Positions 1 through 64,000 of a stretch of DNA of 64,000 nt are shown here, piece after piece (the stretch's first letter is position 1; every line of letters starts with the position of its first letter). The position numbers and the translations under genes were made by a program. The notes under the pieces were generated by a model. The model was not told the origin of the DNA and did no database searches. It was given only the letters and a program-made list of their open reading frames with translations. This stretch comes from Octopus vulgaris (lineage: Eukaryota), in contig OX597823.1 in assembly GCA_951406725.2 (NCBI GenBank), positions 35,588,001-35,652,000 of the forward strand, in the 5' to 3' direction.

Positions 1-104
1 TATTACTTAAACCAAGTGTCAATGCAACACTTCCTTTATAATTTAAATTGAATAGCTCAGCATTTACATATGTAGATATACATACTACATATTCATTTAT
101 CCAC

Positions 105-135
<31 letters not shown>

Positions 136-1569
136 CAAACACATATACGTGTGTATAGTATGTATATGCACATCTATAATAATAAATGGCAAGTTTGTGC
201 TTGCAACAGTTGATGAAACTTGACACGTGTGTGGGGCTTATCCCCATGCAGTCACTTGGAATTTTTTAAAAATCGATTTTTAATCAGCATCGATTTTTCA
301 AAAATCGTAAAATTCCGGCATTTTTCGCACTAGCCATTGTGACATCGATTTGACGAAAAATGCCGAAATTTGACGAAAAATGTTTCATGGGTATAAAGTG
401 ACAGCTTATTAACGGTAATCTTATTAACGGTAATTTTGTTGGAAATAACTTTGTCTTCCTTTATTCCGATATCACCTATTAACGTTGATGTAACCCTACT
501 TACCCTTTCGCAAGTGGTCTTATGGGAATTGTTAATTAATTATCCGTGGATAAAATACCGGGTGATATTAATCTGAGCTTTTGATCCCGGGAAAGAATTA
601 GCCTGAATATACTCCATATTCAGCAAATGTTTCCTCTTAACCCTAATTTGGTGACCCTCTTCAATTTAGGAGAATAGTCTTATATTAGATTACTGCTTAT
701 ACATTGAGATCTTGCTGTTGATAAACACAGATATCTATGACTACATAAAAAATAACATCACCAAGTAATAAATAGCTAAAAGATTCACTCAGCAGAAATA
801 TTAAAGTTTTAGCACAACTCAGCTGACAAACTAGGGTGGCTTTTACTAGATAAACTGAGTTTGGCAGTGTGGCAGGCTGACAGTGTAACAAGAGTGGACA
901 GTGTGACTATCATTCCCATCATAAGTGGTGAAACGGAATGTTATGCAACCACATACTTAAAAATTTTGTTTGATTATCTACAAGTGTAAACATGTAGACA
1001 CGCTCCACAAAGTAGAAATATAGGATCTGTACACGCTCAGCCTCCGCCTACTACTATTTTCCTCCTTTTCGTCCCCTTCTCTTCCTCCTCCTCCTCCTCC
1101 TCCTCATCATCATCATCATCTTCTTCTTCTTTAAGGGGGATCAGTAATATAGACTTTGTGGACTTATCCAAGGTATTGTTCAAATGTACGAAATTAATAG
1201 CCATTAACTCCCTCCACTACAAATAATCCACCTCTCTCTCCTTCTCTCCCTCCCTCTCTCTTTATCACTCTCTATCTTACTCTCTCTTCTGTTCTCTATC
1301 TCCAAGTAGCTCTCTGCTCTTCTCTCTCTTTCCATTTCTCTGTCTCATGCTCTGTGTCTCCTACATACTCTCCTCTCTTTCTCCAACTCCCTCCATATCT
1401 TTCTCCTGCTAGCTCATCTACTCTGTCTCACCCCCATTTTTCTGTCATTTTTTCATACTCCCTCTATCTCTCTATCTCCCCCTCTCTCTCTCTCTCCCTC
1501 TCTCTCTATCTCCCTCTCTCTCTCTCTATCTCCTCGCGTGACTTACCCACAGGCATTGGTGATATGATC

Positions 1570-1764
1570 CTACACACCCGCTTGTCCCGGACATAACATT
1601 ATTTGACAAATTTTTCTGAAGTAGGACCATCGAATAACTTGGCGTTCTGTCTTTCCTGACATCTTTCTTTCAGTGTTTTCGCTCAACACCCGGTCTGGGA
1701 ATCGAAACCGCGATCCTACGCCGCGACTCCGCTGCCCTAACCACTGGGCCATTGTGCCTCCACA
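1570..1764 (-). mobile_element. tRNA-derived SINE, 5' portion
   Basis: Minus strand reads TGGCCCAGTGGTTAGGGC (A-box-like) ... GGTTTCGATTCCC (B-box-like), then non-tRNA body. Confidence 0.65.
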
Positions 1765-2059
1765 TATTGATATATATGGATGTGAATGAAGGTATACTTA
1801 TACCTATTAATTTATACGTATGGTTCTAATTGAATACATAGCCTTATATGTATATAATGTAATATAGGTATTTATATAGATATTTGAGTCTACGTAAATG
1901 TATATATAGGTATAAACTAGTATGTGTGCGCTTTTGATAAGTACACTTAATTATATATGAATGATCTAGTGCATACATTGCTGAAATAATTGTTTATACT
2001 TTTTACTTATTTGTTATTCAATTACTTTGTTTATTCTTGATAATCTAATCTATGCTAAG

Positions 2060-2400
2060 TGATAAAATAAATATACACGTATATATAAAATAAACATACA
2101 CGTATATATATATATAATATAAATAATTTATATACATACGTATATGTACTTACATCTGTACGTATTTTTATGCATATGTGGGCACAGGAAGTCATGAAAT
2201 GCGTACAACCAAAAATGCGAACAACGAGTACATGGGACATGAACTATTCTTTTGAACAACGAAAGGCACAACTGGAAAAAAAATATACAACATAAAGAAC
2301 GATCAGTTGTTAGCTGTTTAATCTAGTCTCGTACTTCGAGCATGTAACAACAATATACACTTTCGATAAAACAGTTACTCCCGCAAAGCAAATTATATAT
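2060..2400. repeat. Diverged copy of a dispersed repeat family also at about 29270-29560 and 61890-62090
   Basis: Shared order of segments: TA-rich block, ggg(c/t)acagga, aacaacgaaa..caca, caaca(t/c)aa, tcagttgt; similarity judged by eye. Confidence 0.45.
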
Positions 2401-2444
2401 ATTTATTGGCCAAACTTGCAAAATGACCATTCCGAAATATAACG

Positions 2445-2489
<45 letters not shown>

Positions 2490-2607
2490 AATCAAGGAAC
2501 GGCCATAATAGGCCATTCACCCACTAGAAATAACAGCCAAAAGCTTTAACCGCAAAATAACATTAATTCTGTAAACCAGGAGAAAATTGAAAAACTTTTA
2601 CCCTGTA

Positions 2608-2714
2608 ATTTCTTAGACGATGCACCGTTTCATCTACCGTTTAATGGTAAACTAACCTGATTAAATTAAATCAAGCCAATCCACCATAGGCCCTTAGACT
2701 CATCAGTAAGAAAT
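2608..2714 (-). ncRNA. Type I hammerhead ribozyme, array copy 1
   Basis: Minus strand: stem I AUUUCUUA, CUGAUGA, long stem II, GAAA, stem III C-GGUGCAUC-G, GUC cleavage triplet, stem I' UAAGAAAU. Confidence 0.9.
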
Positions 2715-3092
2715 AGCCGGAACAGATATTTTTCACGAGGCATTCCTCTTGCTGCCTCGGCAATATCTGACCTAAAATTTTCAAATCGTCGCACTCGCGC
2801 CAAATTTATCGGCAGCAAATAAATATAAGCCACCGATTCCCTTACGGAACTAACCAGAAAATTCATAATTAATCAATATAGGGTGGCAAAAAAATTTTGT
2901 AGAATTCTTTTGCCACCAGCGGCCTAGTAGGAAAAAATTAAATAGTCATAAACCATTTTTACGTTCAACATCACAATCAAGGAACGGCCATAATAGGCCA
3001 TTCACCCACTAGAAATAACAGCCAAAAGCTTTAACCGCAAAATAACATTAATTCTGTAAACCAGGAGAAAATTGAAAAACTTTTACCCTGTA

Positions 3093-3199
3093 ATTTCTTA
3101 GACGATGCACCGTTTCATCTACCGTTTAATGGTAAACTAACCTGATTAAATTAAATCAAGCCAATCCACCATAGGCCCTTAGACTCATCAGTAAGAAAT
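3093..3199 (-). ncRNA. Type I hammerhead ribozyme, array copy 2
   Basis: Identical to copy 1, offset 485. Confidence 0.9.
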
Positions 3200-3577
3200 A
3201 GCCGGAACAGATATTTTTCACGAGGCATTCCTCTTGCTGCCTCGGCAATATCTGACCTAAAATTTTCAAATCGTCGCACTCGCGCCAAATTTATCGGCAG
3301 CAAATAAATATAAGCCACCGATTCCCTTACGGAACTAACCAGAAAATTCATAATTAATCAATATAGGGTGGCAAAAAAATTTTGTAGAATTCTTTTGCCA
3401 CCAGCGGCCTAGTAGGAAAAAATTAAATAGTCATAAACCATTTTTACGTTCAACATCACAATCAAGGAACGGCCATAATAGGCCATTCACCCACTAGAAA
3501 TAACAGCCAAAAGCTTTAACCGCAAAATAACATTAATTCTGTAAACCAGGAGAAAATTGAAAAACTTTTACCCTGTA

Positions 3578-3684
3578 ATTTCTTAGACGATGCACCGTTT
3601 CATCTACCGTTTAATGGTAAACTAACCTGATTAAATTAAATCAAGCCAATCCACCATAGGCCCTTAGACTCATCAGTAAGAAAT
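3578..3684 (-). ncRNA. Type I hammerhead ribozyme, array copy 3
   Basis: Identical to copy 1, offset 970. Confidence 0.9.
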
Positions 3685-4062
3685 AGCCGGAACAGATATT
3701 TTTCACGAGGCATTCCTCTTGCTGCCTCGGCAATATCTGACCTAAAATTTTCAAATCGTCGCACTCGCGCCAAATTTATCGGCAGCAAATAAATATAAGC
3801 CACCGATTCCCTTACGGAACTAACCAGAAAATTCATAATTAATCAATATAGGGTGGCAAAAAAATTTTGTAGAATTCTTTTGCCACCAGCGGCCTTGTAG
3901 GAAAAAATTAAATAGTCATAAACCATTTTTACGTTCAACATCACAATCAAGGAACGGCCATAATAGGCCATTCACCCACTAGAAATAACAGCCAAAAGCT
4001 TTAACCGCAAAATAACATTAATTCTGTAAACCAGGAGAAAATTGAAAAACTTTTACCCTGTA

Positions 4063-4169
4063 ATTTCTTAGACGATGCACCGTTTCATCTACCGTTTAAT
4101 GGTAAACTAACCTGATTAAATTAAATCAAGCCAATCCACCATAGGCCCTTAGACTCATCAGTAAGAAAT
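4063..4169 (-). ncRNA. Type I hammerhead ribozyme, array copy 4
   Basis: Identical to copy 1, offset 1455. Confidence 0.9.
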
Positions 4170-4519
4170 AGCCGGAACAGATATTTTTCACGAGGCATTC
4201 CTCTTGCTGCCTCGGCAATATCTGACCTAAAATTTTCAAATCGTCGCACTCGCGCCAAATTTATCGGCAGCAAATAAATATAAGCCACCGATTCCCTTAC
4301 GGAACTAACCAGAAAATTCATAATTAATCAATATAGGGTGGCAAAAAAATTTTGTAGAATTCTTTTGCCACCAGCGGCCTAGTAGGAAAAAATTAAATAG
4401 TCATAAACCATTTTTACGTTCAACATCACAATCAAGGAACGGCCATAATAGGCCATTCACCCACTAGAAATAACAGCCAAAAGCTTTAACCGCAAAATAA
4501 CATTAATTCTGTAAACCAG

Positions 4520-4587
<68 letters not shown>

Positions 4588-4589
<2 letters not shown>

Positions 4590-4816
4590 CTTTTACTCTT
4601 TTACTTGTTTCAGTCATTTCACTGCAGCCATGCTGGAGCACCGCCTTTAGTCGAGAAAATCGACCTCAGAACTTATTCTTTGTAAGCCTAGTACTTATTC
4701 TGTCGGTCTCTTTTGCCGAACCGCTAAGTTACGGAGACGTAAACACACACACCGGTTTTCAAGCGATGCTGGGGGTACAAACACAGATACACAAACATAT
4801 ACACACATACACATAC

Positions 4817-4856
<40 letters not shown>

Positions 4857-5007
4857 GACGGGCTTCTTTCAGTTTCCGTCTACCAAATCCACTCACAAGG
4901 CTTTGTTCGGCCCGAGGCTATAGTAGAAGACACTTTCCCAAGGTGCCACGCAGTCGGACGAAACCCAGAACCATGTGGTTGGTAAGCAAGCTACTTACCA
5001 CACAGCC
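4588..5007 (-). mobile_element. Abundant tRNA-derived SINE with internal (TA/CA)n and GTAAAAGA-type tail
   Basis: Same body as copies at 5008-5444, 21090-23004, 51352-51770, 51901-52486; CORE-like ACCTTGGG(C/A)AAGTGTCTT segment. Confidence 0.85.
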
Positions 5008-5444
5008 CTTTTACTCGTTTATTTGTTTCACTCATTTGACAGCGGCAATGCTGGAGCACCGCCTTTAGTCCAACAAATCGACCCCAGGACTTATTCTTTG
5101 TAGGCCTAATACTTATTCTATCGGTCTTTTTTGCCAAATCGCTAAATTACGGGGACGTAGACACATCAGCACCGGTTGTCATGCAATGTTGAGGAGGGGG
5201 GACAAACACAGACGCACAAACATACAAATACACACACAGACGCACAAATATACAAAGACACACACAGACACACACACATATATTTATATATGACGGGCTT
5301 CTTTCAGTTTCCGTCTACCAAATCTACTAATAAGGCCTTGGTCAGCCCGAGTCTATAGCAGAAGACACCACCACGCAGTGGGACTGAACCTGGAACCATG
5401 TGGTTGGTAAGCTACTTATCACACATCTACTTCTGCGCCTATGG
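5008..5444 (-). mobile_element. Same SINE family, full head, fused at its 5' end to a U6 fragment
   Basis: Head TAGGCGCAG(A/G)AGT..; B-box-like GGTTCAGTCCC; directly adjacent to the preceding copy. Confidence 0.85.
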
Positions 5445-5477
5445 AAAAATATGGAACGCTTCACAAATTTGCTTGTC
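5445..5477 (-). pseudogene. U6: U6 snRNA 3'-terminal fragment
   Basis: Minus strand GACAAGCAAATTTGTGAAGCGTTCCATATTTTT versus canonical U6 3' end GACACGCAAATTCGTGAAGCGTTCCATATTTTT. Confidence 0.85.
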
Positions 5478-6111
5478 GTGCTATTAAGTTAGACATGGCC
5501 TGGGCCAATAATGGCCGAAAACTATCAAAGTATCAAAGTATACCTCGTCTACATTAACTAGAATTTTTTTGGAGGTACAAGCGCCCTTACGCCTTAAATA
5601 ATTTTAGTTTTATTTATATTGATATAAGTGTTGCTTTTTTTAGAAGCAAAGCATCTTATTTTTTCCATTTGATCGATCCTATTAAATTACACAGGAACGT
5701 CATCTATTTTAAAAAATATTAAAATAATCACTTTTTTAGGGGTGAGTGTACAATATTTGAGTGTGTATGTATTATTCATGTATACATACTTGTTCACCGA
5801 TCTGTGTGTACATACACGCACACATGTACGCACACATCTATATGTGCATGTATATAAAGATATACTTGCCTTATACGGAGAAAATGTGCTTTATGTATGT
5901 GTACTTATGTGCGTTCACGTGGTTGTTTGTGTACGTGTGCATATATGGATATATATATATATATGGGTCTGTGTGCGTATGTATATACATATATATGTGT
6001 GGTTGTTTATATGTTTTCATTTACGTGAATCGGTGCACATACATGAATCTCCATGTATGTGTGCATATGTGCATAGTTATTTGTAGCTATTGTCTGTGTA
6101 TCACACACAGG

Positions 6112-6182
<71 letters not shown>

Positions 6183-6803
6183 CTCAACAACCATAAAGCA
6201 CATAGTTTCTGCCAACCAAAATCCACTCAGAAGGTATTACGAGGGTTACGTAACAAAACCCAAAACCAAAGTGCTGCAGACTAGAATCGAACCAGGAGCA
6301 ATATAGATGCGAACAAACTTTTTGATATCGACACTGTGCCTGCGTGCAAAGTTGTATGGAAAACTTCGTGACCGAGTCTATAGCAGAATCATTCATTATA
6401 AGTCTATGGTTATAACATTAAAACATATTTAGAGTTGCTAAAGAGAGTAATTTATTACCAAAAATGACAGCAATGTCACGCTAGAAAGGAAAGCAATATT
6501 TTCAAAGTTCTGGTTTCTTTCAGGCTTCTGGTTTACACGCACATATCGTACAAAACCTAGTAAAAAACGACTAATTAAAAAAGTATAATTGTAGTGGCTG
6601 CTGTTAATCTAAGAACGAGTCAGCGTAAAGTCTAACCAAAGGTTTGGAGTTGAATCGTGATTCAACTGATCACAGGGTACACAGTTACTTCGGTGTATAA
6701 CATCAACTTGCGAGGGAAATAATGTTTCCTTTGGCTTTTATCATCCAATAAAAAGCAATCTGTGTATTAATGTCAACATATGTTTACGTTGCGTATATGT
6801 GCG

Positions 6804-6858
<55 letters not shown>

Positions 6859-6883
6859 ATGTGTGTGTGTGTGTGTGTGTGTC

Positions 6884-6958
<75 letters not shown>

Positions 6959-6960
6959 TA

Positions 6961-6999
<39 letters not shown>

Positions 7000-7019
7000 A
7001 GAGAGAGAGAGAGAGAGAG

Positions 7020-7073
<54 letters not shown>

Positions 7074-7893
7074 GGATTAAGGAGAAAGTCATTGAAAAGG
7101 TTGCAAGTAACAACGAAACAACGTTCAAAAACAAAAACGAAACAAGTGACTTAACCAAATTAAACAAACAATCGCTTAATTAATGGGATATTTAACTAAA
7201 ATTGACTAATAATAAAGGAGTAGAATTGACCTAGTGCGTGTGTTAATAGTATTATTATAATCACTCTCCCTAGACACAATACATATGTGTATGTATATGT
7301 ATACAGACAAACACAGGCACAGTTTCATGCACATAATGGTATGTATAAACATGTATATATGTATAAATGTGTGTGGTAAGGTAGCAGAAAGTGAAAGAGA
7401 TTATGAGGAGTTTTCTTAACGTGTTTATGTTTGTGTGCATATGTACATGAGTGTGTGTGTGTACGTGCGTGTGTTATGTGTGCTTGGTCAAAACACTCGT
7501 TGATACGTCTGTAAGATTGTATCATGTTTAATTTAAATTCAAGATTATTAATCGTATATGTGAAGTTATTTCCTTTTTGTTTGCTTCTTCATATCATAAG
7601 AAACTTTACTTTAATTTTAGTTTCATTCCCATTTGAATTAAATTAGATCGCATGACTAAAAAATTGGCACTGCTGACCCGACTGTCTTCTAGGACATATC
7701 GATAACAGTACTATGTCGATCGGCGGAATGATTAATGACATATGACTAGAATTACTTTAGTGCAAATTAATAACATTCGTTGATATAGAGAAGGAAATGT
7801 AATTCCTCTGAATCACAAGAAGATACGAAGATATTCTGTTAAAGTCTGTGAACTTACCATTGTCACACACAAACACACACATGCACGCCCGTT

Positions 7894-7932
<39 letters not shown>

Positions 7933-8396
7933 ACCATGCTTGATCGCCTCTAAATCCACAATTTTTTCAAAAATTCTCTGTTTATTTTCTCTTATTCTTT
8001 TCTGTTAAAGATCGTAAGGTCGGAACGTTAAATATTTTCTCACTTTCCCAAGCATCAAACTTATACACCTGTTCGTTGTTCACACCTGTCTTATACCATT
8101 TAACAGCCACCTGTACTACCATTCTGTTATTGAGCATTGATATGTTCGCATATTTTTCTTGGGATGTCTACTATATAAGGACTTTAACCCGCATGGATAT
8201 ACGCACTCATGGATATACACAGGATTGCATCTAAGGATTTATGCTTTGGTTTATATCACTTCGGAAAGTTGAACTACGAACTTTTATGCCCCTTTTTTCT
8301 TCTCTCTTTCCATCTCCTTATTCTTTTACTCCTTTCCTCTGTGTTATAATCTTATTGATATATACCATTCTCATTTTCCATATTTTCCCCCAGTTT

Positions 8397-8452
8397 GTCT
8401 CTGATGACGGAATATCCCATACTCGAGGACATCCCACGAACAGCTGTAAGAT
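8397..8452 (+). ncRNA. Degenerate PLE-type hammerhead remnant
   Basis: gtct-CTGATGA ... GAA(-)C-AGCT-GTA-agat; one A of GAAA missing, stem II eroded. Confidence 0.45.
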
Positions 8453-8584
8453 TTTGAATTTCTTCCTGTACTAATTTTGTATATGACTTGAGATTTTTGC
8501 CTTGCCTTAATGTCTGACGTCCTGTTTAACAATTATATATATATATATATATAATGTATGTATGTATACATACGTATGCATATA

Positions 8585-9850
8585 TTGGGTTGGCAACAAA
8601 GTTCCCGCTGTTTTTTAAAATTAAATTTTTTTAAAAGGTTTAATAAAAAATAACAGCTAATTAATCAATAATATATTCATCCTTGTTGTTTACAACTTCC
8701 CAAAGTTCAACAAGATTTTCAATACCTCGTTGGTAGAAATCACCCGATTTCGACTCGAAAATTGATCCAACAAAGCTCTAAATTCTGCACCAGTATTGAA
8801 CGAAACTCCGCGCATAGCATTTAAAAGAGATCAAAAGAGATGGAAATCCGTTGGTGCCAAATCAAGAGAGTTCGGCGGGTGTGGCAGTACTTCTCAGTCA
8901 TGCGTTTGAATGGCTTTCTCGGTCATATTGGCGATATGAGGGCGGGCGTTGTTGTGCAGCAGAAGAACTCCATGCTGCTGAATAGGTCTTTTCTTTTGAA
9001 TAGCAGCCAATCCATCTGTTGAACATAGAGTTCCGCGTTGACTGTTCAAGCAATTCGTAATGGATAATACCTTTCCAGTCCCACCATACGCACAACATCG
9101 TTTTAAGCGGATGAAGATCTTGTTTCACGCGCGGTTTCGCTTCTTTACCGGGGCTAAGCCATTCCTTGCGCTGCTTCATATTGATGTACAGGCACCGTTT
9201 TTCGTCGCCTGTAGCGATTCGGTACAGAAATCATTGCTTGTGTCCATGGGTTGAGCGGTGACGAGCAAGCAAACTAGCGGAGATCGTGGCTCGTTGATTT
9301 TTGTTGTTGTCACTTAAAGCATGCGGAACCCATGCTCCATACTTCTGAACCTTTCCCATCGAGTGGAGATGCTTCCCTATAGCAGTGTGGGAGCATTCCA
9401 TTTTCTCTGCCAGTTCCCTTGTCGTTTGACGAGAATTTTTGTGCAAAAGATAGTTTAATCGCTGTTCACCTAACTCAACTGGACGGCCAGAACGAGGTAC
9501 GTCTTTGAGGTCAAAATTTTCATTTTTGAACTTGGCATACCAATCACGAGCGGTTCTTTCAGCTATGGTACCCACTCCATATACAGCACAAATGTCACGA
9601 GCAACTTTTTCGGCCTTTAGAACCTTGATTAAAAGCAAAAAGAAGGAAGTGTCGAAAATGCTCGTTTTTCTTAACTTCAGATTCCATTTTAATGATCTGA
9701 AAACAAACAAAAATTAACTAAAATTAACTAGAAAAAATAGATTCCAAAATGATTCAATAATAGAATTCTCAATAAACATAGATTCCACAATTTAAAAACG
9801 CAATAAATTCCAAAATTTAAAAAAACCGCGGTAACTTAGTTGCCAACCCA

Positions 9851-9851
<1 letters not shown>
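8585..9851 (-). mobile_element. Full-length mariner (DD34D) transposon, transposase disrupted
   Basis: TIRs TTGGGTTGGCAAC..; TA at both ends; about 1.27 kb; motifs WVPHAL, MLCVWWDWKGIIHYELL, HTH PRSGRP split across ORFs 9231-9710 and 8898-9179. Confidence 0.93.
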
Positions 9852-9942
<91 letters not shown>

Positions 9943-10100
9943 TGTGTGTGTATGTGTGTGTGTGTGTGTATACATATATATGCCGACATAAAAATATCTG
10001 TCATATTCATATTAAAAACTTGTTACGTTCTTAGAGAGAGGTTCTCCGCTTTGTAGATGGAAGTCCTCTGAAATACAATAAAATAGTTTTAAATCTATAT

Positions 10101-10907
10101 ATCAAGGCTAGTCGGGCTAAATTTGATGATTTTTATGTCTCCATTTTTAAGGAAGAACTTGATGTGTTGGTTAACAGTCAACGGCGTTCAAGAGCATAAA
10201 GATTAAAGTTGTAGTTGAGAAAAAGTTACTTGACAAGGATGACTGGAAGCCCTCTGAATATTGAAGGAGAGTTAACCGGGTATCAAAATGCTATCATGAT
10301 CGCTGCTCAATGCTCTGTGAACATAGTAAAGTCCGTAAGATATGACATGGACATCTTGAAAACCAAGTTCCCCCAAACTGTGATGGTCATAGGGAGTGTC
10401 TCTAGTCAGAGTGACGTCATGCTGCCACACATCTTTGAACAGGGACTTAGGCTGTTGGAGACTGTAGCCAAACTGTGGCTGGAGATGGTTATTATATATG
10501 TGTAACAGCAGGATTTGGCTCTTTGACTTACATTCGGAAGGAGTCAGAAGTTGTTGTCGAGAATTTCTTCGATTTCACCGGCCTAAATTTCTGGCCTCCT
10601 GATTCCCCCGATTGTAATTTCATCGACTGCCTTGTGTGGGGTGCGGTTGACAACACCAAGGCCGAACTGGGGACTAAGATCAAGGGGGTGTTCAAAGATC
10701 ATACCAGGGGCCTAGTGAAGAATGCGTGCGCAAGGTTCGGAGACCGTCTTGAGACCATGGTGCCAGCTGAAGGTAGCTAGTTTGAGTAAATATCTCAGCT
10801 ATAGTCTAATCGATCTAGTTTTTTTTTTAAATAAATACTTTTATTTTGGATGGAATATTGCGTTTTCTTTTTATGCCAAATGTCAAATATAGTCTGAACT
10901 CCCTATA
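10101..10907 (+). mobile_element. Degenerate Tc1/mariner-superfamily element (maT/DD37D-like)
   Basis: KTKFPQTVMV..VSS..DVMLPHIFEQGLR and NFWPPDSPDCN..D..VWG motifs; eroded TIR-like ends. Confidence 0.7.
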
Positions 10908-11377
10908 GACTACGGTACACAATAAAGAACAAAACGCTTTATTCTAATGTTAGTTTTGAATGTAGTAGGAGTTGGAGTTGAAAGAAGCTTTAGGGATAAA
11001 CAACATGCTCAGTTTCGTTTCATTTTCAATTATTTCACAATTCGTGTTTACTGAGTCACTGCAGTTCATGAAGCATTGAGCAAACATTTCTAAAACAAAA
11101 AATGAATACGAAAACTTATCTTTATTTAAAAACATTATTAATGTTACATATGTTGAATTCATAATTTGTTTTTATTATAGATCTGCTTATTGTTATCAGA
11201 TGAAATTCAGTAGATAGTTTATACAATAAGTTTATAATTCAGACTAGTGAAGTTGATTCTGTTTAGGAAATGACACTGGCCGTTGCAGTTTGGAAGATTA
11301 TTTGTCTATTTCCTCATAACTTATGAAATATTTATTCCATTCATTTGAAATTTTCAGGAAATATATATATATATATA

Positions 11378-11578
11378 GTTAATCCAAACATGAACAAAGA
11401 GAAAACACAACAACGCGAGGACGTGGAACAAGTATAGTGTTATTGGACGCTCAGGAAAGGAAAGAAAGAAGGAGGATTTAACGTTTCGAGTGGTGCTCTT
11501 CGTCAGAAACATAGAAAAAGGAATGATCCAAAGAGAAGACGGAGAAAGAAAATCGCCACCGATACACAAGCGGTCACA
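11378..11578 (-). mobile_element. Short TA-anchored PLE-type repeat with minimal hammerhead (11476-11510)
   Basis: GTTT-CTGACGA-A-GAGCaccACTC-GAAAC-GTT-AAAT; same family as 14460-14657. Confidence 0.7.
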
Positions 11579-12298
11579 TATTATTCGTAAGGAGTTTATT
11601 CAACATATTTTATAATGTTTTGGAAGAGATTCTGATAAATCTCTAATTATGTAGGTAGGCTGTTGAACGATTGAGGATCTCTTACTGCACAGACTGTTAC
11701 AGTAAAGTGTTTATGCTCGTGAATTCGAAATGGGCACGAGGGTTGCTGAAAAGGTTTTGGCTTAAACATCCACAGGGACTCACGGAGCTCACGCTTGCAA
11801 GTAGCCATCTCCGACCCGATAGCGGTGATTAGTGATGTGGTCCAGGGGCTGAGAACGTCGGAGATCTCCACTGCCGCTGGCTCAACCACAAACCAGTGAC
11901 AGAGCGGCCATACTTTGACAGTGTACCCTTCTCGGTATAATGGAGCCTGGGCTGGTAGCTGTGGATTCTTCCTTCCACCGCCCATTGTCATGCCATTATA
12001 GTACCAGTCGCTCTCCACGCTATACTGCTCTTAAAGAGATCAGACAGTATGGCTAAGACGCCGCAGGTTTCCTCGAACTCGTGGGAAAAATCGAGGAGAC
12101 GGTAAAAAACCTGACGGTAGTGGGACTCTCTTCTGGGATTGCACAGATGGTGAAACCTTCTCCAACGGTGACTTGAAGGCTTTAATTGAGGAAGGTTTAC
12201 ATAATTCATTGTTCCCTATGTAAGATTACGCAAATCTGAAACATACATATCAACAGGTTTGAAAATACCACTATTTGTTTTGCTTTAATTATTACAAC

Positions 12299-12339
<41 letters not shown>

Positions 12340-12341
<2 letters not shown>

Positions 12342-12760
12342 TCTTTCAAGGCTACTGAAACTCGAAGCTGCAGACAGAAAGGATTCTAAAGCCTTTTATG
12401 ATGGCCTCAAGAAAGTCTATGTTCCTCAAGAGCGTGATGTTACTCCTATTTTTTCAGCGAATAGAAGGACACTCCTCACTGACAAATCTGACATCTTGAA
12501 ATGATGAGAAGAGCACTTTGAAGCGGTGTTGAACTACACCACAGTCACTAATGACGTCATAATGTTTGGTCCACAGCACACTGTAATACCGGAACTGTCG
12601 CTGGAGCCAACATTTCTGGAAGTGGTAAACTCTATTAAACATGTAAAGCACCTGTTAGGAATGCTATTCCCCCTGAAATTTACAAACAGGGTGGATATAA
12701 GCTTTTTAAGAAACTGCATGACCTCTTCAAAACCAAATGAAATGTAGGCCTTGTACCACA
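12340..12760 (+). mobile_element. RTE-clade LINE fragment
   Basis: Homologous to about 18830-19130 in opposite orientation (LNYT.VTND...PQ.TVIPE.SLE.TFLEVV). Confidence 0.8.
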
Positions 12761-14459
12761 GTTGAGAAGGGACCTCTGCTTTCTTTTGCGTCGACTTTTT
12801 TATCTTCTAGCATTCGGAGCGGACGTGACCCTTCTCACCGCATTTAAAACATCTGGACTTTATTTTACCCCAAATGGGAGCGAGACATTTTCAATTAATT
12901 CGGTTTTCATTGCCATAATGCGTTTCTCCTTTTTTTTTTGTAAGTTATATAAACAACCGTTCTCACTGCAAGATTTTGGATTATATCTTTAGGTGGAATA
13001 AGCCTTGTTTAGTTTCCGGTTCGTGTATTAAATTTCTGTATTTAAACAGGTGTTCTTTCGAAACTACTAAATCAACGAATCGACCGCCAACGGCAGCAGA
13101 AAAAAACTGTTAGCCCATTTTTCGACTTTATATCTTTCAGGGTTAACCTGTTCAGAACAATTATTTTCTTCCTCCAAAAGCGGGAAGTCAACATTGCACA
13201 GGAAAAATTATTTTTCCATCACGGAAAAAGAGTCCACAAAAATTAAGTTTTTCTTTATCAGAAAAGCAGTTCACAAATTCTCCTTACAAAAGGAGCACAA
13301 AAATAATTTTTCCGCCCCGTAAATCAGCAATAGAAAAACAGCAAAAACTCACTAAATCGCAGAAGAATAACAGACGCAAAGTATAATCACCTCTTGTCGG
13401 AGTAGCATGGCCTGCTTTTCTCTTTATTATAGGCACAAGGCCTGCATAAAGAGGGGACATACAAAGACATGCAAGGACATAAAAACGAATGGAAAATAAT
13501 AATGAAATGAATATAATTATGATGCAAATGAGACGGCCATCTCGCCCCCGCTGCGAGACGAACCATGAATACCTTTACAATTCCTTTTTTTTTCAACAAA
13601 AATAACATTTTAAATACTTGTTTCTACCATTAAACTTTACAATTATCTTTACAATAACACTTTACAAACACACTTTATGATTAAACTTTACAATTAACTT
13701 TACAAATAACTTTACAATTAATCTTAAACCCACCTCTAGTTTCGCTGCGATGCGAAACCGTGACCTTTCCTTTCTTTTCCTGCCTTTAAATCAAACGTTC
13801 ATTTGTGTCCTTTTTTACAACAAAAATAACATTCTAAATACTTGTTTGTTCATCAATTCATTATTTCTTCTTTTTGTTTACAATAATTTACAATGTTCAT
13901 GTTATTTCTTTTAATTGTAGTTCTTTCCACAATTTTATAGACTTACCTTTCTTTAACCTATCTCACTCTGTTTTACTTCTTGTTTTTGTTTTCCTCGAAA
14001 TTTCTTTCTTTTTCATTTCCATGCTCTTCCAATACATGTCTCCGCTGTGGTCCTTTCATTTGTATGCTTTCGCACTCTTGCTTGTCTGTGCATTCATCCG
14101 ACTGCACTTTCTTATCCTCTTTCTGTGTGTTTTTCTCATGAGAGTCTAGGCATTTTCATTCAACCTCCTCGTCGCTTTGTAATTCCACTTCTGTTTCTGG
14201 TATCTCTGTTGATGGTTTCTCAACATATTCTGTTGTTTGTTGCATTTCCTCCTCCATTCCTTTACTCCCCTTTATCTCTGCTGTTGTTGGAGACTTCTTT
14301 CTTTCTCTTTTCCTGCTTTTTGTCTCTACCTGTTTTTCGTTGTGTCATAAAAGCTACATCTGCGTATCTTAATAACTCCTCCAGGCATTTTTTCATTTTA
14401 TGTCCAACAAGACATATCGTATGTATATATTTATATATATATATATATATATATACAAA

Positions 14460-14657
14460 ATGTGATCTCGTGTGTACCGTTGGCGATTTCTTTTCCTCTG
14501 TCTTCCCTTCTCTGGATCTTTCCTTCTCCTATGTTTCGGACGAAGAGCTCCGCTCGAAAAGTTAAACCCTCCTTCTTTCCTTCTTTCCTGAGCGTCCAAT
14601 AATACTATATTTGTTCCACGTTGTTGTGTTTTTTGTGCTTTCTTGTTTGGATTAACT
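14460..14657 (+). mobile_element. Second copy of the short PLE-type repeat; hammerhead mutated (14533-14567)
   Basis: GTTT-CGGACGA-A-GAGCtccGCTC-GAAAA-GTT-AAAC; (TA)n on both sides. Confidence 0.7.
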
Positions 14658-14684
14658 TTATATATATATATATATATATATATA

Positions 14685-15338
<654 letters not shown>

Positions 15339-15798
15339 ATGTATGTATGTATGTATATTGTTAATATATATATATATATAGATAGATAGATATAAACAAA
15401 CTGATTTGACTTCATAACGTGTTACTAACATACATACACACTTAAAATGCGTACACACCTAAGCAATAGGGATCTATAAAAGCACACACTCATGCATAAA
15501 CGATGACATCCATACTTGTATTCAATATCCTTATGCCGACATACACACACATATATGTACACATAAATTAACTTAGGAAGTAAACATACGTATATACACA
15601 TGCGATCACATATATAAACACACGAACATACACTCACACATAAACCAAACTGGACTATGGACATACATGTTTTGAGAAAGAAACTTTTATTTTATTTCAT
15701 TTTATTATTTTTATTATCAATATATTTTATTATTTTCATTATCTATATTTTTATCATCTTATATACTTTAATTCATTATTATTATTATTATTATTATT

Positions 15799-15836
<38 letters not shown>

Positions 15837-16772
15837 ACTTAGATAAAACTATTAACGCATGCACTCACACACAATAACCACGCTTTCAACTGCTTAGTCT
15901 GTTGGAGTGTTTCAACTAATCAAAATGTAACTCTATAATGTCCATTTTGCCCTGAATATCTTACGCCCAGGATACTCAAAATGTAAACTTATATTATATA
16001 TGTTTTGTAATTTAAATTGGGTGCGAAGTGAAACAATTGTAGGCAATCTATTATAATAATGAGTTTGTTTGTAAGTTTGTCCAAAATCACGCAATAAGTG
16101 AGTAACAAAGTAAGACTAAAAAAAGAAAAGAGAAAAAACGGTAATAACAATGAGAGAGGGAGTGGTATCAAACAGTGCCTCTCACTCTCTCTCTCTCAAC
16201 AGAAGCCTTTTCACTTTATTGATGAACACTGCCTCCCACCTCTCTCTCTCTCTCTCTCTTTGTTTCTCTATCTATCCATCTATCTATCTAGCTACAGACG
16301 CACGCACGCATTCTCTCTACTCTCCCTTTTTTCACCCATTCTCTCTCTATTTCTCTCTCTCTCTCTCTCAACAACCACAACATTTTCATTTTTATTCGCT
16401 GAATGCTGAGTTTTTTTCTGGTAAACATTAATAACAATATATAAGGTAAGTAAATAAGAGTTTGCGCCTCAAAATTAATTTTCCTTGTATCTCTATGGAT
16501 GTTTGACTGTTCTGGAAGATTTTTCTGCTTAAAACGTTGTAAGGTCAATAGGATATAAGATACATAAGCAGTAAAATTAAAATATTTTCTATTGAATGAA
16601 AACTTGATAATATTGTCTGTTTAAAGAAAGCTAAATTAAAATGTAAGGTTTTAAATATTTACAAATACTTGCCGATACAGTTATGTTTGTAAATACTTAT
16701 GAATGATGAATTTTGCCAAGGCAGTGAAGTTTCTCTTCAAGATCTTTTTCCGTTTCAGGCGGTAAAGACAGT

Positions 16773-16803
<31 letters not shown>

Positions 16804-16820
16804 TGAGAGAGAGAGAGAGT

Positions 16821-16860
<40 letters not shown>

Positions 16861-16992
16861 GATAGAGAACGCGTAGACGTTGCTGGAAAAAATAAATCTC
16901 TGTGTGTATGCCGTTAATGTAATCCTGTGTAATTTTGACCTTTGGTTACGTATAAAAATATAAACAAGCTAACGTACACGCACACGCACACA

Positions 16993-17040
<48 letters not shown>

Positions 17041-17159
17041 TATACTCATTTGTTTTGAAGTTTGTGTTCCATTGTATTAAATATACTCTTCCACCTGCTA
17101 TGGAGATTGAATCAGACAGAAGGCGACGGTTAGCCAGATAGAGAGAAAGAGACACAAAG

Positions 17160-17560
17160 GTGAAGAACAGCCAGTCTCACTCAGGAAGAACTGGATGCAA
17201 GAAGATTAAGCAATGCATTAAGGTTATTAAATCAATCACAAGAAGTGAGACAAGATGCAAGAAGTGAGATAAGACCCAAGAACACAGACTCTCAGACGTC
17301 AAAACAAAAAGGAGCATCTAATTGCACAAAGGAGAGATATCCAAAGAGAGAGAGAGAGAGAGAGAGAGCAGCACAAAAGCACCAAGAGGAAACAGAAGAG
17401 CAAGCAGCAGTGACGAGAGAATATTTGAGAATGAGGGCATCGCAAAGGTGACAAGATGAAACGAGAGAGAAAGCAGTAGAGAGGAGAGTAATCACAAGAG
17501 AGAGAACATCGAGGAGAAGAATGGAAGATTTAATTAATACTGAAACGGACCATCGAAAAC
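17160..17560 (+). pseudogene. Degenerate charged peptide repeats resembling STPR repeats (possible Helitron RepHel N-terminus)
   Basis: LTQEELDARRL.., HQEETEEQAAVTREYLRMRASQR*QDETREKAVERR..; interrupted by stops and a GA microsatellite. Confidence 0.3.
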
Positions 17561-17751
17561 AAGCAGAACTCGTTGCTGGTAGGGTTTTCACCAGAAATGT
17601 GGTGCTGAAGCAATTACTGAGATAAAGGTTGTAATGTTTATATTTTAATTTTATTTTCATGTCCATTTTCATGTCCTCAGTTCTGACGGCACGGGAACAC
17701 TAGTGTTAAATAATTAATAAATTATCTTATATCCATTAAAGATATCTAGTT

Positions 17752-19135
17752 GGTTAATGTGTCATGTATAGGTATCCACGATTCTGAGTAAGATTGACTG
17801 CTTTATAGACCAGTACTTTGTTGTCAAGTTTGATGTCGCTTTTATTCCATCGACGATGGAGTTTGCCAAATGCGTTGGTTGCCTTTGTAAGACGGTTAAC
17901 GATTTCATCATCAAGGGTAGCGCTCAAATTCACTTTACTACCAAGTTATTTAAATGATTTCACATAACTTAGGTCTTTCCCATGAACCTGTATAGAAGTG
18001 TCAAGAAAATTGTGAACTGGTGGTCTCTGCTTGACACTTCGGATTTGTTTAGGAATAGGGCAAGTTTGGCAGATTACTTCTGTCTTCTTTATGCTAATGG
18101 TCAAACCAAAGGCTTTACATGCAACAGAAAACCAATCTAAACGTTCCTGAGCTTCCTCTAAAGAGGTTGCTACTAGTGCAGCATCATCTGAAAAAAGTAG
18201 ATCACGAATGATACTGGTGAGTAACAGTGTTCTGGCTTTGAAACGCTGATTATTGAACAGTCCCCCACTTGTTCGAAACTGAAATTTGACACCACTTTGT
18301 ATGTCGCCAAAAGCATACCTCAGCTTCACTGAAAAGAAGAGTACAAACAAAACAGGAACCACAACACAACCTTGCTTTATTCCGTTTGTAACATCAAAGG
18401 ATGCCGAAAATTTCCCATCAGACACGATAGCAGCCTTCATTCACTCATGAAAGGAGATGATAACATTCAACATCCTGTCAAGTATGCCAAGCTTTTTCAG
18501 AACTTTCTATAGTGCTTGCTGGTTAACAGTGTCGAAGGCCTTAGTAAGGTCAACGAATATCAAGAACAACTCTTGATTTTTCTCACGTACCTTCTCCGTG
18601 ACCTGTCGGAGGGAAAAGATCATATCGATAGTGCCCCGACTAGAGGGAGACCCGCACTGGGATTCTGGATAGATATTATTTACAACGTGTTTGATGACCC
18701 TGTCAAGAATGAGTCGAGCAAGAATCTTACTAGCAATAGACAGAAGCGATATTCCACAATGATTATCGCAGACAATTCTGTTACCTTTCTTCTTATATGG
18801 ATGTTGACGGCCTACCTTCCAGACGTTTATGAAGAGGTCATGCAGTTTCGTAAAAAGCTTCTGTCCACCATGTTTGTAAATTTCAGGCGGGATAGCATCC
18901 CTATCAGGCGCTTTACCTGAAGAGATCTGTTTAATGGAGATTACCACTTCCAAAAATGTTGACTCCAGAGACCGTTCCGGTATTACAGTGCGCTGTGGAA
19001 CAGACATTATGACGTCGTCATTAGTGACTGATGTGTAGTTCAACACGGTTTCAAAGTGATCTTTCCATCGTTTCAGGATGTCAGATTTGTCAGTCAGGAG
19101 TGTCTCTCTATTGTATGAGTAAATAGAACACCGTG
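17752..19135 (-). mobile_element. RTE-clade LINE reverse transcriptase fragment (pseudogene)
   Basis: GISLLSIASKILAR, ESQCG, RGTIDMIFSLRQ, FVDLTKAFDTV, GIKQGCV, LLFSDDAAL, FGLTISIKKTEV; stops and frameshifts. Confidence 0.93.
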
Positions 19136-19802
<667 letters not shown>

Positions 19803-20646
19803 ATATATATATATATATATATATAGCACAAATAAAAGTTACAAAATCCTATGAAAGTACTGCTTAGTTACCTATACAAAGAATATTGAACATTACAGTT
19901 AATACTCAACTGCCAGGTAGCTATATAATGCGTGGTTTATATATATATATATTATATAAGATGAGAAAATAGAAAGGTATTGAATTATTATTCATCAATT
20001 AAAAAATTGATAAACATCCCTTACAGCTGCTACATTTCCAGACCTTCAGAAAATTCATTAATTAAAAATTATTTAAAAGTTGAATCTCTTCAGAGGTAGT
20101 TAAAGATATACAAAATAAATGTGAAATTCCTGCATGTTGAGTAAACGGCTACAAACCGTTAACTGATAAAATTTACACATAAAGAACATACTTTAGGAGA
20201 GGAGTAAGATTGTATATACTGGAGTTGTAAAGTAAGAATATAATATTTTCATCTAGAGTATTAAGTATAAGAAAACTCAAGTAGATATAATTGGTAAAAA
20301 TATCATATTGTGATATTATGTCTATCCTTATTAAATCAATAGAAAATTAGCAAGTGGAGTTTGATTCAAGTATGCATAGTTATTATTAATATTTAATTAA
20401 AGTGGAGGACATTCCAGGCAATATATTTCTTATTGTAAATATCGAAAGGTTTCAAAGACTAATAAGGATATTAACTTAATGTTAGAGTACATAAAAATTA
20501 TAAAATGAATATAAAAACAAGAATAAGGTAAAATAAATAAATAAAAATAGATAGAGTAAAGAGTGAAAATAGATAGAGAGAGAAAAATAAATAAATAAAG
20601 ATTTATAAATTATTACCTTTCACTTCTTAAAAAATTATTATTGAGC

Positions 20647-20760
20647 AAGACTAATAACGATACAGAAGATTTGGACAAAATTCAAAGACTAATAAAGATA
20701 AAGAAGATTGGGACAAAATTCAAAGACTAATAAAGGTTAAGAAGATTTGGACAAAATTCA
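20647..20760. repeat. 3 x 38-bp tandem repeat
   Basis: Unit AAGACTAATAA(C/A)G(A/G)T..AGAAGATT(T/G)GGACAAAATTCA. Confidence 0.85.
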
Positions 20761-20982
20761 AAAATTTCAGATATGCAGCGTTCGCTGGTGAGATACCGGA
20801 TGTAAATATGTTAAGTGGCTCAGGTAGAAGATATAGTATTTAAGGTAAATAAATAAGAATTAAAGAGAATAAATATATGCTAATAAAAGTACTAATACGG
20901 GCTTAAATGTGGGTCAAAATAGACACAGTATTCTAGTTTAGATTTAGTAGTTGATAAAGAGATAAATGAATAAGAAATGTAT

Positions 20983-21026
<44 letters not shown>

Positions 21027-21372
21027 TGTACGTGTGTATGTATATATGTGTGCAAATATACAGACATATATATATATATAAATATTATATTCTTTTATTT
21101 GTTTCAGTCATTTGCCTATGGCTGTGCTGGAGCATCGACTTTAGTCGAACAAATCGACCACAGCACTTATTCTTTGTTAGCCTACTACTTATACTATCGG
21201 TCTCTTTTGTCGAACCGCTAACTTACGGGAACGTAAGTACATCAGCATCGGTTGTCAAGCGATGGTAGGGGGACAAACACAGACACACAAATATATAAAT
21301 ACATACATCCATATATACATACATATCTATATATATATACATATATATATATACATATACATACATATATAC

Positions 21373-21500
<128 letters not shown>

Positions 21501-21540
21501 GTATATGAAAGAATGGAGTTGAACGACTAGTTAACAAATA

Positions 21541-21637
21541 TCCTTTATTCTCGACATATGTTTCGAAGGCTGCATATTTCTAATTCCGATGGAATAAGGA
21601 GTACATTATGCAGATTTCTCATCAGGAAAATCAAGGA
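21541..21637 (-). ncRNA. Type I hammerhead ribozyme in pLTR (minus copy)
   Basis: Reverse complement of 22520-22616 with two substitutions, both outside the core. Confidence 0.8.
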
Positions 21638-22519
21638 ACTTATGTCGACATCAAAATGCACAAAAAACTTTTAGCTGACCGCTCTCAAGGAGCCCATGGC
21701 GATAATGAGTGTCTCTTTATAATGAGTGACGTCAGAGTGGCTGAATGTAGAAGGATCTAGAAGTTTCTAAAGGTTCAAGAGTTCAAACGAAGTAGGAGGA
21801 GGGAGGCATAAGAATAGTAAGGTGAGAGAGTGCAGGTCAAAAGAATGGTGGGTTTAAATGATTTCTTTTGTGAATGAGTTCCTGTCTGTGTGACTGTATA
21901 TAACTGTCTTAATGTGTGTATGTGTGTGTCTGAATGCGTGATTGTGTTTGTGGATGGGTAGATGTTAGAAAACTGACATCTGTGAGGTGAAAGGTTTATG
22001 TCTGTGTGTTCGATTATGTTTACTGTAGTGAAAGGAAAGTAGATAGCGAAAGGGAGAAAGAATCGGGCGAGGTGAGAGGCAACGCAAGGATGGATAGTAG
22101 TAATTGGGAATATAAGAAAATCTTTTTGAATATTGGGGTGAAATATAGCAAAAATATTTTTGGAAATCGAGGGGTTATCTATATTAGTCACTATTTGTAT
22201 GAGTGAAAGGTGTGTCTTTTCCAGTGTAAACACCTGTATGATCTTTCGACGATTGTGTTTATTAAAGGGCCTTTGGCGAACAAAATATGAAAAAGTTCGG
22301 AATTACAGATGCCACAAAATTTTCTGCCTTTATCAAACGGGAATTTTGTGGCATCTGTAATTCCGAACTTTTTCATATTTTGTTCGCCAAAGGCCCTTTA
22401 ATAAACACAATCGTCGAAAGATCCTACAGGTGTTAGATAAAGAGACACTCATTATCGCCATGGGCTCCTTGAGAGCGGTCAGCTAAAAGTTTTTTGTGCA
22501 TTTTGATGTCGACATAAGT

Positions 22520-22616
22520 TCCTTGATTTTCCTGATGAGAAATCTGCATAATGTACTCCTTATTCCTTCGGAATTAGAAATATGCAGCTTTCGAAACATA
22601 TGTCGAGAATAAAGGA
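22520..22616 (+). ncRNA. Type I hammerhead ribozyme in pLTR (plus copy)
   Basis: UCCUUGAUUUUC, CUGAUGA, stem II GAAAUCUGCAUA..UAUGCAGCUUUC, GAAA, palindromic ACAUAUGU, C (22604), GAGAAUAAAGGA. Confidence 0.85.
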
Positions 22617-23004
22617 TATTTGTTAACTAGTCGTTCAACTCCATTCTTTCATATACTTATAATTTTAAAATAAACATACAAATTTCCGCACGAAGACACG
22701 TAGTCTATGCCCTAGGGACGTAGCTTCAACCGTGTTCTTTCTGATGTGAATTTGCTACCCAGGTATCGGTTATCTTTCGAATTATCCTTAATAAGATAAT
22801 TCATTCAATTACTCAAATATATATATATATATATTCGGCGGTTTTCTTTCAGTTTCCATCTACCAAATCCAAGGACAAGGCTTTGGTCGACCCGAGGGTA
22901 TAGTAGAAAACACTTGCTCAAGTAGCCACGCAGTGGGACTGACCTCGGAAACCATGTGGTTGGGAAGCAAGCTTCTTACTCCACCGTCACTCCTGCGCCT
23001 ATGG

Positions 23005-23039
23005 AAAAATATGGAACGCTTCACGAATTTGCTTGTCAT
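23005..23039 (-). pseudogene. U6: U6 snRNA 3'-terminal fragment fused to SINE head
   Basis: Minus strand ATGACAAGCAAATTCGTGAAGCGTTCCATATTTTT; 34 of 35 positions match the canonical U6 3' end. Confidence 0.9.
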
Positions 23040-23117
23040 ACACCAAATATATAAGTAGATATGCAAACATATATTTATGCATTTATATGTACATACAGAT
23101 GGATAGATGTATAAATA

Positions 23118-23161
<44 letters not shown>

Positions 23162-24753
23162 AATACATATAACTTATATATACACACGCACGCATGTATG
23201 CGCGCACACACACACACACTCATACACACACATATATATGTGCGTGTGTATTCTGCAGACGCTTCTCTGTGTTATAGTGAACGTGTCTGGATCGATATTG
23301 AGCTATATATTGTGCTCATAATTAAAGTCAGTAGAAATTGTGATCAAGTAATTTTACAAGCTAAAAGGAATTACTGTGACAAAATTGAAGCTGACAGTAA
23401 TCTTAAGTTTGTGATATTTCTGACATTATTTTGAGAAACACCATTTTGTTTATTAGAAACTTGACGTGTACTTCCAAGTAAAATCTTTTGTCTTCGTGAT
23501 CTGATGTAAGCGTATTGCATAGGCCAGTATATTTTATATCTCTTGAAAGTACAGACACTTACTCAAGAGCATAATTTATCACTGCAACAAATAAACTTAT
23601 TGTCGCAACACAGGCGAGTTTATTTCCACTCTCAGTTATGCAGACAGCAGAAAACAGTCAACGATGGATTATAGGTGCTGCACGTAAATGCGCGCAAGCA
23701 TGCACACATAGGCACATGCACACACGCATCCACATACTCAGGCACGCTCACATACATACCGGACCTATCTCACACACCCACACACCCACACACCCACACA
23801 CACATATATTATGTTTGAATGTATGTATATTTATATATCAAAACAAATAGGGGTTAATAAGAAATAGTACAGGCGAAATACGCCTTAAGCTCTCTGTAAC
23901 TGAAGATACACCAGGTGAACACAAACATTATATGATAGAGATTGTAGTCAAGGTAATCTGATATTAAGATCTCCAGTTAAATTTGTAAATCGATGGTTCC
24001 GTTACCTCTGGACACTCATCACGTATGAGATCATGACCAACTCATATTTAAATATATATTCGTGTTTACATTCCTTTTCCAGTCCCTTTTGTTTCAATAC
24101 GTTACTGAATCATAACTTGCCTCCAGCTTTTGTAATCTTTTACTTCCTTCTCTCATGTGTTTTCTTTCCCACTTACATTCTTGTCTTTCTCTCTTTCTCT
24201 TTTTTCTATCTTTTGAGTGTGTTTATATAACATATAATATAGTTTTATACTTTCGTTAATCCGTTCAATGGTTCTCCAAATTACTTCACCTTGCTTTCTT
24301 TTTAGTTTCTTTTTTCGTTTTTCCTTTTCGTGTTCTCTCAATTTCTTTCTCTTTCTTGTTTTTTAAAATCCTTATCTCTTTCTATTCTCTCTTCGTTTTC
24401 CTTGTGTATCTTTCACCGTGTCCCTTCTCTCTTTTTTTGTCATATTTTGTTTGTTTGTGTGCGAATTGAATTATTTCTCTCTCAAAGTACATATGACATG
24501 CCCCGCGATCAATCCAACTCTTGACATTCGTTCTCTATAATTTAATGCAATAAATTGTTACCTGATTATCTATTCTGGTTAAGTATCGAAATGCATTTGG
24601 ATCATCCAGTGCAGTGTTCCAAGCAATCACAATACTGGAACTTGTGTTCATCTTAATATCTTTGATATTTGCTCTGTACATCATAACTGGTAATACTGCT
24701 AAGTACAATAGTTGCTTGACCAACATAATGGAAGCAGACCGGACTATGATAGT

Positions 24754-26095
24754 CTACAGCAGACTGTAGATGGCACGTGGTCCAAGCCTTGGATGTATTT
24801 TGAAGGTGATGCCAACATCATTCGGGCAGTGCTGATGGAATATTTTCCACATCATACAGATAATGTAGCGTTCACGGCGTCGTTGGAGTGAATACAGTTT
24901 CAGCTTCTCTAGTCTACCCCAGTAGTCAAGGTCTGACATGCCATCTATCTTTTTTGTGATTGACCTTTGGGGAGCTTCAATTCTCATAATATTTTGTTTC
25001 GTGTAGGGAGACCACAGTGGACAGCAGTATTCAAGGTGGGGTCGGGCAAAAGTGGAGAACAGAAGGATAATAGTGTGGGAATCTCTCGACTGGAAGGTTC
25101 TGAGAATCCAGGAACACATTCTGCGGGCCATGTCAACTTTGCTGCTTATATGTGTAGCCCAGCTTATGTTGTTGTCCACTGTTACTCCCAAGTCTCTGAT
25201 GTTGTTGGACGCCATGAGAATTTCTCCAGAAGGAAGGGAGTATGGGATTTTCAGAGCGTCCTCCTTTCCAAAGTGGATCAGTTCGAATTTGTCTTCGTTT
25301 AGCAACATGTTGTTCTTTTCCGCCCATTGGACAACAGCCAGTAGGTCTGACTGAAGGCTTATTCGGTCATCCACGCCATTGATGACCTTCTGGAGCTTGG
25401 AATCATCAGCGAAGGTTCTGATGTTACTGTGTTTGATGGTGTCAGTAATATCATTTATGTAGATGATGAAGAGAAGTGGGCCCAACACAGTGCCTTGTGG
25501 GACACCACTGCTGACTTTGGCTGGGCTGGATTTGACTCCTTCGACTACAACATGTTGGGTTCTGTTAGACAGGAAGCACTTGATCCACTGCAACAGCCTT
25601 CCAGTGACACCAATATTGGACAGCTTTCTCAAAAGGATCTTATGATCAACCCTGTCAAAGGCCTTGCTGAAATCAAGGTAGATGACATCAGTGTTGGAAC
25701 CCTCTCCCAAGGCTCTCAAAATGTCATCAAAATGATGCAGTAGCTGCGTCAGGCAATCTCTTCCATTACGGAATCCATGCTGGTTGGAGTTCAGCATATT
25801 ATGACTCTCAAGGAAGTGAGTCATACGCGATCTCAGCACTCTCTCAAATACCTTAATGATATGAGAGGTGAATGAGATTGGACGGTAATTCACGGCAAGC
25901 GATTTGTTTCCTTTTTTGAAAACTGGGACAACAGACTGGGATAGGTCTTCTGGTATATATCCAGCATCCAGTGAGTTCCGCCACAGATTGGCTAGAGGGG
26001 GTGCAAGTTGATTTTGACACATCTTCAAGACACAAGCAGGGAACCTATCGGGACCTACTGCTGAATTATGCTTCATTTCCTTTATTGCTGCTATA
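24754..26095 (-). mobile_element. CR1-group LINE (Zenon-like) RT domain, open but truncated at both ends
   Basis: NYRPIS, NQHGFR, YLDFSKAFDRV, SGVPQGTVLGPLLF, FADDSK, RPHLEYCCPLWSP, LYSLQRRRERY. Confidence 0.93.
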
Positions 26096-26137
26096 TACAA
26101 ATCCGACGAACGGGAACGTGAAACTCTGAGTAATAGC
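26090..26137 (+). ncRNA. Hammerhead-like motif with U4>C change
   Basis: CCGACGA-ACGggaaCGT-GAAAC-TCTGA-GTA-ATAGC; GCTAT upstream could pair with ATAGC. Confidence 0.4.
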
Positions 26138-26168
26138 TTTTGTCATATTTCTGCTACTTTTAAATAAA

Positions 26169-26217
<49 letters not shown>

Positions 26218-26699
26218 CATGACCGTGACCTACCAGGCTATCAGATGTTGCTACGCATCACTGGTCACAATGCGCTTCGCATTGTTTTAGCCTTCAAATG
26301 ACGCCACCCCGCTGGCTAAGCGAGCAGGCCAATATATATATATATTATTTCTAAATCTCTGAGAGATTTATACAGTAGCAGCACGATAAAGTGATGGTAT
26401 GTTGCCAACTTAAGGTGGTAGTCCCATGAAAGGGAAGAATGCTACTGCTATTTAGTCCTAGGAAACACTGTTTCCAGTTGGCCATGACAAATTTTTCCTT
26501 AAGTTTTCAAAGGGGAGACTAGTTTCAGAGTCATTACTCATCATCAGTCCGGAGTAGCATGTAATATTTCTATTTTTGAAATCAGTGAATGTATTTCACT
26601 TGAAATCTATGTTTTCAAAGGTGAATAAGCATGATTAATATTAAGCATGATACTCAAATGATACAAAATTCTGCAGAAAATGAAATAATTTCAACCACA

Positions 26700-29240
26700 A
26701 ATGCAGTTACCACAGAAGTCTAAACCGCTTTATTGATTTATGAGAACTCAGCAACGCCCTCCAACCAGCATATTGGAACTGTGACGAGTAGCACTATGCA
26801 AATTATTGTCCGTACAAGATTTTATCAACTAAACAAAAAGCCAAGAATGCTTCCAACCAGCCATCGGTTATCAAAGGAAAAATATGTTTTTATTCACACA
26901 GAAACTCGATTCCGATTCATTCGGGATTCTACTACATTAATGAGAATTTTTACCTGGACATCCTCGGAAAAGCCTGGATTGAGAAATTTGGATTATGGAA
27001 TATACCACGAAGTAAAGTAATACATACCATTTTAAATAGGACTGGCAGTGTTGATGCTGAACATGTTACATACACTAACCATATTGGAAATTTTCAGCAA
27101 GAATTCATGCAAATTTTAACAGTTGACTTAAGATTTTGCTCAAAACTTATTACATCTTTGTATCGTAAACCAAATGCCAGACCTGTTTTCAAGCCAAAGC
27201 GTTTAGTACCTTATGTTTCATTACTGCTAGTTGAAAACAAGCTGGATAGATTAGAAAATTTGAATGTTATAAAAAAAGTGAATTATTCATAAGTGTTATA
27301 GTGAAAAAAAACCAAAACAACATAAAGAGCGTACAAAGAATCTCTTGAAACGAATTAAGGAGTATAGTCTTCGTCTAGAACCAAAAAATGCCAACTTTTT
27401 CTTCCTTAATTAGCATATTTAGGTTTTGTCATGAATAAAAATGGACGTATTCCAGATCCGGAGAAAACGACTATTATCAGGAAGTTATCGTCACTCATAG
27501 TCGTGTTTAAACTGCATTATTTTTAGGAATGATTAGTTATTAAAGCTTATTTATACCTAACATGCATCAAATAAGGGGTCCACTCATTACTTGTTAGGAA
27601 CGCGAAATGGGACTGGTCTGTACAATGTTAAAAAGCATTCGAGAATTCAAAGAATTACTATCTTTTGATCAGACATTGATTCAGATTGATCCAAGTATGG
27701 AGATTATCGTTGCTGCAGATGTAACAGGTTATTGAATAAGAGCAGTACTCTTGCATAAAATGGTTGATGGATCCCATAAGCCAATTATGCATGCTTTAAA
27801 ATGTCTATCAAAATTTGAAAAGAAATATTCACAAATAGAAAATGGAGCATTGGCACTCGTTTATACAGTACAGAAATGTTATCGCATGATACAAGGCAGA
27901 ATGTTCACTCTTCAAACCGACCATAGACCACCCTTGAAAATGTTTCGTTCAAAATCTGGAATCTCGGTATATACAGTGAATTGTTTGCAATGTTGGGAAA
28001 CTATTCTTTTGGGCTACAATTTCAATATAAGTTATGCAACAACTTTATCGTTTGCTTATGCAGATAGTCTTTCACACTTAACCGAATACCCAGCAATGAC
28101 AGAAGACATCGTAATTGCTAATACAAGTATTGAAGCTGAGACCCATCAAGTGCTAATGGATTCAATAAAATTTATACCTGTTAGTTTACAGCTGGTAATA
28201 CAAAAAAAACCATTAAATTAATCTGTTCTACATGAATTTATTAAATATCATAGGTATGGTTGGATAGAAAAAGTCTGCAATAAAGATATGCAACTATTTT
28301 ATTTGAAGCGTGATTATGTCTCAGTTGCTGATAACTTTTTAATGATGGCTAATCATACTGTTATCCTAAACAATCTTAAAAAGTCGGTACTTTACCAATT
28401 TCACACACATCATCCAAGAATTTCAAGAATGAAAGCTTTAGCAAGATATTTCAATTATTGTCCAGGACCTGTGCAAGCATGTTCGAAATGTGTAAAAGCC
28501 TCAAAATTACCTATTCAGATAAATACTCTTTAGTCAGTTCCAAAAGCACTCGGGTCTAGATTACACATAAATTTTGCAGGACCTCATTATGGCAACTACA
28601 TTTTTATTGTGGTTAATGCATTGTCTAAATGGCTGGAGGTATTCATTATGAGTCAAACAACAACTTCAGCCACAATACAAAAAGCCACGTCAAGTTTTTT
28701 CAAGATTTGGGTTATCAGAAGTTTTAGCATCGGATAATATTTTGTAATCATGTAAGACCTCCTTCTTTCATCCTCAATCTAACGGGTTAGCAGAAAGATT
28801 CTTGGATACTCTTAAACGACCATTACTCAAAATTGAGGGGATTTGGTAAGTTATAAAAGAAAGTTTGCAACTCTTATCAATGAACTACAGAATAACACCG
28901 AATGCTGCTGAGCCTGGGGAAAAGTCACCTGCAGAAATAATGTTTCAGAGAAAAATTCGCAGTCCTTTTGATATGATGAAACCTAGAAATGCAAAGCATT
29001 CACGAAAATTAACTAGTATAACAAGGTACAGGCGGGGAGATCTAGTATATGTACTTGATACTCGACCAGGCCATCCCAAGTGGCAAGATAGTCAGATGAT
29101 AAAGCAGAGAAGTCCTTTCACCATAGTATGGCACGTTAACCAGAAGAGAAAGAGCCGTCATTACAATTATTTATGAATCAAGATCAAGGAAATACGAAAA
29201 ATCAAGTTATTCGAACTCAATTAGAAACTACTTCATTAAA
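26700..29240 (+). mobile_element. Decayed Ty3/Gypsy pol (RT, RNase H, integrase)
   Basis: ARPVFKPKRLVPY, YSQIENGALALVY, FTLQTDHRP, HPRISRMKALAR, HPQSNGLAERF, YRITPNA...SPAEIM; many stops; no LTRs seen. Confidence 0.88.
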
Positions 29241-29269
29241 TTTGATAGAAAACCTGCTGAGCACATACA

Positions 29270-29620
29270 AAAAGGATGCGTGGCGTTCGATCATATAATA
29301 ATATAATTAATATATAAATATATGCATATATATACATACATATATGTACATACCTACATATATATGTATATATACAGGCATATATGGGTACAGGACATAA
29401 AAAAACGTTGAACACAATGAGAAATGAAAACAAAAACAAAAACATAGAAACGAACTTTGTTTCAAACAACGAAAAACACAGAGTACAAGACATACAACAC
29501 AAGGAATATTCCCCTTCTTCAGTTGTCCCTGTTTCGTCTACTCCGCGTTTCGAAGGATATTTCGAACGCTTAAGGAGACAGCTTAAGCTGTCTCCTTCAG
29601 CGTTCAAAATAATGTTTCCA
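29270..29620. repeat. Dispersed repeat copy ending in a 54-bp palindrome (29558-29611)
   Basis: TATTTCGAACGCTTAAGGAGACAGCTT|AAGCTGTCTCCTTCAGCGTTCAAAATA, two mismatches, no loop. Confidence 0.7.
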
Positions 29621-30873
29621 TCGTCTTGGTTTAACTGCCCTCATCGTTTGTTTTTATTGTTTTATTCTCATTGTTCTATCTTTTACTGTTTTTACTTTTT
29701 TATTGTTTTTACTATCTTGTTTTATTCTTACTGTCCTGTTCATGTTACCACTTTTACTCTCCGCAAAAAATCCCAAATTTTATTTAATTTGCTTTGCGGT
29801 TAGGACTGTTTCAACGAAGTCGCGTCTTGTTCTTACCTTCTCAATGTGTAGTAACCATTTCTTTTGGCTAAAAATAAAGTACTCCTTTTGTTCTTAAAAT
29901 ATCAGGTGACAGAAAGAATTAATAATTACCAAGAAGAATTTTCACGGAATGATAACGATACCTACTTGTAGCACTTCAAGAGCAGAAAGGGTGTTCCTCA
30001 GAGATTATGATACCATTGTAACAAATAGGAGCGTCTTTCAGAGTCTTTGAACTCTTGGTAATTAATATTTGATCATTTATGCCCTTTGTCTTAATTTCAG
30101 ATAATTAATAATCTATAGTTTGTAATAGTGGAACCAGGAAATGAAGAATTTCCTCGAAAGGTTTTCAAATTTAGGAAAAACAATTCTTTTTAATTTGCAA
30201 CTGAAAGTCAGAAATTTGCTTCGGAGATGCTAAGGTTTCGATTCCGAAAAAACATTCTACTTCGTATTTGTTTTCTTTAAGTGGCATCAGAAAACGAGAA
30301 AGTCATTTAATTCTTCAACTAAAGTGATTCGAATTGTATGGAATAAGAATTTTCGTTTCTAATGACAATATTCTAAAAGAAAACCAAATTTATAAACGAA
30401 ATATAAAATACTGTGAAACATTTTAATGAAAACGTAATGTATTACCCATTACCAGTAAAATATTACCTTCTTTTCGTTTAGTCTTTTAATGAATACAATA
30501 GTCCTGGTTCGTAAGACGGATTTACAAGAAGATGAATTTCAATGATTTAAATACAGTAAGATATGTTATGGTGGATGTAAATGACCGATCATTCATTTTA
30601 AAGATGCAAGAGAAATATTAACTAGATTGTGAAACATTTGCAAAGTGTTCAAGAGAGAAAAGTTTGAAATTTCGAAGGAAACAATGCGAATTTTGGTGCT
30701 GCCAAAACTCTATATATGTTTGGAAATTCGCTTTCAGTCTTCATTTAAACTGAATGACATTAGGAACTTCTTACAGACAATATTGATTCCATTCTATGTG
30801 TCATATGTTAGAAATGTCGAAATAAGTAAAGTGGAAGCGTTTTTAAACTGCTAATTTTGAAAGATTCTATATA

Positions 30874-32117
30874 GAGGAGACCGGATCTAGTTGTTACACG
30901 GGTAAGTTGTTACAAGCCCATATTTTCCAACTTCAAGAAATAGGTGGCACTCGGGTCTCTACCTCGTGAAGGCCAACTCCATAGCATCATGACTGCACAT
31001 GTGTATTGCACTAGCGGGCTGTCACTAGAAAAGGCATGGCTCAAAAAATGATTTTTCACTCCATAAGTGAAATTTTGCCACAAAGTTATTTTCGTAACTA
31101 CTAAAGCACAAGTGGTGTTACTGAAGTAGTTTGTGGCTCATTAGGAAGTGTTGTAAGTTGCCTTCGATACATGAAAGTGTGTCCTGGTTGACATACATCG
31201 TTAGTGCTGTGTACGAAGTAATCCACAGAAATCCATTGTCTGGGGTAATTGTTACAGTGTATCAACTTACCCCAGGCATGTAACAACTTACTCCTATTTC
31301 AGTTTAACACGCCAAGCCTAGAGATTATAAAAGGAAGTCTAGAAGGAAGGATACACCTTCTGATGTCATGGAAAGAGCCGCCAGAAAAGTAGCGGATGAA
31401 AAGCAATCATTACGAGATGTTGCCGTAAAACAGCGCATATTGGATAAAATAAACGAACGGAAATCCAAACCAAAGAAGGCAACCGGTACAGAAAAGGCAA
31501 CAAAAAGGAAGGGAAAAATCAACTAAAACAGGTAAAGGAAAGGGAAGCAGCTTCGCAGCAAGCCAGTCGCCGATTGGAAATGCCTTGTCTGCTCAGAATG
31601 GTATTCCAACTCCCTTCCAGGTGAAGAATGTGTATAGTACATGATCTGTAAAGACTGGGCACACACTCGATGGACGTCAGGACTTTTTGTGTGATTTGTG
31701 TGGTGAGAAGTTAATGGAGGACGAATCCGACTAGATGGCACATGTAACAACGGGGATATTGGCTAATGAGGACTCTCAGTACCACAGTTAAGATATGAGA
31801 TGGTTCAAAGCACATTTGATTAATTAAAATAATACTTGTTTGTTAACATAATTCCAAGTTATCGACATTTGTAACAAAGTACCCCAATAAGTGTCACAAC
31901 GTACCCTACACTCGGAGAAAATGGTTAAAGCTGACACCACCTCATTAATTAGAGCCTGTCTAATTAATGTTATATAATTTCTGCTTTTTGCTGATGATAA
32001 CAATAAATAGAGATGTATAATTAATTAAATCTGCAAAGGAACTTCAGCTGTGTTCATTTATGTGGGTTCTAAGACAAAACAAAAAGAGAAAACGTAACAA
32101 CTAGATCCGGTCTCCCC
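30874..32117 (+). mobile_element. Internally deleted pogo/Fot1-like DNA transposon
   Basis: 24-bp TIRs G(A/G)GGAGACCGGATCTAGTTGTTAC, TA on both sides; HTH_psq-like start PRDYKRKS..VMERAARKVADEKQSLRDVA and PHD-like end CLVCSEW...C..WAH; DDE core absent. Confidence 0.85.
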
Positions 32118-33138
32118 TATATTCGTCATTTATTAACGATTGTGATTCTCTTCTATTGTAGTGTCTGGATAGATACAACACATCTGTGGTTAATATAACA
32201 CTAGAAATGTGTGTAGAAGTAGTTACACGATACTCATTTCTCAACACAGAAGAGACGGAAGATTTCAGGCATTATACAAGTACCAAAGTAATTAGGATTC
32301 TTTCGAAGGAATAGTTATTTCTCTGAGAATAGACTAATTTTTTTTTTCATTTACGAGTTATTCTATCAACTAACACATATTCTAGAACTAACACATATTA
32401 CCATAAATACCATAATTGTTAAACAGCTAGAATCATCATGGTTATTCTGTCTATACACAACACCTAATGGATATTAATGGACATCCATTCAGTACATCTA
32501 TTCTAAACTGAAGCAGTAAGGAAGAGAAATTAAATGTTTATGATCCACATATCTCTCTTTGTTATATATGCCATGATTACCTGCCCATACCGTGATATTA
32601 AAGCAGAAACGAATGAGGTGAACAATGTTACGGACGATGCTCTTGATCGTTAACTTTGTGTTTGTTTGGCCCAACTATTCGTTTGCAAATATATAAACCT
32701 ATAAATATATCTTTTCGTGATTTTTGTATTCCGTTTTTTGCATGAAATACAGTATTAAATTTTGTGAAGCGCTAGATATCCTCGCTTCAGCTTGTCTTTT
32801 GTCTATTTCCTCGGTTTTAAATACTGCATAGACAATCCTAAAGAACCGACCTACCATGCATGCTTCTTTCCACACATCAAATAAGGTCACTTCTAATTTT
32901 TGTTTTGAGAGCAATTCCAAAGCCCTGCTATTTTTTAGAATGTACAATTTTGTGCTTTCTTCCTTGTTAATTTTCAGATATAAATTTCGAGTACGGCGAA
33001 ACACTCTCACTCGCTTCACTGACTTTTGGCAAATTACTTTCTGTTGCATAAGTTTTGTCATATCCAGGTTTTCTGTTTCACGAGAAACGCAACCAAAATT
33101 GCCGCTTCCGTAAACATACTTGGTTACATTTTCTCCCG

Positions 33139-33172
<34 letters not shown>

Positions 33173-34302
33173 ATTGCAAAGTTTTGTTATGTCTATATCT
33201 TTCATTGTTATAAGTCATAAATATTATAATTCATAACCTTTTGGATTGCTAGCAATTCATTATCTTCCCTTACAGTTACCCCTTTTCAGGGATATATGAA
33301 AATAAAAATGCTTCCATTTCAACTCCTGCTAAATCCTTCCAGTATATAATATATATCTTCACTGTACACCTCAACGCATTACGTTGCTCTGGATACACCA
33401 CTTAACATTATTAACTTTATTGCAGCAGCATGGATATCTCTATCTAATCACTCAACAACTGTCGCCTCAAACCATATCTTCGTAGTTTAAAACAGGAACA
33501 GTACATTGGATGATGTAATAGTGGTTGATTTAATTGAAAATAAGATGTGGAGTACTTTGATAGAACGCTTTGGTCATAGATCTTATTGGTCAAAGATGCC
33601 CTCGAACTAAAATAAGTTTCACAGTTTACACAAATAACCTTTGAAGTCTGTGTGAAACCTGCTGAAGCTGAATCGTTTTATTTGGATCACGAAAACCTAA
33701 ATGTCACAATTTTTTCCCTTCCATTGAAATCATTGGGGTTTATACCACATTGTTGGAAGCGGATTATTAGGAACAAAAAAAGCAAAAAATGTATTCAATA
33801 TTTAGGTAAATACGTATTATTTTAATTACGGATATTGGGAACGAAATAAGACGAGAATAAATTATTTTAAGAACTAAAGTAATTGAAGTTGAAATAAACA
33901 AGACCCGATCTACTTAAAAATGATAAATATAAAAAAAGTGAACTATGCAAACTCTTGTTACGTTTAGTAATTTAAAAATAGAAGGAATAAAAGACTTTTG
34001 TTGAATAAATTTATTTGAGAATCGTCGAACAACAAAATATTGCAATATGTCAAAAGCTATTTTTCATATTTGTTTTTCATTTTCAGTTTCACTTTCCATT
34101 CAATATTCTCGCATTCTAATCTCATAACTTTAATGAATTCCTTTATGTTTCTGACAAGTGGAGTTGATATTCAAATTTTTGAATATTTTTAATACATTGT
34201 ATTGTATTTTATTTTCAGAATCATCATCATCATCTTCATCATTATTCATGATTTGAGAAATACAACTGATTCCTTTCTTCGATAGAATTATGTATATCTT
34301 GG

Positions 34303-34363
<61 letters not shown>

Positions 34364-34366
<3 letters not shown>

Positions 34367-36592
34367 GTTTAATTTTGCTTTGTATTTGTACAAGTTGACT
34401 CCAAGTCTCGCCCAGAGATCTCAAGAGACAACAAGTTAGAAGTTCAAGTTGGTGTTATGCTTAGGGTGTCATATATTTGGTTTTGCACATAGTATTGTTC
34501 TAGAGAAGGTTTAAGAAAACATAAGAAAACTATAAGTTTGTTTTAAAATTTGAGATTACATAGATAGTATTTTGCGTAGGTTATGGGCAGTTTATATGAG
34601 CACTATCTTTTGAATTTCCGCTATTTTGTGGTTTCCTGGTATCTGAGCTAGATAGCAATCAGCCTCTTTTACTATTATTCCTAGGGCACCTATGACAACA
34701 GGTATTGTTTTACTCATGAGGTTCCACATTTTGCCAATTTCTCTTTCAAGATCTTCATACTTGCTCAGTTTTTGGTAGGTCTTGACAGATACATCTATGT
34801 CCATCAGTTATATCAATGAGGAGGAATGATTTTTGCCTCAAGTCCTTCAATATAATATCTGGCCTATTCGCATCTATCTTTCTGTCAGTTTGAACGGTGA
34901 AGTTCCAAAGGAGTGAGATGTAATCACTTTCAAGCACTGAAGGTGGTTTGTGTTCCCACCAATTTTTATCATGGAGCAGGTTCAGGTTTTTGCAAATTAC
35001 CTAGTGAATATATTGTGCTGTTCTATTATGCCTATTGAGATACACTGTAGACTGCACATGGAGACAACATGATTGATGGTTTCATTTTGTTGTTTACATA
35101 CACGACATGTATGCTTTCTTGTTTTCGTGATTTAAGACAAGCTTTAACATCCGGTGATCAGAGTTTTTCAGATTGCTGTTTAGGACATCTGTGACAATCT
35201 TCATTGTTAATTCAAGTTGTAAAAGTCCACAGCCACCCTCATTTCTTGGCATGTAAACTCGTTCTGTATCTGACTTAGGGTGGTGCATTCTATGCATTGT
35301 CAACAATTTTGGTATTTTTCTGTCATGATTACATGTTTCAGTAATTGACCAGTTAATTATATTGAAACTGTTAGACAGGACCGGTATGACTATACTATTG
35401 ATCGCTTCCATCCTGTTTCTTGCATTCAGCTCTATCTTGAGTATTGCTCTTACTCTGCAATAACATGCCCTTCTGATCCTTTCCCTCCTCACTTAATGTT
35501 TGAATCCATCCCCTTCAAATTTTCCCTAGGTATTTGTAGCTAGTAAGCCCTGTAATTGTTGGTCATTTTTTGCAAAGAGCTTTAATTCATCTATGTAAAA
35601 GAGATGGTTTATATTTTTATCAAGCATTTTATAACCGTATTGTACATCATTGAGCAATTTCGTGAGAGGTATCAAGGCTAGACAAAAGGAGGAATGGTGA
35701 TAGAGAGTCGTCCTGGAAAATGCTACATGAAATTCTTACATCTCCAGCAATGAGAGATTCATTGTCACTGTTCAATGTCTATGATCTCATACTTATAGAC
35801 AAGAAATTTCGCAGAGTAGGTGAGATTTTACACATTCCAGACATTTCTTAATCGAGCTAAGTGGTAGACTTTCAAGTTGTTTTATAGTATACCCAGGCTA
35901 TCCACAAGTTTGTAACAATCTTTCAAGATCATCTTTACAATCATAGGACCCATGTTTACATCCTTTTTGCTCATTAAAGGATAAGCCACTTTCTATTAAA
36001 AAACCATAGATATATTAAGTCAAGACAGATGTCAGCATTTTATACATTGTTGTTAACCAGATTATAGGTCTATAATATTTTGGTTCATTTGTTTCTTCAT
36101 GATTTGAAAGTAGGAATAAAACACCATTAACTAGTTAATCATAGTTTCTATGATGCTATCGGTATCAAGTATGGTTTTCATATTATATTTTTCTTTAATT
36201 TTCAGATATTTGTTGGTTTGATAGTCCTGTAAAACATCATTGAGCAATTAACGTAAACAAACAAACGAAGTTTGCTTTAGAAGCGTTGAGATGTCTTAGA
36301 AAGTTAAACATTTTTCAGACTTTCTTTATTATCTCCCCTTGACCATTTTTCATGCTTTTTCTTTTGGTTATTTGATGACGAGCGCCGATGGCCATCTGTT
36401 GGAATATTCCGGTTGTGAGGTACTTCCAGCTCCTCTGTTTCGGGAGGTATGATGAGCTTGGGCGTTGACATTAGGTTACAGATCTGTCTGTTTAGGGTTA
36501 ATGTTTTGAGACAACACCGTCTCCGAGTTCTCTGAATACAAACATTGCTCGTAACGTAGCCTCTTAAGGCTAACACATCTGTATTCGTCTGT
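34364..36592 (-). mobile_element. Old, internally deleted R4/Dong-type (RLE) LINE between two (TAA)n arrays
   Basis: MHHPKSDTERVYMPR, LLWNFTVQTDRKIDANRPDII, IPVVIGALG, YRPII, N-terminal KWSR motif; many stops. Confidence 0.88.
36250..36308. repeat. 59-bp exact direct repeat, copy 1 (copy 2 at 43391-43449)
   Basis: AACGTAAACAAACAAACGAAGTTTGCTTTAGAAGCGTTGAGATGTCTTAGAAAGTTAAA at both sites. Confidence 0.9.
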
Positions 36593-36787
36593 ATTATTAT
36601 TATTATTATTATTATTATTTTTTTTTTTTCTTCTTTCAAATTTGCTTCCATTTCTTGCCGAGTGTCTTCCCGACTCCTAGGGCAAAGAAACTTATAGTAT
36701 ACATTGGTAGGCCATTAAACCAAACTCAGTAGTTCGTTCATTTTTTTTTTTTTAAATTAAATTAAAATACATGAGCAGCAACAGTTC

Positions 36788-38611
36788 TCACATCGACAAT
36801 GCTCTTCTCAATACGTGTGATGTACCAGTTAAGACAATCTTTTGCACTTCTTGCAGGGATGGTAAGCCAGGGATCATTCTCATATAATTTTCAGTTCCCT
36901 TCTTGATCATTCCTAGTGCTCCTACGATCACTGGTATTGTAACCGCCTTGAGATGCCACATTTTCTCAATTTCAATGAGTAGGTCTTTATATTTTCTGAG
37001 CTTGTCAAACTCTTTCGCTGAGATATTATGATCACAGGGGATGCTCATGTCGATCAATAAGCAAACTTTATTGTTTTGGTCTTTCACAACAATATCTGGT
37101 TTATTGGCCTTGATGGTTCGGTCTGTATGTACTGGAAAGTCCCACAGAATGGTTACATTTTCTCCTTCAGTTACAGCCTCAGGGTGGTGATTATACCACT
37201 TGTCGGCAGTTTTGATATTGTAATGCCGACTTATTAGCCAGTGGAGATATTGGCCAACTCTGTCATGTCTTAATTTATACTCCACTGGTGCTAAGACTTT
37301 ACATCCAGAGATTAGGTGGTCCACTGTTTCAATCATGTCGTTGCAGAATCGGCATTTTGGGTCTGCTCCATTTTTCATCACATTGGCCTGGTAGTTCCGG
37401 GTTAATAGGCTTTGATCTTGAGCAGCCAGGATGAAACCTTCGCTCTCTGTTTTTAGCCCTGAGCTCCGTAGCCACTGATGGGTTTGCTTCTGGTCAACAT
37501 CAGCTTGTTTGCTGCGGGCCACATATTTGCCGTGCAGAGGTTTCTCCTCCCACCTATCAGCCAATTGCTCGTGCGCTTTTTTCATTGCCATCATTTTCAC
37601 CTTCTTTGCAACAATAGTTGCCGTACTTCCCTCGGGTTGTTCAGTTTGGGTATCCTGCACGAGATCAATAGCAAATTTTTTGCTTTCCTTGATGATAGAA
37701 TGAAGCTTCTTTCGTCTCTCGTGATTTTCCACGAGCTTTAGCATCCAGTCATTCGATATTTCGAGATATTTGGCCAGCCCAATTGTGGTTGTTTTGTAAG
37801 CTAGTTCAAATTGGATCAGGCCTCGACCTCCTTGGGCTCTGGGAAGGTAAAGGCGATCTACGTCTGCCTTTGGGTGGTGCATCCTATTACAACTCAGCAG
37901 CTTGCGTATTTTTCTATCTATATTCTTTACTTCACTCATATTCCAGTTCAACACATTGTAGCTATAAGTAACAACTGGAACTGCTAAGGAATTTATAGCT
38001 AACACCTTGTTACGTGCATTTAGTTCAGATTTCAGGACTGCACGAACTCTCCTATAACATTCCTTCCTGATTTTCCCTTTCATGCTTACATGCTGAATAC
38101 CAGAGCCTTCATTTATCCCTAAATATTTGTATGTTTGTTCTTGCTCAAGCTCTCTTATGACTGTGTCAACATCTAACACGACTGAATTTGTGGTCTTCAC
38201 TTTCCCTTTCTGGAAAGTGGCCTTGGCACACTTCTCAAGTCCAAACTCCATCCCGATGTCATCGCTGAATGCTTTCACGGTGCGCAATAGGCCTTCAAGT
38301 TCATTATTGTCTTTACCATAAAGTTTTAAGTCATCCATATAAAATAGATGGCTTATTTTTTTATTGGCAATTTTATACCCATACCCTGTTCTGTTTAATT
38401 CACTTGTAAGGGGTATTAGGGCTATGCAGAATATTAAAGGTGAAAGTGAGTCACCTTGAAAAATTCCACAGTTGATGTTTATATTTTCTGAGGCAAGTAC
38501 TCCATTAGAGTGGTATAATTGGAGATTCGTATTCCACAACGACATATTGTGCTTCAGGAAGTTTGAAATCACAGGGAAATTTTGAAGATGACCAGCGATC
38601 TCAAGATCCAT
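36788..38611 (-). CDS. RLE-LINE ORF, C-terminal part: RT, CCHC zinc knuckle, restriction-like endonuclease
   Basis: GIFQGDSLSPL, YMDDLKL, CRFC..ETVDHLISGC, RHD, KPDIVV, IDMSIP..KLRKY. Confidence 0.92.
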   Translation of the reverse strand: MDLEIAGHLQNFPVISNFLKHNMSLWNTNLQLYHSNGVLASENININCGIFQGDSLSPLIFCIALIPLTSELNRTGYGYKIANKKISHLFYMDDLKLYGKDNNELEGLLRTVKAFSDDIGMEFGLEKCAKATFQKGKVKTTNSVVLDVDTVIRELEQEQTYKYLGINEGSGIQHVSMKGKIRKECYRRVRAVLKSELNARNKVLAINSLAVPVVTYSYNVLNWNMSEVKNIDRKIRKLLSCNRMHHPKADVDRLYLPRAQGGRGLIQFELAYKTTTIGLAKYLEISNDWMLKLVENHERRKKLHSIIKESKKFAIDLVQDTQTEQPEGSTATIVAKKVKMMAMKKAHEQLADRWEEKPLHGKYVARSKQADVDQKQTHQWLRSSGLKTESEGFILAAQDQSLLTRNYQANVMKNGADPKCRFCNDMIETVDHLISGCKVLAPVEYKLRHDRVGQYLHWLISRHYNIKTADKWYNHHPEAVTEGENVTILWDFPVHTDRTIKANKPDIVVKDQNNKVCLLIDMSIPCDHNISAKEFDKLRKYKDLLIEIEKMWHLKAVTIPVIVGALGMIKKGTENYMRMIPGLPSLQEVQKIVLTGTSHVLRRALSM

Positions 38612-40557
38612 GGATGCGGTATACTGTCGAAGGCCTTTTTGTAGTCAATCCATGCGGTGCTGAGATTTCTGCGCTTGTTGTGACAGTTCTCAAGGATCAT
38701 ACGATTGATTAGCAGTTGATCTTTGCATCCGTAAGAGCCTCGGCGGCACCCTTTTTGTTCAATGGGGAAAATATCGTTCTTCTCCATGAATGCATATGTT
38801 TTCTCCGCCAGGATAGATGTTAGGATTTTATACGTGGTGGATAGACAGGTTATAGGCCGATAGTTTTTTGGAAGGTTAGTTTCGTTATTCTTTGGGAGTA
38901 GGTAAGTAATGCCACTTGCTAACCATTCAGGTGTTTTCTTTGGGTCTCTCATAATTCCATTGAGCAGCTGAACTAGCTTACCGTGTGCGCATGGGAGCGA
39001 TGCGAGCCAGAAATTCGGCACCCTATCTTTACCGGGGGATTTCCACTTATGGGCCTTCGTGAGTGCCTTTCTTAGGTCTGCTATTGTGATGTCTTCCCAT
39101 GCTTGTTGTTGTAAATTTTGGTAGGATCCTTCAGTTTGTATAATCCAGTCTGCATTTATGTTGTACGTCTTCTTGTCACTCCAAATCCTTTTCCAAAAGT
39201 TTTGAACTTCTTCCATGGGAGGGGGGTCTTTAACGGTTACTTTCTCCTTCCCTATTTCTCTGTAGAATTTTTTGGCATTGGATGTGAACAGCTTATTTTG
39301 CTTGTAAAACTTGTTTCTCTTCTCAAATCTTCGTATTCTTTGGGCTTTTGCTTGGACTTTTTGTTTCAGCGTTTCTTTTATTGATATCAGTTCTTCTCTT
39401 GGTGAGGATCCAAATTTTCTCTTCATCTTTCTTCCTGTTCTGGATCTTACATCATTTCCACATATTAGTTCATTTAATATTGATATTTCCCCTCTCATAA
39501 ATTCAATCTCTTTTTCAATTTTACTTCTCCAGGTTTGATTTCTTCCCAGGTTTTGTTTTCTTTGTTTTTTCGGGGGCATACAGCTGGTTTCAATTGCCCT
39601 AGCAGAAGCGTAAATAATTTCATTTAACTCAGTAAAATCAGGTTTTAATTCTCGTATTATTTCATTTGTTACATAGTTGCCAATTTGGATTTGTTTTTTA
39701 TTTTGGTTTGTATTTGAGAGTATTACAACTTCAAGCGTATTCAGGATTTTCTGCCTCATTTCTGCCATAGACTCTCTGTGTTCTTCAGCAAATGCGAGAT
39801 CTTCAGTTACTGTTGTTTTTTCGTTTTCCTGGCTATCTTTAACAGGTACAACTTCAAACGTATTCAGGATTTTCTGCCTCATTTCTGCCATAGACTCTCT
39901 GTGTTCTTCAGCAAATGCGAGATCTTCAGTTACTGTTGTTTTTTCGTTTTCCTGGCTATCTTTAACAGGTACAATAGAATTTCTTGTATCTTCAGGCCTT
40001 TGCGTACTTTGGTCAGATGGCAATCTTTCAATTAAGCCTCGTGGCGGGCTATACTGTTCATCTGATTCTTCATTTCCTTTGTGTCTTATATTTATGTCAT
40101 TTTTCGTTGCGTGCTTGATCGCGCTTATTTCACTGTCTGTGAGTCTGTTATTTCTAAGGATATCCCTCCTCACATTTGCTAATTTGTTCTCGTCCAAATA
40201 GGGCCTACTGTCTTGATTCCGTGTTCTCCATATACTGTAAGAGTTTGCGGTGTGTCTCTCTTGAGATGGCCTACCTAATGCATAGTAATAAGCGTATATT
40301 ACTTCTTTATACTCTTCTCGGGTCCATTTGTTCCGCTTACATTTTTCTTTCTGTGGTGGTTGTGGTGGTGAACTTGGAGGGCTCGAGTTGGGGGATTTCC
40401 CGTTCAAGTGACCATCCATGTCCGTATTCGGAGAAGAGTTTGTGCCAGTTGATGACTTTTCGATCCCAGGCTGGCTCTTCCCTGGGGGACGCGCTTCCAG
40501 ATTAACCATAGGACAAGCGATTTGGTATACTAATTTAGTTTTCCTTTTAGTTTCCAA
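38569..40557 (-). CDS. RLE-LINE ORF, N-terminal part and start of RT
   Basis: WKSPGKD, NYRPITCL, EQKGCRR, WIDYKKAFDSIPH; in-frame 123-bp tandem duplication at 39724-39974. Confidence 0.9.
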   Translation of the reverse strand: METKRKTKLVYQIACPMVNLEARPPGKSQPGIEKSSTGTNSSPNTDMDGHLNGKSPNSSPPSSPPQPPQKEKCKRNKWTREEYKEVIYAYYYALGRPSQERHTANSYSIWRTRNQDSRPYLDENKLANVRRDILRNNRLTDSEISAIKHATKNDINIRHKGNEESDEQYSPPRGLIERLPSDQSTQRPEDTRNSIVPVKDSQENEKTTVTEDLAFAEEHRESMAEMRQKILNTFEVVPVKDSQENEKTTVTEDLAFAEEHRESMAEMRQKILNTLEVVILSNTNQNKKQIQIGNYVTNEIIRELKPDFTELNEIIYASARAIETSCMPPKKQRKQNLGRNQTWRSKIEKEIEFMRGEISILNELICGNDVRSRTGRKMKRKFGSSPREELISIKETLKQKVQAKAQRIRRFEKRNKFYKQNKLFTSNAKKFYREIGKEKVTVKDPPPMEEVQNFWKRIWSDKKTYNINADWIIQTEGSYQNLQQQAWEDITIADLRKALTKAHKWKSPGKDRVPNFWLASLPCAHGKLVQLLNGIMRDPKKTPEWLASGITYLLPKNNETNLPKNYRPITCLSTTYKILTSILAEKTYAFMEKNDIFPIEQKGCRRGSYGCKDQLLINRMILENCHNKRRNLSTAWIDYKKAFDSIPHPWILRSLVIFKISL

Positions 40558-40947
40558 AAATATTTTGGTGCTACGATAATGTTATCATTTTTTAGCTTTG
40601 ATTGGCTCGTGGGGAGACGGCCATCATTGCCGTTACAATTATAATCGTACCATTATAGCAGCCGTATTCTTATCATCACCATATTATGGTGTAGTTATTA
40701 TCATCACCATTACCATCACTATCATCCTTATCACCACCACCACCATCATCACTATCATCATCACCATCACCATCACCACCATCATCATCAATGATATTGT
40801 TTTATGTGTAGTCACAGCAGTATCTTATTATTGTTATTTTTGTTTTTTTAATCATTATCACCATCACAGTAGTGTCTGTCTGTCTCGTTTGCTGGCTTGG
40901 TGGTTGGCTGGCTGACTGTCTTCAACACCAGAGTGTTGAAGACAGTC

Positions 40948-40998
<51 letters not shown>

Positions 40999-41000
40999 GC

Positions 41001-41200
41001 TAAGGCAGCCAGCTAGCAGAATCGTTAGCACGCTGAACGAAGTGCTTAGCGGTATTTTGTCCGTCGCTTCATTCTGAGTTCGAATTCCTCTGAGGTCGAC
41101 TTTGCCTTTCATCCTTTTCGGGTCCATAAATTAAGTACCAGTAAAACACTGGGGTCGATGTAATCGACTATCCCTCTCTTCAAAATATCAGGCTATGTGG
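41001..41200 (+). mobile_element. tRNA-derived SINE with Nin/Deu-like central domain
   Basis: TAGCAGAATCG A-box-like, GAGTTCGAATT B-box-like, GCCTTTCATCCTTT..GG..ATAAA..AGTACCAG; related minus-strand piece at about 56400-56535. Confidence 0.7.
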
Positions 41201-41204
41201 TGAG

Positions 41205-42400
41205 ACAGGACATTTGAGGGCTTTCTGCCCTTACCAGAAGACAGAAAACTATGGAAGTCCTTTACTGCCAGCATCAGGTCCCCCAAAGCCTACAAAAAAA
41301 ACATTAATGATCAGCATCAAAAGCAGCTCCAACCCCGGCATCAACGGCATCATCAACAACAGGAAAAACAATATCAGTAAATGCTGGTAGATTACCAACA
41401 CCAACAACAACAGCAACAATAGAAATCCCAGTATCTTCCTCAACATCAGCCACAGCTGCAACACCAGCAACTACAGCAACATCAGCAACACAAACAATAC
41501 CAACGACGCCAGCAACGAATGCACCACCATCACTCCCTTCAACAGCTGAAGGAATAATAAATATGGACACACATAGCACCTAGTAGCTCCCCCAACCAAA
41601 CTCTCCCACACCCCTCCTTCCGTCTACTTCAAGCCCAAATACGTTCATTGACTCACACCTCAATTCCATAAACATGGATTCATCTGCAACATGCAGTGAA
41701 TATGGAGGGTAACCCCCAAAACCAATACGAAAACTAAAAGGAATCACAAGAAAACGTCATGATCTACATCAACACACACACACATCAGAAAACATAGCAA
41801 ACAAACACACCTACAGAATCAACAACCCCTCCAGCACTGCAATCACAAACAGTTCCAACAACACTAGCTCAACTGCAACAACCGCCCAAAAGAGAGCACT
41901 CGCAACAACAGCAATCAGCCACAGACACACACACCAAACTTCTTGGGAGTGAGGAGGACCAACAAATAATTGATGGATCTCATAGCGCGAAGGATGGAGG
42001 TCGAGAGAGAGGGTGTGATCTTGAGCACCATCCCTTTTCAAGTGCCAGAAATACTAGTATTGGTACGAATGCCCTTAGAAAGTTATGAAAATATTAGAGA
42101 GAGTTTTCCTCAAGAAGCGGGAATCACTAATGTAAAATCCACGAGTAGGCTTATCATGGGGTTCACCGAAGAACACCAACAACTGATGGACGTTGAGTCA
42201 GCTGACCTCCAGCGATAATCGGGGGTAAGTAGACGCCCTTTTGTATCTTCTTCAAATTCTGTCCGATCATCATTGTGTGTTTAAGAGTTGGTAATATAAA
42301 TGTTCGTGGTGCGATTGGGACGCCATCTTGGATGCCTGCCTGGATAGGGTGGGGCTAGCCAATAGGAGAGATGAGTGCAAAAGACTCAGAAAACTGTTCA
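41205..42400 (+). mobile_element. Possible decayed L1/Tx1-like ORF1 and ORF2 start
   Basis: Thr/Pro/Ala-rich coding-like tract followed by GNINVRG, resembling the start of an APE endonuclease. Confidence 0.3.
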
Positions 42401-43390
42401 GTCACTTTCAATTAGCTAACAGGTTCCGAACGATTTTCATAAATTCTTTTCCAGTTTCTACAAATATGCCCCCAGAATACTGTAACCTTACAACTGTCAT
42501 AAAATAATTTTGATGTCTAACTAATTAAAGTTTCGCTTTGGTTTATACGATAAATTCAAACACCTAAATTAACCATGTCGCTAATTAATGATATTGCTCT
42601 TCATGCTCCACATTTACGATGACAGATTGCCGAAAATGAAATATTCCACTGTCTGATATTACTTTCACCGTTAAACTGGTTTTGTATTTTCAATTTTGTA
42701 GTTCAGTTCTTTTAAGTACTATATCAGGTTTCTCGTGCCTTCACCCGATAACTTTTAGGTTAAGCCGTATTTAATATCGGTTTACTTCTGTTCTGATTCA
42801 TTTAGCTGAATATGAACCAGGAATGGTTTTCTCCGTCATAGTTTTGCTATTTTGAATTTATCTTTTTATTGATCCATTTAGTTTCTGTTTTATATAGTAT
42901 TGCGTCCTTCTTATACAGAAAAGTTGATTCTTACTTATTTTATAAACCCTCCTGCTAGTTATTCAATATCTGTTCTCTTTCAAATAATTTTCTAGTCTCA
43001 CTGTACTTTCTTCTATAATAATTATAAAATATGATAAGAACTCTTCATCTTTGTGTACGTAGCAGATATTTTCCATGAATGTCAAACTTTAAGTGGCTAA
43101 TTTCGATTACAGACAATAGCCTTCTGCTTTCATAGTTAAGCTTCCAATTTATTTAACTTCCAATATGTCATTTTCAAAATGCTGATTGTAATTGAGATAA
43201 CAAATTACTTTACACCTCATCTAATGTCTGAGATTAATTTTCATTATATCAGACTAACACTTTTCTAACAATCTTTCAAATTTTCTTCCTTATCTGTGCA
43301 TAATATATATCATACTTTGGGGAATTTGTTTTATTTATTTCACTCTTCACCATCATCATCGTCATTTTCATAATAATTCAAATTACGATG

Positions 43391-43449
43391 AACGTAAACA
43401 AACAAACGAAGTTTGCTTTAGAAGCGTTGAGATGTCTTAGAAAGTTAAA
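43391..43449. repeat. 59-bp exact direct repeat, copy 2
   Basis: Identical to 36250-36308. Confidence 0.9.
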
Positions 43450-43536
43450 GAAGTCATTTTAAATTGTCAAACGCAGGATAATGCTAATAATAATAATAAC
43501 AGGATAAACCACCCCTATTTTGCAGAAAAAAGTGTT

Positions 43537-43614
43537 AACGGCTGGCTATGAGATTCGAACTCACACCTCCGTGATTACGCGTCGCGGTGCTCTGAACCAT
43601 TAAGCTAAACCGTT
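43537..43614 (-). pseudogene. tRNA-like sequence (Thr-CGT-like loop); pseudogene or SINE head
   Basis: A-box TAGCTTAATGG, T arm GTGAG-TTCGAAT-CTCAT, loop CGCGTAA with G at position 33, duplicated AGCC before the acceptor 3' strand. Confidence 0.55.
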
Positions 43615-46299
43615 CGTTGTTATCATAAATGAATACATTTCCCAATAAAACGTGATAAACCACCTGGCCCACATCAGCAGATTCACGTACATTACAATTG
43701 ATTTATTTATCTCCTATTCGTGTATGTATTGTTTAGCAGAGTGGGCAGACAGCGCTATTTTATGTGTTGTAGGGATGGGGCAGTTTTCATAATTATTATA
43801 GCATATGTATTTGTGTTGTTCTAAATTTCTATTAATTATAACACGTAATTTCGCTGCAAATGTTTGATGTTTCAACCTCTACTATTTGTATAGGATTTTA
43901 CATTTAATAGTTTATTTAGGTATTCTGAAAAATATTTTTATCTACTGAAACTACTATTAGCAGGTCTTTACTACATATATATTTTATCGTAAATCTTACT
44001 GTACCAGGTTTTCTATTAAATCTGAGAATTTTGAAACAACTTGATCAAGTGTTTTTCTGCGAATTCGAATGATCTATAACCATCTGAGATCATATTTCAT
44101 GTCATATTCAGTGAGCAGCATACAAGAAAACCTTTAGTCATAATGTCAAAGTCAAATATATGATTTGTGCCTGTCTTTCATCGTTGCTTAAAGAAAATCC
44201 TCTTTTTGTTTTCTTTTTTGTTTTTCACACCGTCTGTCTAATATAATATTCTGAAATATTTTATTTCATTGTTTTTTAAATCTTTCCCCCAAAAGATTCT
44301 CTTCTTTTTTTCATGTTCTCTTCTCTATTCTCTCTTTTATTTTACACACCTTTCTTGGAAATAGGGAAGCCGATATTATTTCATTATTTATTTCTTTTCA
44401 TGCATATACTGCTGTCTACTAAATATGTATGTAAACATGCCATGTGTGTGTATGTATGCATGTATATAATATATTTATATGTGTGTGTGTGTGTAATATA
44501 CATATATGTGTGAGGTGTTTGTTAATATATATAGTTCTTTAGTTGTAGATGTTGATTTCACATCCTATAATGACAATATTTTCAAATTCGTATTCTAAAT
44601 TCTGCCACCACTGTTTATATTGATGTTGTTTTAGTATCAAATCTCATCAATTGTCTATCTTCGGAGTGATTGCAATAAAACTGTTCATTACTTATGATAC
44701 AATTCAGCCTGTTATTGTATCATAAAGAGTTAATCTTATAATTCATTTAATTTCATATGTTTATACTGTGCCTGGATTATTTTTTCTTTTATATTTTCTC
44801 TTTTAATTATTCAATTAATTACTTTATTTTTTACTGATGACGTAATTGTGGTTCTGATACAATAATTATCAATACTAAAATTGGGGCAATAACTCACCAA
44901 ATCCACTCAGCTGGCAGATTGCAAAGGAAGGAAAGAAGTCAGAGGGAAGCCAGCAATGACTTAAAAATCTCTAGATTAAGGGTAGAAAGAGAAAAGCTGA
45001 TTCTAGATGAGAGAGGTTTGTAGGTCAATGCCTACCTTCAAAAACCAACCTAATGAAACATCAGCATGAAGACTATAGAGACGGGAAACCTGAGCAATTG
45101 ACAACATCTTTTGTAACAACCAGGTCCTCGTTTAAGTATATTCACATTTACGATATATTCACATTGCGAATATATTCACATTTCTGATTGACTTAGTATT
45201 CGGTGGCTAACATTGCGACTCTTTGATGCGAAAACTAAGAGTTTGGACAAGCCAGTTCAAAAACCAACATGTGAAAACGATATGACTATGATATTCTGGA
45301 GCATTCTAGTTCAAACAAGATTGAGGAACGTGTGGCGGAGGGACTGTGTAAATATAACAAAACTGTGGATTGGTAATTTATGTTTTCTAATAGATATCTA
45401 GATAAGTTTCTGAGAAAAATGCAATCCACGTGACAGATTCTTGAACTGGAAATAAACAAGTTGAGGGGTTAATAAGTCAAAGAACAAGGGGAATTAAATA
45501 AAATTAACAACGCCATAACAACGTATCAGGTTTTACATATACTAAAACGAATATCATATAAGTCGCCGTTGAGTTTTAATTCAGCAGTTCGAGTTATCCC
45601 GTACAAAATCTATAAACATTCGGCAAAATCACCATTCAATAGCACAACCCACAAAACACAACGAATCCTTAATAACACAATATTCACTCTTAAATGAGAT
45701 CTGATACTGTAAGACATCTCTCATACTACCAATGACTCCCAATGCACAATCTACACTTGTGCCAGCGCAATCCACTTAAAATTCCCGATCATACTCTAAT
45801 CAATCATCAACAGGAAATAAAACGCGCAACATAACTTACCCAGTATATACAAAAATAACACACCAAAATAACACAACTCACACATTCTAAACAATAAACT
45901 GATATAACACAGAAAAAAAAATTGACATGCACAAGAGACAGCTGTAATATATAAATACAATTAAGGTAGAATGCTTGGCGCAGTAGAAACTCGCATGTAA
46001 CTGTAGAAAACATCATGATGATGATGATGATGATGATGACGACGGTGACGTTAATGACGATATCGTCAACGAAAGCGATAAAAACAACAACAATGATAAC
46101 GATTTCGATTCCTTCTATTTACTACGAGGGTGATGGATGGGGAAGACAATCACCTAAATATGCATAAAATGCGGAAGCTGACAAAAACAGATTGAATGAG
46201 GAAGAATAAGATGGCACATAGAAATATATAAGTACATGTTTGCATGTGTGTGTGTGTTTACAGCATATAAGAAAGAAACAAATATCCAGAAAAAAACAC

Positions 46300-47950
46300 T
46301 TATAAACAAAATCAGTTGATTAATTAATCAATATCCAACCTCCTTCACAGATAAAGAAATGCACTATTTGCGCGATTCTAAAATTACAGAAAACAATTTC
46401 TACGGATTACCCTATATTCATAAGTGAACAGAAGAGCTAGTACATAAAAATATTAAGACCTTCAGATTTGAAATAGAGATGCATAGTTGCATGACCAAAT
46501 CTCCAATTCAACGACGAGGTCATTTTACACATACTTCTGAAAACCTTATGCCCATTAATATGGATGTATACGAGATGACATGGATGTTCTGAAATATATC
46601 TTATCTACTGTCACAGAAGGAACTATCTTAACGAGCTTCAGTGTTACTAACTTTTAAACAAACGTACCACACACATTGAGCCTGGGTAGAAAAACATAGG
46701 CAGATGATAAACGAACATTTCAAAACGGACCTTATCATCAAAGCTATACGCTTAGTACTTGAGGAGAATACCTTCAATGTTGATGGTAATACATATCGGC
46801 AAATAAAAAGTGAAGTGATGGGCATAAATTTACACCCACATATATTGGCTCGGTGATGGGGCTCTTAGAAGAAAATTTATATCGGAAGGTAGGGAAAACT
46901 TTTGTCCAAAATTTTAAGAAGTATGCTATAAGAAAATGGAAACGATTTATTTTGGAGTAGATATCAAATCATGAATAACATATATTCCATAACATTCTGA
47001 ACACCCTTTATTCATTCATTAAACTCACAACAGAAATCAGTTACCTAGCGTTCTTAGAAATTCGCGTAAAAATATGTAACTCAATAGTAACAACAGATAT
47101 ATTTTACAAAAAGACAATATTTGAATTTTTACTCTTACCATGCCTCACACATCAAACAGAAGAGTCCTTATAGTATGGCAAGATATATTTGTGCAATAGT
47201 GGTTGACCTAGATTTACGACAAATTCCATTTAATAAACTTAAAAGCTTCCTACAAACGTAACATAATTTAATAAATGGGATTATAAAAGCAATGAAACTA
47301 GATATCGTACAACTAAGGACCCCTATGAAAAAAGATGAGGAAACTACTATTCCATTATTAACACACATGAACTAGGAATGTTCAACATATTCAATACTAT
47401 AAATCTAAATTCACTAATGTTTTTCAAAACACAAAAATACAAAATGTTGTTGAAGAGAAACTCATAAAGTAGAGTAAACGTCAACCAAAAACAAAAATCA
47501 TCTTAGGAAAACACCTCACAAAGACAGAATTCACATTAGGGGATAATTTTGAATAGACAAATAGATGTAGTATATGCGGTAACAACAACAATTTCAAATA
47601 TTTGTTTACTGGTAATCATATAAAATTTTAAATTGGTTTCTTCTTTCAAATAAATGCAAACATTAATTATAAAACACAGAATCTAATATACTGCACATTC
47701 TACACCAATTGCAAAGAAATTATATTGGTGAGATTAGAAACTCCCTTTGTCAGTGTGCAACAATGCTTAGGCAACATATTAAATAAATGTAATTATGTAA
47801 TATCCTACTGAGCAAACATCTAGAAATATGCCGAAGCAACAATTTCAAGAACTTCCTGTTCCATAAATACCTGAGGGGTGATTCAATATAACGGAAGGAA
47901 ATTGAAAAGCATTTCATTAGCATATAATTCCCCCAAGTAAAAAGTGAAAA
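46300..47950 (+). mobile_element. Decayed Penelope-like element (RT plus GIY-YIG endonuclease)
   Basis: Frameshifted motifs (Y)IRDDMDVL, LVLEENTFNVDGNTYRQIK..VMG, TDIFYK, PYSMARYICAIV, NLIYC....C...YIGE. Confidence 0.8.
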
Positions 47951-48169
47951 AAAGTATATTTATAGAAAGAGACTAGCTATTTTGACCCGTGTTTCTCTCG
48001 GGTTTTGGTGGTGGTGGCAACCAAACGGTAGCTCCGAGCGACTTGCAACCCTCCTCACACCATTTCCCACCCCATTTTACCCCCCAGTGTAAATTTTGGC
48101 GCCAATCAGCATTTTGTTTTACTTGAAACGTCGCCTTTGTTTTGGTGCACAGACCTAACTCATGAGACA

Positions 48170-48965
48170 AAACTTCATAAATGTTTTTAAAATTTTATTT
48201 TTAATTTGTCTGACGACTTATTTGTATTGGAGTAAAACCCATTTACATTTTTTTTACACAAAAGATTTATGAGGAGGTCTCATAAGTTAAATAATTCCAT
48301 CCAGTCTGTTCCAAATAAATTCGTTGTATTATTCAACACAAAACCTTTGGTGTTTAAGGATTTTTCACGAAATGTAATGTCACTTATCATTTTGCTCTTA
48401 ACATGTAAGTTTTTCCTGGAACACCACGGGTAATTTTTGAAGTTTGTTTTAATCTAGATCTCCTGATTTAATTTTTTTTCCATGTATCGAGATATTATTG
48501 CAGTATCCAATTGTAACTTTACATTTGTGTTTACCTACACAAATTTCCTTTGAGGCTCGATCGTATTTCTTGTCAACAATAACTTGTTTACTTGATTTTT
48601 TTCTGTTGAACCGTTTTTTTAGGTTTTGTTTTACAGTGTGATTTTTTATGTCCTATCTTACCACACTTGAAGCATTTGGTATTTTTAAACGGTCATTTAC
48701 TTTTAAAATGTAGGCCACCGCACCCATAACATGGATTCGGTCTTGACATTTTTTCTCTTTTATTTTATCCGTTACCGGCCGACACGCATGAATATGTAAG
48801 CAATCATTTTCTTCAATTTTGTTAGCGTTATGTCTTAGATTTATAATCCACTGGCATTCTTCTGCTACTGCCTGTAGAGTTAAGCATTGGTCCTGTTCTA
48901 ATTTTGTTAATATCCGGGAACGTAATTCTGCATCTTTGCTTGCAGTTAGCCCTTGAACAAAAATC
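48170..48965 (-). mobile_element. Decayed Gypsy gag/protease fragment
   Basis: IFVQGLTASKDAELRSRILTKLEQD..LTLQAVAEECQ and KLQLDT protease-like motif. Confidence 0.7.
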
Positions 48966-48969
48966 TAGG

Positions 48970-50500
48970 GAACGCTATAAATATTTGGGCAGTATCATTA
49001 CTTAGATACTCAACAGCTCATGTAGATTAGACAAAAACTGAATTAGCAAAGCTAGACAGGAGAACTAGAAAAGAATTCAATACAAATGAAAGACTCCATC
49101 CAAGTATAGGAGCAGCAAGATTATACTTACCTAGAAAGGAAGCAGTTAATATCAATAGAAGACGGCGGGGAGTTAGCTAGTGTAGAGATAGACTCCTATG
49201 CAGGTAATAGTGAAGAAAGTTTATTAAGCGCTGCTAGAATCACACCAAAATATAGGGAAACCAAAACGCTTAAAGAAGTTAAAAACTAAAAAAAGGGAAA
49301 AAAGGTTATCTGACTGACAGGATAAGGCTTTGCATGGTCGATTCTCAAAGATAGTTGCAGCAAATAGTAGTGGTAAGACGTGACAATGTTTGCAGAAAGG
49401 AAAGCTGAAAAAGGGGACAGAAAGTTTGTTTGTAGTTGCATAAGATACAGCATTAAGAACTAATTGAAGAAAAGCAAAGACAGACAAAAAGCAAGTAATT
49501 TCCCAATGTAGGTTATGCAAATCAAAAGAAGAAAGCGTTACTCATATAGTAAGTGAATGTAGCCTGTTCGCACAGAAAGAATGCAAGAAAAGACCTGACG
49601 ACTTAAGGAGAGTAATCCACTGATGTAGAAAGCTAAGATTTGAACATTTAAAACCGGAAACGGGGCCTTGATCTGTGCTGCCCAAGGGCAAGCATTAAGA
49701 ACGGATTACATCAAATACAGAATAGACAACACATCAGAAAGTGATAAGTGCAGAATTTGTGGATAAAATGGTGAAACCGTATGGCATATTAATAGTCAAT
49801 GTACACCAGAAATTTCTGTCCCCTTTTTCAGCTTTCCTTTCTGCAACCGTAGCCATGTCTCACTAATACTATTTGCTGCAACTATCTTTGGGAATCTACC
49901 ATGCAACGCCTTCTACTATCAGTCAGATAATTTCTGTTCTTTTTTCTGGATTTTAACTTCGTTTGTGTTTTTCGTCTCCCATATGTTTTGTTTGACTCTA
50001 TCGGCTTTTAATAAACTTTCATCACTATTACTTACATAGGAGACTATATCTACTCGCCTTAACCCCACGCAGTCTTCTACTAATATTAACTCTCTTCTGC
50101 CTTCCTTTCCAGGTAAATATAATCTTGGTATCCCAGCACTTGGGTGGAGTCTTTCATTCATACTGAATTCCTTCTTAGTTCGTCTGTCCAGCTTCGCTAA
50201 TTCAATTTTTGTCCAATCTACAAAAGCTGTTGATTATCTAAGTAACGATACAGTCCAAATACCTATAGCCTTCACTAGCTTCGGACCATTTAGCTTCGAC
50301 TTCATTAGCTTCCTCACCCTTCTGATGTACTCCTTCTCAATTTTCGTTTTCATATCTATAGTTATTACTTTGTCTACTTATCTCTGCTCAGTTATTATAT
50401 CCATACCCATTTCTACCCAAAGTGTTTTACCATCCCTATTCTATAGCTCTATCTTTTAGGTTCTCTTTCTAGTAGCACTGCATTACTATCCTGTTTTCAT
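48970..50500. mobile_element. Two diverged RLE-LINE remnants in inverted orientation
   Basis: LHPS...RLYLP.KEG, LHGRF, CRLC/CRIC..E...HI..C on plus (48970-49810) and homologous region on minus (49810-50500). Confidence 0.75.
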
Positions 50501-51351
50501 CACTGGTCCACTTCCTCCTTCTTACTCTCCTATCTGCTAATGGAATATTAGGATAACAGCTGTGGTCAGTCTGCATTTTTACTGAAGCACTCCCGAGCAT
50601 GGGGCTTCCCCTTAAAGGTCTAGCTTCACTTTCGCTGTTACAACCAGAGTTCCTTCGGAAACTCGTCTCACATAAACTGAGCTAAATTAACTTTCGTCAC
50701 CAACATCATCACCACTATTATTTTTCGACTGCCATCTAATATTTTCAAGCAACTTTCTATTGCATTATTTGTTGCACACTTGTTCTGGTGGGGTTGTGTG
50801 TGCTGCATTTTTTTCTGAGGGAGGTATTGTATTAGTATATTTTGTTTGAGTCTTCTATTGTATTAGTTTTTGTATTGTGTGTTGCTTGTGCAGCGCAGTT
50901 TGTATTCTTTTGTCGGGTATCAGCCTTCTATGGCACATGTTGTAGACTTTGTTCCTTTTGTTGGGTATTTATTATTTTTAGTTTATTCCTGTATGTTTTT
51001 GGAGGAGTGTTGCATAGTAGTGTGTGTAAAAAATGAATAAATTATTTCATAACATTTATGGTTATCTGTCCGTAGTTCTTTGTCTTTTGGTTTACTGTTA
51101 ATCAGAAAATCTTATTCATTCTTTCATCTGCCCGCTTACAATCCGTGCTAATGGAGTATTGAAGTGGTTTAAGAGCCCTTTGGCGTCTACTTCTAGCGTG
51201 TTGGTGTAGTTAATCCACACCCTTTAATATAATTCTTTATATAATTATGAATTAGTATAAAATGTTAGCTATAAGGTTTTTATTTCACATTGCCCACTTA
51301 ATAAAATCATTAAAGTTATTTTATCCTTAATTCTATATGTAAAATATATAC

Positions 51352-51524
51352 ATAGACGCAGGAGTAGCTGTGTGATAAGAAGCTTGCTTCCCAACCATAT
51401 AGTTCCGGGTTCAGTTCGACTGCGTGGCAACTTAGATGACTTTTACTATAGCCTCGGGACGACCAAAACCTTGTGAGTAGGTTTGGTAGACGGAAACTGA
51501 AAGAAGCCCATCGTATATGTGTGT

Positions 51525-51585
<61 letters not shown>

Positions 51586-51770
51586 TGTTTGTGAGTCTGT
51601 GCTTGTACCCCCATTGCTTGACAACCGATATTTGTTTCCGTCCCCGCGATTCATCAAAACAGACCGATAGAATAAGTACTAGGCTTACAAAAAATAAGTC
51701 CTGGGGTCGATTTGTTCGACTAAAGGCAGTGCCCCAGCATGGCTGCAGTCAAATGTAAAAGACTAAAAGA
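51352..51770 (+). mobile_element. tRNA-derived SINE (same family as 4588-5444), no U6 head
   Basis: Collinear with other copies; internal (TG)n. Confidence 0.85.
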
Positions 51771-51900
51771 ATATATATAATATACATAGACATTCATATA
51801 TAAATGCCTGTATGCATACACACATATATACACTTATACATACATGCATATACATAAACATATGCCTGTATAAATTAATGTGCATATGTGTATGTGTATT

Positions 51901-52486
51901 TCTCTTTATTTTTCTACTTGTTTCAGTCATTTTGACTGCGGCCATGCTGGTGCACCGCCTTTAATCGAGCAACTCGACCCCGGGACTTATTCTTTGTAAG
52001 CCCAGTACTTATTCTATCGGTCTTTTGCCGAACCGCTAAGTGACGGGGACATAAACACACCAGCATCGGTAGTCAAGCAATGCTAGGGGGACAAACACAG
52101 ACACACAAACATACACGCACATACATATATATACATATATACAACGGGCTTCTTTCAGTTTCCGTTTACTTATTCTATTGGTCTCTTTTGCCGAACCGCT
52201 AACTTACGGGGACGTAAACACACCAGCATCGGTTGTCAAGCGATGGTAGGGGACAAACACAGACACACAAACGCGCACACACACACACACACACACATAC
52301 ACACATGCATATACATATATACGACAGGCTTCTTTCAGTTTCCGTTTACCAAATCCACTCACGAAGCTTTGGTCGGCTCGAGGCTATAGTAGAAGACACT
52401 TGCCCAAGGTGCCACGCAGTGGGACTGAACCCGGAACTATTTGGTTGGTAAGCAAGCTACTTACCACACAGCCACCCCTGCGCCTA
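51901..52486 (-). mobile_element. Same SINE family, with internal duplication
   Basis: Segment CTTATTCTAT..TTTCAGTTTCCGTTTAC occurs twice (about 52008-52169 and 52169-52349). Confidence 0.8.
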
Positions 52487-53539
52487 TATATCTATATATA
52501 TATATTTGTATTTTTATAGATAGTTATACATACTTACACAAACGCACGTACGCGCACACACACATAGATATAGCTATATAGGTGTATACATTGGGAACTA
52601 GTATCATGTATTTATGTGCAAAATACAAGCTGTTAGAAAGAGTATATTTAAATGAAACACATAATCACATAATGTTTGGCTGTTTTTTTTTTGTTTTGTT
52701 TTTGCACAGTTCTTATCTAAGTTTGAAATAATAAATACACAGACATATTATTCATGTGAGAATCGAATCAGTTATCTTTATCTCCGACATACTTATGGAA
52801 CAAACAGTTACGCAAAACAAATACTCAGAGATAAACAGATTTTACAGACAAATCATATGAGTAAATAAGAATGCATTTAAATGTTTGAATATAGACAAGA
52901 CATATTTGATAAACGAGGAATATCAATATATGACTTCTGATGAACGCTAGAGTATTGTTCTTTTTTGTTTCATTTTTACTGATTATATTGTTCATGTTTT
53001 CGAGATCATTGATTCAAGCTATTGAATACAAACGAAGTCTTCCTAATTTTCTATCTGTCATTGTTTGACAACTAACTGTACAATATTTCTTCAGAAACCG
53101 CTAACAGACTCGTGTTAAAAATGCTACCAGATGTTTCGAATAAATCTGGGGCTCCACTGTTACCTGGGAGTCAATGTTAAAAGAAAGCGGAATAAAAGAT
53201 ATGGAAGTTGAACAGAACAACTCTGATTGGGAAAGCTCACGGTAATGAGGATACAATGACTCCAGTCTCTTTCTTTTAAACGGTTACATTATGAGATCGT
53301 TTGACTTTGCGTAACATACATGTAACTAATCTGAAAGGGTATATTCTGTTGATTGAATGATTGTATACTACTGTGACGATATGAAATTGTAACGATCCCC
53401 CCGTTACTGACCTCAGTGTTAACAAAATTCCCTTATGATATCCAAGACCTACGCTTGATAGTTCGATTCCCCATACTTTATGCAACACATTTTCTGATCA
53501 TTAGCAGTAATTAATTTGATTGATTACTTATTTCTACGG

Positions 53540-53639
53540 AATTCTGTAACATTCATTTTATTTTTCATTACGCAATGGAAACCTGGCAATTCTGTAACAT
53601 TCATTTTATTTTTCATTACGCAATGGAAACCTGGCAATT
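53540..53639. repeat. 2 x 48-bp perfect tandem duplication
   Basis: AATTCTGTAACATTCATTTTATTTTTCATTACGCAATGGAAACCTGGC twice, with AATT junction microhomology. Confidence 0.9.
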
Positions 53640-53949
53640 GTCCACTAATAAAATATATGACACGAAGTCCTAGAAACACGTAATCATTTTTTTCTTTTTA
53701 CTTTTTCTAATTCCTATCAAAGTCTGAAAATATAAAATCATACACATATCATTCAGGTGAATAACACGGTTATATATTTAAAATAAATTCAATTCATATG
53801 TGCGTGTATTTAAGTATAGACATAGAGTGAGTTCGGTGCACCAGCCTGACCCCATGGCTTTCTTTGGAACTAGTAAAGGAGTAAAAGAGTAACAGGCGGA
53901 ATCAACAGAAATATATTCTGACTCAACTGTATTTTTTTAGTCTTTTATT

Positions 53950-54975
53950 CTGAATTTCAAAGAGGCCATATTATGGGTCAGTCTGAAGGTAGACACAGTT
54001 AGCCTAAAACCGCAGAAACTCTTAGGATTCCGCTTTCTACAGTTCATAGTGTGATTGTGCAATTTACCATAATGAGGAAGGAGTCAACATCACCTCGCCC
54101 AGGTTGACCAGGACTCTCTGACAAGACCCATCTCTTTGTTAAGAGAAGTGTGGAGGATAATCATCGTTGCAAGGCCTCTGACATAGGAGAACAAGGTGAT
54201 ATCAGTCCCAGAACAGCTGTCAGGTATCTTCACAAACATTTTGACCAGCCAATATCAAGCGGAGAAAAGATTTGGCCAGTGAGATGGTGGAGAGGCCATT
54301 AGTATTTTTAGAAACTATCATATTCTCCAGTGAGTTTAGATTTGCTGTATTTTCTGACAGTTGTTGAGTGTGTGTGTCTGGAGACTCTGGCTTCAAGAAC
54401 TGTGAAAAGATTGCAACCAACAATGAAACATGGCAGCCATTCTGTGATGGTCTGGGGAACAATTTGGAGCAATGGTCGATCCAAGCTGGTTGATCAGAGC
54501 TGGTAGAGGGAAACATAAACTCAGATAAATATGTGTCCATATTGCAGAAAGGACTTCTAATCTTCTCAAGTGGTGAAATGATTAAAGAAACTTCTTTATT
54601 CATGGAAGATGGGGCTAAAATGACCCAAGATTTGTTGGAAGCTTCCATGGCCAAGCAGTCACCAGATATGAACCCTATTGAACACCTCTGGGGCATAATG
54701 GACAGGACACTTCATAAAAAGAACAAGAAAGCATCTTCAAAGCCAGATCATTTGATATTACTGCATGAAACTTGGCAAGAAATTCCGCAAGAAAATATTC
54801 GTCATCTGACCAGTAAGATGCCCAACAGGGTCTTTGCATTGAAAAATGCAAAGGGCATGTCTACTTAATATTAAATATTCGCATTGTAACTAATAAATAA
54901 TTTGAATGTATAATTTCAGATTTAAATAAATTTTAATGACTATATGAGTGCCTATTTACTTCTGTCATGGCTGTG
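53950..54975 (+). mobile_element. Decayed Tc1-like transposon
   Basis: SVMVWG, INSDKYVSIL, FMEDGA, QSPDMNPIEHLW, SKMPNRVFAL..AKG.ST. Confidence 0.85.
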
Positions 54976-55889
54976 AATATCAATTATGTTTGCTGCATAT
55001 AGAAACAAAAGGGATTTCAGAATATAGTGGTTTTGGGTTATTATTATTATTATCTTCTAATAATTCTGTTTGTCAATGCTTTCCTTAGCCTGTCGGTAAC
55101 ACTTTCTCGTAATTAAAGAAAAAGAGGGAGAAAGAAACGAGGGAAAAAGAAAGAGGGAAGGCGAAAAAGAGGGAGAGAAGATGTGAGGTTAAGGGATGTA
55201 ATTATAACGCTTCATAAAAAGAACAAGAATGTAATTATAATGCTTTCACGCGATCAGTTGAAGAGAAAGATAAGAGAAAAACGAGGAAAAGAGGATAAGG
55301 CGAAGAATGAGACAGAAAGATGAAGCAAGAAAAAGAGGGAGGGGGAAGCGTCCATGACGGGCGGTAGTGGGAACGTAATATTTATTATGTGGTCGAAAAT
55401 GTTAGTTGAAGTTAGTAACATAGAGGAGGAGAGTTAAAAATATAGTTTTAGCAGAGGTGATGGTGAGGTTAAAGAATGGCAGAGAGAGGGGCAGAGATAA
55501 GAAAGAGAGGGAGAAGGGAGGGAGAGAGAGGGTTGAACAGAGATGATGATGATGAGTTGGGGGTGAAGGGGTAGAGGTAGTGGTAGTGGTGGTGATTGGA
55601 TAGTCAAAATCTTTTTTTATTGAACTAAGTTTTTTTATATATCACCTATCACGTAACGCATGCGCATAAGTGCAATTCCGTGAAATATTCACGCTTATTT
55701 ACGTGAAGATAAATGCAATTTAACTAAAAGTTTTTTTTTGTTAGTGAGAGCAGTCGAGTTTATTTCAGATATTCACATTTTAAAAATCATCTCCGGTTAA
55801 TCGTTGAGAGGACGTTGGTGTTGCCATGGCAGAGGTTTGCGCTCTCTGAGTGCTCTTAATCTTATTATTATTATTATTATTATTATATG

Positions 55890-56335
55890 AAAACTCACAA
55901 CTTATTTTGCTGGGTATTGAGGGAAAGTGTCAGTTGTCCACAACCAGCAGATTAAGTTGACACTTGTTTATTGGTCATGCTTCAAGAACTCTGCGAAGGA
56001 TTCTTGCAGTTCCAAGCAATGCTGATTATTGTAGGTGTTCTACCTTCACACTTGCACCAATCTTTTTCAGCCATGCTGAAAGCTGAGTGCTGATTCTTTC
56101 AAGTGCACCAGTTACTATTAGTATCACGCCTACTCTCTTCAATGACAACAACCTTCGTATTTCCCACTTCAAATCATCATACTTGTTTATTTTTTCTTAT
56201 TTTTTCACATTGATCCTATTGTCACCGGATCGCACATTATTATAAATGTTCTTTCTTTTTTATTCATCACAACAATGTCCAGTTTCCGATGTCCGGTCGG
56301 GTGATCGCACTGAATCATTGCATCCAAGTAACCAC
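55890..56335 (-). mobile_element. RLE-LINE C-terminal fragment next to (TAA)n
   Basis: IQCD....R.LDIVV, KYDDLKWEIRRL..., IVTGAL, LLGTARILRRVLE. Confidence 0.7.
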
Positions 56336-56646
56336 GTTCAAATATATTTAATTAATGCTTCAATTCTATTTAGTTTGTTGTAGTTGCTTTCTTATTGGGT
56401 TCAAACTTTTGGCACAAGGTTAGCAACTTCGGCGGGAGTGAAGGGGATTAGTCAATTACATCCACCCCACTCCTCAACTCGTACTTATTTCATCGACCCC
56501 AAAACGATGAAACGCAAAGTCGATCTCACTGGAATAAGTTACTTATTGATATTTTCATAATGCCGAAATACCATAAGACAAAATAATTATCGGAGATGTA
56601 TTTGCATAGCAAGTGACCTGATCTGAGATCGTGTGCTGAAACAAAA

Positions 56647-56848
56647 ACAATTGCAGGTGGAGGGTGTTTATAAGCCATTTAAAAACACGCATAAACCATT
56701 AGATTCACTTCAACATTTCGTCAGTGAACGGGTCGCGGTTTCAAAGCGACGAAAATATTTTGACAAATCAAATTTAAATGTTGAAGTAAATCTAACGGTT
56801 TTTGTGTGTTTTTAAATGGTTTATAAACAACTTCCACACTGCAATTGT
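56647..56848. mobile_element. Fold-back repeat with variant (G3-C8) hammerhead-like motif at 56716-56767
   Basis: Imperfect arms 56647-56718 and 56776-56848; same family as 58645-58925. Confidence 0.7.
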
Positions 56849-57059
56849 ACAATAATTATCGTTTCTCCTTTTTATTTTTCCGATGTTTTTATTTAGAAAA
56901 AACACTTCAAGCTATTTTTCCTGCCGTTTTCTCTCTCTGAATTATCACATTGTAAGTATTGAGAACGTCATAATATCAGGGAATCGCAATATATTGCTAA
57001 CATTTCCCGATCGCGTCATATTTTTGTCTGACATAAAACTTAACTTTTCAACACATACA

Positions 57060-57720
57060 TTAATTACACATTTATTTAAATAAAATGTAGAAGACGTACT
57101 TCAAGTTTAAATTCAGCCAAAGTCAGTGAACACACTGTCGTTCCAGTTGCATTGAGAACGCTTTTCCATTGTAGAAATATCTGATGATAGCGCTCACCAT
57201 GCTTGTCATTCACCACTTGCGATATGTCCGAAAAGCAGAAACATTTCATATGTTGCACTTCTTTACTTGGTAAGAGTTAGGAATGTCACCTTCACCTACA
57301 ATTTCGGAATAGTTATTGGAATTGTAATTCCTTAAAAAATTGCTCAGAGACATTTGAAATTTTTTCCACAAAGCAGCTTCATTCGCTTGCTTCTTTAAAT
57401 CTTTCACTTAACAATTCTAAACTTTATTCATCTTTCCTTCATATCTATAACTCTTAGCATTTCTCTGATCTGAGGCCCTACAAAAACACCTTCTAACTTT
57501 CATATCACTGAACTGTGAAACTCAAATATTTGAGTCTAGTTTGCATTTCATCCGTTACTTTAGTATGCATCTGAAGAAGGAAAACTTTCTTCGGGGTCAC
57601 CAAGTGAACTGCGCAAAATATTTTGTTTCTCCAGGAACAAGTGAGGTACGTGTTGGTCAAATATTATGTACGTAACAGTACAAAACAATAGCAAAAGTTT
57701 AATGTCCTTTCAATATTCAT
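57060..57720 (-). mobile_element. Decayed DNA transposase fragment (Chapaev3-like)
   Basis: EGVFVGPQIREML and D(K)HGERYHQ motifs; family assignment from memory of the motifs. Confidence 0.55.
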
Positions 57721-57960
57721 AGATATTTCACTGATATAATTGACACGGATTCTTTTTCAAAAGTAAAAAAAAAACCCCTTCAATTTAAAGTTACACCAGC
57801 AGACACATGAATGGCAGAATGAATAAAATAACTTAGCTCCACAGCATGATATCTACATGAATACAACTCTGGTGGTGTCAAAACAAGAAGCATTAGATGT
57901 TAGATGTTAACTGTTTGGCATTTATAAAACAACTATACAAAAACCGGTTAACCTCTAGTG

Positions 57961-58358
57961 TTTGACCCGAGCAAAAATATGAAAAAAAAAATAGTGTCAT
58001 AGGTGTAAAACAACATGTAGTAAACGAGTATGAAAAAAATGCACGCTGGCGAACGGGAGAGGGGGAGACGACTCGGAAAATTCACATCGGGGTGTTCCGT
58101 GTCCTCTCACAACTTCCCCGTTCCTCGGCGTAATGTTTTCTTCATAAACGTTTACTACACAGTATCTTACATCTAGTAGACTATTATTTTTTCAATTTTT
58201 GTGACAGTGGGTGGGTCCAGTAACACGACTTCGACACCCGGTCACAAAAATGAAAAGAAAAATTGTGTAATAGGTGTAAAACAACATGTAGTAAACGAAC
58301 AGGAAAAATGCGCGCTGGCGAACGCGGGGAGGGGGTAGAAAGGACTCGGAAAAATCAC
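57961..58358. repeat. Diverged direct repeat of about 125 bp (57961-58085 and 58231-58358)
   Basis: Shared ATAGGTGTAAAACAACATGTAGTAAACGA..CGCTGGCGAACG..GACTCGGAAAA. Confidence 0.75.
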
Positions 58359-58644
58359 TTGCCCAAAGTTTCATGCAGTGGGACTGAACCCGGAACCGTG
58401 TGGTTGGGAAGAATATCCATTTTCTTGAGGGAAAAAATCGGATCGTGTGAAATGTCCTGGTCCTCCCCACCCCCGTTCACCAACATGTGTCTTCAACTAT
58501 AGCCTCGAGCCGATCAATGCTTTCTGGCGGTCGAAGGTGGAATTTCAGATGAAAAATTATCTATGCTATACACGAAGATGAAAACAAAAATTTGCGCACA
58601 AACTTTTTTCGATTCTGTCTTCTGCATAATAGTATTAACAAAAA

Positions 58645-58925
58645 CAGTTGCAACATAGATGTTTGTAAGCCATTCAAGAACACACACACACAAAAACCGT
58701 TAGTTTCTCTGCAACATTTAAATTTAATTTCAATCTCAATATTTTTCGTCGCTTTGAAACCGAGACTTGTTCACCGACAAAACAGGTGCAGCACGAATTT
58801 TTGTCAGGGTTTTGTCGCGGTTTCAAAGAACGAAAATATTTAGACAGAGATGAAATTTAAATGTTGCAGTGAAAGTAACGGTTTTTTTTTTGTTCTGGAA
58901 TTGCTTACAAACATCTTACACGCTG
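58645..58925. mobile_element. Second fold-back copy, with hammerhead-like motifs on both arms
   Basis: Arms mirror each other around about 58783-58797; minus arm keeps the GTGAACA core (58768-58774), plus arm has lost it. Confidence 0.7.
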
Positions 58926-59688
58926 AAAATTATTTAAAATATTCACCCTTACCCTGCCCCTAATTACAAAACTTGCCATTGTTCTTCACTTTTTATTTGA
59001 TTCTTTATACGGAGGGTTCATGTTATTAAAATAAATTATCTTTTACATTCCTTTAAATAGTTACGAGTAAAAAATTTACTAATAGAGAATGATGTTATAG
59101 AAATAATTATACTCTGTGCGTTGCCCATTTCTTCGGTACAAACAGCAAGTCCATTTCTTGCGTACAAACAAGTCCGTTTCTTGGGTATAAACAACAAGTC
59201 CTTATATATATATATATATAACGGCGGTGCATCAACATGGCCGCAGCTCTGAGCTGAAACTAGAGAGAAAAAAATATATATCTATATATTCAAAATAGAT
59301 TATATAAATAGATGATATTTAATGAAATTCGGAATAACGAATACATAAAAAAAGATTTTAAAGGAATTTTAGAAATATTTGGGGGATCTTTGATAGATTT
59401 AATATAATGCAACGATATGTCTATCACTTGTATTTGTATAATAACGGGAGAGTATTCGAATATTTTGCCGGTTGTGCAACTAGTACTTCTTTACATGAAT
59501 ATGTGCACTGGTTAGCTCGCTGTCTGATATATGTTAGATGAGTTCATAACTTTATTCATTAAATGATCATTTATTTTAACGTGGTATGTGTAAACATGTA
59601 AATGAAGTATTATTTGAGGTAAACCCCTTGAGATCGTCAGTGCAGTGGTTGTGTGAGATGTATAGGCAGGACTTGAATAACATATACA

Positions 59689-59791
59689 AAAATCACAACT
59701 ATATAGTATATAGCATATGAAAGCTTTAGTTTTGAACATTATATAAAAAAAACCACAACTATATAGTATATCGCATATGAAAGCTTCAGTT
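59689..59791. repeat. 60-bp-period tandem duplication
   Basis: CACAACTATATAGTATAT(A/C)GCATATGAAAGCTT twice, 60 bp apart. Confidence 0.8.
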
Positions 59792-60379
59792 ATAAAGTTT
59801 GTGTCAAAGTGGAGGTTAATCCGAAATAAGCATGTATTGTGACTTTTTCCGATGGTGTCCCTAAAGTTCTTGTGCTGTAAAATATAACATCAAACGCTTT
59901 AAATCTATTTTTTATTCGTAAATAAGGATAGATAATCTACAACATAAAACCAAAGGCAAGCATATCGGTTGTATTTGTTCCATATATTTTTTAATATCCT
60001 CTCGAATTAACTAGTACTCATTCATTAAGGAACGAGCACGCTGGACTATAATTTGTTTTTAAAAAATGTGATTAAGATGTTTTAATTATCCAAGATCGAT
60101 CTTTACAGAATTTGCTTAAAAAAACAGCCTGTCACGACTATTTGAAAACCCAGCATTGAATTCAGCTGATACCAAACGCATGAGAAAAAAATTAAAATCT
60201 TAGGGATGTAATCCTAAAAACAGCAGATAAAGTATTTGTAAAGATAAATATTTTGACAGAAAGAGTACATCTTGTTTTTTTATGTTTAAAACGCATTAAA
60301 TATTAAATACTGGCATTTTTCTATAAAATCGCGGCATAGCACTGAAAAAGATCAGAATTTTCTCTAAATTTGAATATAA

Positions 60380-61812
60380 ATTTGCATAAACCAAAAGAGC
60401 AAAAGAAAAACATAATTTTTTAAAAATTGGAAGTGTTGAATCACAAGAAAGAGAACCCGTTGGCGACACAGGAGGAACTGAAGCAGAATTTCAAAACACC
60501 AATAGGAGTTAGTAATAATATTCTAAAGAACAAATCCAAATATTATCAAAAAAGATCACGAAGAGCAGAAGAATTTAATAAATTCGAATGTTACAAAAGC
60601 TATCCACAATCCACTTTATGAGCGGATTCAGAAAAAAGATCAAATTTTCACACAGTAACTATGATATGCTGAAGAGTATGGCTCTTAAAATTGCAGATCG
60701 TCTTCAAATTAAAGATTTTAAAGCTTCACAAACGTGGATTACACGGTTTAAAGAAAATTACAATACTTTTCTGTGTGAATAGAACTGGCGGGAAAATAAT
60801 GTCTCTTATAATCGGTAAATTCAAATCTCCACAGATTAACATAGAAGCTTTGGGACTAGATTACTCATAGCGGAAAATCTTGGATGACTGGTTTTATATT
60901 TAGATTGGTTGGAAAGAGGCTTAATGAAAAGTGGTTACAGATAATAGGAAAATACTTCTTTTACTCGACAATACCGCCGTTCATTACATCGATATCAATT
61001 TGAGCTATATAGAACTACATTAAGTGCACATCAAAAATACAGCCTATTGATGAAGGTATTATTCGTTCTTTTAAATCCTCTTACAGAAAGATTTTCTTAA
61101 GGAATTTAGGTATGATAAACGAGGAATATACTAATTTCATTGATGAGATTAAGAAATTCAAGTTATTCAATGCTCTTCCCCTTATAATTGAGGCATGGAA
61201 TTCTGTTTCGGTCGCTACAATAAAAAATTATATTAATCATGCCTTCAAAAATTGGGAAGAAACAAATAAAAGTACTTAAATACCGGCCAGAAACATGGTT
61301 GTTAGGGAAAATTCAATCGAAACTGATAAGAAACAGCATTCTATGATAATTTTAATCTACCTGTCTAGGCTGACGATAATCTACTAGATGAACTTTCCAT
61401 AGAAAACTTTGTTATCAATGATGAGCTCGAAATTTTTGATGAATTGGAAAATCAAACAAAGTAAAGTGAAAAAAATCGATTTTTCCGATGCGCTTTATCA
61501 TCTTGAACAGCTAGAAAAACTTTCCTTACAGTAAAATGGAAAAGTGGTGAAACAAGTTGCTGTCTTGAGAAGAATTTGATTCGAAATGAAAATAAGGAAG
61601 TCAGTCAAGATAAGAGATGTTTTTAGAAAATAATAATTAAATTTTTCATCATATTCCTTATAAAACCATAACTATAGTTTAAATCAAAGAAATGAGTGCG
61701 TGGTATTACAAGCAATACATCATTCTTTACTATATTCTTCCATTTTCGTTAAATTCATTTAGCGAAAATGATTTTTTGACCTTAGTGTAGTTTTCGTTAA
61801 ATGATAATTTGA

Positions 61813-61817
<5 letters not shown>
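60380..61817 (+). mobile_element. Decayed Tigger/pogo-like (CENP-B type) transposon
   Basis: DFKASQTWITRFKENYN, KILLLLDNTAVH, QPIDEGIIRSFKSSYRK; TIR-like ..TTTGACTG before (TA)n. Confidence 0.8.
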
Positions 61818-61844
<27 letters not shown>

Positions 61845-62095
61845 GAACTAGCTTAGAGAAGAAGAAACGAAACGAAACCAAATGAATAGAATCGAATCGA
61901 CGCGAAGGCGCTCAGTCATACAATAGTGTAATAAATAAAATATATGCATACATACAAACATATATGTACGTACCTACATCTACATGTATATATACATGCA
62001 TATATAAATATATATACGTGTGTACAGGACACCACAAATAAACGTAGAACTCAACGAGAAACGAAAACGTATACATATACATATACACACATACA

Positions 62096-62157
<62 letters not shown>

Positions 62158-62201
62158 CATATATATATACATATATATATATATATGTATATATATATGT
62201 A

Positions 62202-62260
<59 letters not shown>

Positions 62261-62594
62261 GCATGGCTCAGTGGTTAGAGCGTCGAGCCTACGATCGTGA
62301 GGTTGTAAGTTCGAATCCCGGACCGGGCTGCGTGTTGTGTTCTTGAGCAAGACACTTTATTTCACGTTGCTTCAGTTCACTCAGCTGTAGAAATGAGTTG
62401 CGACGTCACAGGTGCCAAGCTGTATCGACCTTTGCCTTTCCCTTGGATAACACTGGTGGCGTGGAGAGGGGAGGCTGGTATGCATGGGCGACTGCTGGCC
62501 TTCCATAAACAACCTTGCCCGGACTTGTGTCTAGGAGGGTAACTTTCTAGGTGCAATCCCATGGTCATTCATGACCGAAGGGGGTCTTTACCCT

Positions 62595-62595
<1 letters not shown>
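62261..62595 (+). mobile_element. tRNA-derived SINE with CORE/Meta-like body, embedded in (TA)n
   Basis: TGGCTCAGTGGTTAGAGC, AGTTCGAATCCC, TTGAGCAAGACACTT, CACTCAGCTGTAGAAATGAGT. Confidence 0.85.
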
Positions 62596-62673
<78 letters not shown>

Positions 62674-62674
62674 T

Positions 62675-62817
<143 letters not shown>

Positions 62818-62864
62818 GGAAAAAAATCAAGATAGAAAATGCTAAAATAATTTTATAAAAAACA

Positions 62865-62906
62865 TTTCAGTACCGGTTTCAGTCATTGAGACTTTTTCAA
62901 CTATAA
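62865..62906 (-). ncRNA. Minimal hammerhead with U3-A8 core variant
   Basis: UUAUAG-UUGAAAA-AGUCucaauGACU-GAAA-CCGG-UA-CUGAAA; palindromic ACCGGU stem III. Confidence 0.65.
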
Positions 62907-64000
62907 GTATGGAAAACAATTAAATTTTGGAAAAATTAAAAGAAAATTTTTAAAAAAAAATATTTGCATAGTTTTCAAATACAAGTGGCATTTTCCTTGT
63001 TTCTACCTGTCTCTGTCTCTCTTGTTTACTCTTGTGGGTTCGAGGTCGTTGTGAATTTTTGGTAGAGAAGAAGAAGAAGAAGAAGAAGAAGAAGAAGAAG
63101 AAGAAGAAGAATGTGGGAGTGCCAGTAGAATGGACAAGTGATCCGTTGTGGGTGGTAGCAGTAATTGTTGAATTCTGAAACATCTCTTTTGAATGTTTTG
63201 TTTATAAAATTTGCGTGGGTGTTATTCTAAACAGTTGTTCCTTAAAAGTCCTATCTGCCTGTCATATATCAAGAGATGTGTTATGGCTGAAAATCTGTTG
63301 ATTAACTGCTTTGAATCAATGGTTGGAGTGGAACTGTGGTTTTACTATTGAAGTTTATGAGATTGCCATTTGAGTTCTATGTACTGTTGATTTATTCTTC
63401 ATGGTTGGTTACACTTATGATTGTCTTTGGGTGACCTTTAAGAATTTACCGGTCATTCGGTTGGTTGGCTTACATGTACACATACTTAGTTTTGTATATA
63501 TCTACATTTATACACACTCATACGTACAGATACATGCTCACACACATATATATACATCTTTGTACATACTCATGCTCGGACACAGACACCCACACACACA
63601 CATATACAGGTACACATACAGAGCTTCCCTCCACCCAATTTAATTCGTAGGCTTGGATTATCCTGAGACAATAGTAAAAGGTATCCAAGATGTCATGCTG
63701 TGGATTGGTACCTGTAACCTCCTAAATGCAAAAATAACAATGACCATTCGGCCAATACATGTTTCTGGGCGCAATCGTGAGAAAGCGCATTTAATACATT
63801 TAAAGTTTATTTAGTAGGAAGCAGCTGACCATTCTTTCCGTTGTTACTGTGATTCTCGTGCAAACGTGACATCTTTCAGGTAGCATAATGTTCTAAATCA
63901 TGGTCCATTTCCGTTTTAGAAATTTGAGAGTGTACACATTGATTATCGTAGACATTCTCTTCCCCTAACAACTGTTGTCCCTCGTGACTTCTACTATTCC

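Follow-up and report, generated by a model that had tools for sequence, protein, structure and literature searches.

Two SINE copies headed by the 3′ end of U6 and sharing one junction in a 64-kb window of the Octopus vulgaris genome

The window (i.e., the whole 64-kb stretch of Octopus vulgaris DNA that was analyzed) is AT-rich and contains many microsatellites and retroelement remains. A 12-nt junction motif was found exactly twice in this window, both times on the minus strand (5433–5444 and 22993–23004), at a distance of 17,560 bases (17.56 kb). Alignment of the two copies (copy 1 and copy 2; Table 1) revealed the same order of parts in both, i.e., a U6-like piece followed by five T, an identical two-base linker, and the same SINE start. 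Each U6-like piece represents the last ~35 nt of U6 (in short, a 35-base end) in sense with the SINE, and the two heads were identical in 35 of 37 aligned columns. A fragment match to the Rfam U6 model was obtained for copy 2 at 23005–23041 (20.4 bits, E = 0.65 in a 30-kb scan) and for copy 1 over model columns 69–105 (17.8 bits, E = 0.03 in a 231-base scan), both below the Rfam gathering score of 44. A first-pass annotation of this DNA had reported a junction recurring 17.5 kb from copy 1, a C-to-A change common to both heads, and a nearly equal U6 start point, and all three observations were reproduced here. Both heads carry A instead of C at model column 77, where the consensus C is upper-case and thus well conserved; this base is "non-canonical" relative to the Rfam consensus alone and may be the host's own U6 base. 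The first matched model column is 71 in copy 2 and lies within 69–71 in copy 1, and the bases upstream of the match differ between the copies. The two-base linker was present in two of two headed copies and absent from both plain full-head copies. Neither a longer U6 piece nor a source locus was seen within the 64-kb window.

Table 1. Positions of the two U6-headed SINE copies, their parts, and related plain SINE copies in the window.
Feature	Positions	Strand	Basis or remark
Copy 2, whole inserted unit: 4 unassigned bases, U6 3′ piece, linker, SINE first half, short TA run	22824..23043	-	bounded by 10-nt duplication
Copy 2, U6 piece: last 35 nt, ending in five T, C-to-A at column 77	23005..23039	-	Rfam fragment match and alignment to copy 1
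Copy 2, two-base linker, same as in copy 1	23003..23004	-	alignment
Copy 2, SINE first half: tRNA-like head with decayed A and B boxes, CORE-like middle	22833..23002	-	alignment; CORE likeness by eye
Copy 2, target-site duplication, 5′ side	23044..23053	-	exact 10-nt match to 22814–22823
Copy 2, target-site duplication, 3′ side	22814..22823	-	exact 10-nt match to 23044–23053
Copy 1, U6 3′ piece: columns 69–105, same C-to-A change and private changes	5445..5481	-	Rfam alignment
Copy 1, linker, SINE first half, inner microsatellite, second half	5008..5444	-	no target-site duplication found
5′-truncated plain SINE copy, in tandem behind copy 1	4590..5004	-	
Plain full-head SINE copy, no U6; 12-nt duplication (51346–51357 / 51780–51791) overlapping the SINE 5′ end	51346..51791	+	
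Plain full-head SINE copy, no U6; inner partial duplication	51905..52489	-	

The SINE, which we take to be the common Octopus SINE, consists of a tRNA-like head and a CORE-like middle, followed by an inner microsatellite and by a second half of ~200 bases. Its first half is carried by five copies, four of which have an intact 5′ end; U6 is present on two of these four, and plain copies and further fragments without U6 are common in the window (two of the four full-head copies are headless). Box-like A and B motifs were read by eye in the plain copies, in which the Rfam tRNA model gave no match at its gathering score; the SINE middle resembles the oyster Cgi_CORE_1 line by eye. The inner microsatellite was found at 5200–5292, 22824–22835, and 51512–51595, among other positions. 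Copy 2 ends in this microsatellite and copies at 52144–52177 and 21085–21286 begin near it, so the two halves of the SINE can move or be cut separately; the second half, missing from copy 2, is present in copy 1 and in plain copies, and no LINE with this second half was identified within the window. A tRNA-like match (43544–43611, minus strand; 34.2 bits) may represent a tRNA gene or the head of another SINE.

The target-site duplication that brackets the copy 2 unit is probably real, though set in AT-rich DNA; its 10-mer occurs five times in the window, both strands included, and 2 of 124 TA runs end that way. A target-site duplication was also looked for around copy 1 and none was found, which leaves one of the two headed copies with such a duplication. 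Comparison of ~1.5 kb on each side of the two copies revealed no match downstream and one 46-nt match, located in simple repeats, upstream, so that the different flanks described previously hold except for these 46 nt. Because the flanks are unrelated and the 10-nt duplication encloses both parts, the U6 piece and the SINE of copy 2 were inserted together by retrotransposition. The same two observations rule out a segmental duplication of the pair, the case that the first-pass annotation had named as fatal to its own interpretation. Gene conversion or break repair could also have transferred the head to a neighboring SINE of the same orientation, which would account for two similar heads on dissimilar bodies, on the same strand and 17.56 kb apart, and would make the pair uninformative with regard to the genome. 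We regard such a local transfer as quite improbable, as the flanks lack homology, the head of copy 2 lies within a target-site duplication specific to that copy, and the end of the copied tract would have had to coincide with the U6 boundary by chance; as a local accident, the pair would represent an ordinary chimera of a known class. A MITE-like structure (21474–22683) with 247-base inverted arms, 96% complementary and 716 bases apart, is located 140 bases from copy 2.

The SINE bodies of copies 1 and 2 differ in 33 of 151 columns, in agreement with the diverged body reported initially, and the U6 heads differ in 2 of 37 columns, as compared to 7.6 expected from the body rates (P = 0.019). 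This contrast between head and body (Fisher's P = 0.019; 0.064 when the boundary was widened by two columns) relies on a boundary that was set after the alignment had been viewed and on U6 pieces that are noticed only when well kept. The low divergence of the heads would be consistent with sister source loci with a selected U6 part and, no less so, with the joining of fresh host U6 to old SINE templates. In its first half, copy 2 deviates from the majority of the five copies in 22 of 166 columns. None of the 151 columns presented a derived change common to both headed bodies (i.e., a state setting both apart from all plain copies), and two linked transversions (columns 35 and 45 of alignment A2) split the five copies 3 to 2, with copies 1 and 2 on opposite sides. 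The signal is mixed, as the plain copy at 51346 presents the states of copy 2 in columns 35 and 45, yet has three G-to-A changes in common with copy 1, plus a fourth column beside a gap. A tree of the five SINE first halves, from which a sixth fragment (58352–58411) was omitted as too short, presented no supported branch. Whether the headed copies form one clade in the SINE phylogeny, a check proposed in the first-pass annotation, received a divided answer from these five copies: a forced single clade was not rejected (p-AU = 0.46), but copies 1 and 2 were joined in 12% of bootstrap trees and have no derived change in common.

If a plain single master were the origin, head and body should have decayed equally and both copies should be of the same subtype; the divergence and subtype results therefore lean against such a master, without excluding it. 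The A box is located ~50 bases inside the chimera, beyond the head. Promoters of this type start transcription some 10–20 bases ahead of the A box, and a copy therefore cannot transcribe its own U6 head. The first-pass annotation had proposed a single chimeric master, which would have arisen as a one-off chimera, been transcribed from an outside promoter, and been amplified as a subfamily. One such event would account for the linker, the changed base, and the start point, and master copies with common 5′ extensions have been described for SINEU-2 (PMC4494074). However, the bodies have no derived change in common and present opposite subtype states, and transcription would have to start exactly at the fragment (as the bases upstream of the U6 match differ), ~50 bases ahead of the A box and without a promoter. 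We therefore consider amplification of a fragment-headed master unlikely. The part of the proposal that stands is that the common linker and changed base do point to a common source, and that the pair is not a segmental duplication; weakened are the argument from the start point and, by the dissimilar bodies and the head without a promoter, the single master itself.

U4/U6 pairing ends near base 72–74 and could stop the reverse transcriptase at this position. Methylation of U6 G72 was considered as the cause of such a stop and was dropped, since this mark has been found in vertebrates and not in Drosophila (PMC11014329). The shared U6 start point is weak evidence for one master; a shared start is expected without a master because nearly all of the 40 U6-L2 chimeras in platypus, as well as the U6-SINE chimera in opossum, are 5′-truncated (PMC4476161). 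The searched supplements of that study yielded no U6 start positions of vertebrate chimeras. The shared linker, on the other hand, is fairly strong evidence for one source. Untemplated additions by the R2 (non-LTR) enzyme are mostly A (PMC8857657) and the plain copies have no linker, so the same linker is unlikely to have been added twice by chance; ligation joins U6 directly to the partner RNA (PMC6789731), and separate events would thus repeat the linker only if it belongs to the SINE RNA. The shared A at column 77 is strong evidence for one source, unless the host U6 has A at this position.

Both of these provisos would apply if RtcB-type ligation or an end-to-end template jump had, independently and more than once, linked mature host U6 to the SINE RNA at its 5′ end; fixed RNA ends would then repeat the junction, the host U6 would carry the A, and the linker would represent the true 5′ end of the SINE RNA. 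The route is a known one: in platypus, opossum, and Anolis, U6 with a truncated 5′ end is found on SINEs and on L2 or RTE elements (PMC4476161), RtcB joins U6 to RNAs with a 5′-OH (PMC6789731), and mature U6 ends in five U (PMC13109388). Bodies of different subtype without a common derived change, and heads that diverged less than the bodies, are both consistent with this route, and there is a weak hint that the second linker base belongs to the SINE, in that the plain copy at 51346 has a target site that matches the SINE start together with a C at that position. The same route, however, requires a host U6 that departs from the conserved Rfam column 77 and a SINE RNA with a pyrimidine at its 5′ end. 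Chimeras are also rare elsewhere (40 in platypus and 6 with AnolisSINE2; PMC4476161), whereas two of four full-head copies are headed here, and T counts and junctions vary in human cells (PMC6789731), whereas they are identical in our two copies. Recurrent joining is a serious contender in our judgement, although we do not put it first; if true, it would mean that this genome joins U6 to SINE RNA far more often than vertebrate genomes do, and the copies would map the stops of the LINE enzyme on U6.

We tentatively favor, at somewhat less than an even chance, a source in which a SINE is located two bases behind the leaky T5 terminator of a complete U6 gene (or of each of a few sister genes). 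This source-locus reading is the preferred one, with recurrent separate joining nearly as likely; the weights given here to all readings represent judgement and were not computed, with a very small remainder left for other explanations. The promoter of a U6 gene lies upstream of the gene (PMC4494074), and could drive a transcript through the T5 into the SINE. The resulting fused U6-plus-SINE RNA would have a fixed junction and a fixed U6 variant and would be made steadily. How transcription passes the T5 terminator had been raised as a question by the first-pass annotation, and read-through may be a simple candidate answer; in human cells, T5 lets 5–26% of type 3 Pol III transcripts pass, with termination reaching 95% behind the U6 promoter and 74% behind the 7SK and H1 promoters (PMC5725217). 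We infer that a LINE enzyme would then mobilize the fused RNA via its SINE part, with copy 2 primed in the inner TA run, and that reverse transcription would stop at the paired part of U6, cutting the head near U6 base 72. The scattered copies would not transmit the head, as their own promoter would start about 35–40 bases downstream; the source-locus reading thus posits a leaky source locus rather than a self-renewing subfamily. In this way, a highly expressed RNA gene would lend the repeat its external promoter, which would offer a testable solution to how snRNA-headed SINEs are transcribed.

The proportion of headed copies supports a source locus, as two of four full-head copies are headed and the probability of at least two of four is 0.0006 if 1% of copies are headed and 0.014 if 5% are. 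Several of the comparisons above would nevertheless argue against a single source locus, namely the zero derived changes common to the bodies, their opposite states at columns 35 and 45, and the 12% bootstrap value; with a single locus as the source, the opposite subtype states would have to be attributed to gene conversion or to two transversions in parallel. The subtype difference would call for sister loci or for conversion by the numerous plain copies, and selection on the U6 part of sister loci could have produced the well-kept heads. A similar subfamily mismatch in SINEU-2 has been interpreted as repeated separate additions (PMC4494074), which also counts against a source locus.

Two copies in 64 kb correspond to a 95% range of 0.24–7.2 copies per 64 kb, before the bias of a window chosen for its pair is taken into account. 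Extrapolated to the ~2.8-Gb genome of O. vulgaris, this would amount to roughly 10,000 copies or more, but a random choice of the window would be required, and the window was selected because it contains the pair; the very large family suggested by the first-pass annotation is therefore weakened. The junction pattern matched no metagenome contig, and the SINE-body pattern matched no metagenome, prokaryote, or viral contig, as is to be expected of collections that lack animal genomes. Among the sequencing runs listed for 21800–23100, 20 of 24 contain a part of this stretch (shares of 0.34–0.49), all as contigs, from 10 studies with four organism labels and with no RNA run among them; this stretch consists mostly of an inverted-repeat element, and the listing gives no evidence on the head. 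A repeat annotation of O. vulgaris includes a SINE "U" family of 369,490 bp and a "U-L1" family of 52,753 bp, both without description (PMC13282606), and 28 SINE/U pieces are listed for Amphioctopus fangsiao (PMC9795677). These automatic "U" labels neither show nor exclude the element described here, nor do they point to copy numbers in the tens of thousands. It is possible, although we would not yet wager on it, that an octopod U6 gene with a SINE behind its leaky terminator scattered thousands of headed copies by borrowing the outside promoter of an snRNA gene, which would make the element a U6 counterpart of SINEU.

The feature is real and is of a known class, i.e., U6 chimeric retrocopies, whose structural definition it matches; its repetition is unusual. 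The closest examples are the Group IV U6 chimeric retrocopies (U6-L2, U6-Mon-1, U6-RTESINE1, and U6-AnolisSINE2; Doucet et al. 2015, PMC4476161). U6-SINE chimeras of this kind occur in opossum, platypus, and Anolis, including six with AnolisSINE2 (PMC4476161). As in this group, a 5′-cut U6 3′ end with its T run is joined in sense to a non-LTR element in both of our copies, and a short target-site duplication around both parts is found in copy 2 only. The Group IV chimeras have been reported from vertebrates, as products of separate events numbering in the tens; here, the partner is a full-length SINE head, and linker and base are identical in both copies. With regard to separate formation of our two copies, the bodies would point to separate templates and the heads to one source. 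U6/L1 chimeras formed by RtcB ligation (Moldovan et al. 2019, PMC6789731) likewise contain U6 ending in 4–8 T and joined before reverse transcription, but consist of full-length U6, variable T counts, and variably cut L1, whereas the copies described here combine a cut U6 with a whole partner at a repeated junction.

Crocodilian SINEU (Kojima 2015, PMC4494074) also presents an snRNA at the SINE 5′ end, no inner promoter for this head, and an oligo-T inside the element. In contrast to the U1 or U2 heads and established copy numbers of SINEU, we found the U6 3′ end and two copies, and whereas no headless partner was found for SINEU, headless copies are common here. The absence of an abundant headless element with the same 3′ part was Kojima's argument against a sum of chimeras (PMC4494074); in the window, the snRNA-derived head is present, as is an abundant headless element, and the two copies known here do not show a SINEU-type family. 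Transcription of snRNA-headed SINEs was stated to be an open question in the paper that named them (PMC4494074). The Octopus CORE-SINEs OR1 and OR2 (Ohshima and Okada 1994, as cited in PMC4758252 and PMC4824008) resemble the SINE described here by description only, with a tRNA-like head followed by a CORE-like stretch; a U6 head on OR1 or OR2 is not mentioned in the parts of PMC4758252 and PMC4824008 examined, and tRNA-Core SINEs reach 308,559 copies in A. fangsiao (PMC9795677). The O. vulgaris "U" and "U-L1" families (PMC13282606) are similar in their snRNA-type label, a label that names no snRNA, and may or may not equal this element; the main texts of PMC13282606 and PMC9115989 do not contain the word "snRNA". 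No description of a U6-headed SINE family was found in the literature searched, and subscription journals, Repbase, and Dfam, which lay outside this search, may contain one; the same literature presented no occurrence of three SINE motifs as literal text and no octopus U6 primer or sequence.

Several other repeats were found in the window. A tandem array of 485-base units (2485–4523; ~4.2 copies, 99.9% alike) ends directly at the SINE tandem in which copy 1 is located. Three of its units presented a weak match to the Rfam type I hammerhead on the minus strand (22 bits; gathering score 34), and the stretch at 3580–3682 contains the hammerhead core motifs and folds well (z = −4.5); the array is possibly a ribozyme-bearing retroelement repeat. 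Rfam microRNA matches in the window were rejected as simple-repeat noise. A long non-LTR element, presumably of the Dong/R4 type, is located on the minus strand at 36788–40581 between TAA-type runs, with two frames (670 and 618 aa) that both match reverse transcriptases. The Dong/R4 clade is listed as recently active in O. vulgaris (PMC13282606). Another reverse transcriptase frame (462 aa; 24754–26142, minus strand) has as the best of its 865 matches a protein of Argonauta hians with 61% identity. Broken mariner-type transposase frames with a match to the Mos1 helix-turn-helix are found at 8898–9713 on the minus strand, and two adjacent inverted copies of one repeat (~470 bases, 79% alike) are located at 48962–50281.
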